Part shown: positions 1 through 13,090 of the stretch, piece by piece | How positions within the stretch are numbered: position 1 is the first letter of the stretch | Layout: the number at the start of each line of letters is the position of its first letter | IMG/VR virus record: IMGVR_UViG_3300029504_000072 | Direction: 5' to 3' (one strand) | Source of the DNA: a virus | Lineage: Duplodnaviria; Heunggongvirae; Uroviricota; Caudoviricetes | DNA length: 13,090 nt | Notes under the pieces: generated by a model | What the model was told of the DNA's origin: nothing | The model's database searches: none | Seen by the model: the letters and a program-made list of their open reading frames with translations, nothing else | Made by a program: the position numbers and the translations under genes

Positions 1-89
1 AGCTGATAGAAACAGAAGCCACTGGAGCACCTCAAAAACACCATCATACACTAAATCAGTAAGTTGGCAGCATCACCCGAACAGCGTTC

Positions 90-1184
90 ATGCGTTCAAC
101 TGGTACGACAGATATTCGGGAAGCCCGAGTCATTCGTGACCGGATAATGTATGAGTTTTTCACCATCCGTGATCGACTGAAACCAAAGCCACAGGGAAAT
201 TGTGTTGATCGCGTATTGAAAGAACTACGTCAGGTTGACCAATACGTCACCCAGAATGTGGGGATCGACTTCGCCACGGCTCGCGTGTGTCCTTCTCTTG
301 TCCAACTACGGGATGAATTCATTGTCCAACACAGTGACAGGCGCAAGCTGTCTACTTTGAGCAAGTACATCAAGGCCGTAGAGGTGTTCACGGCACATTT
401 CAGGTGCAAGGATTTCCGCCTGCACGAGATCAACAGAACGATGGTGACTGACTGGCTCGACAACGCAAAACTTGAACGGGCAACACAGACACTGGCAAAT
501 TATTTGGGCTGCTTGTCCCAACTGGTGGCGCTGGCCCAGAACCGCTACCACGATGCGCCAAAAGAGAACGTCTTCACAGCCCATAAGCTGGATGTGCGAC
601 ATGATCACGAGAGTTACGAGCCATTCAGCGGTGATGAACTGGCGCAGGTTGTGGATTTGCTTGATCAGGAGATGAAGGAAGTCGCGTTGGTGGGAATGTA
701 TACCGGGATGCAACTTAATGAAATCTGTTCGCTACAGATCGACAATATCAAAACGGTAGAGGGGGTTTGGTGTTTCGAAGTGACGGAAGGCAAGACGCGC
801 AATGCGGCCCGCCTGGTTCCCATTCATAGCAAGTTACGGACTCTCGTTAAACATCTTATCCAGAACAATCACAGCGGCTTCCTGTTCTACCATGCCAGTA
901 TAACTGAACGAGCAGACGGCAAGCGCTCTACATGGCACACACAGCGATTCACACGGGCTAAACGGAAGGCGCTAGGAGAGAAGGGGACAGAAAGAAAGGT
1001 ATTTCACAGCCTGCGGGGAATGTTTATCAGCCAGCTTGATCACGGTGGTGTCCCAGAAGACAGGATCGCATTGATCGTAGGTCACGAGAGAGGGAAAACT
1101 GAATCATTCCGCACCTATAGCCAAGGTGCCAGTATGAAGGAGTTAGCAACCTATGTTAATTTGGCAACCTACAAGAAAATTTAG
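90..1184 (+). CDS. Phage-type tyrosine integrase (site-specific recombinase)
   Basis: 364-aa ORF; upstream in-frame stop at 60-62. C-terminal box II HSLRGMF (H-x-x-R), then VGHERG...FRTY (His and terminal Tyr nucleophile). Box I region reads TGMQLNE, with Gln where the catalytic Arg normally sits. No clear Shine-Dalgarno before the ATG. Confidence 0.8.
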   Translation: MRSTGTTDIREARVIRDRIMYEFFTIRDRLKPKPQGNCVDRVLKELRQVDQYVTQNVGIDFATARVCPSLVQLRDEFIVQHSDRRKLSTLSKYIKAVEVFTAHFRCKDFRLHEINRTMVTDWLDNAKLERATQTLANYLGCLSQLVALAQNRYHDAPKENVFTAHKLDVRHDHESYEPFSGDELAQVVDLLDQEMKEVALVGMYTGMQLNEICSLQIDNIKTVEGVWCFEVTEGKTRNAARLVPIHSKLRTLVKHLIQNNHSGFLFYHASITERADGKRSTWHTQRFTRAKRKALGEKGTERKVFHSLRGMFISQLDHGGVPEDRIALIVGHERGKTESFRTYSQGASMKELATYVNLATYKKI

Positions 1185-1253
1185 GTGACAAAAAGCAATA
1201 AATAATTACAATTACGTTCAAAAAACCATCCAGGGAAAGTGAGTTAAAAACAA

Positions 1254-1490
1254 GTGATTAAAAAAATTATCATCATCATATTGTTAATTGTAGCGGGTCT
1301 TTGGGGCTATGGGGCAAGTATTGGTTACTCTCAAAACGATAAGGGAGTATCTTTATTCCAAGTTGCTTACACATATAACTCCCTGAATTTTATAAGTCAG
1401 TATGGATATATGTTTTTCATACGACAAAACCATCAATTAGTCGAAAGAGCTAAAGATTTAAATCGTGATTTTGAGCATAATACAAATTAA
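1254..1490 (+). CDS. Hypothetical small membrane protein (78 aa, GTG start)
   Basis: N-terminal hydrophobic helix KKIIIIILLIVAGLWGY; AT-rich; in tandem with the next ORF. Non-ATG start and weak RBS lower confidence. Confidence 0.35.
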   Translation: MIKKIIIIILLIVAGLWGYGASIGYSQNDKGVSLFQVAYTYNSLNFISQYGYMFFIRQNHQLVERAKDLNRDFEHNTN

Positions 1491-1505
1491 CCACTGGAGC
1501 CTTTA

Positions 1506-1778
1506 ATGAAAAAAATTATTTTCGTATCATTAATTTCATTTTCAGCCATTGCTTCATATGCTGATACACCTTACGCAGATGAGAAAGAAATGTCAGAAGA
1601 TGTATCTCTTTTAGCCCAGTCATCTCTATTATATAAGAGTAATGGTGAGAAAAGAATGTATGATAATACAAAGATGCTATGTATTGGCATCCAAGGAAAG
1701 TACGATCTAACAAATAACAGGACTGAAAACATGATCCGATGGATGGGAAAAGTTCAAAGTATCTGCTCTGATTATTAA
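1506..1778 (+). CDS. Hypothetical small secreted protein (90 aa) with Sec-type signal peptide
   Basis: GGAG at 1496-1499, 6 nt before the ATG. N-terminus MKKIIFVSLISFSAIASYA followed by a polar mature part with two Cys. No family recognised. Confidence 0.55.
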   Translation: MKKIIFVSLISFSAIASYADTPYADEKEMSEDVSLLAQSSLLYKSNGEKRMYDNTKMLCIGIQGKYDLTNNRTENMIRWMGKVQSICSDY

Positions 1779-1779
1779 T

Positions 1780-1809
1780 AAAAAAACCGGGCGGTTTTAC
1801 CCGTCCGGT
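1780..1809 (-). terminator. Intrinsic terminator-like hairpin, canonical for minus-strand transcripts
   Basis: 9-bp stem ACCGGGCGG / CCGTCCGGT (one G-U pair) with loop TTTTAC at 1786-1809. The A-run at 1780-1786 becomes a U-tract after the hairpin on the minus strand; on the plus strand the hairpin alone follows the 1506-1778 stop. Confidence 0.45.
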
Positions 1810-1909
1810 CAGATAGCATCTTTCAGTTTTTGCTGCATTGCGTAATGGTGTATAGCGGGTTCGAGGCCGACGCTGGCGACCTTGCTCAGAAATGTTGAGC
1901 GATGCACAC

Positions 1910-1913
1910 CTAA
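1910..1913. repeat. IS5 target-site duplication, left copy (CTAA)
   Basis: CTAA directly abuts the left IS5 terminal inverted repeat and is repeated at 3109-3112; IS5 makes 4-bp duplications at YTAR-like targets. Confidence 0.9.
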
Positions 1914-3108
<1,195 letters not shown>

Positions 3109-3112
3109 CTAA
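3109..3112. repeat. IS5 target-site duplication, right copy (CTAA)
   Basis: CTAA directly after the right IS5 inverted repeat, matching 1910-1913. Confidence 0.9.
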
Positions 3113-3173
3113 CATTTTAAATGTTGGAATCGCAACGTAGTTATTATCATATAACAGCTTGTTTCCTGATTTA

Positions 3174-3201
3174 GCCAGCCTCCCCAAAGGCTGGTTTTTT
3201 T
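3174..3201 (+). terminator. Rho-independent terminator (plus-strand orientation)
   Basis: Stem CCAGCC (3175-3180) / GGCTGG (3189-3194), 8-nt loop, then a T-run at 3195-3201. Lies between IS5 and the blc stop. Confidence 0.55.
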
Positions 3202-3229
3202 CTAATAAGTATCATTTCGGGTGGGGATT

Positions 3230-3754
3230 TTATTGTTTAACCCATAATAGTTCATTGACATTGAATCCCAACTTTTGAGCGGTACGCACATAGTCTGCTT
3301 TTACATTATCTGGAATAGTTTGGGTCCTTGCCAGAATCCATAGGTATTCTCTGTTCGGACCACTGACAAGAGCATACTTATACTCATCATCCAGCTTGAT
3401 TACATTATAGCCACCATAGAAGGGGCCAAAAAACGAAACTTTCAACGCTGCAGTTTTAGTATCTCCAGTAAAGTATGCTTTACCTTCGCTCTCGCTCCAT
3501 TTGTTTTTCGTTGGATCGTATCCACGGTTAAGTACGCGAATCCCTCCGTCGTTCCGTTTTTCATAAGTAGCGCTGACTTGTTCCAGACCACGTTCGAACC
3601 AGTTCTCGAGGCGAGCTATTTCATACCATTTTCCGAGGTAGCGGTTGGCGTCAAAATTTGTAATCGGCTGCACACCTTTAGGTGGTGTCGGGGCCTTACA
3701 TGCTATAAGAGTGAAAGAGAGTGCAATGCCAGTCAACACAGGCCATAACTTCAT
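3230..3754 (-). CDS. blc: Outer-membrane lipoprotein, bacterial lipocalin Blc family (divergent paralog)
   Basis: 174-aa ORF with lipoprotein signal and lipobox (MKLWPVLTGIALSFTLIAC); lipocalin motifs NFDANRYLGKWYEIARL and KVSFFGPFYGGYNVI...YLWILAR; roughly half of positions match E. coli Blc as I recall it. Confidence 0.85.
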   Translation of the reverse strand: MKLWPVLTGIALSFTLIACKAPTPPKGVQPITNFDANRYLGKWYEIARLENWFERGLEQVSATYEKRNDGGIRVLNRGYDPTKNKWSESEGKAYFTGDTKTAALKVSFFGPFYGGYNVIKLDDEYKYALVSGPNREYLWILARTQTIPDNVKADYVRTAQKLGFNVNELLWVKQ

Positions 3755-3946
3755 AATAAATCCTGTACTTTTGATAGTTGAGAGTAAGTATGAAAGATAG
3801 ATGAGTACGACCGATCACTTAAAGAACTTTCCTACTATATTAGGAATAGTCAATAACAGAAAAATTGTCAGTGATGAAGCCAGAAAGGCAATTTAGTCCG
3901 TGCACTACAAAGTTTATGTGTTAATGAATTAGTCAAGGGGGAGGAA

Positions 3947-4906
3947 ATGATAAAAAAACCTGTGATTGGGATCAGCGGTTGTTTGGGCGGTTCTGCTGTT
4001 CGTTTTGATGGTGGTCACAAAAGAGATGACTTTTTAATGGACAAATTAGTGGAATGGGTAACATTCAGACCAGTATGTCCGGAAATGGCTATAGGGCTGC
4101 CAGTTCCGCGTCCTGCTCTACGACTTGTGCGCTCGAAGCAAGGAAATATACGGATGTGTTTCAGCCACGACCAGAATGAGGATGTGACAGAGAGAATGAC
4201 AGAGTTTAGTCGTTCTTATATGGACAAATTAAAGGATGTATCGGGGTTTGTGGTTTGTGCTAAATCTCCCAGCTGTGGCATGGAGCGCGTGCGTGTCTAT
4301 GATGAAAATGGTAATCGAGGTCGTAAAGATGGAGTGGGACTATTTACGAGCACTTTGATGGAAAAGTTTTCCTGGCTACCGGTTGAAGAGGATGGGCGAT
4401 TACATGATCCAGTGCTTCGTGAGAATTTTATTGAAAGAGTTTTTGCTTTGCATGAGCTCAATCATCTTTACAAGGAGAAATTATCAAGAAGAGAGTTATT
4501 AGCTTTTCATAGTCGTTATAAGCTTCAGTTGTTGGCGCATAGCCAGGCAGGCTATAAAGATATGGGACCATTTGTGGCTGCAATACACGAGTGGGCGGAC
4601 CTTGAATCATACTTTGAGGTGTATCGTGATAATCTGATGGCGATTCTCAGAAAACCAGCATCACGTAAAAATCACACGAATGTGCTGATGCATATACAGG
4701 GGTATTTTAGTAATTACTTAAGTACACGCCAGCGTAAAGAGTTGAGCGAGGTTATACTTAACTATCGCTTTGGCACATTGCCTCTTCTTGCGCCGTTGAC
4801 TCTGCTGAAGCATTATCTGGGTGAGTATCCTAATGATTACTTGCTTACACAGAATTACTTCGATCCCTATCCGGAAGAACTGGCTCTAAGACTGATGGTG
4901 AATTAA
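3947..4906 (+). CDS. DUF523/DUF1722 two-domain protein (TudS-like Fe-S domain fused to YbgA-like domain)
   Basis: 319-aa ORF; strong RBS GGGGGAGGAA before the ATG. N-terminal motifs GISGCLGG...VRFDGGHK, VCPE and SPSCG match the Cys-containing DUF523 signature; the C-terminal half resembles YbgA-type DUF1722. Confidence 0.75.
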   Translation: MIKKPVIGISGCLGGSAVRFDGGHKRDDFLMDKLVEWVTFRPVCPEMAIGLPVPRPALRLVRSKQGNIRMCFSHDQNEDVTERMTEFSRSYMDKLKDVSGFVVCAKSPSCGMERVRVYDENGNRGRKDGVGLFTSTLMEKFSWLPVEEDGRLHDPVLRENFIERVFALHELNHLYKEKLSRRELLAFHSRYKLQLLAHSQAGYKDMGPFVAAIHEWADLESYFEVYRDNLMAILRKPASRKNHTNVLMHIQGYFSNYLSTRQRKELSEVILNYRFGTLPLLAPLTLLKHYLGEYPNDYLLTQNYFDPYPEELALRLMVN

Positions 4907-5312
4907 CTGTATGCGATATCATCTGAAAGTGATGAGTTCCTGTATGCAGGATATTTACAATCGTAAAAACTACGCTATGATGCTCATAGTGTCAGTTTTT
5001 ATAAAAATCCTGTTCACGCTAAAGAAAACATTGAGATGCAATTTAATGTTGGTAAACATACCAGCCCCAAACGATTTTATTCAATCTGTTTTTATATGAA
5101 GATATTTCAAGTGAATATTAAGAGTATATAATATTATTATTGCACGCAGCTATTATAATATAACAGATTAGTTTAATGATTTGTTTTTTGTGAGTTAAAC
5201 ACATGGTTTTATAGTTGTGATGCAATGAGATTTTCCTTATTGTTGAACTGGCGAATATTGATTTTCCACCTATACTTACCTGGTGTAACCCCAATGATAT
5301 CAGGTGGATAAT

Positions 5313-6026
5313 ATGCCATACATATGTTCTATCATTTTGGTGTTGAACTCGTTTGGTGTCCGAATTGGTAAAGAAGATATTTTGTTTAAAAAAGGAAATG
5401 CTGTCCTCATTGAATACAATTTAAAAGATCTTTTTTCGTCAAATACAGATCATCTAATGATCGTAGATGTTGAGGAGAAAACAGTTAATGATTTCTTTAA
5501 AAACTACACACTCTCACCTTTTTCTGTAAGAAGGTTTTATCCGTCATACTTGATAGTAGAATGTGAAGATTTTTCATTGTTAAGGAACTTGGTTGCATGC
5601 TTGAATTGTGATAGCAAAACCGTGGATGTAGTTAGAAATCAAATATCACTTGCATGTCTTGCTGTCTTATCTTCAGAGAAAATAGTGCAAAGTTTTTTGT
5701 TCGGAAGTCTTAATAGCTTAGGTTGTAAAGTTAAGGCTATTATTCACTCGGATATCTCAGCGTCATGGAGACTTTGTGATATATCTTCAAGATTATATAT
5801 GAGCGAGAGTTTGTTAAAAAGAAAATTAAAAGACGAAGGATTATCGTTTAGTAAATTAATTCTTGAAGAACGAATGATGATGGCGCAAAGATTATTGATC
5901 TACAGTAACCATACTGTCGGCAAGGTGGCGGGAATATGCGGGTATGACAATGCATCATATTTTGTAAGTGTTTTTAGAGGATATTTTGGTGTGCCTCCGC
6001 ACCAATATTTATCAAGATTTTCTTAG
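5313..6026 (+). CDS. AraC/XylS-family transcriptional regulator, AppY-like
   Basis: C-terminal AraC HTH (LLKRKLKDEGLSFSKLILEERMMMAQRLL...KVAGICGYDNASYFVSVFRGYFGVPPHQY); N-terminus MPYICSIILVL resembles AppY-type regulators. I place the start at ATG 5313 (RBS AGGTGG at 5302-5307) rather than the track's GTG 5304. AT-rich gene and upstream region. Confidence 0.8.
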   Translation: MPYICSIILVLNSFGVRIGKEDILFKKGNAVLIEYNLKDLFSSNTDHLMIVDVEEKTVNDFFKNYTLSPFSVRRFYPSYLIVECEDFSLLRNLVACLNCDSKTVDVVRNQISLACLAVLSSEKIVQSFLFGSLNSLGCKVKAIIHSDISASWRLCDISSRLYMSESLLKRKLKDEGLSFSKLILEERMMMAQRLLIYSNHTVGKVAGICGYDNASYFVSVFRGYFGVPPHQYLSRFS

Positions 6027-6094
6027 AAGATATGATGTGATGGCATTTTATAAAGTTATTTTTTGAAGTGTAAGATTATACGATATTTTTAGCT

Positions 6095-6126
6095 ACGCCA
6101 GAATAATTGCTGGCGTTTTTCTTTTT
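6095..6126 (+). terminator. Rho-independent terminator downstream of the AraC gene, upstream of the holin (possible tR'-like)
   Basis: Perfect 7-bp stem ACGCCAG / CTGGCGT (6095-6101, 6110-6116), 8-nt loop, then TTTTCTTTTT at 6117-6126. Confidence 0.65.
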
Positions 6127-6216
6127 GAATAGATGTTCGGGCCTTACGCTAATGTAACTTCTTTCCTTCTTCGAACCAAACCGTGTACACCATCCGTTAT
6201 CTGCGGAGGTGAGGCT

Positions 6217-6432
6217 ATGAAATCCATGGATAAGTTAACAACGGGCATCGCCTACAGCACCTCTGCAGGCAGTGCTGGCTACTGGTTTTTACAGTTGCTC
6301 GATAAAGTCACACCCTCACAGTGGGCGGCAATAGGTGTATTGGGTAGTCTGGTATTTGGCATGCTGACGTATCTGACAAACCTTTATTTCAAGATTAAAG
6401 AAGACAGGCGTAAGGCTGCGAGAGGAGAGTAA
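6217..6432 (+). CDS. Class II holin (phage 21 S-type pinholin) with dual-start motif
   Basis: 71-aa product [31 protein letters not shown]...[13 protein letters not shown]; two TM segments and a charged C-terminus; Met1 and Met4 starts (antiholin/holin); RBS GGAGGTGAGG at 6205-6214. The track's 99-aa ORF from 6133 carries an N-terminal extension with no RBS. Confidence 0.85.
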
Positions 6433-6436
6433 GACA

Positions 6437-6655
6437 ATGACTAAAAACTATGAACTGATTGTGAAAGGGACCCGCAATTTTGAGAATAAAGTTACGGTAA
6501 TCTTAACGTTACAGGACAAAGAACGTTTTGCCGGTGAAATTTTTGATCTGAACATCAACCTTGAGCGACTTGAAGGAGCTGGTTTGGATTATTATGAAGT
6601 TACTGCGGTAAAACATGCCAAACAGTTCTTGAGAGATTTGGCTGAAAAAATATAA
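6437..6655 (+). CDS. Hypothetical 72-aa protein between holin and endolysin (positional equivalent of Qin ydfR)
   Basis: RBS AGGAG at 6423-6427; soluble, no TM. Occupies the slot where Qin-like prophages carry a small gene between S and R; homology not verifiable here. Confidence 0.5.
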   Translation: MTKNYELIVKGTRNFENKVTVILTLQDKERFAGEIFDLNINLERLEGAGLDYYEVTAVKHAKQFLRDLAEKI

Positions 6656-6673
6656 AGCGGCATTACTGCCGCT
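6656..6673. terminator. Bidirectional hairpin between convergent small genes
   Basis: Perfect 7-bp stem AGCGGCA / TGCCGCT with 4-nt loop TTAC, starting 1 nt after the 6437-6655 stop. The A-rich plus-strand flank at 6644-6655 gives a U-tract for the minus-strand transcript. Confidence 0.5.
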
Positions 6674-6766
6674 TAGAAATTATTCAATGTCTGGTAGCTT
6701 ATCAAAGATTTCGGATACTCTTATATTTGTCATATAAGCAAATTGAGATTCTGCCAGCTCTTTGGG

Positions 6767-6976
6767 TTATTTTCCCGCTTTTTCTGAGCCAAAAATTGTT
6801 TCTAAAGCCAGCATGTTATATTTGAGAACCTCTTCTCGAGTTTTACCTGATAATTTTGCGGTAACAGCAATATAAAAAGGCAACACTTTATCCAGAAGGT
6901 CGTTGTGTTTTGTCAGTTGTGGTAATACCACATCAAGTTGCTTACTGATTGGTTTGAATGGATCTATACCGTTCAT
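6767..6976 (-). CDS. Hypothetical 69-aa protein, antisense to the lysis operon
   Basis: Minus-strand ORF MNGIDPFKPISKQLDVVLPQ...FGSEKAGK; AGGGA 8 nt upstream of its ATG (spacing long); ends at the shared hairpin. No family recognised. Confidence 0.45.
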   Translation of the reverse strand: MNGIDPFKPISKQLDVVLPQLTKHNDLLDKVLPFYIAVTAKLSGKTREEVLKYNMLALETIFGSEKAGK

Positions 6977-7080
6977 AGTTACATTCCCTTATCAGAGGTA
7001 ATCAGCCATCCCCCCTTTATTACACACGCCAGTATCCACCACTGACGGGCTGAGTGCTTAACATATCTAGAGATTAGAAA

Positions 7081-7099
7081 CTGATAAATCCTGATAAAT
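7081..7099. repeat. Tandem direct repeat CTGATAAAT(C)CTGATAAAT just upstream of the endolysin start
   Basis: CTGATAAAT at 7081-7089 and 7091-7099; a third copy of CTGATAA in inverted orientation (TTATCAG) at 6991-6997. All fall in the divergent intergenic region 6977-7103. Confidence 0.4.
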
Positions 7100-7103
7100 A
7101 TCC

Positions 7104-8131
<1,028 letters not shown>

Positions 8132-8314
8132 ATTAATATTAAATCGGATTATTTTTAGCGCTGAATGTGAAATTTAAATAAAAAGGACTCTTCCATGAGT
8201 CAAAATCCTTGAAATCTTAAGGGTAAGATAAAAGGTCATTAGACAGAATGACACGTTTTATTAATAAATAAAGCTATTGTTTCATTCGTGTGTTTTTCTT
8301 TACAAAAGTAATCC

Positions 8315-8391
8315 TTGCTATGGTTGGTTAATCATGCGTTAATGGTGTTCTGGTTTGTTACAAAATTATCTGAAGCAGTCATTGTTATAAT
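8315..8391 (+). promoter_or_regulatory. Candidate promoter region for the cold-shock gene
   Basis: cspA-like -35 TTGCTA (8315-8320) with 17-bp spacer to -10 GTTAAT (8338-8343), preceded by an AT-rich UP-like tract; alternatively an extended -10 TGTTATAAT at 8383-8391. Either gives a long (about 95-145 nt) 5' UTR. Confidence 0.35.
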
Positions 8392-8494
8392 TTTATTATT
8401 TGTACCTCTTGAGATTTCCTTGTTGGTTTTTCTCTCTGATATTTTTTTTCGGACCATTCTGCCCAAGGGCTAACTTCTTCAAAAGGTAATAATG

Positions 8495-8707
8495 ATGTCT
8501 AACAAAATGACTGGTTTAGTGAAATGGTTTAACCCTGAAAAAGGTTTTGGTTTCATCACGCCGAAAGATGGTAGCAAAGATGTGTTTGTCCATTTCTCAG
8601 CTATTCAGAGCAACGATTTCAAAACGTTAACTGAGAATCAGGAAGTAGAATTTGGTATTGAGAACGGACCTAAAGGCCCCGCGGCTGTTCATGTTGTGGC
8701 ACTTTGA
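8495..8707 (+). CDS. cspI: CspA-family cold-shock protein (CspI-like, 70 aa)
   Basis: Cold-shock domain with RNP1/RNP2 motifs ([16 protein letters not shown]); protein [20 protein letters not shown]...; RBS AAGG at 8483-8486. Start taken at the second ATG (8495), not the track's 8492. Synteny with rz, gnsB and terminase fits the Qin cspI context. Confidence 0.9.
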
Positions 8708-8906
8708 GGTAGAAAATATTACAAACCATATTCACTTTAGATGCCCGTGTTGCCATGGTTCTCAGTATAGAACATCATCTTTTGATGTTTCTGACAGGAA
8801 TCCTTTCGGGGCAAAATGTATCTTTTGTAAATCAATGATGATTACATTTGATAATATTTCACAATACTTAAATGTTAGCCGTCTGTCGTTAGATTTAAGA
8901 AAGTGA
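8691..8906 (+). CDS. Hypothetical Zn-ribbon small protein (Ogr/Delta-like Cys spacing), overlaps the cspI 3' end
   Basis: 71-aa ORF from ATG 8691 (17-nt overlap with cspI); four-Cys motif CPCC-x21-CIFC; followed directly by a strong terminator. No good RBS, so possibly translationally coupled or not a gene. Confidence 0.3.
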
Positions 8907-8913
8907 AAATGAA

Positions 8914-8934
8914 GGCTCCTTCGGGAGCTTTTTT
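8914..8934 (+). terminator. Rho-independent terminator with UUCG tetraloop
   Basis: Stem GGCTCC / GGAGCT (one G-U pair), loop TTCG, then a T-run through 8934. Confidence 0.7.
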
Positions 8935-8978
8935 GCTTAGTGTCTAGTCGATGGATACTCACATATTACGGTAACATT

Positions 8979-9209
8979 ATGAAAAAAATAATAGTTTTTT
9001 TTAACTCTGAACCAGCAATGGTAGTGCCAGTGATGACCGGAGTTAACACCATCATGCGTGAATATCCAAATGGCGAAACAACACACCTCACTGTAATGGC
9101 TGCAGGGTTTCCATCTCTGACCGGAGATCATAAAGTCATTTATGTAGCAGCGGATCGACATGTAACTTCAGAAGAAATTCTGGAAGCAGCAATGAGACTC
9201 TTGAATTGA
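8979..9209 (+). CDS. Hypothetical 76-aa protein between cspI and gnsB (YnfN/YmcE-position gene)
   Basis: ATG at 8979 (the track's ORF starts at GTG 8940); product MKKIIVFFNSEPAMVVPVMTG...; assigned by position only. Confidence 0.45.
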   Translation: MKKIIVFFNSEPAMVVPVMTGVNTIMREYPNGETTHLTVMAAGFPSLTGDHKVIYVAADRHVTSEEILEAAMRLLN

Positions 9210-9303
9210 TTTGATTCTAATGCATTGATAATAAATGATAATCATCTTTATCTGTTTGTGTGAAATTTAGACCGTCGTATGTTGATTATTGCGATGTTTC
9301 ATC

Positions 9304-9332
9304 TTATCTTTTATACGCTTGCTCCATATAAT
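9304..9332 (+). promoter_or_regulatory. Candidate sigma70 promoter upstream of gnsB-like gene
   Basis: Consensus -10 TATAAT at 9327-9332, about 50 nt upstream of the start codon; -35 is weak (TTATCT). Confidence 0.3.
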
Positions 9333-9381
9333 TGACACTACTGTGTACCAGGAAAGTCATAACAGACTAAAAGAGGAAATG

Positions 9382-9555
9382 ATGAACATTGAAGAGTTAA
9401 AAACAAAAACAGAAGCAGATATTTCTGAATATATAACAAAAAAAATCATTGAGCTTAAGAAAAAGACCGGGAAAGAAGTTACCAGTATCCAGTTTACTGC
9501 ACGGGAAAAAATGACTGGTCTTGAAAGCTATGATATCAAGATTGATTTAATCTAG
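9382..9555 (+). CDS. gnsB: GnsA/GnsB-family small protein (57 aa)
   Basis: MNIEELKTKTEADISEYITKKIIELKKKTGKEVTSIQFTAREKMTGLESYDIKIDLI; RBS AAGAGGA at 9371-9377. True start is the internal ATG (9382, or 9379), not the track's 9289. Confidence 0.8.
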   Translation: MNIEELKTKTEADISEYITKKIIELKKKTGKEVTSIQFTAREKMTGLESYDIKIDLI

Positions 9556-9615
9556 TCTGTTTAGTATTAGCATCAATTTCTCATCAGATGCTATTCAACA
9601 ATACAAATTACCCAT

Positions 9616-9640
9616 AAACCTCGTTTTTACGGGGTTTTGT
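9616..9640 (+). terminator. Putative intrinsic terminator after the gnsB-like gene
   Basis: Stem ACCTCG / CGGGGT (one G-U pair), loop TTTTTA, then TTTTGTTATATTT. Confidence 0.4.
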
Positions 9641-9848
9641 TATATTTAAACATTACCGAATAGGTATAAATCTCGATTGTCGATGGTATTGGTTGTGTGA
9701 CAATACCTAGTCTTTCCGGTATGCCTGAAGAGAATACAAACGACAGATTATGTAAGGGAAACGCGCTGAATCTTTAACTCTTTCATGCTGAGTGATTTGA
9801 CGTTATATTTTTAGCCGTAAGTGAAGAGCAAACGCATGGAGCGACATA

Positions 9849-10055
9849 ATGCATAAAGATCAATACACTGATGCCCCCTCCCAGGAGCAGGTTCGTGTAA
9901 AAACTATGCTTAATAGCACCATTTCGATGGGTTACCCGGATGTTGTAATTGCATGTATAGAACATCAAGTGTCTCTGGAAGCATTCAGGGCAATTGAGGC
10001 CGCGTTAGTAAAGCACGATAAGAATACGAAGGATTATTCCCTGGTGGTTGACTGA
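9849..10055 (+). CDS. Hypothetical 68-aa protein
   Basis: GGAG at 9838-9841, 7 nt before the ATG; product [40 protein letters not shown]...; no family recognised. Confidence 0.45.
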
Positions 10056-10399
10056 TCACCATAACTGCTAACCATTCTGACCATTTCACAAGTGACAGAG
10101 TCAATATCGTATTCTGTCACTGTCAGGCTAATACAGCAATGCAATTCAACTACAGCAATGCCTCGTATTTAGGTGAATTTACAATATCGTCCAGTTCGGA
10201 TGCCGGCTGCATTTCTGAAGATAAGGCATTTCGGTTCTCGTATTTTCCCCTCATGCTCGTCAGTCCTGCGCGTAGTAAGAGACAGGACACTCACACTAAT
10301 TTGTGTGGGCATGCTGTGATGTCCTTCTGAATTATCCCCATGCCATTATGTAAAGCTCTGTTACAGATGCTCGTCACGGTTGTCAGGCTGTCGGGTCCT

Positions 10400-10560
10400 C
10401 CCAGTGGGGGGCCCTGCCACGGGGCGGGAGCGTCGCGGAAAAAGGCTAGTTTTTGAAATTTTATTCGTCATCACCACTACTGTAATTGATTGGTATTACA
10501 GTGGTTTTATTTTTATGGTGTCGATTCTGATTGTTTTTTGTTCATCGCTAACACCGTTTG
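10400..10560 (+). other. Lambda-like cohesive-end site (cos), predicted cosN overhang GGGCGGGAGCGT at 10422-10433
   Basis: GC-rich CACGGGGCGGGAGCGTCGCGG in an AT-rich context matches lambda ACGGGGCGGCGACCTCGCGGG at 16 of 21 positions; downstream TTGAAATTTTATTCGTCAT echoes lambda cosB; 8-bp inverted repeat ACTGTAAT/ATTACAGT at 10479-10502; sits directly upstream of the terminase small-subunit gene as in lambda. Confidence 0.6.
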
Positions 10561-10607
10561 CCTAAAGTTGTTCGCAAGATGCATGTTTAAAACATTCTGG
10601 AGCGGGT

Positions 10608-11102
10608 ATGGATCGAGAGTTAAAAAATCTGACGCTGAATATCAGTCAACTGGCGGCATTGTCAGGTGTACATCGCCAGACTGCTGCGGCAAGGCTGCAA
10701 AATCTACCCGTTGCAGGGGGGCATGAAAGCAACCTCAAGCTTTATCGGGTGGTTGATATTGTATCGGCATTTCTGGCATTACCACCGCCGGTTGCAGAAG
10801 GCGAAATGGACGCGCATGAGCGCAAAGCCTGGTATCAGTCTGAACGTGAGCGTCTTAAGTTCGAACAGGAAACGGCACAACTCATTCCGGCCAGTGATGT
10901 CAGACGGGAGTTTGCCATCTGGGCAAAAGCGGTCGTGCAGGTGCTGGAGACATTACCGGATATTCTTGAACGTGACTGCGGTCTGCAGCCTGCCGCTGTG
11001 AGCCGTGTTCAGTCCATTATTGATGATCTGCGCGATCAGATAGCCCTGCGGGTGACTGAAGCAGGTGCGGATGATGAGGAGGAATTACAGCAGGAGGAGT
11101 AA
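10608..11102 (+). CDS. Terminase small subunit (lambda Nu1 / NohA-like)
   Basis: 164-aa ORF with N-terminal HTH (LTLNISQLAALSGVHRQTAAARL) and acidic C-terminus; RBS GGAGCGGG; immediately after cos and before the large subunit; stop overlaps the next start (TAATG). Confidence 0.85.
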   Translation: MDRELKNLTLNISQLAALSGVHRQTAAARLQNLPVAGGHESNLKLYRVVDIVSAFLALPPPVAEGEMDAHERKAWYQSERERLKFEQETAQLIPASDVRREFAIWAKAVVQVLETLPDILERDCGLQPAAVSRVQSIIDDLRDQIALRVTEAGADDEEELQQEE

Positions 11103-13090
11103 TGCTGAATCAGGAAACCGCAAAGGCAGCACGAACCGATTCAGGTTATATCCTTCGCGCACCGAGACGAATGCGGGTTGCTGATGCCGTTGCTCAGTAT
11201 ATGCGGGTGCCCATGGGGGCAGGGAACTCAGTCCCGTGGGATCCGCTGGTGGCACCGTATGTTATTGAGCCTATGAACTGCCTGGCCTCGCGTGAATACG
11301 ACGCAGTGATATTTGTTGGCCCGGCACGAACCGGCAAGACTATCGGCCTGATTGACGGCTGGGTGATTTACAACGTGATTTGCGATCCTGCGGATATGCT
11401 GATCATTCAGATGACAGAGGAAAAAGCCCGCGAACACTCCAAAAAACGACTCGCCAGAACGTTTCGCGTCAGCCCGGAAGTGGTCAGTCGCCTGAGTCCG
11501 AACAAAAATGACAACAACGTTTATGACAGAACATTCCTTGCTGGCAACTACCTGAAAATCGGCTGGCCGTCAGTCAATATCATGTCCTCATCAGATTATA
11601 AATGCGTCGCGCTGACGGATTATGACCGTTTTCCGGAAGATATTGATGGCGAGGGGGATGCCTTCTCTCTTGCCTCAAAACGTACCACCACATTTATGTC
11701 CAGCGGTATGACGCTGGTGGAGAGTTCCCCCGGCAGGGATGTGAAGGATGTGAAATGGCGACGGACTTCACCGCATGAGGCTCCACCAACCACGGGGATC
11801 CTGTCGCTCTATAACCGTGGTGATCGCCGTCGCTGGTACTGGCCATGTCCACACTGTGGTGAGTATTTTCAGCCCTGCGGCGATGTGGTTGCTGGTTTCC
11901 GTGATATTGCCGATCCCGTGCTGGCAAGTGAGGCGGCTTATATTCAGTGTCCTTTCTGTTCAGGACGGATTATGCCTGAACAAAAACGTGAGCTGAACGG
12001 ACGTGGGGTCTGGTTGCGGGATGGTGAATCCATCAATGCGGATGGCAGTCGTTATGGTGATCCCAGGCGTTCACGTATTGCGTCATTCTGGATGGAGGGT
12101 CCGGCAGCTGCTTACCAGACACTCTCGCAACTCGTTTACAAACTGCTTACTGCAGAACAGGAATACGAGACAACCGGAAGTGAAGAAACACTCAAGACGG
12201 TTATCAATACCGACTGGGGATTACCTTATCTTCCCCGCGCCAGCATGGAGCAACGAAAAAGTGAACTGCTTGAGCAGCGGGCAGAGCCAGTTCCTTCCCG
12301 CAGTGTGCCAGATGGCGTTAATTTTCTTGTGGCGACAGTGGATGTGCAGGCGGGACGTCATCGCCGTTTTGTGGTTCAGGTAACGGGCTATGGCAGCCGT
12401 GGCGAACGCTGGATTATTGATCGTTACAACATCACGCAGTCATTGCGCGGTGACAGCGACGGGGAGAGCCAGCGAATTGATCCGGCCAGCTATCCGGAAG
12501 ACTGGGATGTCCTGCTGACGGATGTTTTTCATAAAAGCTGGCCGCTGGCCTCCGATCCTTCTCAACAAATGCGACTGATGGCAATGGCGGTGGACTCCGG
12601 CGGTGAAGACGGGGTCACTGATAATGCCTATAAATTCTGGCGTCGTTGCCGTCGTGATGGCCTTGGTAAACGTATTTACCTGTTTAAGGGCGACAGCATC
12701 CGGCGCGCAAAACTGATCACCCGTACATTCCCTGATAACACCGGACGAACGGGCCGACGGGCGCAGGCCGCAGGTGATGTGCCGCTCTGGCTTCTTCAGA
12801 CGGATGCACTGAAAGACCGGGTGAATAACGCGTTATGGCGTGACTCGCCAGGTCCCGGCTATGTGCATTTCCCTGACTGGCTGGGGAGCTGGTTTTACGA
12901 CGAACTGACGTATGAAGAGCGGAGCAGTGACGGGAAATGGAGTAAGCCGGGTCGCGGTGCCAACGAAGCTTTTGACCTGATGGTGTATGCCGAGGCTCTG
13001 GTCATTCTGCATGGATACGAAAAGATCCGCTGGCCGGATGCACCGGAGTGGGCGAGCCGGGAAACCTGGCTGGAGTGTGTCCCGGACAGC
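11102..13090 (+). CDS. Terminase large subunit (lambda gpA family), 3'-partial: runs off the window end
   Basis: Hand translation of frame 2 from ATG 11102 gives 663 codons with no stop to position 13090. Walker A VGPARTGKT; zinc-finger-like WPCPHCGEYF...CPFCSG comparable to lambda gpA ACPHCGEE; acidic nuclease-like motifs downstream. Not in the ORF track because it has no in-window stop. Confidence 0.9.
   Translation, partial: MLNQETAKAARTDSGYILRAPRRMRVADAVAQYMRVPMGAGNSVPWDPLVAPYVIEPMNCLASREYDAVIFVGPARTGKTIGLIDGWVIYNVICDPADMLIIQMTEEKAREHSKKRLARTFRVSPEVVSRLSPNKNDNNVYDRTFLAGNYLKIGWPSVNIMSSSDYKCVALTDYDRFPEDIDGEGDAFSLASKRTTTFMSSGMTLVESSPGRDVKDVKWRRTSPHEAPPTTGILSLYNRGDRRRWYWPCPHCGEYFQPCGDVVAGFRDIADPVLASEAAYIQCPFCSGRIMPEQKRELNGRGVWLRDGESINADGSRYGDPRRSRIASFWMEGPAAAYQTLSQLVYKLLTAEQEYETTGSEETLKTVINTDWGLPYLPRASMEQRKSELLEQRAEPVPSRSVPDGVNFLVATVDVQAGRHRRFVVQVTGYGSRGERWIIDRYNITQSLRGDSDGESQRIDPASYPEDWDVLLTDVFHKSWPLASDPSQQMRLMAMAVDSGGEDGVTDNAYKFWRRCRRDGLGKRIYLFKGDSIRRAKLITRTFPDNTGRTGRRAQAAGDVPLWLLQTDALKDRVNNALWRDSPGPGYVHFPDWLGSWFYDELTYEERSSDGKWSKPGRGANEAFDLMVYAEALVILHGYEKIRWPDAPEWASRETWLECVPDS

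Follow-up and report, generated by a model that had tools for sequence, protein, structure and literature searches.

The 13,090-nt stretch of DNA analysed here (the window) carries a phage-21-type holin, an endolysin, Rz/Rz1, a set of morons, a cos-like site and both terminase genes, together with an IS5-family copy and an integrase. A preliminary description had read it as the late module of a lambdoid prophage, and every late-module feature it named is indeed present; the integrase, which it placed 5 kb from the lysis genes, ends 5.0 kb before the holin start.

The left end is occupied by the terminal 77 bp of an IS1 (1-77, minus strand), 100% identical to the IS1 ends by the annotated IS1A transposase genes of L001 and L003; ggtgatgctgccaacttactgat, its terminal sequence, can be read off the minus strand, and the remainder of the element lies beyond the window edge. 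A tyrosine integrase remnant of 364 aa follows on the plus strand (90-1184; PF00589, 2.4e-16, and a SAM_5 domain). The IS1 insertion cost this integrase its first 37 codons, the ATG in the window being Met38 of an intact 401-aa protein, which is found in L007, L009 and L012 with an N-terminal DUF6538 match and belongs to another island, one that has a capsid-like gene. Next, on the same strand, come two small ORFs (1254-1778) of 78 aa (1254-1490) and 90 aa (1506-1778), both with hydrophobic N-termini and without matches in Pfam, PHROG or PADLOC; the pair adjoins the integrase in every integrase-bearing locus examined. The flank closes with the 3' stump of the island's next gene (1809-1913, minus strand), cut by IS5; the whole gene encodes 69 aa and is uncut in L004 (13809-14018, equivalent to window 1809-2018). 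The IS5-family element itself measures 1195 bp (1914-3108, plus strand), with terminal inverted repeats and a transposase at 1982-2962 matching DDE_Tnp_1 and DUF772.

To the right of IS5, the plus-strand segment 3109-3203 is the right remainder of a Q-to-late control region. In relatives the stop codon of Q precedes this segment by 34 bp, window position 3109 corresponding to the base 35 nt past that codon. The relatives' Q, a 125-aa protein of the QuuD/Q21 family (PF06530; match to the Q21 structures 6P18 and 6JNX, E = 5e-9), stops 34 bp short of the IS5 target, on its left. A tR'-like intrinsic terminator facing the late genes lies at 3173-3203, with 64 nt between it and IS5; the hairpin and its U7 run together give -14.9 kcal/mol (z = -3.8), and a U-run is present on the plus strand only. 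The preliminary description had listed the parts of the integrase-to-holin interval correctly and overlooked this one. The 3109-3203 region is conserved in phages IdasGreatGrand and Lambda_2E9.

Q cassettes are ordered as Q gene, PR', pause element, terminator and late genes (10.1101/651190), and the QBE is situated in the -35 to -10 interval (PMC6606751). In the relatives the Q stop is followed after 12 nt by a candidate pR', TTGCTG-17 bp-TAACAT, whose residual -10 end is probably the TAACAT at 3110-3115. In favour of the candidate, the Lambda_2E9 variant TAATGT keeps T1, A2 and T6; against it, the match to consensus is weak (3/6 at -35 and 4/6 at -10) and a promoter consensus scan did not flag it. 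IS5 would thus split the candidate late promoter.

Between this region and the lysis genes stands an AT-rich three-gene block (GC 0.30-0.45). It comprises a Blc-like outer-membrane lipocalin (3230-3754, minus strand; PF08212, 7.5e-43; NCBIfam Blc at 312 bits, over the cut-off), a YbgA-type protein (3947-4906, plus strand; PF04463 and PF08349) that joins a 2-thiouracil desulfurase-like DUF523 domain to DUF1722, and an AraC-type regulator resembling YdeO/GadX (5313-6026, plus strand; HTH_18, HTH_AraC and phrog_1450), whose top NCBIfam match, YdeO, falls under the cut-off and whose gene is followed 3' by a terminator at 6095-6125.

The lysis genes, all on the plus strand, start with a class II holin of the phage 21 S type (6217-6432; PF04971, 6e-34), with an MKSM dual start and 89% nucleotide identity to DLP12 essD. 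Behind it lies a truncated ydfR (DUF1327; 6437-6655) of 72 aa versus the normal 103, matching positions 1-72 of the 93 of PF07041. The window diverges from L001 at 6598, where a 496-bp segment (6598-7093), also present in L002 and L032-L036, stands where 137 bp of 3'-terminal ydfR sequence would be; it contains a hairpin (6655-6674, z = -4.2) and a 69-aa minus-strand ORF (6767-6976, phrog_25324) of unknown function. Both this altered ydfR and the IS1 end at 1-77 had escaped the preliminary description. The endolysin, an rrrQ-like lysozyme (7104-7637; PF00959), has an N-terminus that is hydrophobic and rich in Gly/Ala, hinting at a signal-anchor-release domain, and is followed by an Rz spanin (DUF2514; 7634-8131, PF10721) enclosing Rz1 in the +1 frame (7827-8081, lipobox LTSC), an arrangement that matches rzpQ/rzoQ of K-12.

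A moron block follows on the same strand (8337-9555; Pfam matches to CSD, YmcF-like and GnsAB, and phrog_3425). It holds cspI with a cspA-type thermoregulator leader (8337-8753, CDS 8495-8707; Rfam RF01766, 112 bits), ymcF/ynfQ (8718-8906), ynfN (8979-9209) and gnsB (9382-9555), and beyond it lies a ybcW-like small ORF (9849-10055, plus strand; phrog_657, 4.6e-48; 81% nucleotide identity to the DLP12 ybcW region). The candidate cos (10410-10445, plus strand) would be cleaved at 10421|10422, ccctgccacg|GGGCGGGAGCGTCGCGG: the last base of the linear phage Tritos record matches 10421 and its first base 10422. The first six bases equal those of lambda cosN, whereas lambda cosN itself, sought in the window, is absent, so that the earlier cos assignment holds as a cos-like site. 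The small terminase (10608-11102, plus strand; PF07278, 2.7e-41; phrog_141, 7e-74) is of the DUF1441 type and not the lambda Nu1 it had been called, although the gene order from holin to gpA stands as described. The large terminase of the gpA family (11102-13090, plus strand; GpA_ATPase and GpA_nuclease) is represented by its first 663 codons, with no stop codon before the window end.

From 3109 onwards the window aligns at 98.6-99.8% to prophages lying beside rspB (L001, L002 and L006), whose order is int-xis-exo...cI/cro-like...O-like...hokD-rem-ydfU-Q-blc-ybgA-araC-holin...terminase. The early half of this map was sought in the window by tblastn. Three Q families (QuuD-like, QuuQ/YdfT and lambda Q) gave a best E of 1.6, hence no Q; lambda cI, cro, cII, O, P, N, xis, exo and bet gave nothing significant; and the early genes of the closest relative gave nothing significant save a family-level integrase match. 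The strongest chance-level matches were cro (E = 0.052) and dicB (E = 0.060). The absence of Q and early region from the window, as first proposed, is therefore borne out; the window by itself is compatible both with deletion of the early half and with its transfer elsewhere, for example by inversion.

The blc-ybgA-araC cargo had been taken as a sign of decay, on the premise of Q and pR'/tR' standing immediately before S. Among 5,426 complete E. coli genomes, 1,154 have these genes in the interval from Q to the holin; phages IdasGreatGrand (PP925829) and Lambda_2E9 (LR595860) have them between Q and S, and there Q-blc-ybgA-araC-holin shows 93% and 87% nucleotide identity, respectively, to window 3109-6432. 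Its presence at this site in intact prophages and in isolated, plaque-forming phages leaves the premise unsupported and means that the cargo is not a scar; it is native to the prophage lineage and compatible with a working late operon. The two phages differ from the window in keeping Q and an unbroken Q-blc intergenic region, and in having other endolysin and terminase modules.

The integrase has another history. The rspB-site relatives carry their own 426-aa integrase, to which that of the window shows only 30% identity over 50 aa, whereas the window integrase recurs, cut by IS1 in the same way and accompanied by the two small genes, at the thrW/proA island and in the ygaQ/gab region among non-prophage neighbours. 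Judged by these comparisons, it is foreign to the prophage and derives from a small island of its own that occurs elsewhere on the chromosome. An alternative in the preliminary description, a separate element inserted beside the late genes, is right as to the separate element; the manner of insertion is not borne out, since a search around the fragment found no att repeats in the window, the fragment is truncated by IS1 and the joint runs through IS5.

Taken together, the window probably consists of two unrelated mobile-element remnants meeting across one IS5-family copy. Both junctions exist separately in other genomes. Q-IS5-blc, with identical site and orientation, is found in 4 complete genomes and about 20 draft contigs (L032, with 18 similar places, L033 and L036), while IS1-integrase-two ORFs-IS5, at an identical site, is found in at least 11 complete genomes, hsdR then following IS5. 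This separation points to IS5 x IS5 recombination, and we favour with fair assurance that the right side derives from a prophage of the Qin (rspB-site) lineage and represents its Q-distal part, that the left side is an integrative-island fragment, and that the two were joined in this way. In the parental prophage IS5 would have landed 34 bp past the 125-aa QuuD/Q21-family Q, as in some strains, and homologous recombination would have paired this copy with the IS5-family copy beside the integrase fragment, giving an inversion if the copies were inverted on the chromosome and otherwise a deletion. Q, the early region and the prophage int/xis would so have been replaced by a foreign island fragment. 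Neither the source genome nor the reciprocal junction was found, and the rearrangement is deduced from one junction.

The element itself is mosaic: on the left (1914-2409) it shows 1 difference from the ISKpn26-like integrase-side copy of L003, and on the right (2438-3108) 0 differences from the copy downstream of Q in L002. This is not a unique footprint, because the same 1195-bp isoform occurs, 100% identical, in unrelated plasmid and chromosomal contigs. The CTAA flanking IS5 at 1910-1913 and 3109-3112 is likewise uninformative, both parental insertions having duplicated a CTAA that is single in their empty sites (the left one in L004).

Among other explanations, an assembly chimera is unlikely. 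It supposes that the assembler switched paths within the repeated IS5, the real loci being integrase-IS5-X and Q-IS5-blc; a window junction seen in no other record, with both flanks around one IS5 in none of the 5,426 complete E. coli genomes, would fit, as would the existence of both parental junctions elsewhere, and a switch between diverged copies would also produce the mosaic. However, the sequence bears no mark of an artefact, the exact isoform is a real element elsewhere, IS rearrangements are common in this prophage family (IS1, IS2, IS3, IS5 and ISEsa1), and in NT1N31-type genomes the integrase-side IS5 is already flanked by non-contiguous DNA.

IS5 prefers CTAA-type targets. Repeat insertions at the same tetranucleotide are thereby possible, and the window isoform is a circulating one; a junction made by transposition (intramolecular, by adjacent deletion or inversion, or by new insertion) instead of by recombination of resident copies is nevertheless rather improbable, since it would create at least one new junction, whereas both pre-exist in other strains in the same orientation. 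That the 364-aa integrase is the prophage's own, Q and the early region having been lost by internal deletion after the manner of a self-contained Qin/DLP12-style cryptic prophage, is hardly credible: integrase and late genes do share a strand, 5 kb apart, and K-12 Qin and DLP12 are precedents for such deletions, but the relatives' integrase is a different one, the IS1-cut copy recurs at unrelated loci and the intact form belongs to a distinct island.

Under IS5 x IS5 recombination, the late operon has lost Q in cis, so the proposed uncoupling of the lysis cassette from Q holds, and probably the Q-loading site too. IS5 would part the -35 and Q-binding region of the candidate pR' from its -10, the initially transcribed region and the tR'-like terminator; with the promoter split, Q supplied in trans would probably fail to load as well. 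The lysis and packaging ORFs, intact as far as the window shows them, should then be silent, while morons with signals of their own (blc, ybgA, araC, cspI and gnsB) would still be expressible, and the integrase fragment, truncated and without att sites here, would be incapable of excising the late region. The late half of a common E. coli lambda-like prophage, severed from Q by IS5, is ordinary prophage decay and known biology.

Related systems place the locus further. The phage 21 layout of Q, short intergenic promoter region, intrinsic terminator and late genes fits the relatives, although their Q shares a low identity with Q21, about 30% across 83 aa, and no TGAGCA repeats like those of the Q21 QBE are apparent; the window has this cassette in broken form, with Q gone and the terminator side alone left. 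DLP12 has a Q of the same family (quuD, to which the relatives' gene is 84% identical in nucleotides), the same phage-21-type holin and, as here, a minus-strand outer-membrane cargo gene and an IS5 copy between Q and holin. Its IS5, however, lies within nmpC with Q still there, its endolysin and terminase modules are others, and its region downstream of quuD is unalignable with the window lineage, giving no independent support for the control region. K-12 Qin occupies the same rspB site as the window's relatives (rspB-ydfJ locus), has dicB, relBE, hokD, rem and ydfU in common with them, and carries an orthologous rrrQ-rzpQ/rzoQ-cspI-ynfQ-ynfN-gnsB run (window 7094-9690, 91.9% nucleotide identity). 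Its Q, of 250 aa, is of the YdfT/QuuQ type, and cspB/cspF lie between it and the holin, in contrast to the 125-aa QuuD-type Q and blc-ybgA-araC cargo of the window lineage. Both prophages are IS-damaged and defective, K-12 Qin retaining Q and having lost its head genes, the window retaining the terminase genes and having lost Q.

The organization of the window was derived from an ORF listing together with Pfam, PHROG, NCBIfam and Rfam scans. An IS1 end (1-77) is followed by a tyrosine integrase gene (90-1184), two small ORFs (1254-1490 and 1506-1778) and an IS5-family element (1914-3108) with CTAA on either flank. To its right lies a three-gene cargo, composed of a Blc-like lipocalin on the minus strand (3230-3754), YbgA (3947-4906, with DUF523 and DUF1722) and an AraC-type regulator (5313-6026). 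The late module shows the order holin, endolysin, Rz/Rz1, with a phage-21 type holin displaying the MKSM dual start (6217-6432, PF04971), a truncated ydfR (6437-6655), a lysozyme (7104-7637, PF00959) and Rz (7634-8131, PF10721), in which the Rz1 lipoprotein frame is embedded at 7827-8081. Further downstream are cspI with a cspA-type leader, ymcF/ynfQ, ynfN and gnsB (8337-9555), a ybcW-like ORF (9849-10055), a cos-like site and the terminase genes, the small one at 10608-11102 (DUF1441/phrog_141) and a large one with gpA domains running from 11102 to the window end, where its frame is still open. No tRNA genes were found in the window. Since this map matches the gene order given in the preliminary description, that order is correct, and so is the distance of 5 kb between integrase and holin.

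A megablast search of 5,426 complete E. coli genomes yielded many records that match the window from 3109 onward and none that covers 80% of it. EC-107, EC20-72C-1 and NT1N31 have the homologous sequence within a lambdoid prophage adjoining rspB, the Qin site. The first half of this prophage carries int, xis, exo, dicB, repressor/cro-like and O-like genes, hokD, rem, ydfU and a 125-aa Q, after which come blc on the minus strand, ybgA, the AraC-type gene, holin, ydfR, rrrQ, rzpQ and cspI, and eventually terminase, portal and head genes. Positions 3109-13090 are 98.6-99.8% identical to three rspB-site prophages (L001, L002 and L035), and the segment from rrrQ to gnsB aligns with K-12 Qin at 91.9% over 2.6 kb. 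By these alignments the right part is assigned to a Qin-lineage prophage, its late and moron genes being orthologous to those of Qin. Repressor/cro, replication genes and the prophage's own int/xis were all absent from the window in tblastn searches; what it holds is not an intact, inducible prophage.

The cargo genes are present in 1,154 of the 5,426 genomes (nearly full length in 888 of these) and also sit between Q and holin in two isolated phages, IdasGreatGrand and Lambda_2E9. The three genes are a normal moron cassette of this prophage lineage, and not material that fills the gap of a deletion. PADLOC gave no defence-system match for the small ORFs and the cargo proteins. The nearest matches of the AraC-type regulator are YdeO and GadX, both under the cut-offs; in EHEC, the prophage-encoded AraC-like regulators PatE, PsrA and PsrB act on acid resistance and type III secretion (PMC10877973).

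The left part has a different origin. Positions 1-1913 match, at 99.9-100% identity, a module that 17 complete genomes carry, always with the same IS1 cut 13 nt ahead of the ATG. In NCTC9064 this module neighbours ygaQ and the gab operon, and in NT1N31-type genomes it belongs to an island adjoining thrW/proA, where it is followed by IS5 and then hsdR. Comparison of such a locus (L003, from 23110 onward) with one in which the island gene is uninterrupted (L004, from 13914 onward) indicates that the hsdR side of the IS5 is not the continuation of the island, and therefore that the NT1N31-type IS5 copy had already been involved in a previous rearrangement. The integrase is native to a small island, which it heads (L007 8474-17684, and likewise L009, L012 and L016). 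This island further hosts two small ORFs that look secreted, a major-head-like gene (PF03864/phrog_29), a replication-initiator-like gene (phrog_8102) and resolvases, and may be a satellite-like element with a capsid gene.

Exact-protein look-ups show that the intact integrase has 401 aa. The ATG used in the window corresponds to its Met38, IS1 having removed the 37 N-terminal aa and with them part of the DUF6538 match. Given that it aligns with the 426-aa rspB-site integrase at 30% identity over 50 aa, and that it has a separate native island, the integrase is foreign to the prophage, besides being truncated. Of the two origins that had been considered for it, provenance from a separate element is thus the one borne out. 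No att-like direct repeats were found in the window, the sole repeats being the terminal repeats of IS5. Concerning catalytic residues, BLASTP pairs its Box I (YTGMQLNE, residues about 200-210) with TGQRVGD of lambda Int, which contains Arg212, and with YTGVRPGE of the rspB-site integrase, so that a Gln occupies the position expected for the first catalytic Arg, as it also does in the widespread 401-aa form. The HxxR and Tyr motifs are present, as judged by eye. The window copy is therefore neither full length nor, by this alignment, equipped with the complete set of catalytic residues of a tyrosine integrase. Integrases with a SAM_5-type domain that do not have the first catalytic Arg are known from Bacteroides elements.

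The absence of Q and of an early region from the window, as previously claimed, was corroborated by tblastn. Q proteins of three families, compared with the window in six frames, gave a best E of 1.6, and the early proteins of lambda and of the closest relative gave nothing significant, with the one exception of a family-level integrase match. The Q of the relatives belongs to PF06530, finds the experimental structures of Q21 with E = 5e-9 and is 84% identical in nucleotide sequence to DLP12 quuD. In a Q cassette, the Q gene is followed by PR' with a sigma-dependent pause element, a terminator and the late genes (10.1101/651190), and the Q-binding element is placed between -35 and -10 (PMC6606751). 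Leftward of a point 34 bp past the end of the relatives' Q all has been replaced by IS5, and of the Q cassette the window keeps a tR'-like terminator on the plus strand (3173-3203; -14.9 kcal/mol, z = -3.8, with a U7 run on that strand only). A second terminator, at 6095-6125, lies ahead of the lysis cassette.

In the relatives, a candidate pR', TTGCTG-17 bp-TAACAT, starts 12 nt past the Q stop; the -10 of Lambda_2E9 is TAATGT, which keeps T1, A2 and T6. This candidate -10 shares its first bases with the IS5 target CTAA. On this assignment, in which the hexamers are weak, IS5 would part the -35 and the spacer, with the putative Q-binding element, from the -10, the leader and the terminator. 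A consensus promoter scan of the plus strand at 3100-3200 found nothing, so pR' is a site that we infer, and the region downstream of DLP12 quuD could not be aligned for a conservation analysis. Whichever pR' assignment holds, Q is lost in cis from the lysis cassette, which still stands behind both terminators; the proposed uncoupling of lysis from Q is supported. It should be noted that a perfect 7+1+7 palindrome, AACATTTTAAATGTT, is found at 3113-3127, directly right of the IS5 target and within the presumed late-transcript leader, and that it is less symmetric in Lambda_2E9.

As to how the two parts came together, the counterpart of position 3109 in the relatives lies 35 nt past the Q stop codon. 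In four complete genomes (EC20-72C-1, S171-1, J6 and S1-CAM-01-A) that exact site is occupied by an IS5-family element in the same orientation, with Q to its left, and the same Q-IS5 junction occurs in about 20 draft contigs (L032 and 18 similar ones, L033 and L036). YJ6 and TST3 were rejected as further cases, their IS5 copies lying elsewhere in the prophage. The left junction, at 1913, is common to at least 11 genomes, where other DNA follows the IS. Since each junction exists separately elsewhere, and one single IS is flanked by both in the window, recombination between two resident IS5 copies is the simplest account. Over 1914-2409 the element itself differs once from the integrase-side copy, and over 2438-3108 it is identical to the Q-side copy, with the similarity switching at 2410-2437. 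The same 1195-bp isoform is found 100% identical in unrelated contigs, so this mosaic pattern is taken as consistent with a crossover and not as proof of it. Empty sites have a single CTAA each, and the CTAA on both sides of the window's IS5 is uninformative as to origin because both parental insertions duplicated it. The arrangement of the window was matched neither by exact-protein look-ups (with a 90-aa ORF, the IS5 transposase and a 69-aa ORF) nor by megablast of the junction against the 5,426 genomes.

A specific form of this recombination, possible although rather doubtful, is that the junction represents one end of a large chromosomal inversion between IS5 copies. In an NT1N31-like order the two loci are ~1.35 Mb apart and their IS5 copies would be inverted, and recombination would yield an inversion and exactly the junction of the window. 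The Qin-site prophage would then be split in two, Q going with the early half, and the late half retaining intact lysis and packaging genes behind a beheaded pR'; the lysis cassette kept by the cell would be complete, yet permanently disarmed. Less probable still, and on the whole unlikely, is an assembly chimera, in which a path switch inside IS5 joined two loci; such a switch would yield an identical sequence.

The window contains prophage decay as already established, with no feature outside known biology and a particular junction that is strain-specific. K-12 Qin and DLP12 are the same kind of object, DLP12 having the Q family and the type of holin of this lineage and likewise an IS5 in the interval from Q to the holin, and IS1, IS2, IS3, IS5 and ISEsa1 litter other members of the prophage family. 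The case matters little beyond annotation, where it illustrates that an integrase near phage late genes need not be theirs, that cargo between Q and holin is normal in this phage lineage, and that an IS5 insertion into the brief interval separating Q from its terminator can disarm the late operon. The region is also a warning for prophage-prediction pipelines, which would probably call it one "incomplete prophage with integrase", when it consists of two unrelated remnants.

Some variation was also observed within the lysis and packaging genes. A 496-bp segment (6598-7093) stands in place of the last 137 bp of ydfR and is a moron wedged between holin and endolysin; L002 and L032-L036 have it, L001 and L006 do not. 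It contains a 69-aa ORF on the minus strand (6767-6976, phrog_25324) with no Pfam or PADLOC match, and is accompanied by a strong hairpin at 6655-6674. The cos-like site (10410-10445) was mapped to 10421|10422 from the termini of the linear Tritos phage record, which holds if those termini are the physical ones. The sequence right of 10421|10422 begins GGGCGGGAGCGT, the first six bases being those of lambda cosN, and a search of the window for lambda cosN allowing up to 2 mismatches found no match. The interval from the cos-like site to the small terminase gene contains a hairpin with a T-run after it, at ~10474-10515. Finally, the right part is mosaic. Identity to L035/L002-type prophages is 99.8% over 3109-10455; from 10456 the small terminase region is unmatched in them, and for the large terminase (11201 onward) identity falls to 85%, while L001 matches throughout at 98.6%. 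The switch point sits 34 bp right of the cos-like site.

Follow-up and report, generated by a model that had tools for sequence, protein, structure and literature searches.

A 5'-truncated tyrosine integrase gene with glutamine at the box-I arginine position, probably a decaying remnant of a small capsid-encoding island of Enterobacteriaceae

The intG, intK and intQ genes of E. coli K-12 are decayed integrase pseudogenes of cryptic prophages and islands. Among engineered tyrosine recombinases, lambda Int R212Q is a classic mutant of the box-I arginine, defective in cleavage and proficient in binding. This arginine, part of the motif T-G-x-R-x-x-E, is equivalent to R173 in Cre, R212 in lambda Int and R148 in XerC/D (Table 1, PMC2943603). 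Arg173 of Cre, as seen in the vanadate transition-state structure, forms hydrogen bonds with a non-bridging oxygen and with the 5'-O leaving group (PMC2943603). Saturation mutagenesis of Cre Arg173 is described in the same paper, whose sections on this residue discuss retention of activity for His only and, in vivo, for Lys, attribute a 'devastating loss of activity' to the remaining substitutions (R173A being the named example), and tabulate reaction intermediates for H and the wild type only. At this position, called Arg-I below, 91.2% of the tyrosine recombinases in RefSeq have Arg, so that members with another residue exist (PMC2943603).

We examined an integrase ORF in a 13,090-nucleotide stretch of DNA (the window; IMG/VR virus record IMGVR_UViG_3300029504_000072), for which an initial annotation had proposed a Gln at the Arg-I position and, consequently, an inactive or repurposed integrase in an immobilised cryptic element. 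The ORF (90..1184, plus strand) encodes 364 amino acids, contains VGMYTGMQLNEICSLQIDNI and matches the Pfam family PF00589 Phage_integrase over residues 194-337 (E=2.4e-16; 60.4 bits, cut-off 27.1), together with weak matches to SAM-like N-terminal domains and sub-threshold matches to XerA/XerD-type NCBIfam models. An AlphaFold2 model, computed from an input alignment of 31 family sequences, has a mean pLDDT of 71.7 overall and is confident in the catalytic domain (87-94 in the 10-residue blocks of residues 181-270, with the exception of 231-240 at 65). The best Foldseek matches of this model in the PDB are lambda Int, XerA, Tn1549 Int, IntI, Cre and XerD, each with a probability of 1.00. The product of the ORF is a tyrosine recombinase, and its RefSeq record (WP_059239969.1, 'site-specific integrase') is an ordinary CDS with no pseudogene label. 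A search of the phage collection gave integrase relatives of no more than about 28% identity, indicating that the family does not derive from a deposited phage.

The glutamine in question is Q208 (codon CAA, 711..713, plus strand; residue 245 in full-length numbering) in the motif TGMQLNE. Pairwise phmmer alignments place it opposite the Arg of 'TGVRVGE' in XerA 5hxy, of 'TGARWGE' in P2 Int (5c6k/5dor) and of 'AGLRVSE' in P. abyssi XerA 4a8e (chain residue 135 by count; an archaeal tyrosine recombinase review makes no mention of R135). When a profile of 31 family members was used with hmmsearch, the family motif sGmRlnE aligned to identical arginines. Furthermore, a MAFFT alignment with the best 120 homologues from a search of 5.8 billion proteins (57-94% identical) has Arg in this column in 120/120. 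The proposed Gln at the Arg-I position is confirmed. Intact relatives have CGA, CGG or CGC where the window has CAA, which implies a single G>A transition (position 712, CGA>CAA). Among the aligned sequences of this integrase family, a residue other than Arg at Arg-I is unique to the window allele.

Other readings of the motif were considered and rejected. No pairwise or profile alignment agrees with an arginine of the segment TEGKTRNAARL as the true Arg-I, and this segment is the beta-hairpin that bears the Lys (K235). A sequencing or assembly error is contradicted by the presence of CAA in six copies from five complete genomes and of the exact protein on 412 contigs, and a family-wide Gln by the Arg found in all 120 relatives and in the full-length members of the same protein cluster (92-97.5% identity). 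An Ile had also been noted where Trp is often found; it is indeed there, but it is a family trait, since Trp never occupies column 217 in relatives, which have E, I, V or T there.

The remaining active-site residues are intact, all encoded on the plus strand: E211 (720-722), K235 as the catalytic Lys on the beta-hairpin (792-794), box II with H306-S-L-R309 (His-II and Arg-II; 1005..1016), H332 (1083-1085) and the catalytic tyrosine Y343 in RTYSQ (1116..1118). They all fall in family-invariant columns that align to the XerA motifs. The catalytic tyrosine, which had been described as terminal, is not the last Tyr of the ORF. By analogy with the engineered Arg-I mutants, a Gln in box I very probably abolishes catalysis.

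The ORF had been taken as a whole integrase, but it is truncated at its 5' end, with IS1 in place of the first 33 codons and the promoter. Intact relatives have 401-403 amino acids and the architecture DUF6538, SAM-like and PF00589 (in a full-length relative, DUF6538 at residues 9-55 and PF00589 at 231-374). They start with MKYKPNAYLV and read SLFGN followed by RTAFMRSTGT, in which R34 corresponds to window position 78. Nucleotide homology to four intact genes begins exactly at this position, at codon 34 and at the IS1 terminus, indicating that the ATG at 90 is the internal Met38 of the ancestral protein. These four genes come from E. coli 2016C-3878 (L002; 79.6% nucleotide identity to the window), a Logan contig (L010; 91%), an ENA contig (L011) and K. 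pneumoniae (L012; 98.5%). The window accordingly carries codons 34-401 and the stop of an approximately 401-aa tyrosine recombinase gene (78..1184, plus strand). Positions 1..77 (minus strand) are the terminal 77 bp of IS1, its insA-proximal inverted-repeat end, which reads leftwards beyond the edge of the window and is identified by thousands of IS1 matches; the terminal sequence GGTGATGCTGCC... (reverse complement) is the IS1 inverted repeat. Wherever a copy is annotated, the transposase CDS of IS1 runs on the other strand, with its end 68 nt short of the ORF, and the junction, ...GCAGCATCACC joined to CGAACAGCG, is identical in six copies. The first 33 codons, most of DUF6538 and the native promoter and ribosome-binding site are thus lost from the window copy.

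The signals left in front of the ORF suggest that the remnant is not expressed. By direct reading, no Shine-Dalgarno-like motif precedes ATG90 within 20 nt (gcatcacccgaacagcgttc). A consensus scan of the 390 bp upstream in the IS1-joined locus found no promoter-like site facing the ORF, the sole site there being directed away from it, and the same kind of scan found two promoter-like sites facing int in the intact Klebsiella locus. The displaced 5' part of int was not found beyond IS1 in 8 E. coli loci. The DNA beyond IS1 varies by strain (hsdR, hsdM fragments, an amylase fragment, or a P4-type integrase adjoining tRNA-Phe), as is typical of deletions or rearrangements adjacent to IS1.

Downstream of the integrase gene are two small plus-strand ORFs with no family match (1254-1490, 78 aa; 1506-1778, 90 aa), which also follow int in other loci (L012, L013, L005, L006 and L007). 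In the intact island, present in K. pneumoniae (L012 and L013) and in several E. coli, they are succeeded by a 69-aa ORF and a lambda-E-type major capsid gene (PF03864), and beyond the latter by a gene for a head-decoration-like protein (phrog_2680) and several small ORFs. This island also possesses iterons and a replication-initiator-like protein (DUF6945/HTH_36), measures roughly 8.6 kb and is found in Enterobacteriaceae; it carries the capsid and decoration genes without portal or terminase. Its att repeats were sought in L012, where no convincing direct repeat of at least 16 nt was seen, only iterons, and ARAGORN detected no tRNA in the island loci.

Homology of the window to the intact island ends at 1913, where a complete IS5 of 1195 bp (1914..3108, plus strand; inverted repeats GGAAGGTGCGAA at 1914 and 3108) cuts the island 730 bp downstream of int. 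This IS5 encodes a 326-aa DDE transposase (Pfam DDE_Tnp_1; 1982-2962, plus strand) and has CTAA at either side (1910-1913 and 3109-3112). Between IS1 (1-77) and IS5 (1914-3108), the window retains only 1.8 kb of the island, with neither end, and it contains no tRNA or att-like sequence. The proposed immobilised cryptic element is therefore corroborated, as a remnant between two insertion sequences whose island ends are gone. Together, the truncation by IS1 and the cut by IS5 at 1914 would make the gene inactive and the element immobile regardless of R208Q. The rest of the window (3109-13090) is unrelated to the island and matches Qin-like lambdoid prophage regions (rrrQ, terminase), with a late region of lipocalin, YbgA-like protein, AraC regulator, S21 holin, lysozyme, Rz and DUF1441. 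None of the complete E. coli genomes of the collection contains the whole window; the int'-IS5 junction occurs in such genomes, and so, separately, does the IS5-Qin junction, which suggests that two IS5 copies recombined to give the window.

The closest intact relative lies in a K. pneumoniae element (L012) that has 98.5% nucleotide identity over window 78-1913; its integrase of 401 aa (P0125) has 97.5% amino-acid identity to the window protein, and Arg at 173, 208 and 318. Full-length Klebsiella and Enterobacter proteins in the same 90% cluster (92.6-97.5% identical) also all have Arg at these three sites. Over 78-1913 there are 28 mismatches and no gaps, and 21 of the mismatches lie within a mosaic tract (86-284). 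In the remaining approximately 1.6 kb, five changes can be assigned to the window lineage, all of them G>A on the plus strand: two are synonymous (380 and 974) and three replace an arginine, R173H (607), R208Q (712) and R318H (1042). H318 (codon CAC, 1041..1043, plus strand; ancestral CGC, Arg) is ten residues after HSLR in a column that is Arg in 120/120 relatives, and H173 (codon CAC, 606..608, plus strand; ancestral CGC, Arg) is in a column that is R or K in 118/120. Among the 120 relatives 82/364 columns are invariant, and two of the three nonsynonymous changes fall on such columns. Apart from unusual replacements that they share with the window, two near relatives (P0001 and P0002) have none or one of this kind.

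Polymorphisms among the E. coli copies are mostly nonsynonymous as well (C67R, D40V and Y361H against one synonymous change), and intact family members show a dN/dS of about 0.09-0.10. A Fisher test of nonsynonymous to synonymous changes, 4:2 against a background of 32:82, gave p=0.07, and a looser 6:2 tally of our own gave p=0.011, both on tiny counts. These data suggest, without proving, relaxed selection on the window lineage. The whole-gene dN/dS of the window against L010, L011 and L002 is 0.09-0.10, the same as between intact genes; it is uninformative here because a dS of about 0.43 is dominated by divergence that predates the insertion. Counts of unique changes against the same three genes do not distinguish the lineages. 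Only the comparison with the 98.5%-identical Klebsiella copy is informative on selection.

The window allele (at least 99% identity) is present in 36 of 5,426 complete E. coli genomes, always on the chromosome, and the plasmid collection has no copy of the integrase, only a 98-bp partial match. The 364-aa ORF is kept in 15 of the 36; each of the other 21 has been deleted or truncated further, at 7 distinct end points in all, and a 487-bp internal deletion (e.g. in ECONIH4) is common to 15 genomes. Since some of the 36 are near-duplicates, events weigh more than genome counts. Six near-identical full-length copies in five complete genomes all have the identical IS1 junction and CAA. Since none of the E. 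coli copies examined has one feature without the other, either event may have come first. The 412 contigs with the exact 364-aa protein are named from E. coli and Shigella boydii; this identity can be read as conservation, but it is equally expected of a young allele in clonal spread through E. coli and Shigella. Another family member, which is intact (about 85% amino-acid identity, with the box-I Arg), adjoins its capsid gene in 22 other E. coli genomes.

We consider it highly likely that the ORF is a dead, neutrally decaying integrase remnant of the small (approximately 8.6 kb) capsid-encoding integrative island. In the sequence of events that we propose, IS1 would have inserted into the gene, or deleted up to codon 34, with the loss of 33 codons, and so of most of DUF6538, as well as of the promoter and the ribosome-binding site; IS5 would later have cut the island downstream of int and fused what was left to a lambdoid prophage. 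The remaining frame, presumably free of selection, would have gathered neutral changes, among them the three G>A transitions that turned Arg into His, Gln and His. Even translation from Met38 would yield a product without the residue on which stabilisation of the transition state and contact with the 5'-O leaving group depend, and this product would have no att sites as substrate. Neutral decay predicts the kind of substitution pattern that we observe and fits it, with small numbers. Of the initial proposal, the inactive integrase and the immobilised cryptic element are both supported, and the protein is very probably catalytically inactive.

Repurposing, which the initial annotation had offered as the other outcome, would mean that cells express a truncated and catalytically dead protein with core-binding and catalytic domains and keep it as a factor that binds DNA. 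Its possible roles are those of a dominant-negative subunit in dead heteromers or a decoy on core sites, either of which would prevent incoming related islands from integrating or excising, and that of a regulator. The frame has stayed open over 364 codons, the identical protein is found on 412 contigs of E. coli and Shigella, and targets would exist in the related intact islands with about 85% identical integrases in 22 E. coli genomes. However, parts of the ORF are deleted in 21 of the 36 complete genomes that carry the allele, R318H is a second change at an invariant column, the polymorphisms are mostly nonsynonymous, no promoter-like site or Shine-Dalgarno motif faces the ORF, and the N-terminal domain is mostly removed. 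The suggestion is not sustained by this evidence, and we regard it as very unlikely. A related idea, to which we give hardly more credit, is that inactivation was itself selected: after the IS1 event a deregulated recombinase or topoisomerase activity would have been harmful, and R208Q (perhaps with R318H) would have been fixed as a detoxifying change. All three amino-acid changes outside the mosaic tract lose an Arg, two of them at invariant columns, against two synonymous changes; in addition, removal of the N-domain of lambda Int reportedly relieves inhibition of core binding and cleavage. On the other hand, the fact that all five lineage changes, the synonymous ones included, are G>A on one strand points to a mutational bias on CGN codons and not to selection; the promoter consensus scan gives no sign that the fragment is expressed, and the numbers are tiny. 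An expressed dominant-negative fragment and a selected detoxification, taken jointly, still amount to a slim chance; if either were true, the locus would be more than debris and would hold a recombinase that has naturally become dominant-negative or been detoxified.

It is more unlikely still, to the point of being barely credible, that the integrase is active, with the Gln tolerated or another residue compensating at Arg-I. The incomplete conservation of this arginine among RefSeq tyrosine recombinases (91.2%) and the activity of Cre R173H would be compatible with such tolerance (PMC2943603). Nevertheless, Arg is found in 120/120 relatives, the sections of that paper on Arg173 do not list Gln with the active Cre substitutions, the first 33 codons and the promoter are missing, and the island is replaced on both sides by IS1 and IS5. 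As a neutrally decaying remnant, the gene has little biological weight, for an immobilised island is expected to end up with an IS-truncated integrase that gains active-site mutations. The practical consequences concern annotation: WP_059239969.1, with more than 400 contigs, should be flagged as a 5'-truncated, active-site-defective pseudogene, since programs that take an integrase as the sign of a mobile element would otherwise over-call one here. It is also a clean natural example for which a 97.5%-identical intact reference is available in K. pneumoniae. The intact parent island, with its own lambda-E-like capsid and decoration genes, is more interesting than R208Q itself.

Among the known systems, lambda Int R212Q and the R191 mutants of Flp are further engineered Arg-I mutants, with the substitution at the same position as in the window. 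The same is true of the Cre R173 series (Gibb et al. 2010, PMC2943603). Such engineered mutants provide the experimental basis for the predicted loss of cleavage and strand exchange, with DNA binding possibly kept; however, those of Cre, lambda Int and Flp are laboratory-made changes in full-length enzymes, whereas the window has a natural change in a truncated gene. The solved tyrosine recombinases (XerA 4a8e/5hxy, P2 Int 5c6k, lambda Int 1z19/5j0n, Cre and XerD) have the fold of the window protein and its order of motifs, i.e. TGxRxxE, the beta-hairpin Lys, HxxR, His and Tyr. The window protein differs from them by its identity of only 15-24%, by the Gln at Arg-I and by a truncated N-terminal domain of the DUF6538 type. 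Closer at hand, the intact integrases P0125 (97.5%) and WP_061092844.1 of E. coli 2016C-3878 (L002, about 85%) share domain order and downstream genes with the window, but the window copy is without codons 1-33 and the promoter as a result of IS1, carries R173H, R208Q and R318H, and has its island severed by IS5. In its fate the locus resembles pseudogenes of the intG, intK and intQ type, which are likewise integrases broken by IS elements or deletions and decaying in an immobilised element. Unlike such decayed genes, the window copy keeps an open frame of 364 codons, which explains why RefSeq annotates it as an ordinary CDS.

Between the island remnant and its closest intact relative, the copy in Klebsiella pneumoniae, 21 of the 28 differences fall within 200 bp (window 86-284). 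This stretch corresponds to codons 36-102 of the full-length gene, where 15 of the differing codons are synonymous and 5 nonsynonymous, and this clustering indicates a recombination (mosaic) tract in the N-terminal region of the integrase. Outside the tract, comparison with the same 98.5%-identical copy, polarised by three further relatives, assigns five substitutions to the window lineage, and all five are G>A on the plus strand (window 380, 607, 712, 974 and 1042; strains S1 and CX12 retain G at 380). Three of them convert CGN arginine codons to CAN. Such one-sidedness, although seen in five events only, suggests a strand-biased mutational signature of the cytosine-deamination type rather than selection.

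The island remnant borders a complete IS5 (1914-3108) with CTAA at both flanks (window 1910-3112), which connects it to the late region of a Qin-like lambdoid prophage (3109-13090). The left IS5 junction occurs by itself in, for example, E. coli C9, and the right one by itself in, for instance, EC20-72C-1 and S171-1, while both together were found in none of the complete E. coli genomes. The window is therefore probably the outcome of recombination between two IS5 copies. In E. coli C9 the block IS1::int'-IS5-RtT-ycdU-IS3-dgcT, where int' denotes the truncated integrase, is present twice as a tandem segmental duplication; the identical copies lie about 9.2 kb apart (int' at 15090-16184 and 24264-25358 of L001) and adjoin a CP4-44-like island with Ag43, a YeeU-type antitoxin and a type I R-M system.

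The ORF of int' (WP_059239969.1; window 90-1184) is 5'-truncated and defective in the box-I catalytic arginine, yet RefSeq/PGAP labels it as a normal 'site-specific integrase' CDS but gives the pseudogene flag to shorter derivatives, such as C3F40_RS14410 of ECONIH4. This treatment is inconsistent, and could inflate mobile-element counts based on integrases.

The intact parent element, of about 8.6 kb, occupies 8001-16600 of L012 (K. pneumoniae GCA_049577305.1) and is also present in L013 (likewise K. pneumoniae), L010 (a Logan contig), L005-L007 and L002 (E. coli 2016C-3878). Directly upstream of the intact int in the Logan contig (1-35) lies TGGTGCCGATAATAGGAGTCGAACCTACGACCTTC, which, read on the opposite strand, looks like the tRNA-Thr (thrW) 3' end; as the contig breaks off at this point, ARAGORN calls no complete tRNA. 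This resemblance suggests thrW as the integration site of the island family. Besides int, the island encodes a replication-initiator-like protein (DUF6945/HTH_36) along with a lambda-E-like major capsid protein (PF03864) and a head-decoration-like protein (phrog_2680); its iterons, TGAAAATCACCT, lie at L012 15499-15583. Within its ~8.6 kb there is no evident portal, protease or terminase, and no relative of its integrase above 28% identity was found among 50,697 deposited phage genomes. The parent island, which is not placed among the P4-like, PICI or cfPICI elements, looks like a satellite-type element with a capsid protein of its own.

Follow-up and report, generated by a model that had tools for sequence, protein, structure and literature searches.

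In Stx phages, according to PMC8065619, the stx cargo sits in the Q-S slot. Mathieu et al. 2020 (PMC6969025) listed the lipocalin gene blc among the morons of gut lambda phages, more than 50% of which carry it; the moron counted there is the same gene as in the cassette described below, and is carried by phages Lambda_2E9, 1H12 and those of the ev-series. RudS enzymes lessen UVA-induced growth delay, and light-responsive rudS operons comprise PhrB-LitR-RudS in Pseudomonas and the MerR-controlled ORF319 in Salmonella (PMC11417400). A phage enzyme of this type, RudS_vir, lowered the s4U level of tRNA upon expression in E. coli (Jamontas et al., NAR 2024, PMC11417400); it was the weakest tRNA desulfidase of the RudS enzymes assayed, as judged from overexpression only. 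That paper is silent on the cassette, the lipocalin and the prophage context, with the words "prophage" and "lipocalin" nowhere in its text, and describes E. coli as being without RudS, yet ~19% of complete E. coli genomes have a prophage copy. Finally, reviews list AppY, PatE and PsrB as prophage-encoded AraC-family regulators controlling AR2/GadE genes.

We analyzed a 13,090-nucleotide stretch of Caudoviricetes DNA (IMG/VR record IMGVR_UViG_3300029504_000072; the window), in which the region under study probably represents a 3-kb moron cassette in the late-operon leader of lambdoid coliphages, located between Q/pR'-tR' and S-R-Rz and comprising a blc2-rudS pair and an AraC regulator of differing origins, with terminators shielding the lysis genes. 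The earlier note on this DNA could assign the locus to no described system; given that RudS_vir of 1H12, the moron blc and prophage AraC-like regulators of acid resistance were already known, this is no longer tenable, and the cassette is an ordinary two-part moron of which the lipocalin and RudS have already been described.

Borders of the cassette and its slot

The cassette comprises three intact ORFs (3230-6026) with strong family matches, encoding a lipocalin, a DUF523/DUF1722 protein and an AraC-family protein, with IS5 to the left and an intrinsic terminator followed by the holin gene to the right; both this gene content and these bounds agree with the earlier note. The IS5 (1914-3108, + strand, 1195 bp) has terminal inverted repeats GGAAGGTGCGAACAAG / CTTATTCGCACCTTCC and a transposase gene at 1982-2962, the product of which matched DDE_Tnp_1 at 5.8e-35 in a profile search. 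As CTAA flanks IS5 on either side, 3113 is the first post-IS5 base. In strain 300081, bases 1-1913 of the window adjoin an IS5 and hsdR, 1.45 Mb away from the cassette; IS5 is the joint linking the cassette with an unrelated integrase island, and because of this fusion the window has lost Q along with half of the putative pR'. The prophage is defective, with Q and the early region missing, IS5 inserted and the DUF1327 gene truncated.

Next to IS5, positions 3109-3172 (+ strand) hold a putative remnant of the late promoter pR', comprising a TAACAT that resembles a -10 element and, after it, the initially transcribed leader, with the -35 and Q removed by IS5. In IS5-free relatives, the Q stop is followed by TTGCTG, 17 nt and TAACAT, with TTGCTG as the -35 element, and the 26-mer of the leader (3135-3160) is present in every cassette allele compared; by analogy with these features, the remnant would be that of a promoter. 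Directly downstream is a putative tR' intrinsic terminator (3173-3203, + strand; 9-bp stem at 3173-3196, then U7; dG -14.9 kcal/mol, z -4.2), at which, in the absence of Q, a short transcript from pR' would end. An Rfam match over the same positions was rejected as an RNA family (28.6 bits vs. a gathering score of 50), being terminator-like only. Two + strand terminators, the one at 3173-3196 with U7 and another at 4965-5003, had been missing from the earlier note. On the right, the terminator after araC (6095-6126, + strand) is a hairpin with a 7-bp GC-rich stem (dG -11.3 kcal/mol) and a T-run, the tail being UUUUUCUUUUU, beyond which lies the class II holin gene of the S21/EssD type (6217-6432, + strand; PF04971, 6.1e-34) as the first lysis gene and right-hand backbone gene. 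RefSeq calls this holin essD/essQ at the corresponding coordinates, and its start is at 6217 (MKSMDK) rather than at 6133 as formerly proposed.

The cassette had been thought to occupy the position of the phage early region. However, in intact relatives it has the Q antiterminator on one side and holin S on the other, i.e. it occupies a late-leader slot, and the layout of the window is a product of the IS5 join to the unrelated island. Prophages of the Qin-like, DLP12-like and lambda-like types share the gene order Q, blc (-), rudS (+), araC (+), holin; the trio lies between Q and holin S in 12 isolated lambdoid phages, with Lambda_2E9, 1H12 and IdasGreatGrand among the isolates having the cassette in Q-S order, as well as in 73 of 80 IMG/VR viral contigs; contig ends or IS events account for the remainder. 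Of 5426 complete E. coli genomes, about 1000 have the trio in this slot; 1048 contain blc-rudS, 996 contain araC and 876 the entire cassette. The co-occurrence check that had been proposed for the three genes thus revealed recurrent linkage, in viral contigs and in roughly 1000 complete E. coli genomes, but tight physical linkage within a 3-kb phage slot explains this just as well.

The region has the attributes of a moron in that it is flanked by conserved backbone genes, is missing from otherwise related phages (the Q-S slot of Sakai Sp6 is filled by other genes), has its own terminators (4965-5003 and 6095-6126) and differs from the backbone in composition, with a GC content of 28-34% in araC and the spacers vs. 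44.9% in the lysis genes and 54% in the terminase region. The view of the locus as prophage cargo gained by horizontal transfer is borne out. The long AT-rich intergenic regions described before were also found (192 bp with 34% GC; about 400 bp with 31% GC), but the low GC said to be shared by the three genes applies to araC (33.6%) and the spacers only, as blc (43.8%) and rudS (43.1%) match the lysis genes. The slot, flanked by Q/pR'/tR' on its upstream side and by S downstream, also houses stx and other cargo, which likewise has its own terminators and a deviant composition and is missing from related phages. In contrast to the toxin stx, the cassette carries stress/physiology genes, among them blc2, which runs antisense to late transcription.

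The blc2-rudS pair

The leftmost gene, blc2 (3230-3754, - strand), encodes a Blc-type outer-membrane lipocalin lipoprotein of 174 aa (PF08212, 7.5e-43). Like E. coli Blc (PDB 1QWD, 2ACO, 3MBT), Blc2 has a Lipocalin_2 fold and a lipobox and scores above the cutoff of the NCBIfam Blc subfamily (NF007786, 312.6 bits vs. 267), with a match of 8.3e-67 to PDB Blc 3mbt. Its signal peptide, MKLWPVLTGIALSFTLIAC-K, harbors the lipobox LIAC, Cys19 and a Lys at +2. In lipoprotein sorting, the residue at +2 decides inner-membrane retention, and the Lys of Blc2 is not a retention residue; we expect outer-membrane anchoring for Blc2, with damaged lipids or lyso-lipids as its ligands. The identity of Blc2 is 58.6% with K-12 Blc vs. 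78-80% with the rudS-linked paralogue that Enterobacter and Citrobacter carry. Orthology with the ampC-linked blc of E. coli was rejected on account of the 58.6% identity and the different locus, and sequence comparison assigns blc2 to a separate, rudS-linked paralogue lineage of Blc.

A divergent intergenic region of 192 bp (3755-3946, 34% GC), presumably containing both promoters, separates blc2 from rudS; the layout is also divergent in Citrobacter sedlakii (L014), with a spacing of 187 bp. The rudS gene (3947-4906, + strand) encodes a 319-aa fusion of TudS (DUF523; PF04463, residues 7-149, 5.8e-40) and DUF1722 (PF08349, residues 192-309, 9.4e-40), the N-terminal part of which aligns with the TudS structure 6z92. 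It is identical in 293 of 319 residues (92%) to RudS_vir (phage 1H12 gp66, H3V29_gp66), which has the same fusion, the same length and the same catalytic set of Cys plus Glu/Arg/Ser/Ser, with 8% of residues differing. In 1H12, rudS also has the neighbors seen in the window, with a divergent blc upstream, araC downstream and Q and holin flanking. Mutagenesis of RudS_KT has defined an essential set consisting of the [4Fe-4S] ligands C17/C49/C114 together with E51, R60, S111 and S113 (PMC11417400); the window protein keeps Cys12, Cys44, Cys110, Glu46, Arg55, Ser107 and Ser109, within motifs GCL, VCPE, PRP and SPSCG. The middle gene, which the earlier note had likened to an Fe-S nucleobase enzyme, is accordingly RudS, a predicted [4Fe-4S] tRNA 4-thiouridine desulfidase, and the previous description was apt. 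RudS would turn 4-thiouridine in host tRNA back into uridine, and the resulting loss of this near-UV photosensor would make UVA-induced growth delay milder.

Beyond rudS, 60 nt past the stop, a hairpin with an A-tract and a U-tract (4965-5003, + strand; dG -14.8 kcal/mol, z -5.7) is a likely terminator, in view of which rudS and araC are likely separate transcription units. The rudS-araC spacer (about 400 bp, 31% GC) harbors a partial copy of the pR' leader of about 80 nt (5101-5182, + strand), including a 26-nt repeat in which 5144-5169 is 85% identical to 3135-3160. The local alignment score of the copy is 59, compared with 38.8±5.3 (maximum 57) for shuffles. This copy is confined to the Qin-type allele and is missing from L004, L006 and L007.

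An AraC-family regulator of separate origin

The third gene (5313-6026, + strand) encodes an AraC/XylS-family regulator of 237 aa with a C-terminal double-HTH domain (HTH_18/HTH_AraC; HTH_18 PF12833, 3e-16; PF00165, 6e-11). Its start is ATG 5313, in agreement with RefSeq and preceded by an AGGTGG Shine-Dalgarno, and not GTG 5304 as once suggested. By BLASTP over residues 1-237, the protein is 47% identical (6e-76) to the O157 protein at the OI-8 position (L003:5664-6407, a putative PatE by position), 33% to GadW (4e-45), 30% to AppY (3e-41) and 29% to YdeO (2e-32). YdeO is the best NCBIfam match, but the protein falls below every equivalog cutoff (YdeO, 112 bits vs. 348; GadX, 89.8 vs. 500; HilD, 92 vs. 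354). Sequence similarity places it in the GadW/YdeO/AppY/PatE clade, of which it is a distinct, uncharacterised member, given identities of 29-47% and scores below all equivalog cutoffs.

The closest known regulators of the AR2/GadE regulon are AppY (DLP12), PatE (OI-8) and PsrA/PsrB (OI-50/57), all encoded by prophages, and GadW, GadX and YdeO, which are related to them and chromosomal. These share with the window protein full-length homology, an N-terminal CS(V/I)I..SF(D) motif and a two-HTH C-terminal domain, PsrA and PsrB being compared by description only. The prophage-borne AR2 regulators and the window gene are furthermore alike in being AT-rich and phage-borne with a long AT-rich upstream region. 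They differ in location, with the window araC in the Q-S slot, AppY at the prophage right end and PatE/Psr at the tail-fibre or effector end. By analogy with AppY, PatE and PsrB, we surmise that the AraC protein most likely works in trans, at promoters of host acid-resistance genes (gadE, hdeAB), its targets being a guess by analogy owing to the 29-47% identity and the scores under all equivalog cutoffs.

The cassette is made of parts of two origins, blc2-rudS on the one hand and araC on the other. In other Enterobacterales, 42 of 62 chromosomal loci have blc2 upstream of rudS in divergent orientation, marking blc and rudS as ancestral chromosomal neighbors in Enterobacteriaceae. None of these 42 loci contains the AraC gene, the local regulator there being MerR/MlrA-like. 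The chromosomal blc2-(merR-hiuH)-rudS loci of Enterobacter, Leclercia and Citrobacter have the divergent arrangement of the phage pair, and the MerR-family regulator adjoining rudS agrees with the accounts of Salmonella and Pseudomonas (PMC11417400). In contrast, the MerR and HiuH-like genes were lost from the phage cassette, where the unrelated AraC gene follows the pair instead, and the blc2/rudS intergenic sequence of the phage cannot be aligned with the chromosomal counterparts. The divergent pair was probably captured whole from an Enterobacteriaceae chromosome. Relatives of the AraC gene occur as stand-alone genes in other coliphages and prophages; between alleles, nucleotide identity falls at the rudS 3' end, marking a mosaic boundary, and in the same phage pairs dS is 2-6 times as high for araC as for blc-rudS. 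Purifying selection acts on each of the three genes, with dN/dS of 0.09-0.17 for blc2, 0.14-0.22 for rudS and 0.21-0.23 for araC (0.09-0.23 overall).

Expression and competing explanations

A consensus scan for cassette promoters yielded 11 matches vs. 10.3±2.9 expected, none above the chance rate; the best match (4954-4981, 10/12 positions) lies upstream of araC, within a scan total at chance level. The region has three + strand terminators (3173-3203, 4965-5003 and 6095-6126). In a lysogen, every cassette gene would be transcribed from its own promoter, with the terminators at 4965-5003 and 6095-6126 shielding the lysis genes from this transcription. Upon induction, Q-modified RNA polymerase from pR' would pass tR' and the cassette into S-R-Rz, as with stx, and this read-through would be antisense for blc2 and sense for rudS and araC. 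Position and the known biology of lambdoid phages are the basis for proposing both pR' and Q read-through. In the window, where IS5 has replaced Q and the pR' -35, only expression of the lysogen type would be possible.

One might argue that rudS is chiefly an auxiliary gene of the lytic cycle, with lysogen fitness secondary. The gene is co-oriented with the late operon directly downstream of Q/pR'/tR' and is retained in phages isolated as plaque-forming particles, and the relief of UVA-induced growth delay by RudS enzymes (PMC11417400) fits a benefit to the phage. However, rudS keeps a divergent intergenic region and its own terminator, fitting expression in lysogens as well, purifying selection retains it in Q-less defective prophages such as that of the window, and pR' transcription would read blc2 antisense, making this explanation unlikely in our judgment.

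We find it quite doubtful that the trio forms one co-regulated accessory system, with AraC as a dedicated local regulator of blc2 and rudS that, for example, replaced a MerR-type regulator lost at capture. Such a functional three-gene unit would also be expected to yield the near-invariant trio seen in phages (73/80 contigs); the genome counts of the pair and of araC are similar (1048 vs. 996), the pair is accompanied by all three divergent araC alleles, and the chromosomal pair has a local MerR/MlrA-like regulator that the phage cassette lacks. Against this, the 42 chromosomal loci have a MerR-type neighbor and never this AraC gene, the relatives of which stand alone in other phages and prophages; araC differs in GC and dS, and the mosaic structure breaks at the 3' end of rudS; separate terminators follow rudS and araC; and the blc2-rudS and rudS-araC spacers have no repeated motif in common. 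In addition, the clade members AppY, PatE, PsrB, GadW and YdeO target host acid-resistance genes and not their neighbors. The earlier proposal of a dedicated AraC regulator thus fares poorly.

Prophage outer-membrane lipoproteins, e.g. Cor and Llp, can block receptors. From this and the location in a moron slot, one could argue that Blc2 masks a receptor in superinfection exclusion or anti-phage defence, with the other two genes accessory, but we regard this as highly improbable, since none of the three proteins has a PADLOC match (E<=0.01), blc2 and rudS have orthologues in 42 non-phage chromosomal loci, and the lipocalin fold and Blc family assignment indicate lipid binding. That the cassette is a decaying, non-functional remnant, as the defective state of the prophage (Q and early region gone, IS5, truncated DUF1327 gene) might suggest, can be given hardly any credence, as the three ORFs are intact with dN/dS of 0.09-0.23, the RudS catalytic residues are complete, and other genomes encode copies with 100% identity to Blc2 and RudS and 99-100% identity to the AraC protein.

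Returning to the two-part moron in the late-operon leader, a speculative extension, which we consider rather improbable, is that the trio serves as a phage-borne package for environmental survival, with the phage as an editor of its host's tRNA epitranscriptome, the lipocalin handling photo-oxidised envelope lipids and AraC recruited in place of the lost MerR. If true, lysogens would produce RudS, and after UV induction its level would rise through late transcription dependent on Q, the s4U near-UV sensor would be erased so that translation goes on in sunlight, and AraC would tie blc2 and rudS to the acid/stationary-phase network of the host, with the consequence that about one fifth of E. coli strains would possess phage-dependent UVA and acid tolerance.

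Gene content and position of the cassette

The window is a defective E. coli Qin-type lambdoid prophage, in which ORF listing and Pfam agree on the three intact genes that an earlier note had described as an AT-rich, possibly co-regulated island at 3113-6126: a lipocalin at 3230-3754 on the minus strand (PF08212, 7.5e-43), a DUF523-DUF1722 fusion at 3947-4906 on the plus strand (PF04463, 5.8e-40; PF08349, 9.4e-40) and an AraC-type regulator, also on the plus strand and ending at 6026 (PF12833, 3e-16). RefSeq annotation of identical copies places the start of the regulator at ATG 5313, with an AGGTGG Shine-Dalgarno sequence ahead of it, and that of the holin at 6217. The flanks proved to be as the note had given them, with IS5 (1914-3108, inverted repeats present, CTAA at both ends) at left, base 3113 being exactly the first beyond the element, and a terminator 3' of araC ahead of the holin, comprising a GC-rich hairpin at 6095-6116 followed by UUUUUCUUUUU (plus strand, dG -11.3 kcal/mol). 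Plus-strand terminators are also found at 3173-3196, followed by U7 (dG -14.9), and at 4965-5003, 60 nt past the rudS stop (dG -14.8). As for the low GC ascribed to the whole island, only araC (33.6%) and the spacers (28-34%) are strikingly AT-rich, because blc (43.8%) and rudS (43.1%) compare with 44.9% in the neighboring lysis genes; the terminase region is at 54%. PHROGs lists all three families (phrog_2809, phrog_3275 and phrog_1450) as function unknown, and a 62-residue ORF in the rudS-araC spacer (4911-5099) has neither a PHROG match nor a RefSeq annotation. A candidate sRNA at 3160-3203 was rejected, its match to Rfam Betaproteobacteria_toxic_sRNA scoring 28.6 bits vs. a gathering score of 50 and corresponding to the terminator hairpin.

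In silico comparison with intact relatives puts the cassette between Q and S, in the late-operon leader downstream of Q, and not at the early-region position as had been claimed. Every annotated context opened has the order Q, lipocalin (-), YbgA-family gene (+), helix-turn-helix gene (+) and holin; this Q-cassette-holin order occurs in Qin-like prophages, one DLP12-like prophage and one lambda-like prophage (P, ren, ninB) as well as in the isolated phages Lambda_2E9, 1H12 and IdasGreatGrand. In Stx phages, stx occupies the same slot downstream of Q (PMC8065619), and Sp6 of strain Sakai fills the Q-S slot with other cargo. The recurrent linkage of the three genes was borne out: the 3.2-kb region is present at at least 80% coverage in 876 of 5426 complete E. 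coli genomes, the blc-rudS pair in 1048 of the 5426 (~19%), and the exact arrangement Q+ blc- rudS+ araC+ holin+ in 73 of the 80 IMG/VR viral contigs bearing the middle gene. Most of the seven exceptions, including contigs L099, L103, L113, L128 and L143, stop at or near a contig boundary; of the two with full flanks, L080 has an IS1-associated deletion and L146 a rearrangement.

Several observations concern the surroundings of the cassette and its occurrence elsewhere. The DUF1327 (ydfR-like) gene 3' of the holin is truncated (72 aa vs. 103 aa in strain 50EVAW) and a minus-strand ORF at 6767-6976 (phrog_25324) occupies the gap ahead of the lysozyme gene, this region (6437-6976) being a local replacement inside the lysis module. 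At 8337-8753 on the plus strand, the Rfam cspA thermoregulator (RF01766) is matched over its full length (112 bits vs. a gathering score of 78), across the 5' UTR and coding sequence of cspI (8492-8707), the cold-shock gene of the prophage. Two short contigs (L060 and L065) of a 'Candidatus Nanosynbacter' Saccharibacteria MAG contain the cassette of E. coli phages, with protein identities of 85-97%, almost certainly as coliphage or E. coli DNA contaminating the MAG bin. The E. coli plasmids NZ_CP067312.1 and NZ_LR890350.1 (293-300 kb) harbor a YbgA-family, rudS-like gene with 65-67% nucleotide identity to that of the cassette, and such large plasmids are a second, non-phage route of rudS into E. 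coli.

Bases 1-1913, on the other side of IS5, encode an integrase and two short, AT-rich ORFs (1254-1490 and 1506-1778) with no Pfam or PADLOC match, and include the truncated end of a minus-strand gene (~1800-1913) that has a hairpin and T-run after it, near 1780-1800. This segment is found at 100% identity in 17 complete genomes; in strain 300081, its neighbors are hsdR and an IS5-like element, and the cassette copy of that strain is 1.45 Mb away. Since the segment lies that far away elsewhere and no complete E. coli genome has the whole window at one place, two unrelated regions are joined across IS5, and the integrase is foreign to the prophage of the window. The junction reflects either recombination between two IS5 copies, the element being present at the same CTAA between Q and blc in other strains (e.g. 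S171-1), or an assembly chimera. That the cassette replaced an early region was thus rejected on two grounds, its location between Q and S in intact relatives and the derivation of the integrase segment from another island.

The blc2-rudS pair

RudS is a TudS-DUF1722 fusion that removes sulfur from tRNA 4-thiouridine (s4U), and overexpression of its gene lowers tRNA s4U and shortens the UVA-induced growth delay (Jamontas et al., NAR 2024, PMC11417400). Among the enzymes tested in that study was RudS_vir, H3V29_gp66 of Escherichia phage 1H12, which was active on tRNA, albeit more weakly than the others. The gene for RudS_vir is the middle gene of the same cassette, and the protein in the window matches RudS_vir at 293 of 319 positions. 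It retains the cluster ligands Cys12, Cys44 and Cys110, together with Glu46, Arg55, Ser107 and Ser109, the counterparts of residues whose mutation abolished the activity of RudS_KT (PMC11417400). What is annotated as a "YbgA family protein" is a RudS, a predicted tRNA-modification eraser. PMC11417400 makes no mention of a prophage or lipocalin context.

The lipocalin scores 312.6 against the NCBIfam Blc subfamily cutoff of 267, matches Blc crystal structures (8e-67) and, because it bears the lipobox LIAC with Lys at +2, is predicted to be an outer-membrane lipoprotein. While just 58.6% identical to the ampC-linked Blc of K-12, it shares 78-80% identity with the paralogue adjacent to rudS in other enterobacteria. 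Mathieu et al. (PMC6969025) had already listed blc among the morons, present in over half of their gut lambda phages, and the blc-bearing ones are carriers of this cassette.

A scan of species-representative genomes yielded 62 chromosomal rudS loci whose product shares 66-76% identity with that of the window; 42 of them have a divergently oriented blc2 homologue upstream, with ~1.4 kb between the two genes in 36 of these 42. The sole insert characterized, that of Enterobacter cloacae locus L029 (4663-5898), codes for a MerR regulator resembling MlrA (its score of 196 bits against the MlrA model is under the cutoff) and a HiuH/transthyretin-like periplasmic protein. A MerR neighbor of rudS in Enterobacter agrees with the account of MerR-family regulators accompanying rudS in Salmonella (ORF319) and Pseudomonas (LitR) (PMC11417400), and an insert of this type probably represents the native regulatory setting of the pair, since lost from the phage cassette. 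The pair is directly adjacent in two loci, including that of Citrobacter sedlakii, where the spacing is 187 bp vs. 192 bp in the phage. Phage and chromosomal blc2-rudS intergenic regions do not align, with no MerR-type operator retained. By eye, an inverted repeat AAATTG...CAATTT was seen at 3862-3897 in the blc2-rudS spacer of the window, loosely similar to the half-sites of the MlrA box.

In Klebsiella oxytoca (locus L013, 1537-5986) and Pectobacterium (locus L017, 1239-5987), rudS comes at the end of a cluster and has 4-5 ORFs upstream, the last of them small and lipoprotein-like. From gene order and N-terminal sequences, we took these ORFs for an FAD amine oxidase, DUF1365 and a CFA-synthase-like protein, with an additional short-chain dehydrogenase in K. 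oxytoca; going by such identities, the clusters resemble photo-oxidative stress clusters. The synteny of blc2 and rudS across Enterobacteriaceae hints that the lipocalin paralogue is part of the rudS stress response, a link that we did not find in the literature searched.

The AraC-type regulator

The earlier note had proposed that the three genes form a co-regulated system. In favor of one co-regulated accessory system are the near invariance of the trio and the loss of the native MerR regulator from the phage cassette. However, blc2 and rudS occur as a pair without the regulator, a homologue of the AraC gene being present in none of the 62 chromosomal rudS loci, and the regulator family in turn occurs without the pair: relatives with 26-46% identity are lone genes in mEp332, PhiR70_1, ev099, a Stx2k phage and P1-like phages, with another in an O157:H7 prophage remnant at 0.33 Mb. 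The histories also differ, with blc-rudS nucleotide identity among phage alleles of 92-100% falling to 74-95% from ~4850 through araC, and araC dS amounting to 2-6 times that of blc or rudS in the same phage pairs; dN/dS of 0.09-0.23 across all three genes denotes purifying selection. In addition, a terminator separates rudS from araC, and the two spacers (blc2-rudS and rudS-araC) have no operator in common, the only repeat found being a 26-nt allele-specific one of the pR' leader. We thus regard a single co-regulated system as unlikely; blc2-rudS is an ancestral chromosomal pair to which araC is a separate addition. A defense system was rejected, given the lack of a PADLOC match.

In NCBIfam, the regulator scores best against YdeO (112 bits) and GadX (90 bits), falling well short of either cutoff. 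Full-length BLASTP identities are 47% to an O157 AraC protein at the OI-8 position, likely PatE as judged by location, 33% to GadW, 30% to AppY and 29% to YdeO, and the "helix-turn-helix protein" is, on these similarities, a GadW/AppY/PatE-like regulator. The prophage-encoded AppY, PatE and PsrB, which belong to this family, activate GadE/AR2 acid-resistance genes (reviewed in PMC10877973 and PMC10057817). By analogy with these proteins, the most likely role of the regulator, at roughly even odds, would be as a trans-acting input to the GadE/AR2 network of the host. No AraC homologue (PsrA) was detected in Sakai Sp6 by tblastn.

Expression and significance of the cassette

In IS5-free relatives, the 155 bp from the Q stop to the blc stop contain TTGCTG-17 nt-TAACAT, followed by a conserved leader and a terminator equivalent to 3173-3203; from position and established lambdoid biology, we infer that these are pR' and tR'. 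The CTAA at which IS5 inserted in the window is within this putative pR'. On the 5' side of araC, a stretch of about 80 nt (5101-5182) duplicates part of the pR' leader (3109-3172), with a 26-mer core (ACGCAGCTATTATAATATAACAGATT vs. ACGTAGTTATTATCATATAACAGCTT); confined to the Qin-type allele, it explains the longer rudS-araC spacer of that allele, and may be a second element responsive to Q or a scar left by recombination.

Most likely, each gene would be a separate transcription unit in a lysogen, with the terminators shielding the lysis genes, and upon induction of an intact phage, Q-modified polymerase would pass all three terminators, this read-through leading to late expression of rudS and araC in the manner of stx. 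The window has lost Q along with the -35 element of pR', so that only the lysogen mode would be left there.

The cassette is real, widespread and selectively maintained cargo of a familiar kind, and not a new kind of system. Although the trio was not found treated as a unit in the literature searched, the earlier view that it could not be assigned to any described system did not hold, as two of the genes had been described previously and the third falls within a well-known clade. The value of the analysis is mainly one of annotation and context, with the YbgA-family protein corrected to RudS and the helix-turn-helix protein to a GadW/AppY/PatE-like regulator; its lasting points are the corrected annotation, the conserved synteny of blc2 and rudS and the prevalence in E. 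coli of a tRNA s4U eraser. E. coli has been said to be without RudS (PMC11417400); contrary to that statement, ~19% of complete E. coli genomes carry a prophage RudS, a prevalence relevant to studies of natural isolates that address s4U, the growth delay under UVA or the stringent response.

Follow-up and report, generated by a model that had tools for sequence, protein, structure and literature searches.

The locus described here raises three linked questions: why does a prophage carry a gene for a Blc-type lipocalin lipoprotein, where did that gene come from, and does it serve the phage or the bacterium? The gene lies in a 13,090-nucleotide stretch of DNA from the IMG/VR virus record IMGVR_UViG_3300029504_000072 (Caudoviricetes), which as a whole is called the window below. 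The reading we favor, with a probability of roughly 80%, is that the gene is a moron of lambda-like phages, that its product is a lipidated Blc-type binding protein that would benefit the lysogen, and that it was captured together with the adjacent ybgA-like gene. The gene and its signal peptide have the following positions.

3230 to 3754, minus strand: blc-like gene, an ATG-initiated open reading frame for the 174-aa precursor of a Blc-family lipocalin lipoprotein.
3698 to 3754, minus strand: lipoprotein signal peptide (codons 1 to 19) ending in the lipobox L-I-A-C, as read from the translation.

In Pfam, the 174-aa protein matched Lipocalin_2 (PF08212) over profile positions 2 to 146 of 146 with E = 7.5e-43, scoring 146.4 bits against a cut-off of 24 bits. 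In NCBIfam, it matched NF007786, 'outer membrane lipoprotein Blc', over residues 1 to 174 with 312.6 bits against a curated cut-off of 267. The protein also has the lipocalin motif GKWYEIAR (G-x-W), and its best HMMER matches among solved structures were to E. coli Blc (3mbt, E = 8e-67; also 1qwd and 2aco). Residues 20 to 174 aligned to the solved Blc chains without gaps (E ~1e-66), which points to a lipocalin fold; an AlphaFold model of low confidence (pLDDT 58) was left out of the evidence. The first-pass annotation had called the product a Blc-like lipocalin lipoprotein with a lipobox and the lipocalin signature, and had called the gene AT-rich. The profile and structure matches and the two motifs bear out the first call, and the GC comparison bears out the second: the gene has 43.8% GC (GC3 41%) as against 53.4% for K-12 blc and 46–52% for the holin, lysozyme and Rz genes of the prophage.

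The N-terminus of the protein reads MKLWPVLTGIALSFTLIAC followed by KAP, a pattern in which L-I-A-C occupies residues 16 to 19 after a hydrophobic stretch; Cys19 was invariant across the homologue alignments. The precursor would thus be lipidated at Cys19, which would become the first residue of the mature protein. The Lol '+2 rule' is the established basis for the sorting of outer-membrane lipoproteins. Residue +2 of the predicted mature protein is Lys, not Asp, and by this rule the Lol pathway would be expected to place the lipoprotein, like Blc, in the outer membrane on its periplasmic side.

The protein most readily compared with this one is E. coli Blc (b4149; 1QWD, 2ACO, 3MBT), the outer-membrane lipocalin encoded next to ampC. 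The two are of the same subfamily, have the same length and both have a lipobox, and they align without gaps with 102 of 174 residues identical (59%), or 96 of 155 (62%) in the mature part. On the other hand, the blc-like gene has no frd, ampC or gdx gene beside it, is ~10 points lower in GC and falls on a different branch of the tree. The nearest proteins from outside E. coli are closer, with 72–80% identity, and are Blc proteins of Cedecea, Scandinavium, Enterobacter, Leclercia, Buttiauxella, Klebsiella and Lelliottia.

Gene neighborhoods divide the enterobacterial Blc genes into two groups. Members of the first, which have the frd-(ampC)-blc-gdx arrangement, are 75–79% identical to K-12 Blc and 56–61% identical to the window protein. 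Members of the second, here called lineage 2, are 73–80% identical to the window protein and are transcribed divergently from a gene for a MerR/MlrA-like regulator. That regulator gene is followed either by transthyretin-like and ybgA genes or by a SnoaL-SDR-amine oxidase-DUF1365-CFA-synthase-like-DUF2878 cluster. The latter arrangement, in which blc faces the MerR/MlrA-like gene and then the SnoaL, SDR, amine oxidase, DUF1365, CFA-synthase-like and DUF2878 genes, is that of Cedecea and Scandinavium, and is a conserved cluster in Enterobacterales. Buttiauxella izardii has one blc gene of each lineage.

Protein similarity and a neighbor-joining tree both put the phage proteins outside the canonical blc lineage. 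In the tree, the phage clade (bootstrap 100) lay inside lineage 2, apart from the frd-blc-gdx lineage; bootstrap support for this placement was moderate, at 80, or 67 when Pantoea was included. The blc-like gene thus shows neither the frd-ampC-blc-gdx synteny nor the tree position of a canonical orthologue, and on sequence grounds it belongs to the separate MerR/MlrA- and ybgA-linked Blc lineage. This qualifies the first-pass view of the protein as diverged from chromosomal E. coli Blc: the divergence is real (59% identity), but the gene is not a diverged E. coli blc.

A duplicate of E. coli blc that was captured by a phage and then evolved rapidly under AT pressure might also yield a distant Blc-subfamily protein, and it is indeed in E. 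coli that this one is found. Such a history is nevertheless extremely unlikely. It does not account for the 73–80% identity to the Enterobacter, Leclercia, Buttiauxella and Cedecea proteins as against 59% to E. coli Blc, or for identities of only 56–61% to any frd-blc-gdx orthologue. The position of the phage clade in the other lineage and the linkage to ybgA, as in lineage 2, also argue against it.

The lineage-2 Blc proteins of Enterobacter, Leclercia, Buttiauxella, Huaxiibacter, Raoultella, Cedecea and Scandinavium are therefore the closest relatives of the phage protein (73–80%), and their locus has the divergent blc/ybgA orientation and the upstream motif in common with the phage version. 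The phage version differs in having no MerR/MlrA-like and transthyretin-like genes, in being 13–16 points lower in GC, and in having an araC-like gene added. The genes that accompany it in the window are as follows.

3947 to 4906, plus strand: ybgA-like gene, second gene of the insert; 319-aa product with 2-thiouracil desulfurase/DUF523 and DUF1722 domains (Pfam).
5304 to 6026, plus strand: araC-like gene, third gene of the insert; 240-aa YdeO/GadX-like regulator (Pfam HTH_18/HTH_AraC).
6217 to 6432, plus strand: class II holin gene (essD/essQ type; Pfam Phage_holin_2_1), the first lysis gene and the right boundary of the cargo region.

In intact Qin-like lambdoid prophages of E. coli genomes, the Q antiterminator gene is followed by the blc-like gene, which is read from the other strand, then by the ybgA-like and araC-like genes, and then by the genes for holin, lysozyme and Rz. 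The Q-blc-ybgA-araC-holin arrangement also occurs in two isolated phages: Jouyvirus 1H12, whose copy bears the annotation 'Lipocalin Blc', and IdasGreatGrand, the source of which was swamp mud. Among the 129 IMG/VR contigs that carry the blc-like gene, 70 of the best 80 have the three-gene insert. The mobile unit is therefore a fixed three-gene insert and not a lone gene. These placements between Q and holin, in prophages, isolated phages and viral contigs, agree with the first-pass description of the gene as prophage cargo. The remark that this is not the classical blc context also holds, as there is no ampC, sugE/gdx or frd gene within the window. The neighbors named in the first pass, IS5 and an AraC regulator gene, are both present, but the immediate neighbor, which was not mentioned, is the ybgA-like gene.

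The insert genes differ in composition. The ybgA-like gene has 43.1% GC, close to the 43.8% of the blc-like gene, and the araC-like gene has 33.6%. The araC-like product gave matches below the cut-off to the NCBIfam models of YdeO and GadX, which are acid-resistance regulators, and it may be akin to the prophage regulators PsrA, PsrB and PatE of O157:H7; there were no O157:H7 genomes among 60 spread hits. The araC-like gene was found in 922 complete genomes and has two allele classes, one at ≥99% identity in 330 genomes and one at ~89% in 567. K-12 YbgA, whose gene adjoins the photolyase gene phr, has 169 aa, corresponds to the DUF1722 part only, and is 49% identical to the ybgA-like product; since the latter has two domains, carriers gain a domain that is missing at the K-12 ybgA locus. 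Farther along the window, the region 8337–8753 matched the Rfam cspA thermoregulator (RF01766; 112 bits, E = 1e-28), and this match spans the leader and the start of the prophage cold-shock gene cspI (8492–8707).

The left side of the insert in the window departs from the arrangement in other genomes, and the departure coincides with an insertion sequence.

1914 to 3108, plus strand: IS5, 1195 bp, recognized by its transposase Pfam domains and its ends, with CTAA on both flanks.

Alignment to IS5-less genomes showed that the right side of IS5 abuts a CTAA that in those genomes lies ~35 bp downstream of the end of Q. To the left of IS5 there is no Q; this side has instead an integrase gene (90–1184) and two AT-rich ORFs (1254–1490 and 1506–1778). 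Only 17 complete E. coli genomes contained this integrase islet in its entirety; their copies occupy another chromosomal locus and are likewise followed by IS5. No complete E. coli genome covered 80% of the window. The left arm of the prophage, including Q, thus looks as if it had been replaced across IS5 by an unrelated integrase islet through rearrangement across IS5 copies, and the window prophage would then be a remnant that is without its early region at the IS5 junction. The integrase at 90–1184 was considered as the prophage's own integrase and ruled out, because the islet occurs elsewhere in other genomes and is there also beside IS5.

The closest known counterpart of the insert is the lambda-like blc moron of Jouyvirus 1H12 (gp65 'Lipocalin Blc', NC_049947). 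This is the same gene, with 96–97% protein identity, and it likewise lies between Q and the lysis genes, with the same ybgA-like and araC-like neighbors. The window differs from it in having IS5 between the position of Q and the blc-like gene, and in having the Q side swapped for the integrase islet.

To place the cargo gene in the E. coli population, we counted as carriers those among 5426 complete E. coli genomes with DNA ≥90% identical to the blc-like gene region. There were 1146 (~21%), and almost all copies were chromosomal. Parts of the surrounding window, in comparison, matched 5397 of the 5426 genomes. The gene is thus present in some and absent from other relatives, which is the distribution of a moron. 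Canonical blc was searched separately with a query taken from K-12 and was found, in its frd-ampC-blc-gdx setting, in 5425 of the 5426; a distant blastn search of these genomes with the blc-like gene did not pick it up because its DNA is too diverged. Given these two counts, carriers own two Blc genes, and the first-pass suggestion of a horizontally acquired second lipocalin copy is upheld. Beyond complete genomes, at least 1000 contigs encode the exact 174-aa protein, which is recorded as 'lipocalin family protein' and as 'outer membrane lipoprotein Blc'. A 97% identical copy lies at 984–1505 of JARKOR010000135.1; this 2.1-kb contig was assigned to 'Candidatus Nanosynbacter' but is most likely a piece of E. 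coli prophage placed in the wrong bin.

The orientation of the blc-like gene opposes late transcription, which raises the issue of how it is expressed. The following elements flank it and the insert.

3755 to 3946, strand not applicable: intergenic region of 192 bp that separates the divergently oriented blc-like and ybgA-like genes, conserved in 1H12 and IdasGreatGrand.
3829 to 3846, minus strand: palindrome TTCCTAATATAGTAGGAA, which precedes the blc-like gene, from alignment with chromosomal lineage-2 genes.
3787 to 3792, minus strand: -10-like hexamer CATACT, 33 nt 5' of the ATG, from the alignment and not detected by the consensus scan.
3173 to 3203, plus strand: intrinsic-terminator-like hairpin with a T-run, from the terminator scan, between the position of Q and the 3' end of the blc-like gene.
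6095 to 6116, plus strand: terminator-like hairpin with a T-run, from the terminator scan, between the araC-like and holin genes at the right edge of the insert.

The intergenic region presumably holds the promoters of both the blc-like and the ybgA-like gene. A sigma-70 consensus scan found no strong promoter within 3755–3946, so the promoter assignment is one that we infer. The palindrome TTCCTAATATAGTAGGAA recurs in the degenerate form CTCAATATACTACGAA at chromosomal lineage-2 blc genes and is a putative regulator-binding site. The hexamer CATACT aligns with CTACACTT of the chromosomal lineage-2 genes; CTACACTT resembles a -10 element of the sigma-S type, and CATACT may likewise be a -10 element. 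The hairpin at 3173–3203 is fully conserved in the prophages and phages and, when read on the minus strand, has no U-run after it. By analogy with lambda, it is probably a late-operon terminator of the tR' type that is read through by Q-modified polymerase. Late transcription must also pass the hairpin at 6095–6116 to reach the lysis genes. In a lysogen, transcription of the blc-like gene would start at a promoter of its own within the 192 bp that precede it, and the phage late promoter would not drive it.

How the insert was assembled can be approached through its second gene. The phage YbgA-like protein is 70–72% identical to the YbgA that adjoins lineage-2 blc in Enterobacter and its relatives. 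Because of this identity, the matching GC of the two genes, the shared upstream motif and the much lower GC of the araC-like gene, it seems likely that a phage took blc and ybgA together from a chromosomal locus in which blc faces merR, followed by ybgA with or without a transthyretin-like gene between them. The regulator gene would have been lost after capture, and the araC-like gene would have been acquired separately. The MerR and transthyretin genes were kept in none of the 80 best viral loci among the 129 IMG/VR contigs. A search for a donor of matching low GC found none, the chromosomal relatives having 51–60% GC, and synonymous sites were saturated in comparisons with all chromosomal relatives, so that the case for co-capture is one of gene order and similarity.

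The likely ligand was addressed through the binding pocket of Blc. The biochemical role of Blc itself is debated, the candidates being lysophospholipid or fatty acid on the one hand and heme or another tetrapyrrole on the other; heme sits in the same Blc cavity as vaccenic acid (PMC8177097). Taking as the pocket the 19 residues within 4 Å of heme in the Blc-heme structure (PMC8177097), we found that 18 are identical between Blc and the phage protein, with K77R as the sole change. Outside the pocket, 78 of 136 mature residues are identical (57%). As the pocket is conserved, the ligand class has presumably been kept, and the hydrophobic ligands of the phage protein would be of the kind that Blc binds, namely lysophospholipids or fatty acids, or possibly a tetrapyrrole.

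Among the phage alleles, dN/dS was 0.085 and 0.172 for the blc-like gene and 0.14–0.22 for the ybgA-like gene. The phage blc-like alleles are thus under purifying selection, and the gene is intact and selectively maintained. These values bear on whether it might be a functionless passenger in a successful prophage. One could point to the lack of an experimental phenotype, to the PHROGs family label 'unknown function', and to the many carrier prophages, that of the window included, that are defective and riddled with IS elements. A passenger, however, would not be expected to persist as an intact ORF in >1000 genomes with dN/dS of 0.09–0.17 and conserved pocket residues, in an architecture fixed in 70 of the 80 best viral contigs (of 129), or to be kept in viable isolated phages, in which genome space is limited. 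We consider passenger status very unlikely. Under the reading we favor, the lysogen would instead be better equipped to maintain its envelope lipids under stress, and this would favor retention of the prophage.

Blc-family genes have been mobilized on other occasions. Plasmid-borne E. coli blc genes, annotated as lipocalin family protein, are likewise extra copies, presumably of Citrobacter ampC-blc-sugE origin. They differ from the phage gene in being carried on plasmids and not in a prophage, and have 67–74% nucleotide identity to it over part of the gene. The temperate Morganella phage IME1369_01 also has a gene for a Blc-type lipoprotein near its lysis and packaging region. That protein is 50% identical to the window protein, lies outside both enterobacterial lineages and is encoded among different neighbors; the different branch and neighbors indicate independent acquisition. 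In the same phage (6001–6516 and 624–1406), the Blc-type gene occurs together with a gene for a lipid A lauroyl acyltransferase and a cold-shock gene. It appears that phages have repeatedly taken up envelope-lipid genes as cargo.

Independent acquisition of Blc-type genes by unrelated phages (Morganella IME1369_01 and an Acinetobacter phage) could also be taken to mean that the lipoprotein serves the phage, for instance in superinfection exclusion or receptor masking at the outer membrane, with the lipocalin fold as a scaffold and not a lipid binder. A predicted outer-membrane lipoprotein in temperate phages would suit such a role, and Cor and Llp are other lambdoid lipoprotein morons. Membrane proteins, including sie and bor, moreover predominate among lambda morons (Mathieu et al., PMC6969025). 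The pattern of conservation, with 18 of 19 pocket residues kept but only 57% of the surface, points instead to retained small-molecule binding, and the chromosomal relatives occur in non-phage contexts. None of the three insert proteins matched a PADLOC defense model. To our knowledge, no exclusion phenotype has been reported for the phage blc-like gene. A role on behalf of the phage is therefore unlikely, and benefit to the lysogen through a Blc-type binding protein remains the preferred reading.

A more ambitious proposal, which we regard as rather unlikely, is that the blc-like and ybgA-like genes form a single functional unit, with its origin in a response to photo-oxidative or lipid damage under MerR/MlrA control, and that phages have spread it as a stress-protection module. 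The periplasmic lipocalin might then handle damaged lipids, lysolipids or tetrapyrroles, paired with the DUF523/DUF1722 protein as an Fe-S enzyme. Lambdoid phages would have picked up both genes, separated them from the original regulator and disseminated them in E. coli as a mobile module that protects against envelope and oxidative stress, and the adjacent YdeO/GadX-like regulator may now control them. A parallel is the blue-light response of Vibrio cholerae, in which MerR-like regulators lie beside photolyase genes (PMC5241685). That paper on the MerR/ChrR response does not mention a lipocalin, and the parallel is one of analogy (PMC5241685). Outside the Enterobacteriaceae, a search for neighboring ybgA, MerR, CFA-like or photolyase genes showed the lipocalin gene beside ybgA in one of 46 sampled loci and beside a photolyase gene in three; linkage this rare makes an ancient functional unit less probable. 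A literature search yielded nothing useful linking lipocalin with ybgA, with DUF1365 or with LitR plus photolyase, or linking LitR with cyclopropane.

That phages carry blc is already annotated in databases and published, so the first-pass observation, although correct, was already known: 'blc, a bacterial lipocalin' is among the morons in >50% of 19 lambda-like coliphages (Mathieu et al. 2020, PMC6969025). The blc-like gene is present in ~21% of complete E. coli genomes and, in one infant cohort, in over half of the lambda-like phages; it ranks among the most frequent cargo genes of such phages in gut E. coli. What the present analysis adds is membership in a second Blc lineage, co-travel and probable co-capture with ybgA, a conserved ligand pocket and evidence of purifying selection. 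Together, the lineage, the ybgA linkage and the pocket offer a starting place for work on the function of Blc and on the reasons for its carriage by phages.

Follow-up and report, generated by a model that had tools for sequence, protein, structure and literature searches.

The DNA analysed here, hereafter the window, is a 13,090-nucleotide stretch assigned to a tailed phage (IMG/VR record IMGVR_UViG_3300029504_000072). It contains an unbroken ORF of 319 aa that an earlier note, made from the letters alone, described as a fusion of a DUF523 and a DUF1722 domain in an AT-rich prophage island. Two questions arise from this locus: which enzyme does the ORF encode, and does its carriage serve the phage or the lysogen?

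Domain architecture and conserved residues

The gene and its parts are as follows.

3947..4906 (including the stop codon), plus strand: rudS, from the ORF list; 319-aa TudS-DUF1722 fusion, predicted tRNA 4-thiouridine desulfidase
3965..4393, plus strand: TudS/DUF523 catalytic domain (aa 7-149; PF04463)
4520..4873, plus strand: DUF1722 domain (aa 192-309; PF08349)
3935..3944, plus strand: Shine-Dalgarno-like purine-rich run AAGGGGGAGG, directly 5' of the rudS ATG, read off the sequence

The start codon is ATG, and the Shine-Dalgarno-like run at 3935-3944 is kept in the phage alleles. The encoded protein is 100% identical to WP_000592549.1, which is named 'YbgA family protein' in RefSeq and is found in Escherichia coli S171-1 and EC-107. 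A Pfam search detected both of the proposed domains in this one ORF, each over the full length of its profile. PF04463 (2-thiour_desulf, formerly DUF523) matches aa 7-149 with 137 bits (E = 5.8e-40), and aa 192-309 match PF08349 (DUF1722) with 136 bits (E = 9.4e-40). Because these scores lie far above the gathering cut-offs, a chance match is ruled out.

The three N-terminal cysteine motifs pointed out in the note are present and are not lost on proper alignment. They are GISGCLGG at aa 8-15 (C12), VCPE at aa 43-46 (C44 and E46) and SPSCG at aa 107-111 (S107, S109 and C110). In a PDB sequence search, the TudS desulfidase (6z92 and its related entries) was the sole match, and C12, C44 and C110 align with the cluster ligands C10, C43 and C104 of 6z92_A. 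The AF2 model of the protein, which is of moderate quality (pLDDT 76, pTM 0.77, with loop 14-25 below 50), points in the same direction. Its N-terminal half gave significant matches only to the TudS crystal structures 6z96, 6zw9, 6z93 and 6z92 (probability 1.00, TM to target 0.62-0.68), and the DUF1722 half gave no match among solved structures. The relationship to TudS that had been suggested thus holds in both the sequence and the predicted fold.

Searched exhaustively with HMMER, a set of 1.84 billion representatives yielded 6522 relatives, of which 1170 had E values of 1e-30 or lower. We aligned the window protein and its phage homologue RudS_vir with 140 further representatives, all of full length and with 35-56% identity (n = 142). 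In this alignment, C12, C44, E46, R55, S107, S109 and C110 are each kept in 95-99% of the sequences, and the cluster cysteines C12, C44 and C110 are kept in 97-99%. The only family-wide residue that the window protein lacks is P142, which is replaced by serine and is also missing from RudS_vir. In the C-terminal half, S239 and R240 are invariant in all 29 enterobacterial homologues.

Two other assignments were considered and rejected. One is a stand-alone TudS, which is a single-domain protein of approximately 150-165 aa, whereas the window protein is a 319-aa two-domain fusion; the NCBIfam TudS-related model has a cut-off of 130 bits and gave only 17.7. The other is an equivalog of YbgA, a DUF1722-only protein of approximately 169 aa. 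The corresponding NCBIfam model (NF007549) covers only aa 161-315 and scored 189.1 bits, below its cut-off of 237.

Relationship to characterised RudS enzymes

Fusions of TudS and DUF1722 were named RudS in 2024 and were characterised as [4Fe-4S] tRNA 4-thiouridine desulfidases that convert s4U into U (Jamontas et al. 2024, NAR 52:10543, PMC11417400). In that study, six RudS proteins expressed in E. coli lowered tRNA s4U by 4.7- to 26-fold, whereas stand-alone TudS and E. coli YbgA did not lower it. The conversion was shown in vivo and in vitro for RudS_KT of Pseudomonas putida (PP_0741), which also shortened the UVA-induced growth delay (PMC11417400). All of the published RudS activity comes from overexpression (PMC11417400). 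The statement in the earlier note that the function is unknown has therefore been overtaken, because one of the proteins examined, RudS_vir of Escherichia phage 1H12 (H3V29_gp66, NC_049947), is 91.8% identical to the window protein and significantly lowered tRNA s4U in E. coli in vivo (PMC11417400). The two proteins have the same length of 319 aa, and none of the 26 substitutions between them falls on a catalytic position. An even closer relative is a protein of phage IdasGreatGrand (97.5% identity).

The activity of RudS requires three cysteines and a set of Glu, Ser, Ser and Arg residues, and RudS_KT mutants in these residues lose activity (PMC11417400). The complete set is present in the window protein. 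By the mapping that we obtained through a KT-like representative with the same numbering (P0140, a proxy for RudS_KT), C17, C49, C114, E51, R60, S111 and S113 of RudS_KT correspond to C12, C44, C110, E46, R55, S107 and S109. The cysteine numbering given for RudS_vir and for RudS_ST of Salmonella (STM1389/ORF319) in Table 1 of PMC11417400 is the same as in the window protein, and RudS_ST also shares its length and its TudS-plus-DUF1722 architecture. Two neighbouring positions differ from RudS_KT: N26 is replaced by D21, and Y25 by F20. The Y25F change is neutral in RudS_KT (PMC11417400).

The DUF1722 domain of RudS_KT binds the tRNA anticodon arm, and S243 and R244 contact the anticodon region (mutagenesis in Table 2 of PMC11417400). 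These residues correspond to S239 and R240 of the window protein. In YbgA of E. coli K-12 (b0707), which is 49% identical to aa 164-315 of the window protein and has no TudS domain, the two positions are occupied by N-P. It is because of this 49% identity that RefSeq applies the name 'YbgA family protein', a label that we regard as loose. TudS itself (6Z92/6Z93/6Z96/6ZW9), a [4Fe-4S] desulfidase of thiouracil and s4UMP, has a catalytic domain homologous to the N-terminal half of RudS and shares with the window protein the three cysteine ligands, the CPE and SPSC motifs and the fold. However, it lacks DUF1722 and is distant in sequence (phmmer E = 8e-4; 26-28% identity in structural alignment).

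The enzyme family, its mechanism and a 92%-identical phage allele have thus already been published, and the enzyme itself is not new. What this locus adds is modest and concerns the fixed position of the gene in phages and its occurrence in E. coli.

The blc-rudS-araC cassette

In the window, rudS forms a conserved cassette with two other genes, the lipocalin and AraC neighbours that the note had named.

3230..3754, minus strand: Blc-type outer-membrane lipocalin lipoprotein, 174 aa, lipobox LIAC (PF08212, E = 7.5e-43)
3755..3946, no strand assigned: divergent blc-rudS intergenic region, 192 bp (promoter scan)
5304..6026 (RefSeq start 5313), plus strand: AraC-family regulator, YdeO/GadX-like (PF12833, PF00165, phrog_1450)

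The lipocalin scored 312.6 bits with the NCBIfam model of the Blc subfamily (NF007786; cut-off 267). The product of the AraC-like gene scores below the NCBIfam cut-offs of the YdeO and GadX equivalogs, and other AraC-type regulators in the phage collection are at most 46% identical to it (tblastn). It is therefore probably a distinct member of the family rather than PatE, PsrA or PsrB of O157. The GC contents of rudS (0.43), blc (0.44) and araC (0.34) are lower than those of the flanking phage genes (approximately 0.50-0.55), in agreement with the AT-rich setting proposed in the note.

The same cassette, in the order Q, Blc, RudS, AraC-like protein and holin, is present at the RudS_vir locus of phage 1H12, but the AraC-like protein there is only 76% identical to that of the window, and the carriers also differ: the window represents a Qin-like prophage with other lysis genes and with IS5 in place of Q. 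Among phage alleles, the AraC-like regulator is 76-86% identical. Comparison of the phage alleles gave dN/dS values of 0.07-0.17 (blc), 0.11-0.22 (rudS) and 0.20-0.25 (AraC-like gene), and rudS evolves under purifying selection.

A scan of the 192-bp blc-rudS interval with the sigma-70 consensus found nothing with 9 or more of 12 matches. The interval is conserved among the phage and prophage versions of the cassette but not with the chromosomal Citrobacter versions, and an alignment with the chromosomal Citrobacter blc-rudS intergenic regions revealed no common motif.

Position of the cassette in lambdoid phages

The proposed location in a prophage was borne out by the genes on both sides of the cassette. 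An integrase gene and an IS5 element lie upstream, and a small terminase gene and the lysis-region genes listed here lie downstream (lysis genes from Pfam and the annotation of L001 and L004).

6217-6432, plus strand: holin
6437-6655, plus strand: DUF1327
7104-7637, plus strand: lysozyme
7634-8131, plus strand: Rz

The order Q, blc (minus), rudS (plus), AraC-like gene (plus), holin, endolysin and spanin is found in phages 1H12 and IdasGreatGrand and in the prophages of S171-1, EC-107 and 18-4. We also surveyed 80 viral contigs of IMG/VR that encode a protein at least 97% identical to the window protein and thus represent close relatives only. Within this set, rudS is intact in every contig, Q is located upstream at a constant gap of approximately 162 bp in 78, and the full Q-blc-rudS-araC-holin order is present in 64. 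The cassette thus sits between Q and the holin gene in live lambdoid phages as well as in Qin- and lambda-like prophages. Lambdoid phages classically carry their cargo in the interval from Q to the holin gene: stx is located there in Stx phages, and cspB and cspF in the Qin prophage of K-12.

One further feature of this region bears on the transcription of the cassette.

3173..3205, plus strand: terminator-like hairpin with a trailing T-run, located after the Q/late-promoter region and ahead of the cassette; candidate tR'

The identical hairpin sequence is present in the intact prophage L004, and it probably represents the tR' of the late operon. The late promoter pR' would be positioned downstream of Q. 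Two candidates, both weak, were recognised in intact prophages, namely TGGAGA-18-AATAAT, which lies over the Q stop codon, and TTGCTG-17-TAACAT (7/12 matches, by eye).

IS5 and the state of the locus in the window

The Q gene and the late-promoter region are missing to the left of the cassette in the window, and an insertion sequence stands in their place.

1914..3108, plus strand: IS5-family element, 1195 bp (transposase by Pfam; flanked by CTAA at 1910-1913 and 3109-3112)

The insertion point corresponds to 6743-6746 of prophage L004, that is, 35-38 bp past the Q stop codon in intact prophages. The left 1.9 kb of the window contains an IS1 fragment, the integrase gene and two small ORFs of high AT content. 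This part is derived from another island and is not early phage DNA; it is found at a different chromosomal site in 17 complete genomes. No record among complete E. coli genomes covers more than 80% of the window. The junction may have arisen either by recombination between two IS5 copies or by an assembly join across the repeat. Because Q and the late promoter are gone and no good promoter was found upstream of rudS, expression of the gene in the source strain is uncertain. Any expression in the window would need some other promoter, and the gene may be silent here.

Damage to the cassette is also seen in other strains: IS1 is inserted inside rudS in YSP8-1, the cassette is truncated by IS3 in a BL21(DE3) derivative, and araC is frameshifted in 18-4. 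The truncated rudS is a feature of the BL21(DE3) lineage, which is the lineage used for the published assays.

Distribution and origin of rudS

E. coli has been said to lack RudS (PMC11417400 and a 2026 review), and this supposed absence has been used to explain the difference between E. coli and Enterobacter in the response to UVA (same sources). We searched 5426 complete E. coli genomes at thresholds of at least 80% coverage and at least 90% nucleotide identity and found rudS, as a prophage copy of intact length, in 1064 of them (approximately 20%). One natural carrier is E. coli HS, in which rudS is 100% identical to that of the window. The matches are chromosomal in 1187 of 1189 cases, with at most three per genome, and the 3.2-kb cassette is present in 876 of the complete genomes. 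RudS is thus absent from K-12 but not from the species.

Chromosomal RudS homologues of 319 aa with 66-76% identity to the window protein occur across the Enterobacterales. The homologues whose gene neighbourhoods are described here are 70-75% identical. In Klebsiella, Pectobacterium, Kluyvera and other genera, rudS closes an operon that encodes an amine oxidase, DUF1365, CFA-synthase-like, DUF2878 and DUF3833 proteins. In Enterobacter and Leclercia, a blc gene with 77-80% identity is located divergently upstream of rudS, with a MerR/MlrA-like regulator gene in between. In the Citrobacter sedlakii chromosome, blc directly adjoins rudS, as in the phage arrangement. Chromosomal RudS genes have been reported in light-responsive contexts, with MerR/LitR-type regulators or photolyase (PMC11417400), and the settings found here agree with that report. 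The genes for RudS_KT and RudS_ST are likewise chromosomal, whereas rudS in the window is phage-borne and accompanied by an AraC-type regulator. The Blc lipocalin is a partner common to phage and chromosomal rudS. The AraC-like regulator, by contrast, was seen with phage-borne cassettes only and is absent beside the chromosomal homologues. These distributions suggest that a phage captured a blc-rudS pair and gained the AraC-type regulator.

In K-12, ybgA encodes DUF1722 alone and is located immediately upstream of the photolyase gene phr, in line with the earlier note. A tblastn search found no TudS remnant upstream of K-12 ybgA, where an H-repeat transposase gene is located. The function has probably been lost from the E. 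coli chromosome, and ybgA would be the DUF1722 remnant left beside phr.

Proposed function and alternative explanations

The ORF in the window very probably encodes a functional RudS, that is, phage cargo with a mechanism for erasing s4U from tRNA. This reading is built on established features, namely the two domains, the complete set of conserved residues, the TudS fold, the close match to an enzyme that has been assayed, the conserved order of the genes and the selective constraint on rudS; the activity of this particular allele is predicted from its sequence. In the proposed mechanism, the TudS domain would carry a [4Fe-4S] cluster on C12, C44 and C110, and the fourth iron of the cluster would bind the sulfur of s4U. 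E46, placed by R55, S107 and S109, would then activate a water molecule, converting s4U into U and releasing sulfide. The DUF1722 domain is expected to dock on the anticodon arm of the tRNA, so that the substrate would be s4U at position 8 or 9 of intact tRNA rather than the free base.

In the intact phage, rudS lies on the strand of the late operon, 3' of the tR'-like terminator. Because of its location downstream of this hairpin, read-through after the production of Q would include rudS along with the lysis genes, and its transcription is accordingly predicted to depend on Q. For the host, the expected effect is a lower level of s4U in tRNA, which should reduce the UVA-induced s4U8-C13 cross-linking and with it the growth delay and the stringent response. 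Natural lysogens would be predicted to show a corresponding UVA phenotype.

Why phages carry the gene is a more speculative matter. Since rudS belongs to a late operon that is probably Q-dependent and prophages are induced by UV, the phage may remove s4U from the tRNA of its host in the lytic cycle. The benefit of RudS might thus fall to the lambdoid coliphages themselves, whose late protein synthesis would be protected from near-UV cross-linking, from uncharged tRNA and from the stringent response; or rudS and blc might together form a conversion module for 'sunlight tolerance' of the lysogen. We put forward this pair of ideas only tentatively and consider it rather doubtful. If a sunlight-tolerance module does exist, approximately 20% of E. 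coli strains would differ from K-12 in their UVA response.

Other explanations concern the substrate. RudS of the phage clade might act mainly on free thiolated pyrimidines (4-thiouracil, s4U and s4UMP from tRNA turnover) and serve salvage or detoxification as TudS does. The homology of the catalytic domain to TudS would fit such a role, as would the recycling of s4UMP that is described for TudS enzymes (PMC10611767). In addition, among all RudS proteins, RudS_vir gave the shortest lag of a uracil auxotroph on 4-thiouracil, and its tRNA desulfidation was lower than that of RudS_ST at a comparable protein level, i.e. below the expectation from the amount of protein (PMC11417400). On the other hand, RudS_vir significantly lowered tRNA s4U, which stand-alone TudS did not, and no RudS protein supported growth at the level of TudS (PMC11417400). 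The DUF1722 domain is also kept under purifying selection, with S239 and R240 conserved. We therefore regard salvage as the main role as quite improbable, although thiopyrimidine salvage may be a side activity or a preference. Growth on 2-thiouracil was not supported by any RudS protein that was tested (PMC11417400), and the 2-thiouracil assay that the earlier note had proposed is for this reason ill-suited to this enzyme.

That note had also hinted at a role in phage-host conflict, in which rudS would be a weapon or shield, for example by altering host tRNA in a way that evades or sets off a defence aimed at tRNA, or by excluding other phages. The gene does lie at a site where phages classically carry morons, its target is host tRNA, and the loss of s4U alters the stability of some tRNAs (discussed in PMC11417400). 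However, a search of PADLOC-DB 2.0 (E <= 0.01) gave no matches for RudS, the Blc-like and AraC-like proteins or the two small upstream ORFs, and the closest relatives are normal genes of Enterobacterales chromosomes, located in operons of a stress or light type and not in defence islands. The hint thus finds no support here, and we judge this role to be very improbable. Somewhat less improbable, but still unlikely, is that rudS in the window is carried along as a silent passenger in a prophage that is decaying, and that it is intact only because the decay is recent. The replacement of Q and the late promoter by IS5, the DNA from another island on the left, the failure of the consensus scan to find a strong promoter upstream of rudS and the IS-hit, truncated or frameshifted cassettes of YSP8-1, the BL21(DE3) derivative and 18-4 are in line with this explanation. 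Against it, many genomes contain, in intact form, the allele with which this ORF shares 100% identity, dN/dS values in the family are 0.11-0.22, and at least 80% of the gene is kept in 1064 of the 5426 genomes. Moreover, the passenger explanation touches only the expression of the gene, and the identity of the protein as a RudS would be unchanged by it.

The fixed pairing of rudS and blc between Q and the holin gene provides a natural system for asking whether an eraser of a tRNA modification serves the phage or the lysogen. The annotation of these genes is behind the literature: phrog_3275, the PHROGs entry for the RudS family, is still listed as 'unknown function', alongside the 'YbgA family protein' of RefSeq.

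Insertion sequences at the cassette

IS elements lie at or near the blc–rudS–araC cassette in the window and in several other genomes.

1914-3108 of the window: IS5-family element (whole site including flanks, 1910-3112; target CTAA)
6743-6746 of L004 (intact E. coli prophage with Q): uninterrupted CTAA counterpart of this target
10911-12110 of L001 (annotated E. coli prophage): IS5-family element used for comparison

The same CTAA, located 35–38 bp 3' of the Q stop codon, holds an IS5-family element in both the window and E. coli strain S171-1, and the left-end sequences of the two elements differ somewhat. In several further genomes, IS5/ISKpn26, IS3, IS2, IS1 or IS903B is listed within or adjoining the cassette. 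None of the 78 IMG/VR viral contigs having both Q and blc contains an insertion between these genes. The IS insertions at the cassette may mean that the late operon has been inactivated repeatedly in prophages that have become domesticated.

The sequence to the left of the IS5-family element (window 1-1913) is a separate island, which consists of the following genes and an IS1 fragment, and which is found at a different chromosomal site in 17 complete genomes.

90-1184: integrase
1254-1490: small AT-rich ORF with no family matches
1506-1778: small AT-rich ORF with no family matches

The island–IS5 junction in the window is either a genuine rearrangement or an assembly join over a repeat.

Variation in and downstream of the cassette

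5304-6026, plus strand: AraC-like regulator
6598-7093: region between holin and lysozyme, with a shortened DUF1327 gene
6767-6976, minus strand: 69-aa ORF (phrog_25324, unknown function)

Compared with its cassette neighbours, the AraC-like regulator diverges much more rapidly: its phage alleles share 76–86% identity, versus 92–97% for RudS and Blc. Its gene is frameshifted or truncated in approximately 10 of the 80 viral contigs with a close RudS homologue and also in E. coli strain 18-4. The regulator is similar to YdeO (112 bits) and GadX (90 bits), both scores being below the cut-offs. The regulators AppY, PatE and PsrA/B, which are encoded by prophages, belong to the same YdeO/GadX-like class.

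The ydfR-like DUF1327 gene encodes 72 aa in the window versus 103 aa in E. coli strain EC-107. Approximately 500 bp between holin and lysozyme, including the 69-aa ORF, are not shared with EC-107.

rudS beyond intact phages and in databases

4018-6960 of L016, similar Enterobacter/Leclercia loci, and 1255-6960 of L054: chromosomal rudS loci
L057 (JARKOR010000151.1) and L062 (JARKOR010000135.1): short cassette-bearing contigs of a 'Candidatus Nanosynbacter' MAG
4001-4147 of L070 (NZ_CP053600.1, 1589699-1589845): 5' fragment of rudS in E. coli Nico21(DE3)

On chromosomes, rudS occurs in one of two linkages: with blc and a MerR/MlrA-like regulator gene, or with an operon encoding amine oxidase, DUF1365, CFA-synthase-like, DUF2878 and DUF3833 proteins. 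A lipocalin-type protein thus recurs beside rudS on chromosomes and phages alike. The two contigs binned as Saccharibacteria carry blc, rudS, araC and holin genes 85–97% identical to the E. coli phage cassette, and almost certainly come from coliphage or E. coli DNA that contaminates the bin.

The product of window 3947-4906 matches phrog_3275 (a 319-position profile) at 745 bits, identifying its exact family. This family carries the label 'unknown function' in PHROGs v4, and the protein is called 'YbgA family protein' in RefSeq; the published RudS function is reflected in neither.

The BL21(DE3) derivative Nico21(DE3) has both Q and blc, together with the initial 147 nt of rudS; this rudS fragment is 100% identical and is cut off by an IS3. 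The expression host of the RudS study (PMC11417400) therefore descends from a former rudS carrier.

Follow-up and report, generated by a model that had tools for sequence, protein, structure and literature searches.

Sequence analysis of an AraC/XylS-type regulator gene, related to those for PatE and PsrB, in a Qin-like lambdoid prophage of Escherichia coli

Phage-borne regulators of acid resistance

AppY, PatE and PsrA/B are the clearest cases of phages that are wired into the host stress network, where they raise the acid tolerance of Escherichia coli. Entry into stationary phase induces PatE, an activator of gadE, gadBC and hdeAB; PsrB, which binds at the promoters of hdeA and gadE, increases acid resistance (PMC10877973). 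RpoS and H-NS both govern AppY, which acts directly as an activator of gadE and gadY (PMC10057817). Activation of acid-resistance genes of the gadE/hdeA type is common to PatE, PsrB and AppY, and patE and appY are both responsive to RpoS and to the stationary phase (PMC10877973, PMC10057817).

For comparison with the first two of these proteins we used E. coli O157:H7 EDL933, in which the records are unnamed and the labels were assigned by location. Probable PatE is the only AraC-family gene of prophage CP-933H (z0321; NZ_CP008957.1, 309101-309844; 247 aa), and probable PsrB is the sole AraC-like gene in the part of the OI-57 region that was examined (L021:25274-25987; 237 aa). PsrB and PsrA are secretion regulators encoded by O157:H7 prophages. 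PsrA is given in reviews as z1789 of OI-50, but Sakai Sp6 and EDL933 CP-933N show no AraC-like gene, either in the annotation or by tblastn.

Here we describe a further regulator gene, found in a 13,090 nt stretch of phage DNA (the window; IMG/VR record IMGVR_UViG_3300029504_000072). The gene belongs to a known type, of which it is an unremarkable member, and is related to the phage-borne acid-resistance activators. Its assignment to the AraC/XylS family, and to an insert with a predicted promoter and terminator of its own in the Q-to-holin slot of a Qin-like lambdoid E. coli prophage, is very highly probable. The features of the locus are listed in Table 1.

Table 1. Features of the window at and around the regulator gene
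Feature	Coordinates	Strand	Basis
IS5-family element; transposase 1982-2962; CTAA on both flanks	1914..3104	+	Pfam DDE_Tnp_1
Candidate tR' of the late operon; 9-bp stem and T7, + strand only	3173..3196	+	Position, conservation
Blc-like lipocalin lipoprotein gene; co-resident cargo	3230..3754	-	Pfam Lipocalin_2, 7.5e-43
YbgA-family gene; DUF523/2-thiouracil-desulfurase-like domain and DUF1722; cargo	3947..4906	+	PF04463, 5.8e-40; PF08349, 9.4e-40
Distal promoter-like site TTTACA-16-TATGAT, directly after the ybgA-like stop	4954..4981	+	Best consensus match of the region, 10/12
Very AT-rich indel, ~88 nt; TATAAT at 5127 and 5154; imperfect palindrome 5131-5143/5149-5161	5127..5213	.	Alignments
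Proposed proximal promoter; -35 CTGGCG (5248-5253), 17-nt spacer, -10 TATACT (5271-5276)	5248..5276	+	Conservation, consensus
Shine-Dalgarno sequence AGGTGG, 5 nt 5' of ATG 5313	5302..5307	+	Read from sequence
araC-type regulator gene, 237 aa	5313..6026	+	Pfam domains, AlphaFold model, RefSeq-identical protein
Predicted intrinsic terminator of the araC insert, ACGCCAG-AATAATTG-CTGGCGT then T-tract	6095..6126	+	Fold, conservation
S21-type holin gene (EssD), dual start MKSM; first lysis gene past the terminator	6217..6432	+	Pfam Phage_holin_2_1, 6.1e-34

Genomic context and distribution

The regulator gene is preceded by two cargo genes, blc and ybgA, and is followed by the lysis genes, beginning with a holin gene at the position equivalent to that of essD in RefSeq. 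The IS5 copy sits where Q and everything 5' of Q would be: similarity between the window and its intact relative L001 begins at window position 3109, 35 nt past Q, and strain S171-1 has the same IS5 insertion site with Q retained. The DNA to the left of the window IS5 matches different locations in other genomes.

The arrangement Q-blc-ybgA-araC-holin is seen again in L001-L005, L012, L020 and L102, and relatives of the regulator are found in this slot with three Q families that are unrelated to one another (PF06530, PF03589 and PF06323). The contents of the slot vary, from nmpC in DLP12 to araC alone in L019 and blc-ybgA-araC in the window. Close alleles are present on sequenced temperate phages, namely IdasGreatGrand (86% identity) and the Lambda_ev series and 1H12 (76%), and a 1.3-kb region containing the regulator gene is matched in 974 of 5426 complete E. 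coli genomes. Strains S171-1 and 2018-06-4CC, for example, encode WP_024168019.1, the RefSeq protein identical to the regulator, and K-12 does not have the gene. Among species-representative genomes outside Escherichia only chromosomal paralogues with no more than 34% identity were found, besides one 85% match; the contig carrying this single match is probably mis-binned. The insert has two of the characteristics of a moron, an autonomous accessory insert in a phage operon, being present or absent among related phages and distinct in composition. A moron is also flanked by its own promoter and a factor-independent terminator; here the terminator is conserved, and the promoter is a candidate by conservation and consensus. 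The orthologous group of the regulator is unnamed, and the literature searched yielded no study of it, nor anything on the accession of the protein or on the blc-ybgA-araC cassette.

The regulator gene and its product

The ORF can be opened at 5304 or 5313 and ends with a TAG codon at 6024-6026. The best start is ATG 5313, since the Shine-Dalgarno sequence is suitably placed 5 nt upstream of it and the alternative GTG 5304 falls within that same Shine-Dalgarno sequence. All of the homologues align from this methionine (MxxxCS), the Shine-Dalgarno sequence is nearly invariant in the family (GGTGG in 8 of 10 aligned leaders) and the protein is identical, start codon included, to RefSeq WP_024168019.1; the re-assignment of the start to ATG 5313 in the first-pass annotation is thus borne out by spacing, homologue alignment and RefSeq alike. 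That annotation had also proposed a prophage-borne AraC regulator, and this too stands. Pfam HTH_18 is matched at residues 158-234 (2.9e-16; 59.9 bits, cutoff 33.6) and HTH_AraC is matched as well (5.9e-11; 42.6 bits, cutoff 26.6), so that the product has the hallmark of the AraC/XylS family, a C-terminal domain, roughly 100 residues long, that holds a pair of helix-turn-helix motifs. The gene is intact, and across alleles spanning 47% to 86% identity dN/dS is about 0.2 (0.12-0.27), which excludes a pseudogene and indicates purifying selection on the protein.

Of the characterized relatives, probable PatE is the closest, with 47% identity (N-terminal domain 34%, DNA-binding domain 63%), and there is 37% identity to probable PsrB (55% over the DNA-binding domain), 33% to GadW (46%), 30% to AppY (over 238 residues, full-length, E = 4e-41; 39% in the DNA-binding and 22% in the N-terminal domain) and 29% to YdeO over the full length, with 41% identity to GadX over the DNA-binding domain. 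Full-length alignments and the N-terminal MxxxCS motif are common to the regulator, AppY, GadW, YdeO and GadX, and as judged by sequence it is in the same AraC/XylS subfamily as these four. The equivalog thresholds for YdeO and GadX are not reached: the top NCBIfam match, to YdeO over the full length, scores 112.2 bits against a cutoff of 348, and the GadX score is 89.9 against 500. The first-pass label of AppY-like is loose, being accurate as to subfamily but not as to orthology, given the low identity and the different prophage position of appY, and the PatE- and PsrB-like proteins are closer. In a neighbour-joining tree (no bootstrap) the regulator is found with PatE-like and PsrB-like sequences, adjoining AppY, GadW, YdeO and GadX, and AppY groups with GadW, apart from the window regulator. 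The regulator can be included in a PatE/Psr group, since it is borne on a lambdoid prophage and is closer to PatE and Psr than to the chromosomal paralogues. Its alleles at 76-100% identity form clusters of their own, and it is an orthologous group distinct from PatE.

When solved structures are compared by sequence, the GadX DNA-binding domain, CsvR, Rns and ToxT match best. An AlphaFold model (pLDDT 87.5, pTM 0.82) has an N-terminal beta/alpha domain at approximately residues 1-134 and a C-terminal double helix-turn-helix domain at approximately 135-235. In Foldseek searches the model aligns over its full length with CsvR, Rns and ToxT (E = 4e-11 to 2e-7, about 250 aligned columns), and its DNA-binding domain superposes on that of GadX (3mkl) at 1.3-1.6 A with a TM score of 0.86-0.89 on the target, and also on those of MarA and AraC. 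The protein is thus predicted to combine the two-domain architecture of Rns and ToxT with a double helix-turn-helix resembling that of GadX.

Upstream DNA and promoter

The DNA upstream of the gene is AT-rich, as had been noted at first pass, with a G+C content of 31.0% in 4907-5312 as compared to 33.6% in the regulator gene, 44.5% in the whole window and 47-52% in the lysis genes; the regulator region (29-34% G+C) is also AT-rich relative to the host genome. The accompanying description of this DNA as promoter-dense is not confirmed, since 11 two-hexamer promoter-like sites are seen in 2900-6700 where 10.8 are expected, and the excess of -10-like hexamers in 5100-5312 (8 versus 4.1 expected, with 3% of shuffles having as many) is mild. 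Five of these eight hexamers are within the AT-rich segment 5127-5159, and the apparent promoter density mostly reflects AT richness. The TATAAT hexamers singled out in the first-pass annotation are present but are not conserved, and belong to an indel that is missing in L002 and L004 and present in L012.

The proposed proximal promoter appears to be conserved family-wide, and would give a 5' UTR of about 30 nt. TATACT is at an equal distance from the ATG in eight family members, with TATAAT at that place in the PsrB-like gene, and a promoter scan independently calls the homologous site in L019 (TTGGCA-18-TATACT, 10/12) and in L002 (ATGGCA-17-TATACT, 9/12). The standard scan does not call the site in the window, and the -35 of the window allele is weak (3 of 6 consensus matches). 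Promoters of sigma-38 have a CTAtacT motif at -10 and lack a distinctive -35 (PMC3923258, PMC5650638). The proposed promoter has both of the features taken to mark a sigma-S-type site, a CTATACT with C at -13 (5270-5276) and a degenerate -35; CTATACT occurs only twice in the whole window. Only partial matches to the AppY binding motif ATGSCWGM can be seen by eye at the regulator's own -35.

The distal promoter-like site is kept in L002 and L004 and is missing from relatives without ybgA. It overlaps a hairpin (4972-4992) that was considered as the ybgA terminator and rejected, having only three G-C pairs and a poor T-tail; because the hairpin is so weak, read-through from ybgA into the downstream DNA is possible. 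A small ORF in this segment (4911-5099, 62 aa) is not regarded as a gene, since it has no Pfam match, is unannotated in RefSeq and has frame-breaking indels relative to L002. The high-affinity H-NS motif TCGATAAATT has no match at two or fewer mismatches in 4907-5312, and there is no enrichment of the motif in the window (12 matches versus 19 expected).

Hairpins pairing with the ribosome-binding site (AGGUGG) can be drawn in several homologues, and the window has an 11-nt inverted repeat (5261-5271/5302-5312). A leader RNA that hides the ribosome-binding site was nevertheless rejected: fold energies are like those of shuffled sequences (z of -0.1 to -1.65), the pairing partner is conserved in close alleles only, and the left arm is upstream of the predicted transcription start. 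No known RNA families were detected in 2900-6500 beyond a sub-threshold match on the 3173-3196 hairpin.

Terminators

The first-pass annotation placed a strong terminator just before the holin gene, at the position of tR' in a lambdoid late operon. The terminator is credible, with a 7-bp stem (6095-6101/6110-6116; 5 G-C pairs), an 8-nt loop and a tail TTTTCTTTTT running to 6126, and it ends 90 nt 5' of the holin gene; its predicted strength is moderate rather than strong (-11.3 kcal/mol, z = -2.06). It is kept in L002 and L012, is represented in L019 by a shifted stem (CCAGCA-TTAT-TGCTGG followed by T8) and is absent in L018. The identification with tR' is not supported, since tR' directly follows Q and is the intrinsic terminator met first from the late promoter, and this one is about 2.9 kb 3' of the Q stop position in intact relatives, with 3173-3196 coming earlier. 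The latter hairpin is about 100 nt 3' of the Q stop in L001 and is kept in L002 and in phage IdasGreatGrand, and the order in L019 is Q, terminator, promoter, araC, terminator, holin. From this conserved position past Q, and from the L019 terminator between Q and araC, 3173-3196 appears to be the better candidate for tR', and 6095-6126 the insert's own terminator.

Proposed function and alternatives

We favour the reading that the gene encodes a functional AraC/XylS activator and is a lysogenic-conversion insert acting on host acid-resistance promoters, for which our blended estimate is about 0.6. In a lysogen the gene would be transcribed from the conserved proximal promoter, and CTATACT with a weak -35 predicts that stationary phase or stress would induce it; H-NS is a plausible ligand of the AT-rich DNA upstream. 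The protein would then bind AT-rich sites at host promoters and activate them. The likeliest targets are gadE and hdeA, because PatE, PsrB and AppY all control them; this choice is tentative, at a little under even odds, and the targets could differ since identity to PatE is modest, particularly in the N-terminal domain. The promoter, its sigma-S dependence, H-NS silencing and the target genes are all predicted from homology or consensus. The terminator 6095-6126 would keep regulator transcription out of the lysis genes, and where the phage is intact, polymerase that starts at pR' and is modified by Q would pass through this terminator as well as the candidate tR' (3173-3196). In the window, with Q replaced by IS5, only local promoters can drive the regulator.

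An unlikely alternative is that the gene is intact but is cargo kept silent by H-NS in every normal condition, with no present role in the host, and persists only by hitch-hiking on a widespread prophage. The very low G+C content (29-31% upstream and 34% in the gene), the weak -35 and the loss of Q from the late operon of the window would all suit such a history, but a dN/dS of about 0.2 shows that the protein is selected, and the promoter, Shine-Dalgarno sequence and terminator are kept across lineages whose flanks are otherwise unalignable. Rather improbable, too, is a regulator that acts on the phage or on neighbouring cargo (blc and ybgA, late or lysis genes, or the lysis-lysogeny balance), possibly being made early from the late transcript and acting mainly while the phage grows lytically. 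The family is found directly 3' of Q and its terminator and 5' of the holin gene with three Q types, so that Q-dependent late transcription must cross the regulator gene, and the window-type gene is always linked to blc and ybgA. Yet its own conserved promoter and terminator are the layout expected for expression in a lysogen, L018 and L019 have the regulator without blc or ybgA, and PatE-like and P0020-type relatives are at prophage ends, far from late genes; moreover, the characterized relatives all act on host genes, and purifying selection is seen in defective prophages lacking Q, such as that in the window.

The occurrence of the clade behind three unrelated Q families also raises the quite remote prospect that, rather than being random cargo, it is specialized for the first place in the late transcription unit, made from Q-antiterminated transcripts as well and reprogramming the host in lytic growth besides lysogeny; stress, envelope and motility genes or lysis timing, for example, would then be targets. 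On this view the 11-nt repeat of window-type alleles could cause translation to differ between long read-through and short promoter-proximal transcripts. Least probable is that the regulator is the equivalent of AppY and its terminator the tR' of the late operon. The full-length alignment to AppY, the shared broad subfamily and the presence of a terminator just 5' of the holin gene are compatible with this, but identity to AppY is no higher than that to chromosomal GadW, appY is at the far end of DLP12 and not between Q and holin, the conserved terminator following Q is better placed as tR', in L019 a terminator of its own separates Q from araC, and L018 has none after araC.

On the favoured reading, of a host-directed activator expressed in the lysogen, the biology to be expected is incremental rather than surprising. 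If gadE and hdeA are also activated by this protein, a sizeable share of commensal and pathogenic strains would have an extra, phage-supplied input into acid resistance, and motility or biofilm formation may be affected too. With the corrected promoter and start codon the regulator is easy to test.

Comparison with known systems

The best full-length structural matches, Rns, CsvR and ToxT, have the same beta/alpha domain and double helix-turn-helix as the regulator model, although they share only 18-20% identity with it and differ in inter-domain orientation (TM 0.41-0.45, rmsd about 15 A). GadW, GadX and YdeO correspond in subfamily and architecture, but their genes are chromosomal rather than phage-borne. 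AppY is prophage-encoded and of the same subfamily, with the MxxxCS N-terminus, a SESL(L/I)KK(K/R)L recognition-helix motif and AT-rich upstream DNA in common with the window regulator; its gene differs in lying past the tail-fibre genes, next to ompT at the right end of DLP12, and in not sharing the proximal promoter. Probable PsrB is, like the window protein, a 237 aa AraC/XylS regulator, encoded in a lambdoid prophage with a late-antiterminator-like gene (DUF1133) on one side and the lysis genes on the other, and with a -10 (TATAAT) at the homologous distance from its start, although tRNA genes, TerB and a sialate esterase intervene before the holin gene. The probable PatE gene is at the end of a prophage remnant, outside the Q-holin slot. 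Like the gene described here, it encodes a prophage-borne AraC/XylS protein of the same size and architecture that aligns over the full length and belongs to the same tree clade, and it has the conserved proximal promoter (in its case TTGGCA-18-TATACT) and Shine-Dalgarno sequence.

The regulator gene and its relatives

The regulator is an AraC/XylS protein of the activator type, intact and under selection, and is encoded by a terminator-bounded insert in the slot between Q (the late antiterminator gene) and the holin gene; we put the probability of this assignment of family and insert at about 0.95. The gene product matches the Pfam profiles HTH_18 (2.9e-16) and HTH_AraC (5.9e-11), both over the cutoffs, as expected of the AraC regulator named in the first-pass annotation. 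The re-assignment of its start to ATG 5313 was also right: the Shine–Dalgarno sequence AGGTGG (5302-5307) is spaced 5 nt from this ATG and contains the alternative GTG 5304, homologues down to 35 % identity all align from this methionine (motif MxxxCS), and RefSeq WP_024168019.1 starts here, with the 240-aa GTG form present in some older GenBank entries. The gene is not a pseudogene, being full length relative to every homologue, with pairwise dN/dS against six alleles of 0.12–0.27 wherever dS could be estimated (it was saturated in comparisons with L019, a locus in which the regulator is alone in the slot). A confident AlphaFold model (13 sequences; pLDDT 87.5, pTM 0.82) has a beta/alpha domain at the N terminus and a DNA-binding domain of seven helices at the C terminus; with Foldseek, the full-length model matched CsvR, Rns and ToxT (E = 4e-11 to 2e-7) and the DNA-binding domain matched GadX (3mkl) at 1.3–1.6 Å.

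Features in and around the regulator insert
Feature	Coordinates	Strand	Remarks
IS5-family element	1914-3104		CTAA flanks 1910-1913 and 3105-3108; 34-35 nt past where Q ends in intact relatives; stands in place of Q and every early gene
Likely tR' for this type of Q	3173-3196	+	9-bp stem, T7; conserved; ~100 nt downstream of Q stop in intact relatives
Blc-like outer-membrane lipocalin	3230-3754	-	Cargo travelling with araC
YbgA-family protein, 319 aa	3947-4906	+	DUF523 (2-thiouracil-desulfurase-like) fused to DUF1722; cargo travelling with araC
Distal promoter-like site	4954-4981	+	TTTACA-16-TATGAT; conserved among alleles with ybgA
Very AT-rich indel, ~88 nt	5127-5213		Imperfect palindrome 5131-5143 / 5149-5161; present in window and L012, missing from 76 % alleles
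Proposed proximal promoter	5248-5253, 5271-5276	+	CTGGCG, 17-nt spacer, TATACT; conservation and consensus
Regulator ORF	5304 (GTG) or 5313 (ATG) to TAG 6024-6026	+	HTH_18 and HTH_AraC domains
araC terminator	6095-6126	+	ACGCCAG-AATAATTG-CTGGCGT then TTTTCTTTTT; -11.3 kcal/mol, z = -2.06
S21-type holin	6217-6432	+	Dual start Met-Lys-Ser-Met (ATG 6217 and 6226)

The description 'AppY-like' is true only at the subfamily level and not as a statement of closest relationship, since a neighbour-joining tree (no bootstrap) clusters the regulator with PatE-like and PsrB-like sequences and pairs AppY with GadW. Among NCBIfam models YdeO scores best, with an end-to-end alignment, yet its 112 bits fall below the cutoff of 348; GadX scores 90 versus 500. 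Far closer relatives form clusters at 98, 85, 76, 60 and 50 % identity and are annotated only generically, and the regulator represents a separate, uncharacterised orthologous group inside the phage-borne PatE/Psr branch. Probable PatE (247 aa) is the sole AraC-family gene product of the thrW prophage remnant CP-933H of O157:H7 EDL933, where the literature places patE (z0321); probable PsrB (237 aa, AraC-like) is encoded at L021:25274-25987, between a DUF1133 antiterminator-like gene and a tRNA/esterase/holin block in the OI-57 region of the same strain. PsrA is identified in two reviews as z1789 of OI-50; no AraC-like gene is present in current annotations of Sakai Sp6 (L016) and EDL933 CP-933N (L017), nor is one found by tblastn of Sakai Sp6. 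Throughout the PatE/PsrB/AppY-containing clade the motif of the first recognition helix, SESLLK(R/K)KL, hardly varies, and by alignment it includes the position of AppY K170, mutation of which is reported to abolish DNA binding.

Identity of the regulator to known proteins (K-12 proteins taken from the annotated K-12 genome)
Protein	Full length	DNA-binding domain
Probable PatE (EDL933, CP-933H)	47 %	63 % (measured with PatE-like P0018, 98 % identical to the EDL933 protein)
Probable PsrB (EDL933, OI-57 region)	37 %	55 %
GadW	33 %	46 %
AppY	30 %	39 %
YdeO	29 %	41 %
GadX	no end-to-end alignment	41 % (101 residues)
YbcM	no end-to-end alignment	23-25 %

Genome context and distribution

The window covers part of an E. 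coli prophage of the lambdoid, Qin-like type. Over 3109-10455 it shares 99.8 % identity with an intact prophage in strain 2018-06-4CC, where the order is Q, Blc-like lipocalin (opposite strand), YbgA-family gene (DUF523 + DUF1722), 'helix-turn-helix domain-containing protein', S21-type holin EssD, DUF1327 gene, lysozyme and Rz. Similarity to intact relatives begins at 3109, 35 nt past the Q stop; the DNA to the left of the IS5 element, an integrase island, has a different location in other genomes (~1.4 Mb away in related strains). The IS5 is at the identical site in four RefSeq genomes, and S171-1 still has its Q next to a simple insertion of the element. Because the window's left junction is in no complete genome of the collection, it either arose later by IS-mediated rearrangement or was joined in assembly. 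A mechanically listed holin start at 6133 is probably too long. Farther right, the prophage cold-shock gene cspI (coding region 8492-8707) and its leader match the cspA thermoregulator RNA family RF01766 full length (8337-8753, + strand; 112 bits versus a gathering score of 78). The segment 10455-11200 is without similarity to L001, the intact near-identical locus, and from 11201 similarity returns at only 85 %, a pattern that points to a mosaic joint close to the packaging genes.

Members of the window clade directly follow a Q gene, which belongs to one of three families in Pfam that are unrelated to each other: PF06530 (the window type and L002, the 76 % allele), PF03589 (L018) or PF06323 (L019). 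PatE-like copies are instead at prophage ends. L002 and L019 have a called S21-type holin gene farther downstream; the L018 contig ends earlier, its downstream DNA reading into the same holin start. The regulator is carried by the sequenced temperate phages IdasGreatGrand (86 %), the Lambda_ev series and 1H12 (76 %), and mEp332, PhiR70_1 and ev099 (46 %). The 1.3-kb region is matched in 974 of 5426 complete E. coli genomes, always chromosomally, and species-representative genomes outside Escherichia gave chromosomal paralogues only. An 85 % identical copy on a 3.2-kb contig binned as 'Candidatus Nanosynbacter' (L022; JARKOR010000151.1) is almost certainly on mis-binned E. coli or coliphage DNA; another contig of that bin has a YdeO-like gene.

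Terminators and upstream region

The first-pass annotation had put a strong terminator after the regulator, at the place of tR', the late-operon terminator just downstream of Q. An intrinsic terminator at 6095-6126, 68 nt past the stop codon and ending 90 nt short of holin ATG 6217, is credible from its sequence, but the tR' place is taken by the conserved hairpin ~100 nt after the Q stop, and the IS5 is inserted between the Q site and that hairpin. The araC terminator is unchanged in L002 and has a one-base deletion in the 3′ arm in L012, another relative; L019 has a re-registered hairpin at the equivalent place (CCAGCA-TTAT-TGCTGG plus T8), suggesting that terminator function is selected for, and L018 has no terminator hairpin after araC. 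The L019 order, Q, terminator (10-bp stem), proximal promoter, araC, terminator and holin, has the appearance of an autonomous insert downstream of tR'.

The upstream DNA is AT-rich as first described (31 % G+C for 4907-5312, falling to 25.5 % around 5000-5199, versus 44.5 % for the window), and is 'promoter-dense' only in a mild excess of minus-10-like hexamers (8 in 5100-5312 versus 4.1 expected, with 3 % of shuffles reaching 8); two-hexamer sites in a consensus scan number 11 versus 10.8 expected. Five of the eight hexamers, including both perfect TATAATs (5127 and 5154), lie in the AT-rich indel absent from the 76 % allele, whose palindrome may represent either an operator or no more than low-complexity DNA. 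A better candidate promoter is the TATACT found ~36 nt before the ATG, at equal distance, in eight family members (47–100 % protein identity; upstream DNA otherwise unalignable), with (T/A/C)TGG(C/T)(A/G) 17–18 nt before it and an invariant Shine–Dalgarno sequence after; the PsrB-like gene has TATAAT instead. The consensus scan independently found this site as the top match in L019 (TTGGCA-18-TATACT, 10/12) and as a match in L002. A preceding C makes the window −10 CTATACT, a heptamer occurring only twice in the 13 kb on both strands and the sigma-38 −10 consensus, sigma-38 promoters being without a distinctive −35 (PMC3923258; PMC5650638). The leader would thus be short (~30 nt), from a stress or stationary-phase promoter, which fits reports that patE is induced in stationary phase and that appY is under RpoS and H-NS control; the AT-rich DNA would be a regulatory region and not a transcribed leader. 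The distal site could give a long-leader transcript, and ybgA read-through into the regulator may occur. The promoter spacer (5261-5271) and the Shine–Dalgarno sequence (5302-5312) are the two arms of an 11-nt inverted repeat with 91 % complementarity. Both arms are the same in the window and in the 76 % allele while the 30 nt between them diverge; the fold energies are not significant.

Proposed role

With Q absent in cis, only local promoters can drive the regulator in the window. By analogy with its relatives, we suggest that it would be expressed in the lysogen from the sigma-S-type promoter, possibly against H-NS repression, and would bind AT-rich sites at host promoters. The first candidate targets would be gadE, hdeA and gadY, because PatE, PsrB and AppY, which span the whole clade, are reported to converge on them; we regard acid-resistance targets as tentative, at a little short of an even chance. 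The terminator would shield the lysis genes from regulator transcription, and in an intact phage Q-modified polymerase would be expected to read through it.

Rival readings are a phage-directed or lytic-phase role, to be set beside the position directly after Q and upstream of the holin and beside the candidate promoter and terminator that would make the insert autonomous, silent cargo, to be set beside the dN/dS values, and the original AppY/tR' interpretation. In the original interpretation the observation was real, the gene call correct and the kind of regulator right, and it is in the closest relative, the promoter elements that matter and tR' that our reading departs from it. The protein is no surprise: it is a new, unstudied member of the known class of prophage regulators that includes PatE, PsrB and AppY, and merits a routine experiment.

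Follow-up and report, generated by a model that had tools for sequence, protein, structure and literature searches.

A probable mobile antisense moron cassette with a shared 5' leader beside a short ydfR gene in the lysis region of an Escherichia coli prophage

The window, by which we mean the whole 13,090-nt stretch of DNA that was analysed, is part of a decayed E. coli prophage in which the holin gene (S) and the endolysin gene (R) are separated by a short gene of the YdfR family and by a gene on the opposite strand, called X here. We consider it probable that X and the region upstream of it make up a mobile antisense moron cassette that is expressed by the prophage and has a cis-regulatory leader shared with other such cassettes, and that this cassette lies beside a short YdfR-family gene belonging to the late operon; the use of the promoter, the role of the leader at the RNA level, expression in the lysogen and the function of the protein are the parts of this reading that we infer. 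For an antisense gene inside a lysis operon the original prediction had proposed either modulation of lysis timing or an unrelated moron function. It is the latter that is supported, by relatives in which no gene lies between ydfR and R, by the AT-rich composition of the segment, by a terminator of its own and by a promoter-like region. The former is not supported, as X together with its upstream region is also found antisense in tail operons and at other sites.

Gene order in the S-R region

The two small ORFs predicted between the holin and the endolysin are both present, one on each strand (Table 1). The GC content over positions 6500-7000 is 0.35-0.40 compared to 0.47-0.545 in S and R. In K-12 Qin and in mEp460 ydfR is followed by R without any intervening gene, and in K-12 the stop codon of ydfR overlaps the start codon of R (ATGA), an overlap that has been lost in the window. 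An extra antisense gene is found at the ydfR-R site in the window, in phage Evi and in NC101. The prophage is a remnant with an integrase-family ORF adjoining IS5, and no Q gene was found in the window.

Table 1. Features of the S-R region and of the minus-strand leader (positions in the window)
Feature	Position	Strand	Basis or remark
S21-type class II holin (pinholin family)	6217-6432	+	PF04971, E = 2.3e-34; essD in identical RefSeq records
Short-form YdfR/DUF1327 gene, 72 aa	6437-6655	+	PF07041
Intrinsic terminator of minus-strand gene	6645-6674	-	stem 6655-6674, U-tract 6654-6645
X, phrog_25324-family gene, 98 codons, pseudogene here	6680-6976	-	profile match
ORF left by TAA, 69 aa	6767-6976	-	TAA 6767-6769
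Conserved structured 5' leader of X	6977-7055	-	CM R1, covariation
Leader 5' UCAGCC	7053-7048	-	
Leader P2 hairpin	7047-7027	-	
Leader P3	5' strand 7014-7010, 3' strand 6998-6994	-	loop AUGGCUGAUUA, 7009-6999
GGCUGA in P3 loop	7007-7002	-	complementary to 5' UCAGCC
Shine-Dalgarno AAGGGA of X	6990-6985	-	AUG 6976-6974
Putative sigma-70 promoter and upstream box of X	7060-7097	-	-10 element, -35-like element, TATCAGG box
Endolysin, phage lysozyme family	7104-7637	+	PF00959, E = 2e-23; rrrQ in RefSeq
Rz-like i-spanin (DUF2514)	7634-8131	+	PF10721
Embedded +1-frame ORF, lipoprotein-like (Rz1)	7785-8081	+	ORF list

The plus-strand gene is a short form of ydfR

The plus-strand ORF had been taken for an unrecognised moron, but its product is a member of YdfR/DUF1327, a family often present in S21-type lysis cassettes. 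The 72-aa protein matches PF07041 with 92.3 bits (E = 2e-26, gathering cut-off 25), and the match covers only positions 1-72 of the 93-position profile so that the full family architecture is not present; full-length DUF1327 proteins have 103-116 aa. It is 58% identical to YdfR of K-12, and its Shine-Dalgarno sequence, AGGAG, lies inside the 3' end of the holin gene. In the AF2 model (pLDDT 82) strands E5-13, E18-27 and E33-43 are followed by helix H50-71, and as modelled the protein is the N-terminal beta-beta-beta-alpha domain alone. Compared to the K-12 Qin locus essQ-ydfR-rrrQ, the gene occupies the same place and encodes the same N-terminal domain, whereas the protein stops at residue 72 without the C-terminal helix or tail and the last codons of the gene double as the U-tract of the antisense terminator. 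The same short form is found in Cronobacter (71 aa, ending in LAEKI before the stop), it recurs in a cluster of 58 members (P0024), and the pN/pS of the short gene is 0.30. These data indicate that the 72-aa gene is a natural short form of YdfR/DUF1327 that corresponds to residues 1-72. It was reported in 2026 that this very fragment of K-12 YdfR, residues 1-72, is sufficient to bind the N-terminal domain of RNase E in two-hybrid assays, that it also interacts with RNase G, that RNA co-purifies with Strep-YdfR, and that overexpression of K-12 ydfR altered few transcripts (PMC13232886).

The minus-strand gene X is intact in relatives and truncated in the window

The 69-aa ORF, which had been described as a gene, makes up codons 1-69 of a longer frame of 98 codons, which extends to position 6680 and is interrupted by an in-frame TAA at codon 70. 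When this codon is read through, the product matches phrog_25324 over positions 1-98 of 98 with 201.9 bits compared to 140 bits for the truncated product. The stop was created by a G-to-T change at position 6768 that turns TCA, serine in the relatives, into TAA, and over 1505 bp this base is the single difference between the window and E. coli strain 13P460A. An intact X of 98 aa is encoded by phage Evi and represented by RefSeq entry WP_001013163.1, and X is also uninterrupted in more than 50 E. coli genomes, the cassette being present in 57-58 of the 5426 E. coli genomes. The family comprises 16 proteins of 57-133 aa, mostly 98-100 aa, with conserved residues past codon 70. Conservation of the antisense reading frame among relatives, for which the original prediction had called, was thus observed, with a pN/pS of 0.11-0.27 at synonymous saturation. 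This argues that X is a real coding gene in relatives; in the window it is a pseudogene. The AF2 model of X (pLDDT 84.7) has four helices. No usable match to X was found in Pfam, NCBIfam, PADLOC or the PDB sequence profiles, a profile search of 1.8 billion representative proteins returned only 6 clusters, and PADLOC-DB 2.0, a collection for anti-phage defence, had no match to either window protein or to their partners. Since no informative relative in sequence or fold was found, any function given to X is a guess, and since the cargo is truncated and the prophage decayed, nothing in the window may be functional today.

Between X and the plus-strand gene lies the hairpin that had been predicted as a perfect 7-bp stem shared by both genes. 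The hairpin itself is real (AAGCGGCA/TGCCGCTT; folding energy -16.1 kcal/mol, z = -3.5), but its stem has 8 bp, with a 4-nt loop, and the sharing did not hold up. The 98-aa frame stops 5 nt ahead of the stem, and in a terminator scan a T-run follows the hairpin on the minus strand only, where the U-tract is encoded by the final codons of the plus-strand ORF; the hairpin is therefore not a shared terminator. It is the intrinsic terminator of X and works in one direction.

A conserved folded leader and a putative promoter precede X

The region upstream of X appears to be a conserved folded RNA leader with two hairpins, P2 and P3, that are backed by compensatory changes. A covariance model, R1, matched positions 6982-7055 of the window with 77.5 bits (E = 1e-19). 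Eight pairs were changed on both sides, and 4 of 8 pairs in P2 and 4 of 5 pairs in P3 were compensatory, as counted in an alignment that was fitted to the P2/P3 structure of the model. Paired cells amounted to 96.1% compared to 25-46% in slid controls, and the observed values were reached in none of 500 shuffles. The P3 stem itself varies widely (GGGGG/CCUCU, UGCGAG/CUCGCA, GAGGCC/GGCCUC, AUGGGG/CCCCAU and others), and because many of the pairs are G-U the structure is placed on the strand of the small ORF. The spacing from the leader to the Shine-Dalgarno sequence and on to the start codon is fixed among copies. The invariant loop, AUGGCUGA, is complementary to the UCAGCC at the 5' end. This third pairing, P1 (UCAGCC/GGCUGA), never covaries in the leader alignment, so that the evidence for it is complementarity and conservation; the P1 motifs were included in two of the three patterns used for retrieval, and leaders retrieved by protein homology also keep them. 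Folded as a single sequence the leader is no more stable than its shuffles (z = -0.09). In Rfam 15 it was unmatched at E <= 10 in the window and at E <= 1 in 8 other loci, our literature search found no description of such a shared leader and none of its core sequences, and thus the leader is apparently not previously described. From these features the leader would act as RNA in cis regulation.

Two other readings of the leader were tried. A leader repressed by CsrA would have two GGA motifs, one of them in a hairpin loop and the other overlapping the Shine-Dalgarno sequence. In most copies the P3 loop opens with GGGAUGG and the Shine-Dalgarno sequence contains AAGGA; several copies, such as L011 and L041, lack the first GGA, and CsrA does not explain the invariant UGGCUGA. 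A leader peptide can be read in the P3 loop of the window (AUG GCU GAU UAC CUC UGA), but this reading was rejected, as its stop codon is not conserved in other copies and the SD-like box is only 1-2 nt from the AUG.

On the minus strand a -10 element, TATGTT, is found at 7065-7060 and a -35-like TTATCA at 7087-7082, with a spacer of 16 nt, and the -10 elements of leader copies resemble TAAGGT or TATGTT. Further upstream is a conserved box, TATCAGG (7096-7090), which is fixed at -41/-42, once at -40, in 29 of 42 leader copies. As a generic sigma-70 promoter scan of the window did not call this site, we infer the promoter from these elements. A LexA (SOS) box, CTGT-N8-ACAG (CTG-N10-CAG), was considered for the upstream box and was rejected because of its spacing; the box reads CTG-N9-CAGG where a left half exists, and the left half in the window is ATG.

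These elements account for the CTGATAA repeats to which the original prediction had drawn attention. Three copies in the 127-bp spacer at 6977-7103 were confirmed, at 7081 and 7091 on the plus strand and at 6989 on the minus strand, and the tandem CTGATAAAT pair is exact. The whole window contains 7 copies compared to 1.9 expected, a count reached by 3 of 200 shuffles. The copy proximal to the endolysin is the upstream box TATCAGG, the distal copy is the -35-like TTATCA, and the minus-strand copy (6995-6989) lies inside the leader as the linker before the ribosome-binding site. Hence the repeats do not look like an element of endolysin translation, as had been suggested, and belong instead to the conserved control region of the antisense gene. 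Constancy of the repeats among relatives proved partial: the ATG-proximal copy is kept before R but the distal copy degenerates (TCGATAAAC, CCGATAAAT). Reading of the sequence bore out the absence of a Shine-Dalgarno sequence before the endolysin ATG at 7104. The N-terminus of this endolysin has a hydrophobic, signal-anchor-like segment, and its start context, ATAAATATC(C/T)ATG, is the same in K-12 Qin, mEp460, TW14359 and NC101, which have no cassette or a different one, indicating that the SD-less start is a trait of the family.

The leader precedes many unrelated small genes

An exact 18-mer from the P3 loop was found in more than 120 viral contigs, and an nhmmer profile together with CM R1 located more than 40 leader loci, whereas 917 kb of unrelated contigs searched as a control gave no match better than E = 0.85. 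Among the matches listed by a 16-mer scan of the genome collection most were chance ones, and nhmmer was used to pick leader copies, which came from Pantoea, Xenorhabdus, Photorhabdus, Enterobacter, Escherichia sp. and three further loci. The 139 leader units carry 94 distinct cargo sequences in 22 clusters unlinked by BLAST, which indicates that the leader precedes at least 22 unrelated small-protein families in Enterobacterales phages. In 72 of the 94 units most of the long flanking ORFs lie on the opposite strand, and in no unit do most of them lie on the same strand. For the remaining cargo families, DUF1883 and a weak match to an aspartyl protease were the only assignments obtained, all PHROGs being of 'unknown function', and ten cargo and partner proteins searched against PADLOC-DB 2.0 gave one match at chance level (E = 0.007). 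In E. coli, Escherichia sp., Serratia, Cronobacter and metagenomes, the X family lies antisense at six positions or more within late operons. With its upstream region it is found antisense at the tail operon sites H-M, M-L and I-J, in the Q-S interval and following a fragment of an Rz-type lysis gene; therefore its placement is not specific to lysis. Conversely, across prophages the ydfR-R site harbours no fewer than four different cargo genes. Compared to phage Evi, 4 differences were counted in the cassette segment (6373-7267), 36 in S and 39 in R.

Alternative explanations

That the antisense transcription or the antisense protein tunes endolysin or holin expression is very unlikely. The cassette does lie between S/ydfR and R, its promoter region abuts the SD-less start codon of R, and head-on transcription would in principle interfere with late transcripts. 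But gene and leader alike are also found in tail operons and at other non-lysis sites, the cargo at the ydfR-R site differs among prophages, the start of R is the same in phages without the cassette, and S21-type lysis cassettes are near-universal while the X cassette is confined to the small fraction of E. coli genomes given above. It is highly improbable that the hairpin-rich region is a DNA recombination site of the integron attC or transposon-end kind and not an RNA leader. One conserved structured end, interchangeable cargo and many insertion positions give a cassette-like pattern, but the abundant G-U pairs would be C-A mismatches on the opposite strand, the distances to the Shine-Dalgarno sequence, the start codon and the -10/-35-like elements are fixed, no recombinase was consistently adjacent in the loci read, and in the comparison with Evi the exchange took place by recombination inside the S and R genes on either side. 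We give least credence to chance ORFs and repeats in a decaying prophage with nothing functional among them. For the copy in the window, this is partly true because its cargo is dead, and the degraded prophage, the truncated ORF and the modest enrichment of the 7-mer fit it; for the family it is contradicted by strong purifying selection on both genes in relatives, by the intact copy in an isolated phage and by a leader conserved across genera at synonymous saturation with covariation.

A different proposal, that the leader-bearing antisense gene forms a two-gene functional module with the small sense gene convergent to it, we regard as unlikely, though several observations fit it. In this case, for example, a YdfR-like adaptor that is expressed late and binds RNA and RNase E would direct the leader mRNA to degradation when lysogeny gives way to lysis, or the two proteins would be an effector and its antagonist. 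A small sense ORF faces the X family in every locus with enough flank, the partner of X being the DUF1327 short form in E. coli and Cronobacter and a B-type protein of 93-99 aa in five other contexts. The partner association follows the cargo family (6 of 6, 5 of 5 and 5 of 5 in three families), and a genuine 76-aa DUF1327 protein (36.5 bits) partners a 94-aa cargo outside lysis cassettes, a locus that adjoins a glycosyltransferase-like gene, HNH and terminase. The binding of K-12 YdfR 1-72 to RNase E and RNase G and the RNA that co-purifies with YdfR would also fit (PMC13232886). However, when the distinct cargo units that have 400 nt or more of downstream sequence are sorted by partner, a DUF1327-type protein is found in 7, a B-type protein in 22 and neither of them in 57, so that two thirds of the leader cassettes are without such a partner. 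Homology between DUF1327 and the B-type was not shown, since hhalign gave <1% and then 4-9% with larger alignments (P = 0.0036), ydfR occurs alone in K-12 and mEp460, few transcripts responded to K-12 ydfR overexpression (PMC13232886), and a terminator overlapping the last codons of the partner could alone explain why the two travel together. A bolder form of this idea is decidedly unlikely. According to it YdfR-like beta3-alpha proteins, namely DUF1327 and perhaps the B-type, and leader-bearing antisense genes would constitute a two-part phage switch, in which the leader marks moron mRNAs made in lysogeny and the late YdfR-like protein binds both the leader RNA and RNase E, as a RapZ-like adaptor that destroys the marked mRNAs on lytic entry.

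Proposed mechanism and relation to known systems

Under the favoured reading, that of a mobile moron cassette, a sigma-70-type promoter with an upstream box would lead into the conserved structured leader, some 75 nt long, after which would come a small ORF for an all-helical protein and the one-directional terminator. In the lysogen the cassette would be transcribed independently, against a silent late operon, and its transcript would end at the hairpin within the last codons of the YdfR-family gene. The leader would set translation, mRNA stability or both; P2 would be a variable hairpin, P3 would pair an SD-like strand with an anti-SD-like strand just 5' of the real Shine-Dalgarno sequence, and the invariant P3 loop could pair with the 5' end of the mRNA. 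During lytic growth the short YdfR-family gene would be read together with the late operon, and because the hairpin has no U-tract in the late direction, late transcription would read through it and oppose expression of the cassette. The cargo would be one of many interchangeable small proteins, and most likely it acts by binding to another protein and inhibiting it, with a role in exclusion, defence, counter-defence or regulation.

Morons, reportedly defined by Hendrix and Juhala, are said to include lambda bor and HK97 gp15 among the lambdoid phages. The cassette resembles these in being an extra gene between late genes that are adjacent in relatives, with its own terminator, a promoter-like region and a different base composition, and like lambda bor it can lie opposite to the late operon. 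Classical morons have been described as independent, unrelated units, whereas here the box, the promoter and the leader are common to the cargo families across genera. Leaders with a pseudoknot close to the Shine-Dalgarno sequence are known from the preQ1-II and SAM-II riboswitches and from the translational operator of T4 gene 32. The present leader shares with them a compact conserved core by the ribosome-binding site, a peripheral hairpin that varies, a strand resembling an anti-SD and a loop-to-5' complementarity of H-type pseudoknot topology, the pairing being putative here; it differs in having no match in Rfam 15 and in that its cargo genes have no common metabolic theme. The TF-smORF modules of plasmid-like prophages, mainly of Vibrionaceae, in which the small proteins are antirepressors, likewise comprise small, hypervariable phage proteins that lack homologues and are regulated by a common logic, and they sometimes lie beside late genes (Silpe et al. 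2023, PMC10432266). In them a divergently transcribed gene for a transcription factor is adjacent, whereas here no transcription factor is adjacent and it is the leader and the promoter region that are shared. Integron gene cassettes also combine interchangeable small cargo with a conserved structured element, but the present element lies 5' of the gene and not at the 3' end like attC, has promoter-like hexamers and RNA-type G-U pairing, and has no integrase consistently adjacent.

For the window itself the result is a more modest one, an antisense pseudogene in a decayed prophage next to an endolysin start of the usual kind for its family. Provided that the leader does act as a shared cis-regulatory RNA, many small orphan genes of Enterobacterales phages would form one regulon-like class under a common signal, and this class could be found with a covariance model instead of by protein homology. 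Such a search would open up a large set of hypervariable prophage proteins, which are candidates for roles in exclusion, in counter-defence or as antirepressors. YdfR/DUF1327, the product of a very common and unexplained lysis-cassette gene, gains a concrete genomic partner and a testable RNA target, and should the two-part switch be true, YdfR would have a function as a phage-encoded RNase E adaptor whose RNA tag is carried by dozens of cargo genes.

Prophage context

The window represents the late region of a Qin-like prophage of E. coli. Its segment 6133-7637 matches two RefSeq chromosomes at 100% identity and about 50 more at 99.9%. Of 5426 complete E. coli genomes, only 57-58 have the particular insert that lies between holin (S) and endolysin (R) here. 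The prophage itself is a remnant. There is no Q antiterminator gene in the window, and the match to the reference strain S171-1 starts only at 1910 (99.2% identity over 1910-10455). S171-1 has hokD-rem-ydfU-Q where the window has an integrase-family ORF and IS5. From this comparison the early region appears to have been lost beside IS5, which would leave the late genes probably unexpressed.

Features of the window and of the putative minus-strand promoter region
Feature	Position	Strand	Remark
Integrase-family ORF (phage integrase)	90-1184		left end of window
IS5 (transposase)	1982-2962		left end of window, after integrase-family ORF
S21-type holin	6217-6432
72-aa ORF	6437-6655	plus
69-aa ORF	6767-6976	minus
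Leader start UCAGCC	7053-7048	minus
-10 TATGTT	7065-7060	minus
Spacer, -35-like to -10	16 nt	minus
-35-like TTATCA	7087-7082	minus	distal CTGATAA copy
Box TATCAGG	7096-7090	minus	proximal CTGATAA copy; fixed distance in 29/42 copies
Lysozyme-family endolysin	7104-7637
DUF2514 spanin	7634-8131

Between IS5 and the lysis cassette (3230-6026) lie a lipocalin gene (minus strand), a YbgA-type gene (2-thiouracil desulfurase plus DUF1722) and an AraC-type HTH gene; in one metagenomic locus (L138) a YbgA-type gene is likewise located between Q and holin. About 100 nt upstream of the holin, at 6095-6116 on the plus strand, there is a strong terminator-like hairpin (7-bp stem and T-run) whose weak Rfam resemblance to Hrs12 and Esr41 (E = 2.5-8.7) is driven by its terminator. 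An ORF at 7785-8081, in another frame within the Rz gene and with a lipobox-like segment LTSCVPKQ, is presumably the embedded Rz1 o-spanin.

The two small genes between holin and endolysin

In the original prediction both small ORFs were unrecognisable morons. The plus-strand ORF is in fact a member of DUF1327/YdfR (PF07041, E = 2e-26; profile positions 1-72 of 93 only) and a regular gene of the locus. Many other phages, K-12 Qin, mEp460 and Stx phages among them, have YdfR-family genes between S and R. This short form is not debris: the same 71-72-aa protein ending in LAEKI and a stop recurs in Cronobacter and in a 58-member cluster, and comparing E. coli with Cronobacter gives a pN/pS of 0.30. 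Its AF2 model (pLDDT 82) has a three-stranded sheet and one helix. In a 2026 study, the K-12 YdfR fragment recovered as interacting with RNase G and with the catalytic half of RNase E was exactly residues 1-72, and Strep-YdfR also pulled down Rne1-598 and RNA (PMC13232886). A 99-aa variant with 16 members (P0022) has Tyr in place of Ile72 and the stop, and, judged from the protein, its frame would stay open through the terminator hairpin described below, antisense over the 3' end of the 98-aa gene.

The 69-aa minus-strand ORF is what a nonsense mutation has left of a conserved gene. It is the front of a 98-codon frame interrupted by TAA at 6767-6769, and when the stop is read through, the translation aligns to phrog_25324 over its full 98 positions. 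In strain 13P460A the only difference from the window in 1505 bases is at 6768, where G instead of T restores Ser70, and the gene is also intact in phage Evi. This 98-aa family has few members, 16 proteins in 5.8 billion clusters and 6 clusters when 1.8 billion representatives are searched. It is clearly coding, with pN/pS of 0.11-0.27, synonymous sites near saturation and conserved residues past codon 70. The protein is modelled as four helices (pLDDT 84.7). No family in Pfam, NCBIfam or PADLOC matched it and no specific relative was found in PDB or BFVD.

The hairpin that the two ORFs were predicted to share is real (6655-6674; -16.1 kcal/mol, z = -3.5), but its stem is 8 bp rather than 7 and a U-run is present on the minus strand only, where it is the complement of the last plus-ORF codons, GAAAAAATATAA. 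The intact 98-aa frame ends 5 nt ahead of it. The plus strand has no T-rich stretch after the hairpin, so late transcripts would not be stopped there, and the hairpin is the minus-strand gene's own terminator. The only differences between the window and Evi in its 4-nt loop (6663-6666) are at 6663 and 6666, which gives TTAC in the window and GTAA in Evi on the plus strand; on the cassette strand the loop is GUAA (a GNRA loop) in the window and in Cronobacter and UUAC in Evi. This inversion looks like template switching.

The control region upstream of the antisense gene

The CTGATAA repeats assigned to the endolysin start exist, but they belong to the control region of the antisense gene. Wherever the 98-aa gene sits, the 127-nt spacer precedes it in conserved form. 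Strain NC101, whose ydfR-R site carries another antisense gene, of 79 aa, has the conserved spacer in front of that gene as well. Among relatives the distal CTGATAA copy has degenerated, and the third (minus strand, 6995-6989) is the linker from leader hairpin P3 to the Shine-Dalgarno (SD) sequence. The proximal copy overlaps the endolysin start context ATAAATATC(C/T)ATG, which, as predicted, has no SD and is conserved also where phages have no cassette at all. The stop of ydfR and the start of rrrQ overlap in K-12 Qin (ATGA), which would permit translational coupling of the SD-less endolysin; this arrangement is absent in the window and in mEp460.

When cassettes lie outside S-R (L011, L133, L135, L047, L079, L080 and other loci), the box is within CTG-N9-CAGG, for example TACTGTCTGAATATCAGG, an inverted repeat CTGAT-N5-ATCAG, and directly before it lies an intrinsic terminator that points along the late operon. 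The role of this terminator could be to insulate late genes located downstream, or to end a short RNA of late sense that is antisense to the promoter region.

A conserved structured leader

The 5' region of the minus-strand gene, consisting of UCAGCC, hairpin P2 and hairpin P3 with its loop, is on comparative grounds a conserved structured element. Searching with a profile of nine leaders yielded copies both in viral contigs preselected with a loose pattern and in contigs from the genomes of Pantoea, Xenorhabdus, Photorhabdus and Enterobacter. The covariance model R1, built from 17 sequences, gave 42 matches at E <= 0.01, of which 41 had E below 2e-6, including 6982-7055 of the window (77.5 bits), and its best E on 917 kb of unrelated control contigs was 0.85. 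In the 42-row alignment, which was fitted to P2 and P3, 96.1% of cells were paired compared to 25-46% in slid controls, both-side changes occurred in 8 pairs (33 cells), and none of 500 shuffles attained any of the five measures. Covariation was seen in 4 of 8 pairs of P2 (e.g. CAGUG/CACUG, CCAUG/CAUGG and CAACG/CGUUG) and in 4 of 5 pairs of P3. A separate, independent search for stems also recovered P3, in 23 of 24 sequences and with roughly ten distinct stems. P2 is entirely absent from the Xenorhabdus/Photorhabdus class, as expected of a variable peripheral stem. Frequent G-U pairs place the structure on the small-ORF strand.

The P3 loop AUGGCUGA(UUA) hardly varies, nor does the 5' UCAGCC, and the two are complementary to each other, which makes an H-type pseudoknot topology possible. 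They never covary in the alignment, so this pairing is putative. Both motifs are kept in leaders retrieved via protein homology alone, so their invariance is not merely a retrieval artefact. The leader had no match in Rfam 15, its core sequences were in none of the papers searched, and its single-sequence fold is not unusually stable.

Cargo genes, partner genes and function

The exact P3-loop 18-mer occurs in more than 120 viral contigs among the matches listed, a lower bound. Across all loci counted there were 139 units, with 94 distinct cargo sequences that fall into 22 clusters without a BLAST link at E < 1e-4. The cargo is mostly helical and of 63-99 aa, and also includes DUF1883 and an aspartyl-protease-like protein. 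In 72 of 94 units most of the long flanking ORFs run on the opposite strand, in the other 22 they are mixed or absent, and in no unit do most of them share the strand. The 98-aa family alone is found at S-R, post-Rz, H-M, M-L, I-J and Q-S positions, and the ydfR-R site carries at least four different cargo genes (98, 79, 87/91 and 104 aa). The window and Evi have only 4 differences in 6373-7267 compared to 36 in S and 39 in R, from which we infer that the cassette moves by recombination within the flanking lysis genes. One viral contig (L047, IMGVR_UViG_2582580856_000003) has two leader cassettes about 2 kb apart, at 2252-2325 and 4304-4377, one driving a 73-aa helical ORF and the other a 154-aa aspartyl-protease-like ORF; a Photorhabdus locus (L216) also has two.

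The antisense gene was proposed to modulate lysis timing, but this is unlikely to be the purpose of the cassette. A serious but unproven alternative is that the partner gene and the leader-bearing antisense gene form a two-gene module. The 98-aa family always lies opposite a small sense ORF, either the DUF1327 short form or a 93-99-aa B-type protein (xFxVxFP...LxIxYxEdy...RAExxA), and partners of these two types also face several other cargo families, in 29 of 86 units in total, with some cargo families having them consistently. These recurrent partners support such a module and motivate the RNase E adaptor hypothesis. Profile comparison only suggests that the two partner families are homologous (hhalign probability 4-9%, P = 0.0036). 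A genuine short form of DUF1327 (76 aa, 36.5 bits) lies outside any lysis cassette, adjoining a glycosyltransferase-like gene and HNH/terminase genes. The cassette in the window's genome is probably dead, and what is most worth following up is the structured leader, with the many cargo genes that share it and the YdfR-like genes with which it is repeatedly paired.

Follow-up and report, generated by a model that had tools for sequence, protein, structure and literature searches.

The DNA analysed here, called the window throughout, is a 13,090-nucleotide stretch (IMG/VR record IMGVR_UViG_3300029504_000072) of Escherichia coli Qin-like lambdoid prophage DNA whose sequence is 99.9% identical to that of E. 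coli B and of further strains. In the RefSeq annotation, the cold-shock gene cspI (8495-8707) is followed by ynfQ (8718-8906; product name "cold shock small protein YmcF"), a shortened ynfR, ynfN and gnsB; all the features described below lie on the plus strand. By DNA comparison this region is present in 2149 of 5426 complete genomes, and the same csp-ynfQ module also occurs on infective lambdoid phages, with ynfQ left unannotated in five of the seven full-length matches in the phage collection. We are confident in identifying this region as the cold-shock transcription unit cspI-ynfQ, a moron that, in a Qin-like lambdoid prophage, has the lysis cassette on one side and the terminase genes on the other. 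A cspA-type promoter produces an mRNA with a 5' untranslated region (UTR) of about 145 nt, a cspA-family RNA thermometer, and on this mRNA cspI is followed by ynfQ. The cspI gene, the thermometer leader ahead of it and ynfQ are already annotated in K-12 and RefSeq and covered in the literature. As a discovery the locus carries little weight, and its value is that of a calibration case for reading from raw sequence.

The spacer between the rzpQ stop codon and the cspI start (8132-8494, 363 nt) has a GC content of 0.27-0.33 versus about 0.50 in the lysis genes. A first reading made from the sequence alone had described it as an AT-rich non-coding leader of 360 bp carrying cspA-like promoter elements. 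The AT-rich non-coding stretch is indeed there, but the leader is much shorter: only about 145 nt (8350-8494) constitutes the 5' UTR, and the rest is the upstream promoter and intergenic DNA. The intergenic part (8132-8314, GC 0.27-0.29, no RefSeq annotation) is outside the transcript and may serve as an UP-like element. It is followed by a cspA-type sigma-70 promoter (8315-8343), composed of a -35 element TTGCTA at 8315-8320, a 17-nt spacer and a -10 element GTTAAT at 8338-8343, with GGTTTG downstream of the -10 element. The promoter elements were correctly recognised in the earlier reading: in an alignment with the upstream regions of K-12 cspA, cspG and cspI, the core of the -35 element, TTAAT within the -10 element and GGTTTG are invariant columns. 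A generic sigma-70 promoter scan did not recover the cspI promoter because position 2 of its -10 element is T.

The start of the transcript was placed at 8350 from the Rfam match, the published UTR length (145 nt for cspI; PMC6719143) and the reported thermometer behaviour (PMC13271884). The UTR (8350-8494) includes a cold-box-like GGUUUG and the Shine-Dalgarno sequence AAGG. Positions 8337-8753 match the cspA thermoregulator family (Rfam RF01766, model positions 1-428) with 112.3 bits (E 1.3e-28), above the gathering score of 78 bits. The 3' end of the model, which corresponds to the cspA terminator, aligns poorly to the window because ynfQ comes next in its place. DMS probing has shown experimentally that the K-12 cspI UTR is a thermometer (PMC13271884), and few aligned positions differ between that UTR and the one in the window. 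A thermosensing 5' UTR, as first proposed, thus agrees with both the family match and the published experiments; by analogy with K-12, the cspI leader of the window probably switches structure with temperature, freeing the Shine-Dalgarno sequence and the start codon. The gene itself (8495-8707) encodes a 70-aa cold-shock domain protein (RefSeq WP_000066495.1; Pfam CSD, E 1.6e-31; NCBIfam CspG/CspA models). We rejected an ATG at 8492 as its start, since in comparison with the aligned K-12 gene it proves not to be the conserved one.

Downstream of cspI, ynfQ (8718-8906; RefSeq WP_071528545.1) encodes a Cys4 microprotein of 62 aa, a putative zinc ribbon belonging to the YmcF family, and has ATT as its start. 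Residues 1-61 match positions 1-61 of the 62 in the Pfam YmcF-like profile PF23641 at 112.6-113.2 bits, with an E-value of about 1e-32 (6e-33) and a cut-off of 27 bits. Its homologs form 118 clusters, all from Enterobacteriaceae and mostly 62 aa long. An alignment of 20 YmcF sequences contains 23 invariant columns, including the four putative ligand cysteines, and all are present in the YnfQ of the window. The cysteine pattern is C-x2-C-x21-C-x2-C, and the ligands can be assigned to C9, C12, C34 and C37 because the middle cysteine of the CPCC motif varies among relatives. The full ORF is intact in 76 of the 77 loci read, at 62-64 aa, the exception being a 57-aa variant (L064); seven further loci found by tblastn align over 61-62 residues. 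Selection on the ynfQ frame is strong, with a median dN/dS of 0.059 (pN 0.10 versus pS 0.78) compared to about 2 in the shifted frames. These comparisons argue that ynfQ is a genuine protein gene, strongly held by purifying selection in its own frame and in no other. The gene is listed as "cold shock induced" in a published dataset (PMC11228462).

The sequence-only reading had left two options for this ORF: a translationally coupled regulator on the cold-shock transcript or a structured 3' UTR. In the latter case, the stretch after cspI would be a non-coding structured 3' UTR, or the source of a 3'-derived small RNA, with the ORF fortuitous. An observation from Salmonella points in that direction, where the final 40 nt of the ORF's homologue, together with the terminator, match the Rfam small RNA STnc220 at full score (102 bits); owing to this match, a stable 3' RNA fragment may exist in some species besides the coding function. 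However, an Rfam search of the window returned nothing beyond cspA and no STnc220, and the cspI-ynfQ junction is without conserved or covarying structure. The protein motifs are invariant across genera while synonymous sites are saturated, purifying selection is strong in the ynfQ frame alone, and the 57-aa variant is the sole outlier among the 77 ORFs. A Ka/Ks analysis had been proposed as a check, and frameshifts or stops amid conserved nucleotides had been named as the sign of a non-coding region; the former gave the low ratio reported above and the latter were not seen among the 77 loci. We consider a purely non-coding origin extremely improbable. The Cys4 ORF is a genuine gene on the cold-shock transcript, as supported by the Pfam match, the dN/dS ratio and its co-induction with cspI and ynfN (PMC11228462).

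The gene model first drawn for this ORF fares hardly better. It placed the functional, translationally coupled gene in a 71-codon ORF starting at ATG 8691 and overlapping cspI by 17 nt. The frame is indeed open from this ATG to TGA 8906 and contains the C-x2-C-x21-C-x2-C motif; it is open too in some loci of Citrobacter, Raoultella and Salmonella, and some database entries carry a 70-71 aa annotation. Nevertheless, the ATG arises incidentally from the His-Val-Val codons of cspI: upstream ATGs in the family derive from csp codons of the form (C/A)AT-GTx, and synonymous changes in csp abolish them. Any upstream in-frame ATG is found in only 30 of the 77 loci and missing in 47, and many loci lack a canonical start in the open frame. 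An in-frame stop directly follows the ATG in K-12-type ynfQ (ATG-TAG) and in L004, a locus encoding an identical YnfQ protein. There is no Shine-Dalgarno sequence ahead of 8691 (CCGCGGCTGTTC), in the 71-aa form the Pfam model sets in only at residue 10, and the nine extra residues are no more conserved than the overlap with csp imposes. Hence neither the overlap nor the 71-codon length can be retained, the conserved and annotated start being the ATT at 8718 and ATG 8691 being absent or cut off by a stop in most relatives; that the longer ORF is the functional gene seems very unlikely to us. The nine-codon in-frame extension (8691-8717) is an open but non-conserved feature of this allele, and because no stop interrupts the frame from the upstream ATG here, a minor 71-aa isoform may be produced.

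The evidence points instead to the near-cognate AUU at 8718, rather than the upstream AUG, as the probable start of ynfQ translation. The ATT lies 10 nt past the final base of the cspI stop codon (TGA, 8705-8707), which is overlapped by a Shine-Dalgarno sequence, GAGG (8706-8709), located 8 nt before the ATT. This arrangement is shared across the family: T(A/G)AGG occurs at a fixed distance in 51/51 csp-adjacent loci detected, with the start 12-13 nt beyond the csp stop, counted from the first base of that stop; the stop begins 13 nt upstream of the ATT in the window, and the same distance is found in 43 other loci. At the homologous position the 77 loci have ATT (57), ATC (4) or ATG (16). D'Lima et al. 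2017 reportedly described experiments on the ATT start and the cold induction, with AUU initiation in E. coli. Because the start is ATT, ORF finders and most phage annotations overlook ynfQ; a real gene was nonetheless spotted here from raw sequence.

The nature of the start codon is related to the presence of csp. None of the 51 csp-adjacent loci has an ATG start, versus 16 of the 26 non-adjacent loci, although this link rests on only three to four independent lineages. Exceptions were also observed: Pseudescherichia retains ATT although no csp adjoins it, and in Atlantibacter the sequence is ATT-ATG. None of the stand-alone ymcF loci checked for a cspA-type leader had kept one. Since ATG replaces ATT only in lineages that have lost the adjacent csp, we propose, with somewhat less than even confidence, that the weak AUU chiefly serves ribosomes coming straight from termination on cspI, or ribosomes that lay the site open as they pass. 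The output of YnfQ would thereby be tied to the translation of Csp, and through it to cold shock. We searched the junction for a conserved RNA structure sequestering the ynfQ start region and found none: the consensus fold reaches -3.7 kcal/mol, a compensatory change affects one of eight predicted pairs, and the fold of the window's junction taken singly has a z-score of -1.9. An ATT start that covaries with csp coupling provides a testable model for the use and upkeep of a near-cognate start codon.

After the ynfQ stop codon lies an intrinsic terminator (8911-8934), made of a 9-bp hairpin, GAAGGCUCC-UUCG-GGAGCUUUU (8911-8932), and a six-U run (8929-8934). Its core stem (8915-8928) comprises five G-C/A-U pairs closed by a C(UUCG)G tetraloop (8920-8923), while the outer part of the extended hairpin consists of weak G-U and A-U pairs that take the first four U's of the run. 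RNAfold gives -14.8 kcal/mol in a 51-nt context (z = -2.46), and one of 200 shuffled sequences folds as well. The UUCG terminator announced by the sequence-only reading is therefore real and follows the ORF, but it is solid rather than exceptionally stable. A terminator scan reported the stem on the minus strand only. In most loci of the family, a hairpin and a U-tract directly follow the stop codon, with differing sequences.

Overlapping the terminator hairpin is a ynfR remnant (8909-8947) of 12 codons, which ends in TAG and is annotated by RefSeq as a pseudo-CDS, "too short". The K-12 gene (b4749) is intact, with 21 codons versus the 12 in the window; both the sequence and the cold induction of K-12 YnfR have been published (PMC6001520). 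The small ORF adjoining cspI in VanOrsdel 2018 is YnfR, and the "YnfQ" of that study is another protein, of 37 aa and encoded at 1,632,890, which should not be confused with the ynfQ beside cspI. The next gene of the cold-shock module is ynfN (8979-9209; RefSeq annotation), followed by gnsB; YnfN has 76 aa in the window and is annotated shorter in K-12 (51 aa). By RNA-seq under three conditions, cspI, ynfQ and ynfN show near-identical fold changes (PMC11228462). Because ynfN is co-induced, the terminator must be leaky, with readthrough into ynfN.

To what extent does the protein itself suggest a function? An AlphaFold2 model built from 87 sequences has a mean pLDDT of 70, with 77-86 over residues 11-40. 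It predicts the CxxC knuckles and two short strands, at pLDDT 77-86, as well as a helix at the C terminus; an earlier model from 20 sequences (pLDDT 59) was too poor for use. The structural search with the YnfQ model returned no significant neighbour, and a sequence profile search of the PDB gave chance-level matches only, such as the UvrA CPxCHG motif (E 0.13). Two candidate relationships were rejected: the NCBIfam family ECs_2282_CxxC (E 0.003, 17 bits versus a cut-off of 37) and YnfU (hhalign probability 1.4%). A 2026 review presents YnfQ modelled as rubredoxin-like with Fe2+ (PMC13348028). We tentatively suggest, as a possibility with rather less than even chances, that YnfQ binds Zn2+ through its four cysteines and serves in cold acclimation as a small module that binds nucleic acid or the transcription/translation machinery.

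A narrower proposal arises from the resemblance in cysteine spacing to Ogr/Delta-type transcription factors noted in the sequence-only reading, namely that YnfQ is a distant relative of these P2/P4-type phage late-gene activators and acts on RNA polymerase or promoter DNA. As first formulated, the resemblance does not hold: the Pfam family Ogr_Delta (PF04606), carried by all P2 Ogr relatives, matched neither the protein of the window nor the 20 family members at E-values up to 10, and the Ogr pattern is C-x2-C-x22-C-x4-C (C4, C7, C30, C35), compared to C-x2-C-x21-C-x2-C in YnfQ. What remains is a weak profile similarity (hhalign probability 21-59%). The YmcF profile aligned to P2 Ogr with a probability of 58.8% (P 9e-5) and to Ogr family profiles with 26.3% and 20.7% (P about 1e-3), bringing together the motifs F(R/H)CPxC..H...RTS..D and C...(M/F)IT(F/Y)(D/E).(I/V)..Y(L/I). 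Decoy Ogr profiles with fixed cysteine columns rarely scored as high as the real one (1 of 200 and 2 of 300 trials), and the control Cys4 protein YnfU obtained 1-2%. The two proteins are also similar in size (62 versus 72 aa) and both are carried by temperate phages. On the other hand, the hhalign probability dropped with a deeper Ogr profile, and widening gave no rise. An exhaustive profile search of 1.84 billion representatives yielded 43 matches; 13 more divergent ones were inspected, and no bridge to Ogr was among them. The genomic role differs as well: ynfQ is a lambdoid moron beside csp, found too at the chromosomal cspG locus, and not a P2-type late-control gene. Taken together, kinship with Ogr/Delta appears unlikely; yet no other hint of function for this conserved cold-shock microprotein emerged than the weak resemblance to Ogr.

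The two lines could be joined. YmcF and YnfQ would then be made only by ribosomes fresh off csp, enforced by the AUU and replaced by AUG once csp is lost, and they would be very distant Ogr/Delta kin acting on RNA polymerase or nascent RNA beside the Csp antiterminators. We hold this combined scheme to be improbable in its entirety. If true, lambdoid phages would carry a two-protein cold-shock transcription module.

Several known systems provide points of comparison. With the long cspA, cspB, cspG and cspI 5' UTRs, the leader of the window has in common the promoter hexamers, GGUUUG, a GCC(G/C)AA(A/G)GGC box and the Shine-Dalgarno sequence, but it is shorter than the cspA-type UTRs (145 nt versus about 160 nt) and its middle part has diverged. 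The ynfQ gene of the K-12 Qin prophage (b4724) is the orthologue, with 95% protein identity and three substitutions. It occupies the same position after cspI and shares the GAGG-N8-ATT arrangement, the UUCG-loop terminator and the neighbours ynfR, ynfN and gnsB; it has ATG-TAG where the window has ATG-TTG, so that the 71-codon frame is absent in K-12. YmcF (b4723 family), encoded downstream of cspG, is a paralogue of 62 aa and 65-68% identity. Like ynfQ, its gene starts at an ATT that the csp stop precedes by 13 nt, counted from the first base of the stop, and it has a Shine-Dalgarno sequence overlapping that stop and a terminator behind the gene. It differs by its chromosomal rather than prophage locus, by the sequence and loop of its terminator hairpin, and by the lack of a ynfR-like ORF and of an upstream in-frame ATG. 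In E. coli K-12, the genes downstream at the cspG locus are ymcE and gnsA; by RNA-seq, ymcF/E change together with cspG.

The near-cognate start also has precedents. E. coli infC and pcnB are AUU-initiated, and initiation factor 3 discriminates against near-cognate AUU. The start codon is what they share with ynfQ; unlike ynfQ, neither is known to follow a cistron with a stop codon that overlaps its ribosome-binding site. At the protein level, the N-terminal zinc-binding domain of MqsA (YgiT) offers a resemblance in fold only, at a Foldseek E-value of 0.7 (below significance) and 13-16% identity, and YnfQ is without the helix-turn-helix domain of MqsA. With Ogr/Delta, YnfQ shares the character of a small phage-borne Cys4 protein and a weak profile similarity that extends across both knuckles and the next strand.

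We conclude that ynfQ, the ORF that follows cspI, is a genuine gene. An uninterrupted frame of 71 codons runs from ATG 8691 to TGA 8906; it shares 17 nt with cspI and carries the motif C-x2-C-x21-C-x2-C given in the sequence-only reading. Its translation matches Pfam PF23641 (YmcF-like) with an E-value of 1e-32, with residue 10 of the 71 as the first matched position. Searching 5.8 billion proteins returned homologues in 118 clusters, mostly of 62 aa and, wherever named, from Enterobacteriaceae, with a family core that is nearly invariant across the aligned homologues; when 1.84 billion representatives were searched exhaustively with an HMM, the total came to 43 hits and few more divergent members were gained. 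We took 80 ymcF-family loci from one-genome-per-species contigs and determined substitution rates over codons 2-46 of 67 distinct sequences. The ynfQ frame gave pN 0.10, pS 0.78 (saturated) and a median dN/dS of 0.059, against ratios of about 2 in the two other frames of the same DNA. The ORF is intact at 62-64 aa in 76 of the 77 fully read loci (the exception, locus L064, carries a 57-aa variant), and seven more loci found by tblastn align over 61-62 residues. The alternative first offered for this stretch was a structured 3' UTR, to be recognized by frameshifts or stops in a conserved nucleotide sequence. That pattern was not seen, and across the cspI-ynfQ junction no conserved RNA structure was found (consensus -3.7 kcal/mol, compensatory change in one of eight predicted pairs). 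With the ORF intact across loci under such a dN/dS, we rejected the UTR reading.

Comparison of the loci places the start of ynfQ at ATT 8718, without overlap with cspI and in agreement with RefSeq; the open 71-codon frame thus stood, but its proposed beginning inside cspI did not. The start codon, eight codons before the first Cys, is ATT in 57 loci, ATC in 4 and ATG in 16 of the 77, and ATT in all seven extra tblastn loci. Upstream lies (A/G)AGG, 8 nt away in the window. Where csp was detected directly 5' (51 loci), its stop T(A/G)A forms the first part of this Shine-Dalgarno, and the family start lies 13 nt from the first base of that stop at 43 of these loci and 12 nt from it at the other 8. 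The ATG at 8691 derives from csp codons (C/A)AT-GTx, and its counterpart is absent or cut off by a stop in 47/77 loci; K-12-type ynfQ reads ATG-TAG-TGG there, and locus L004 has a stop at the same place though its YnfQ protein is identical to that of the window. Since many loci have no ATG, GTG or TTG in the open frame before the conserved domain, sequence alone forces a non-canonical start. In 2017, D'Lima et al. (J Proteome Res 16:3722) reportedly described YmcF and YnfQ as microproteins of the cold-shock response that begin at ATT, which agrees with the start placed here; another paper cites their work for bacterial AUU initiation. In RNA-seq tables ynfQ is marked as induced by cold shock, with near-equal change factors for cspI, ynfQ and ynfN in three conditions (PMC11228462); ymcF/E follow cspG in a different data set. 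An annotated gene is missing under the ynfQ match in five of seven full-length phage-collection matches (H26-H30: 2H10, mEp460_ev081, PhiR63_1 and others), probably because gene callers disallow ATT starts.

Across the 77 loci (L004-L083), start-codon strength covaries with predicted translational coupling: ATG stands at the start position in 16 of the 26 loci lacking an intact csp directly 5' and in none of the 51 csp-adjacent ones. The ATG loci belong to Klebsiella and Raoultella (some with a csp 3'-end remnant), Silvania and Citrobacter sedlakii, the last with a degenerate csp fused in frame, and stand-alone family loci lack a cspA-type leader. Exceptions are a Pseudescherichia group, with ATT and no csp, and Atlantibacter, with ATT-ATG; with perhaps 3-4 independent changes from ATT to ATG in the sample, statistical support is thin. 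On the simplest reading, to which we give slightly less than an even chance, the weak AUU start would be served by ribosomes that terminate on csp 10 nt before it or that unfold the site. YnfQ output would thereby be tied to Csp translation, and selection would favour AUG after loss of the csp partner.

In-frame Csp-YmcF fusion ORFs were seen in C. sedlakii (L011, 2298-2689) and in three family proteins (P0002, P0031, P0114). The csp part of the C. sedlakii fusion lacks the conserved RNA-binding residues (VKEFN, FVPSS), and its ymcF has an ATG. Fusions from metagenomes may be sequencing frameshifts.

The thermosensing leader proposed for cspI is correct and already known. The rzpQ-cspI spacer measures 363 nt with a GC content of 0.27-0.33, versus about 0.50 for the lysis genes. 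When aligned with the sequences 5' of K-12 cspA, cspG and cspI, it shows the cspI promoter on the plus strand, with -35 TTGCTA (8315-8320), a 17-nt spacer and -10 GTTAAT (8338-8343). The TTGC of the -35 and TTAAT of the -10 are invariant, bearing out the suggested cspA-like elements, and the alignment also shows GGTTTG, a GCC(G/C)AA(A/G)GGC box and Shine-Dalgarno AAGG ahead of ATG. The Rfam cspA thermoregulator matches over its whole model at 8337-8753 (112 bits, gathering score 78). According to a statement in PMC6719143 that cites Wang et al. 1999, the cspI 5' UTR is 145 nt, from which transcription would begin near 8350, seven bases past the -10 hexamer; the "360-bp AT-rich leader" is thus present as a spacer, but only its last 145 nt or so are 5' UTR. 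In-cell and in-vitro probing demonstrated the thermometer function of the cspI UTR: at 37 C the Shine-Dalgarno and start codon are hidden in a long stem-loop, and at 10 C a shorter, register-shifted stem-loop leaves both free (PMC13271884). The window has ATGATG at 8492-8497 (+), and an ORF listing begins a 71-aa CspI at 8492; K-12 has ATTATG there, and the conserved start is therefore the second ATG alone (8495). A weak rseX-like match lies in the spacer 5' of the promoter (8178-8267, minus strand; 27 bits, gathering score 50, E 0.1-0.7) and terminates in a terminator-like hairpin (8201-8186) and a minus-strand U-run. True rseX genes lie 1-1.7 kb 3' of ymcF in Salmonella loci, and this match may reflect either chance or a degenerate sRNA gene.

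The Cys spacing had been said to resemble that of Ogr/Delta factors, but YnfQ is not a member of that family. With the E cut-off relaxed to 10, Pfam Ogr_Delta still hit none of 20 YmcF-family members, and the Ogr pattern is C-x2-C-x22-C-x4-C rather than C-x2-C-x21-C-x2-C. Against P2 Ogr alone, the YnfQ-family profile reached a probability of 58.8% (P 9e-5), versus 1-2% for the unrelated Cys4 protein YnfU used as a control. The profile alignment is plausible, pairing the YnfQ-family motifs with FHCPLCQHAAHARTSRY..D / C..TFITYESVQRYI, and Ogr decoys with shuffled non-Cys columns attained the real score in only 1/200 and 2/300 trials. With Ogr family profiles built from 35 and 43 sequences, the probability was 26% and 21% (P about 1e-3), and of the 13 more divergent hits inspected from the exhaustive HMM search, none bridged the two families. 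We give a distant relationship a low probability. An AlphaFold2 model from 87 sequences was of moderate quality (mean pLDDT 70; 77-86 over residues 11-40), with two CxxC knuckles flanking short predicted strands (17-19 and 32-34) and a C-terminal helix (44-60).

The UUCG-tetraloop terminator was found where first described. Its hairpin, GAAGGCUCC-UUCG-GGAGCUUUU, starts five bases past the ynfQ stop, and beyond the core stem come six U's (8929-8934), the first four of which take part in outer weak pairs (-14.8 kcal/mol, z -2.46, in a 51-nt context). Most family loci have a hairpin and U-tract directly 3' of the stop, but their stems and loops are unrelated in sequence, and the UUCG loop is restricted to the Qin-type locus. 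Only 2 nt separate the ynfQ stop from the ynfR ORF, whose codons 2-8 form the terminator hairpin. SPA tagging revealed the 21-aa YnfR of K-12, which is cold-induced (PMC6001520), whereas in the window a TAT-to-TAG change leaves 12 of the 21 codons, annotated in RefSeq as a 13-codon pseudo-CDS (8909-8947, plus strand) flagged "too short". Family loci outside the Qin type have no equivalent ORF. These comparisons suggest that ynfR is a young, lineage-specific and dispensable ORF. In Salmonella, the STnc220 sRNA family (RF02077) gives a full-score match (L020 and L033, 2647-2726, plus strand; 102 bits, gathering score 60), weaker in Citrobacter (L009, L011) and absent from the window. The Salmonella match spans the last ~40 nt of the ymcF-homologue CDS and the terminator, so the catalogued 'sRNA' is the 3' end of a csp-ymcF mRNA.

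Positions 8132-9300 share 99.9% identity with many E. coli chromosomes, REL606 among them, and 2149 of 5426 complete genomes carry copies at ≥90% identity; no complete genome in the collection had a single-piece match covering over 80% of the window. RefSeq annotation of identical DNA, transferred to the window, gives rrrQ (7104-7637), rzpQ (7634-8131), cspI (8495-8707, plus), ynfQ/ymcF, "cold shock small protein YmcF" (8718-8906, plus), the ynfR remnant, ynfN (8979-9209, plus) and then gnsB. The Q antiterminator, IS5, holin and endolysin genes lie 5' and terminase genes 3', an arrangement that identifies the region as the moron slot of a Qin-like lambdoid prophage. The IS5-family transposase (1982-2962, plus) is inserted 3' of the Q gene. 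Between a DUF1327 (ydfR-like) gene and rrrQ, a 69-aa ORF (6767-6976, minus) is a RefSeq hypothetical protein in related strains and matches no NCBIfam model; the zinc-binding YnfU, which K-12 encodes between essQ and cspB, is a different protein. The window's ynfN encodes 76 aa, as do ymcE-type homologues of Raoultella and Klebsiella; the 51-aa K-12 annotation appears N-terminally shortened or called differently.

Overall, the initial observation was confirmed and its interpretation proved partly right, the corrections concerning gene start, UTR length and Ogr membership. The same module occurs in the free lambdoid phages 2H10, mEp460, Tritos, HannyBb and PhiR63_1. K-12 has the identical order cspI, ynfQ (b4724), ynfR (b4749), ynfN, gnsB, and the object described here is the already known cspI-ynfQ cold-shock operon.

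Follow-up and report, generated by a model that had tools for sequence, protein, structure and literature searches.

Gns proteins and their described partners

The small Gns proteins of Escherichia coli have been described in two contexts. Secondary sources list ymcE–gnsA as a type II toxin–antitoxin pair, citing Wei et al. (2015, BBRC 462:1) and Yamaguchi and Inouye (PMC8484670, PMC6265476, PMC10790755), and in one survey the partner of the GnsAB_toxin family was placed strictly upstream (PMC10790755). The first-pass annotation of the DNA analyzed here, which named ymcE–gnsA as a reported toxin–antitoxin-like module, is in line with these lists (PMC8484670, PMC6265476). The second context is lipid metabolism. 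According to the papers that cite the original work, gnsA and gnsB were identified as suppressors in multicopy, increasing the content of unsaturated fatty acids, and their overexpression in K-12 suppresses fabA6(Ts) and the cold sensitivity of secG-null mutants (Sugai 2001, cited in bioRxiv 10.1101/2024.03.27.586906 and PMC10607373; Sugai 2004, on the multicopy effects of both genes, is also cited in PMC10607373). Further examples are the rescue of ppGpp-deficient fadR mutants at low temperature by ASKA plasmids carrying gnsA or gnsB (bioRxiv 10.1101/2024.03.27.586906) and the rescue of lapC190 by gnsA overexpression (PMC10607373). Overexpression strains, as well as a deletion of gnsA, have also been constructed, with no difficulty reported (bioRxiv 10.1101/310961), and strains overexpressing gnsA or gnsB were viable in all three of these studies.

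The closest described relative of the locus analyzed here is found in the Qin prophage of K-12, where ynfN and gnsB (b1551–b1550) belong to the row cspI–ynfQ–ynfR–ynfN–gnsB. This prophage also carries relBE, a typical type II toxin–antitoxin operon. Other small genes of lambdoid late regions, namely cspB and cspF (Qin) and ydfK and ynaE (Qin and Rac), resemble ynfN in that transcriptomes show them increasing along with cspI and ynfN, although they belong to other protein families and are set apart from YnfN by the absence of common Pfam families.

Gene content of the prophage locus

In the window, that is, the whole stretch of 13,090 nucleotides that was analyzed, ynfN and gnsB are surrounded by the late region of a Qin-like E. 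coli lambdoid prophage (Table 1). The cassette cspI–ynfQ–ynfN–gnsB sits between lysis genes (Rz, DUF2514) and terminase genes, the small and then the large terminase subunit being encoded after the 68-aa ORF that lies downstream of gnsB. The stretch from 8300 to 9800 (1.5 kb) is present at a coverage of at least 80% in 2092 of 5426 complete E. coli genomes, the best matches among them being 99.8% identical, and at such a locus RefSeq gives the labels cspI, ynfQ/ymcF, ynfN, and gnsB in the same order. The cassette is also carried by the isolated phages HannyBb, mEp460, 2H10, Tritos, and PhiR63_1, and in Citrobacter, where the prophage has decayed, it persists fixed in the chromosome. Both ynfN and gnsB are known genes, previously named and annotated.

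Table 1. Features of the cold-shock cassette and its flanks, with positions in the window.
Feature	Position	Strand	Basis
Lysozyme	7104–7637		
Rz/DUF2514	7634–8131		
cspA-type thermoregulator, long cold-shock 5'UTR into the cspI coding sequence	8337–8753	+	Rfam RF01766, 112.3 bits (gathering 78), E = 2e-29, model 1–428
cspI, 70 aa	8495–8707	+	PF00313, E = 1.7e-31; RefSeq "cold shock protein CspI" at the equivalent position
ynfQ, YmcF-like small zinc-ribbon protein, 62 aa, annotated start ATT	8718–8906	+	PF23641 (YmcF-like), E = 7.9e-31; RefSeq "cold shock small protein YmcF"; homologue of K-12 ymcF
Intrinsic terminator hairpin between ynfQ and ynfN	8912–8934	+	GCTCC-TTCG-GGAGC, G-U/A-U extension, T6; read from the sequence
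ynfN, 76 codons, ATG start	8979–9209	+	
Promoter-like block in the ynfN–gnsB spacer	9280–9332	+	TTGATT (9282–9287), 17 nt, TATCTT (9305–9310); perfect TATAAT (9327–9332)
gnsB, 57 codons	9382–9555	+	GAGG Shine-Dalgarno at 9373–9376
Terminator-like hairpin downstream of gnsB	9616–9647	+	Terminator scan: 9-pair stem, 4-nt loop, T-rich tail
68-aa ORF	9849–10055		phrog_657

The two ORFs on which the first-pass annotation had focused are both present. The downstream one encodes an unambiguous Gns protein, GnsB, which matches PF08178 (GnsAB_toxin) over positions 1–54 of 54 (114.5 bits, cut-off 27; E = 2.1e-33), is 93% identical to K-12 GnsB (4 of 57 residues differ) and 65% identical to GnsA by BLASTP, and matches the solved GnsA chains 4XO1 and 4XO2 (E = 8e-20). 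In RefSeq it is labeled "GnsA/GnsB family addiction module toxin." The upstream one is a conserved gene and not a chance ORF, and the suggestion that it might be the YnfN counterpart was right: its product is full-length YnfN. It is 94% identical by BLASTP to K-12 YnfN over all 51 residues of the latter, which correspond to residues 26–76, it is matched by phrog_3425 from end to end (1–76 of 76; E = 1.1e-55), and RefSeq names the protein at this position "protein YnfN" (WP_000720960.1, 76 aa). The 76-codon frame is contained within an 89-codon GTG ORF starting at 8940. Between cspI and this gene lie the ymcF-like gene and a terminator, two elements that were absent from the earlier description.

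Compared with the Qin prophage of K-12, genes, order, and flanks (rrrQ/rzpQ upstream) are the same, and the DNA is 93% identical over 750 bp. The differences concern three points. In K-12 ynfN is frameshifted and annotated as 51 aa, whereas all 76 codons are in frame in the present prophage; ynfR, with 21 codons in K-12, meets a stop after 12 codons here; and the prophage analyzed here, unlike that of K-12, has retained terminase and portal genes.

Comparison with the chromosomal cspG locus

The locus had been proposed to mirror the chromosomal cspG–ymcE–gnsA locus, and this holds in part. DNA alignment with the K-12 cspG–ymcF–ymcE–gnsA region revealed homology of the csp gene, the ymcF-like gene, the hairpin with its T-run, about 15 nt of the gns ribosome-binding site, and gns, all of them in the same order and with a short block upstream of gns also in common. 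It does not hold for the small gene in the middle, since ynfN and ymcE are unrelated. The cspG locus is devoid of ynfN, and the prophage locus of a ymcE-like ORF; moreover, ymcE overlaps the 3' end of ymcF and the start of gnsA, whereas ynfN is free-standing, 172 bp away from gnsB. The distance from the terminator to the gns ribosome-binding site is about 170 bp in the cspG locus (a stretch that holds most of the ymcE ORF) versus about 440 bp here, the latter being made up of ynfN plus the 172-bp spacer. Relative to the chromosomal cspG locus, ynfN is an additional gene. The DNA counterpart of ymcE in the prophage is, according to the alignment, the terminator plus the non-coding leader of gnsB, and not the 76-aa ORF. 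In this leader, the block TGTTGATTATTG..TTTC (window 9280–9300) matches a block inside ymcE (2951–2970 of the K-12 cspG locus sequence), with a local alignment score of 25 compared with a mean of 16.9 (sd 2.5) for shuffled sequences.

At the protein level, treating YmcE and YnfN as a single family, as the first-pass annotation did, is not borne out. The BLASTP comparison that it had proposed for the 76-aa product succeeds for YnfN and gives no alignment with YmcE at E ≤ 100. Similarly, the NCBIfam model of YmcE (NF007379) recognizes YmcE with 187 bits and does not match the 76-aa protein at E ≤ 1, and none of the 49 YnfN loci of the species-representative genomes described below contains a YmcE-type sequence. 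A paralogous relationship was for this reason rejected; YnfN and YmcE are positional analogues, because no sequence similarity is detectable between them. The partner of Gns in prophages is therefore unrelated to the partner reported for the chromosomal gene.

Transcription of ynfN and gnsB

The hairpin that follows ynfQ has been kept, with compensatory changes in its stem, in the cspG locus, in Citrobacter, Raoultella, and Klebsiella, and in a divergent metagenomic gns locus (L158), and is for this reason considered a real terminator; the terminator scan called the hairpin on the minus strand. It overlaps the 12-codon remnant of ynfR (8909–8947). Only 44 nt separate it from the start of ynfN, so that this gene would be most simply expressed by read-through. 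Csp proteins are known as transcription antiterminators (Bae et al. 2000), which makes a cold-dependent read-through into ynfN plausible. Several published observations fit an expression of ynfN by read-through. For example, K-12 YnfR is encoded across the same terminator up to 5 nt from the long ynfN start, and its tagged version is strongly induced by cold (PMC6001520); ynfN mRNA follows cspI and cspB (PMC7406224); and the Tritos prophage expresses both YnfN and CspI in strain LF82 (PMC9928086).

The transcription of gnsB might be different. The spacer that separates it from ynfN (172 bp; 9210–9381) contains a promoter-like block, and the TGTTGATTATTG..TTTC portion of this block is common to the upstream region of gnsA (within ymcE) and to that of gns in Citrobacter, the rest of the spacer having diverged; in fact, it is the best-conserved part of the Citrobacter ynfN–gns spacer. 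A consensus promoter scan with a 9-of-12 threshold reported no plus-strand promoter in the spacer, and the gnsB promoter placed at this block is a prediction from conservation. One transcriptome study reports gnsA and gnsB as induced together and names neither ynfN nor ymcE alongside them (bioRxiv 10.1101/310961). These data suggest that gns forms a transcription unit of its own, common to the gnsA and gnsB paralogues.

Gene neighborhoods of ynfN and gns

The association between both genes was analyzed from each side. An alignment of nine YnfN sequences was used to find 49 species-representative genomes with a YnfN homologue, which span Escherichia, Citrobacter, Raoultella, Klebsiella, Enterobacter, Kluyvera, Scandinavium, Phytobacter, Kosakonia, and others. 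The most frequent architecture is csp–ymcF–ynfN (19 of the 49 loci), followed by csp–ymcF–ynfN–gns (14), csp–ynfN (5), ymcF–ynfN (4), ynfN–gns (4), and ynfN alone (3). Thus, csp is found upstream of ynfN in 38 loci and a ymcF-like gene in 37, gns lies downstream in 18 only, and in the remaining 31 of the 49 no gns was found within 3 kb. YnfN associates more tightly with csp and ymcF than with gns. In one island adjacent to icd, devoid of gns, two YnfN paralogues flank csp–ymcF. The prophages of Escherichia and Citrobacter nearly always carry ynfN and gns together.

From the side of gns, 80 metagenomic loci were inspected, which also provided the context of divergent Gns proteins. There, ymcE precedes gns only in near-identical cspG loci of E. 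coli, ynfN precedes it in the loci of prophages and of Citrobacter, and gns has neither of them in six others (L151–153 and L156–158): a DUF1471-like gene precedes it in L151 and L152, csp and an unrelated ORF stand beside it in L153, and no same-strand partner is present in L156 and L157. In L158, csp, ymcF, and the terminator are followed by 295 bp closed in three frames and then by gns, which adjoins appA; this locus looks like an orthologue of the cspG locus without ymcE. Gns genes have no constant partner.

Cold-adaptation morons or addiction module

The interpretation that best accommodates these results, to which we assign a probability of about 0.7, is that ynfN and gnsB belong to a prophage cassette of cold-shock morons and are each under their own control, as independently assorting cold-adaptation morons and not an addiction module. 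According to this interpretation, they would form the distal half of the four-gene cassette cspI–ynfQ–ynfN–gnsB. The ynfN gene would be the tail of the cold-induced cspI transcript, reached when transcription passes the leaky terminator that follows ynfQ, and gnsB would be a unit of its own, driven by the promoter-like spacer block that it shares with gnsA. GnsB would act like GnsA, both being presumably small helical-hairpin dimers, and raised levels of either would shift the membrane lipids toward unsaturated fatty acids and acidic phospholipids, allowing better growth in the cold. YnfN, in turn, would be a small β-rich protein of the cold-shock response, a partner of the csp/ymcF unit and no dedicated antidote of GnsB. 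The csp–ymcF–ynfN–gns row of Citrobacter is an example of prophage morons domesticated for cold adaptation.

The YnfN family is very small (52 clusters at 90% identity), its members are of about 75 aa and restricted to Enterobacteriaceae, and a profile search of 1.84 billion representatives (at 50% identity) returned 45 relatives, all of them small and YnfN-like, and no link to a larger family. Scans against Pfam, NCBIfam, and PADLOC assigned YnfN to no family, and no fold relatives were detectable. Its AlphaFold2 model (pLDDT 85.9, pTM 0.72) consists of five strands and a C-terminal helix. It might be speculated that YnfN represents an uncharacterized family, confined to Enterobacteriaceae and with a fold unlike solved structures, which forms the core of a mobile cassette made up of csp, the ymcF-like zinc ribbon, and YnfN; it would be expressed by cold-dependent terminator read-through and would act either with Csp and YmcF or as a non-homologous modulator of GnsB. 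We regard this proposal, taken as a whole, as doubtful.

It is rather improbable that YnfN has replaced YmcE as a non-homologous antitoxin that neutralizes GnsB by binding, so that the prophage would carry an addiction or persistence module analogous to YmcE–GnsA. Toxins can exchange unrelated antitoxins, and a small upstream gene (76 aa) followed by the supposed toxin (57 aa) would be consistent with a type II pair. Two small, adjacent, and co-oriented prophage genes with the supposed antidote first are also what operons such as relBE look like. In addition, Gns is filed as a toxin in both Pfam and RefSeq, the toxin–antitoxin lists and the survey quoted above include it with an upstream partner (PMC8484670, PMC6265476, PMC10790755), and the adjacency of ynfN and gns is consistent in Escherichia and Citrobacter prophages as well as in the fixed chromosomal remnant of Citrobacter. 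However, several features set this locus apart from type II operons. Instead of tight bicistronic linkage by overlap, coupling, or a gap of some tens of bases, there is a long spacer with its own conserved promoter-like element; YnfN has no recognizable DNA-binding or known antitoxin domain; and ynfN and gns each occur widely without the other, as in the 31 YnfN loci that have no gns within 3 kb and in the gns loci that have no partner ORF at all (L158; L156 and L157). Moreover, K-12 and 10 of 74 IMG/VR prophage loci combine a frameshifted ynfN with an intact gnsB, a natural situation in which the toxin would be left with, at most, a 51-aa YnfN product. Regulation points in the same direction, ynfN being co-regulated with cspI (PMC7406224) and gnsB with gnsA (bioRxiv 10.1101/310961). 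Finally, the Gns "toxin" was isolated, in the work cited above, as a beneficial multicopy suppressor, and strains overexpressing gnsA or gnsB grow. The spacer with its promoter-like block, the frameshifts, and the viability of the overexpression strains make a bicistronic addiction module unlikely, and there is little sign of a toxin–antitoxin pair in ynfN–gnsB. A coupled two-gene module of the kind suggested in the first-pass annotation finds no backing in this comparison, given the absence of gns from most YnfN loci, the partnerless gns genes, and the frameshifted ynfN alleles. These results raise doubts about the label "GnsA/GnsB family addiction module toxin," which spreads by automated annotation and through toxin–antitoxin surveys.

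A benefit for the phage and not for the cold adaptation of the host, for instance through superinfection exclusion, anti-defense, or the timing of lysis or packaging, would agree with the late-region site between Rz and terminase, with the occurrence of the genes in viable temperate phages, and with the assignment of YnfN and GnsB to PHROG families of unknown function. We consider it quite improbable, since none of the four small proteins has a match in PADLOC and there is a close linkage to a csp gene that carries a cold thermoregulator. The retention of the cassette as a chromosomal remnant in Citrobacter and in the E. coli cspG locus argues for a benefit to the host, and lipid phenotypes have been documented for Gns (bioRxiv 10.1101/2024.03.27.586906, PMC10607373).

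Length of YnfN

The cold-adaptation interpretation considers ynfN a functional gene of 76 codons, and its length deserves attention because the K-12 protein is annotated as starting at Met26. The gene contains two homopolymer runs, A7 (8982–8988) and T8 (8995–9002). In K-12 the second of them is T7, which shifts the frame of codons 1–25 and explains the annotation of a 51-aa protein. The state of both runs was determined in 74 IMG/VR loci obtained by a scan of viral contigs with GnsB, which returned only copies with 100% identical GnsB: 64 are A7/T8 (intact), five are A8/T8, and five are A7/T7. In phages, the 76-codon frame is intact in the eight genomes that carry ynfN. A fraction of the frameshifts could be sequencing errors. 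Besides, translation of the frameshifted alleles could still begin at Met26, 11 nt downstream of a GGAG motif, and yield the 51 C-terminal residues, and the frameshifts are consequently no proof of a loss of function.

The 76-aa form is the norm of the family, and the 51-aa YnfN of K-12 is a truncation caused by a frameshift. This is deduced from the length of the homologues (about 75 aa), from the conservation of Met1 and the N-terminal MKKVxVFFN motif in relatives down to 30–40% identity, from the Shine-Dalgarno sites preceding the equivalent start in other genera, which are better than the weak one of E. coli (GGT), from the intact phage frames, and from the AlphaFold2 model, in which residues 2–28 supply strands 1–3 (pLDDT 87–89). 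That the 76-aa ORF is non-functional here, either because only the 51-aa form of K-12 is real or because the gene is a decaying remnant, is hardly credible in view of this N-terminal conservation across many genera, the modeled strands, and the prevalence of the intact frame, even though the K-12 annotation, the weak Shine-Dalgarno site, and the frequent homopolymer frameshifts could be quoted in its favor. The correction is relevant to anyone studying YnfN in K-12, and it is, together with the linkage of the family to csp–ymcF rather than to gns, a by-product of the present analysis.

The ymcE reading frame

The position of ymcE in K-12 is peculiar. The ORF starts in the 3' end of ymcF, crosses the terminator hairpin (which it translates as the residues RLPRGAFFI) and the conserved block upstream of gns, and ends within gnsA; that is, it spans both the terminator and the TTGATTATTG block. 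Locus L158, which appears to be orthologous to the cspG locus, contains no counterpart of ymcE, and neither does any YnfN locus. Judging from this arrangement, ymcE may not be a protein-coding gene, and the annotated ORF may correspond to the terminator and the promoter and leader of gnsA read as a coding sequence.

Upstream Regions of gns and the ymcE Frame

A block formed by TGTTGATTATTG..TCTTTC and then TAT-type hexamers is conserved upstream of gnsB and gnsA as well as of gns in Citrobacter, at a distance of ~95-115 nt. Among the compared loci, the more distantly related gns genes (L135, L137, and L149-L153) have another conserved leader in common, TAGTCTATAAT...GTTATGGTT...CCAGAAGAGGT. 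This conservation suggests that gns genes have a promoter of their own, as well as a leader that is structured. In the K-12 locus cspG-ymcF-ymcE-gnsA, the ymcE ORF overlaps both the 3′ end of ymcF and the start of gnsA; its reading frame crosses the cspG-ymcF terminator hairpin, yielding the residues RLPRGAFFI, and then continues over the block conserved ahead of gns. In the corresponding stretch of the apparently orthologous csp-ymcF-gns locus beside appA (L158), each of the three frames is interrupted by stops. ymcE may be regulatory DNA rather than a protein gene.

Coordinates of the features discussed
Feature	Location	Remark
Conserved block upstream of gns	window 9280-9332; L002 (K-12 cspG locus) 2951-2970; Citrobacter loci L097-L103	
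K-12 ymcE	L002 2848-3078	outside the window
ynfR counterpart	window 8909-8947	12 codons
Homopolymer A7	window 8982-8988	inside start of ynfN
Homopolymer T8	window 8995-9002	inside start of ynfN
Two YnfN paralogues	L004 3037-3279 and 4001-4228	80 and 75 aa
68-aa ORF	window 9849-10055	phrog_657 (unknown function)

Small Frames of the Cassette

The terminator hairpin after ynfQ itself encodes the ynfR ORF, which in K-12 is cold-induced and 21 aa long; in the window, a TAG shortens this frame, and RefSeq labels the counterpart a "too short" pseudogene. The ynfQ/ymcF-like gene (window 8718-8906) has ATT as its first codon in RefSeq coordinates (ITNHIHF...), as in K-12, and a longer TTG ORF starts at 8652 and runs over the end of cspI. 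As for ynfN, both homopolymer runs at its start differ in length among strains. K-12 has T7, with a frameshift that leaves an annotated YnfN of 51 aa. Among the 74 IMG/VR prophage loci with identical GnsB, the state is A7/T8 in 64, A8/T8 in five, and A7/T7 in five. This variation could reflect pseudogenisation, slipped-strand switching, or sequencing error.

The Cassette in Other Loci

In an enterobacterial island adjoining icd (L004), a csp and a ymcF-like gene lie between two diverged YnfN paralogues, and gns is absent from this island. Another example is a chromosomal prophage remnant of Citrobacter braakii/freundii (L141-L148), composed of an Rz fragment, csp, a ymcF-like gene, a 76-aa YnfN, gns, and ynaM. 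Its site is fixed, with a FUSC-family gene on one side and a GH94 glucan gene on the other, and its gns is found on at least 1000 contigs, which suggests domestication of the cassette following prophage decay. Enterobacterial csp-ymcF-ynfN(-gns) sequence was also seen on contigs assigned outside the enterobacteria, namely a MAG labelled Veillonella parvula (L094) and Chryseobacterium sp. 18061 (L119), and one gnsB copy (L227) has unrelated DNA upstream; all three are probably binning contamination or chimeric assemblies. Downstream of gnsB, the 68-aa ORF, for which no Pfam family was found, lies ~469 bp away, a spacing that hardly any of the 80 prophage loci depart from, and may be part of the same moron region as gnsB.

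Follow-up and report, generated by a model that had tools for sequence, protein, structure and literature searches.

A probable lambda-type cohesive-end site upstream of the terminase genes in a prophage segment related to phages mEp460, cdtI and Tritos

Gene content and layout of the locus

The window, that is, the whole stretch of 13,090 bp that was analyzed, is IMG/VR virus record IMGVR_UViG_3300029504_000072. Its gene order is integrase (90-1184), IS5 transposase (1982-2962), cargo genes, lysis genes, a ybcW-like ORF, the candidate cos region, terS and terL. The integrase is of the tyrosine type and directly precedes the IS5-family transposase. The cargo, located within 90-6026, includes a lipocalin (Blc-like, minus strand), a YbgA-family protein (2-thiouracil desulfurase + DUF1722) and an AraC-type regulator, and the lysis cassette contains a lysozyme gene at 7104-7637. 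No immunity or replication region is present in the window.

The features of the packaging region are listed below; numbers with a plus sign are counted from the predicted top-strand nick, and slashes within sequences mark predicted nicks.

10393-10399, plus strand: cosQ-like heptamer GGGTCCT (packaging-termination element), 22 nt left of the predicted top-strand nick
10420-10435, no strand assigned: predicted cosN, 16 bp, CG/GGGCGGGAGCGT/CG, with predicted nicks at 10421/10422 (top) and 10433/10434 (bottom)
10434-10454, plus strand: cosN-adjoining segment CGCGGAAAAAGGCTAGTTTTT, with the same letters in cdtI and Tritos and near-invariant among relatives
10455-10477 (+34 to +56), plus strand: candidate R3-like small-terminase binding segment GAAATTTTATTCGTCATCACCAC
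10476-10505, plus strand: inverted repeat ACTACTGTAAT / ATTACAGTGGT, perfect core of 8 bp, 8-nt spacer
10483-10495, minus strand: IHF-like site TAATTGATTGGTA, differing from WATCAANNNNTTR at one position, candidate counterpart of lambda I1
10506-10607, plus strand: rest of the AT-rich cosB-like segment, 35% G+C, reaching the terS ribosome-binding site
10608-11102, plus strand: small terminase subunit gene terS, 164 aa, Pfam DUF1441 (E 2.7e-41), PHROG 141 (E 7e-74)
11102-13090, plus strand: large terminase subunit gene terL, open for 663 codons and running off the window end

The sequence-only reading of this DNA had placed a cos site directly upstream of the small terminase gene, and the annotation agrees, with terS at 10608 followed by a gpA-type terL. 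The start of terS lies at +187, 186 bp after the predicted nick; the corresponding position in lambda is +191 (PMC9026076). TerL contains the domains GpA_ATPase (3e-71) and GpA_nuclease (9.5e-86) and is 87% identical to TerL of cdtI. For TerS, BLASTP detected no similarity to lambda Nu1, the Pfam search returned DUF1441 and not Phage_Nu1, and a sequence search of the PDB gave nothing meaningful. Over its full length the protein cross-matches PHROG 57, the family of Nu1, at 8e-10, and Nu1 in turn matches PHROG 141 at 5.6e-8; these reciprocal matches suggest that TerS is a distant relative of Nu1, at the profile level only. TerS is 42% identical to that of cdtI, mostly in the C-terminal half, which is presumably the TerL-binding part, and 56% identical to that of VT1-Sakai, the N-terminal HTH included.

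Relatives of the region were collected from IMG/VR. From 594 related stretches found, 80 loci were kept, all encoding a TerS 100% identical to that of the window; together with the window they form a set of 81 sequences with 71 distinct upstream haplotypes.

The cosQ-cosN core and the predicted DNA ends

Around the predicted left end of the virion DNA the window reads GTCGGGTCCTCCCAGTGGGGGGCCCTGCCACG/GGGCGGGAGCGTCGCGGAAAAAGGCTAGTTTTTGAAATTTTATTCGTCATCACC, the slash standing for the junction 10421/10422, and the 12-mer GGGCGGGAGCGT can be read directly at 10422-10433. A GC-rich island matching lambda cosN at 16 of 21 positions and followed by a cosB-like AT-rich segment had been noted earlier, and these statements hold. 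The G+C content is 75% in 10390-10445, 44.5% in the whole window, and 35% in 10446-10607, the AT-rich stretch that extends for about 170 bp after cosN and ends at terS. The 21-mer at 10419-10439, ACGGGGCGGGAGCGTCGCGGA, is identical to lambda ACGGGGCGGCGACCTCGCGGG at 16 of 21 positions. When both strands were scanned, a match of at least 16/21 was found at this site only, and the same level was reached anywhere in 1.3% of random windows (n = 300, first-order Markov).

The region was aligned, anchored at the nick, with the corresponding regions of lambda, 21, phi80, N15, mEp213, VT1-Sakai, cdtI and Tritos. In the common frame ACG/GGGCGG is constant; the second half of the overhang varies and is followed by CGCGG. 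The window retains both the left half, ACG/GGGCGG, and the right flank, CGCGG. Alignment to lambda, 21 and N15 had been suggested as a check on the sequence-only reading; ACG/GGGCGG, CGCGG and the cosQ heptamer were all in register in these phages, and also in phi80 and mEp213. The cohesive end is GGGCGGCGACCT in lambda, 21 and phi80, GGGCGGCGTCCG in N15, GGGCGGCGCGCT in mEp213, and GGGCGGGAGCGT in the window, cdtI, Tritos and the mEp460 group. As in lambda, a CG dinucleotide precedes each predicted nick. By direct reading, two-fold symmetry in the cosN of the window extends to 8 of 16 bp; the value for lambda cosN is 10 of 16 bp (PMC9026076).

The cosQ heptamer at 10393-10399 was missed by the earlier reading. 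GGGTCCT lies 23 nt before the genome end in lambda and phage 21, is annotated as cosQ in OL657228 (phage 21), and is present in the nick-anchored alignment in cdtI, Tritos, mEp213, VT1-Sakai, N15 and phi80 as well. Its distance from cosN is constant to within 1 nt (22-23 nt) across the aligned phages. Among the 71 distinct relatives conservation sets in sharply at cosQ, and the segment from cosQ to +40 is near-invariant, whereas the sequence to the left is mosaic, which points to a recombination boundary at cosQ.

Just left of cosQ, an 8-nt unit, GGCTGTCA (window 10380-10392; Tritos stretch 1880-1905), is present in one to three tandem copies among relatives. The 9-mer TGTCAGGCT, previously noted as occurring at both 10121 and 10381, is indeed found twice, and its copy at 10381 is part of this unit. 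As 518 different 9-mers recur in the window, the recurrence is at chance level, and the 9-mer was rejected as a functional repeat.

With lambda the window shares GGGTCCT, the 22-23 nt spacer, ACG/GGGCGG......CGCGG, a cosB that is AT-rich over about 175 bp and holds a candidate IHF-type site, and a gpA-type TerL. It differs in the right half of the overhang (GAGCGT, compared with CGACCT in lambda; 8 of the 12 overhang bases are identical), in a cosB without sequence similarity to that of lambda, and in a TerS related at the profile level only. Phages cdtI (AB285204) and Tritos (OV696610) are identical to the window in the cosQ spacer, the 12-mer GGGCGGGAGCGT and the next 21 nt, but their cosB differs from +34 on and their TerS is of another type. 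The mEp460 group (JQ182728, LR597641, phi458, Ayreon) has the same cosB and TerS as the window, at 93-99% DNA identity; most mEp460-type sites are one IHF-core base apart from that of the window, which appears to lie in a defective prophage. The cos regions of mEp213/LLS and of Stx phages of the VT1-Sakai type have the same framework and a similar left flank, GGGTCCTCC..GGTGG..CCTGCCACG; mEp213 also has GGCTAGTTTTT at +23 to +33 in common with the window, and both mEp213 and VT1-Sakai carry a GTCATCA motif at about +45 like the window. In these phages, however, the right overhang halves differ, and cosB differs past about +56.

Megablast of positions 10000-11100 against phage records returned the mEp460 group, namely mEp460, mEp460_ev081, phi458, Ayreon and vB_EcoS-569R4. 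Two independent deposits, cdtI and Tritos, have in common that the record starts with GGGCGGGAGCGTCGCGGAAAAAGGCTAGTTTTT and finishes with CTGCCACG (...CCACG). The linear record of Tritos has GGGCGGGAGCGTCGCGGAAAAAGGCTAGTTTTTG as its first letters and GGGTCCTCCCGGTGGGGGCCCCTGCCACG as its last; that of cdtI opens with GGGCGGGAGCGTCGCGGAAAAAGGCTAGTTTTT and closes with GGGTCCTTCCGGTGGGGTGGCCTGCCACG. As both records start and stop at 10421/10422, both depositors put the genome ends at the junction that the sequence-only reading had predicted, in agreement with its 12-nt cohesive end and its left end at 10422. These record ends could be placements by homology to lambda. The Tritos paper contains no description of how the genome ends were set, and in the Ayreon announcement cos was placed solely by inference from terminase phylogeny. 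The sole match to GGGCGGGAGCGT in a full-text literature search was an unrelated paper on a mammalian promoter. The cosN variant and its location are thus already implicit in public records (cdtI 2007, Tritos 2022), and the class of site is textbook knowledge.

The virion-derived record of mEp460_4F5 (LR595868, stretch 1-30) begins 5 nt to the left of the predicted nick, and at the right edge of cosN 3 nt are missing from it (GGGCGGGAGCGCGG compared with GGGCGGGAGCGTCGCGG); both the offset and the gap are probably end-of-contig artefacts. In mEp460_ev081 (LR597641, stretch 1935-2150), a cosB segment of about 113 bp, from GGCTAGTTTTTG to GATTGTTTTTTG, is tandemly duplicated, which could be a real duplication of cosB or an assembly artefact at the genome ends.

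Among the 81 sequences the 12-mer GGGCGGGAGCGT is present in 62, and GGGCGGGAGCGG, with G at base 12, in 12. Base 12 of the predicted cohesive end (10433) is therefore polymorphic, and rarer variants are ...GCAT, ...GCAG and GGGCGGCAGCGG. Co-infection or recombination between T-type and G-type phages would form a mismatched cos.

From homology and the coordinates of the phage record ends, nicks are predicted at 10421/10422 and 10433/10434, which would produce 12-nt 5' overhangs, 5'-GGGCGGGAGCGT on the left and 5'-ACGCTCCCGCCC on the right. It is highly improbable that the likeness to cosN misleads on the ends, with cuts at other positions, an overhang of other length, or headful packaging: TerL has both GpA domains, CG is conserved before both predicted nicks as in lambda, two phage records end exactly at the predicted junction, and the spacing of cosQ and cosN is conserved within 1 nt. 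Such a deviation would be in line with the assignment of TerS to DUF1441 in place of Phage_Nu1, with the shifted start of mEp460_4F5 and its 3-nt deletion at the right nick, and with the T/G variation at base 12 of the overhang. The segment 10393-10607 is very probably a cohesive-end site (cosQ-cosN-cosB) of a lambda-type packaging module belonging to the mEp460/cdtI/Tritos group of E. coli lambdoid phages.

The presumably TerS-specific part of cosB and its candidate IHF-type site

Identity with cdtI and Tritos extends from cosQ through +33 and not beyond. The segment 10434-10454 is thus independent of the type of small terminase, being identical in these phages although their TerS is only 42% identical to that of the window. 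The end of the similarity at +33 suggests that the part from cosQ to +33 goes with the shared, gpA-type TerL, and that the TerS-specific part, which would co-vary with the DNA-binding end of TerS, begins at about +34. The segment from +34 to +56 is conserved among loci with the same TerS. VT1-Sakai, with a similar N-terminal HTH in TerS, has ATTTTAT-CGTCATCA in common with the window here; in cdtI and Tritos both this sequence and the TerS N-terminus are different. The position agrees with that of R3, which occupies bp 50-65 in lambda and bp 48-60 in N15 (PMC9026076). Its position and its co-variation with the N-terminus of TerS make 10455-10477 a candidate equivalent of R3.

An 8-bp inverted repeat had been reported within cosB by the earlier reading. 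The repeat is present, with arms ACTGTAAT (10479-10486) and ATTACAGT (10495-10502) that reach 11 nt if one mismatch is allowed (10476-10486 and 10495-10505), but an IHF site, one base off in the window copy, is a better reading of it than a cosB hairpin. Of the 81 sequences, 77 have a perfect IHF consensus, YAANNNNTTGATW, which is the reverse complement of WATCAANNNNTTR; in 76 it starts at +62 and bridges the spacer between the repeat arms. The arms, on the other hand, have accumulated many uncompensated substitutions in the relatives, with 7-11 of 11 positions paired. Uncompensated changes in the arms next to a consensus kept in 77 of 81 sequences suggest that what is conserved at this position is no hairpin but an IHF-type site, a candidate counterpart of lambda I1. 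I1 itself was located by the same scan at 79-91 in lambda and at 74-86 in phage 21; at the threshold of one mismatch or less, 1.3 hits per kb are expected by chance in the window. The allele of the window, G at 10492 (TTGGT in place of TTGAT), breaks the consensus and is found in 4 of the 81 sequences, the window and three others.

The repeat at 10476-10505, with the following T-run, might instead not be a packaging element but an intrinsic terminator placed before the head genes, past which only Q-modified polymerase would transcribe. A terminator scan does report 11 pairs followed by TTTATTTTTA, and the stretch folds as RNA with -14.8 kcal/mol (z = -3.1). However, one such site was found where 0.8 are expected from shuffled sequences, the stem has only three G-C pairs, and the arms have changed without compensation while the IHF consensus that spans the loop was kept in 77 of 81 sequences. 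With no compensatory pattern and a scan at chance level, an RNA hairpin or terminator is not favoured, and the terminator reading is considered improbable.

To the right of the IHF-type site, positions 10522-10607 are near-invariant among relatives. As possible R2- and R1-like copies, GGTGTCGAT (inverted, at 10517-10525) and TTCATCGC (at 10541-10548) are weak, speculative candidates, and TTTTATTCGTC at 10459 recurs as a 9/11 direct repeat, TTTTGTTCATC, at 10536; all R-site assignments rest on weak repeats with 7-9 matches of 11.

Across 79 in-register loci that encode an identical TerS, diversity per site amounts to 0.07-0.10 in 10462-10521 and to 0-0.03 in cosN, in 10522-10607 and in the whole terS gene. 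This patch of 60 bp takes in the inverted repeat and the IHF site together with the right flank of the latter. Its diversity is 5-10 times that of cosN, the remaining cosB and terS, and is also higher than the apparent synonymous diversity in the gene next to it. The patch may simply be the sole unconstrained stretch. A raised local mutation rate, or diversifying selection that acts on the initiation of packaging (e.g. escape from cos-hijacking satellites), is a distinctly improbable explanation, as is the related idea that cos-terS-terL is kept in defective Qin-site prophages to interfere with, or exploit, superinfecting phages of the same specificity.

Prophage context and proposed packaging function

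The best E. coli matches to the window lie at the Qin locus, between ynfA/rspA and ydfJ, and the window fits a cargo-laden, deleted prophage at that locus. The window is not matched over more than 80% of its length at a single place in any complete genome of the collection. In strain TST3 the Qin-site locus has an intact DUF1441 gene and terL, together with a portal gene that is truncated and fused to tail-fibre remnants, and several IS elements. Also in E. coli TST3 (stretch 21974-22671), an IS1 lies between the ybcW-like ORF and terS, at or near the cos region; the module is evidently being disrupted independently in different strains.

[quoted passage not shown] In these islands an rpp gene takes the place of terS-terL and a phage-type cosB is missing, whereas in the window a phage-type cosB is followed by a full terS-terL pair, which identifies the window as a prophage remnant and not a PICI. 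A PICI cos-rpp module was rejected, since terS (PHROG 141) and a gpA-type terL follow the site.

The steps of packaging can be carried over from lambda (PMC9026076) and would apply to the window by analogy. TerS (10608-11102) would bind cosB, the most likely position being about +34 to +56, and a bend that IHF induces at about +62 to +74 would assist the binding. Bound TerS would anchor the gpA-type TerL on cosN, and TerL would then nick the top strand at 10421/10422 and the bottom strand at 10433/10434, generating the 12-nt 5' overhangs upon strand separation. The left virion end would begin with 5'-GGGCGGGAGCGT and the right end with 5'-ACGCTCCCGCCC. Packaging would proceed rightwards through the terminase genes until, at the next cos, cosQ (GGGTCCT) and cosN would direct the terminating cut.

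The cos-terS-terL module of the window looks as if it sits in a decayed prophage at the Qin site. That an intact packaging site persists in an otherwise decayed prophage, as had been proposed from the sequence, is plausible, given the order integrase-IS5-cargo-lysis and the truncated portal in TST3, with the one-base change in the IHF core as a small reservation. In a decayed prophage the site is probably a retained relic that can be cleaved only when a cognate terminase is expressed, and as the homologous Qin-site prophages are defective, it may never be used in this genome.

A further step would be that the site derives from a cos but can no longer be cleaved or packaged here, the prophage being defective and its cosB having drifted (IHF core TTGAT to TTGGT). 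This is rather unlikely, though to be taken seriously. The integrase is followed by IS5, cargo and lysis genes, with the early region absent from the window; in TST3 the portal is truncated and fused to tail-fibre remnants among IS elements; and the IHF allele of the window is found in only 4 of 81 relatives. Yet plaque-forming phages have cosQ, cosN and positions +1 to +56 letter for letter as in the window, 80 viral contigs encode the same TerS (100% identity), and TerL is open across all 663 visible codons. Cleavage by a superinfecting phage that shares this specificity would still be possible. Moreover, loss of IHF or of I1 causes only a modest drop in yield in lambda, which likewise counts against a dead site.

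With a retained lambda-type cos as the preferred reading, the left virion end is assigned to 10422, and cosQ, cosN and cosB are assigned for a module that is common in E. coli. As a comparative point, the part from cosQ to +33 would pair with the gpA-type TerL, and the part from +34 onward would co-vary with the DNA-binding end of TerS. The coordinates help to set the genome starts of mEp460- and cdtI-type phages, and they draw attention to cos sites in the chromosome that could serve cognate phages in transduction. The 86-nt cos core was found in 2066 of 5426 complete E. coli genomes (about 38%).
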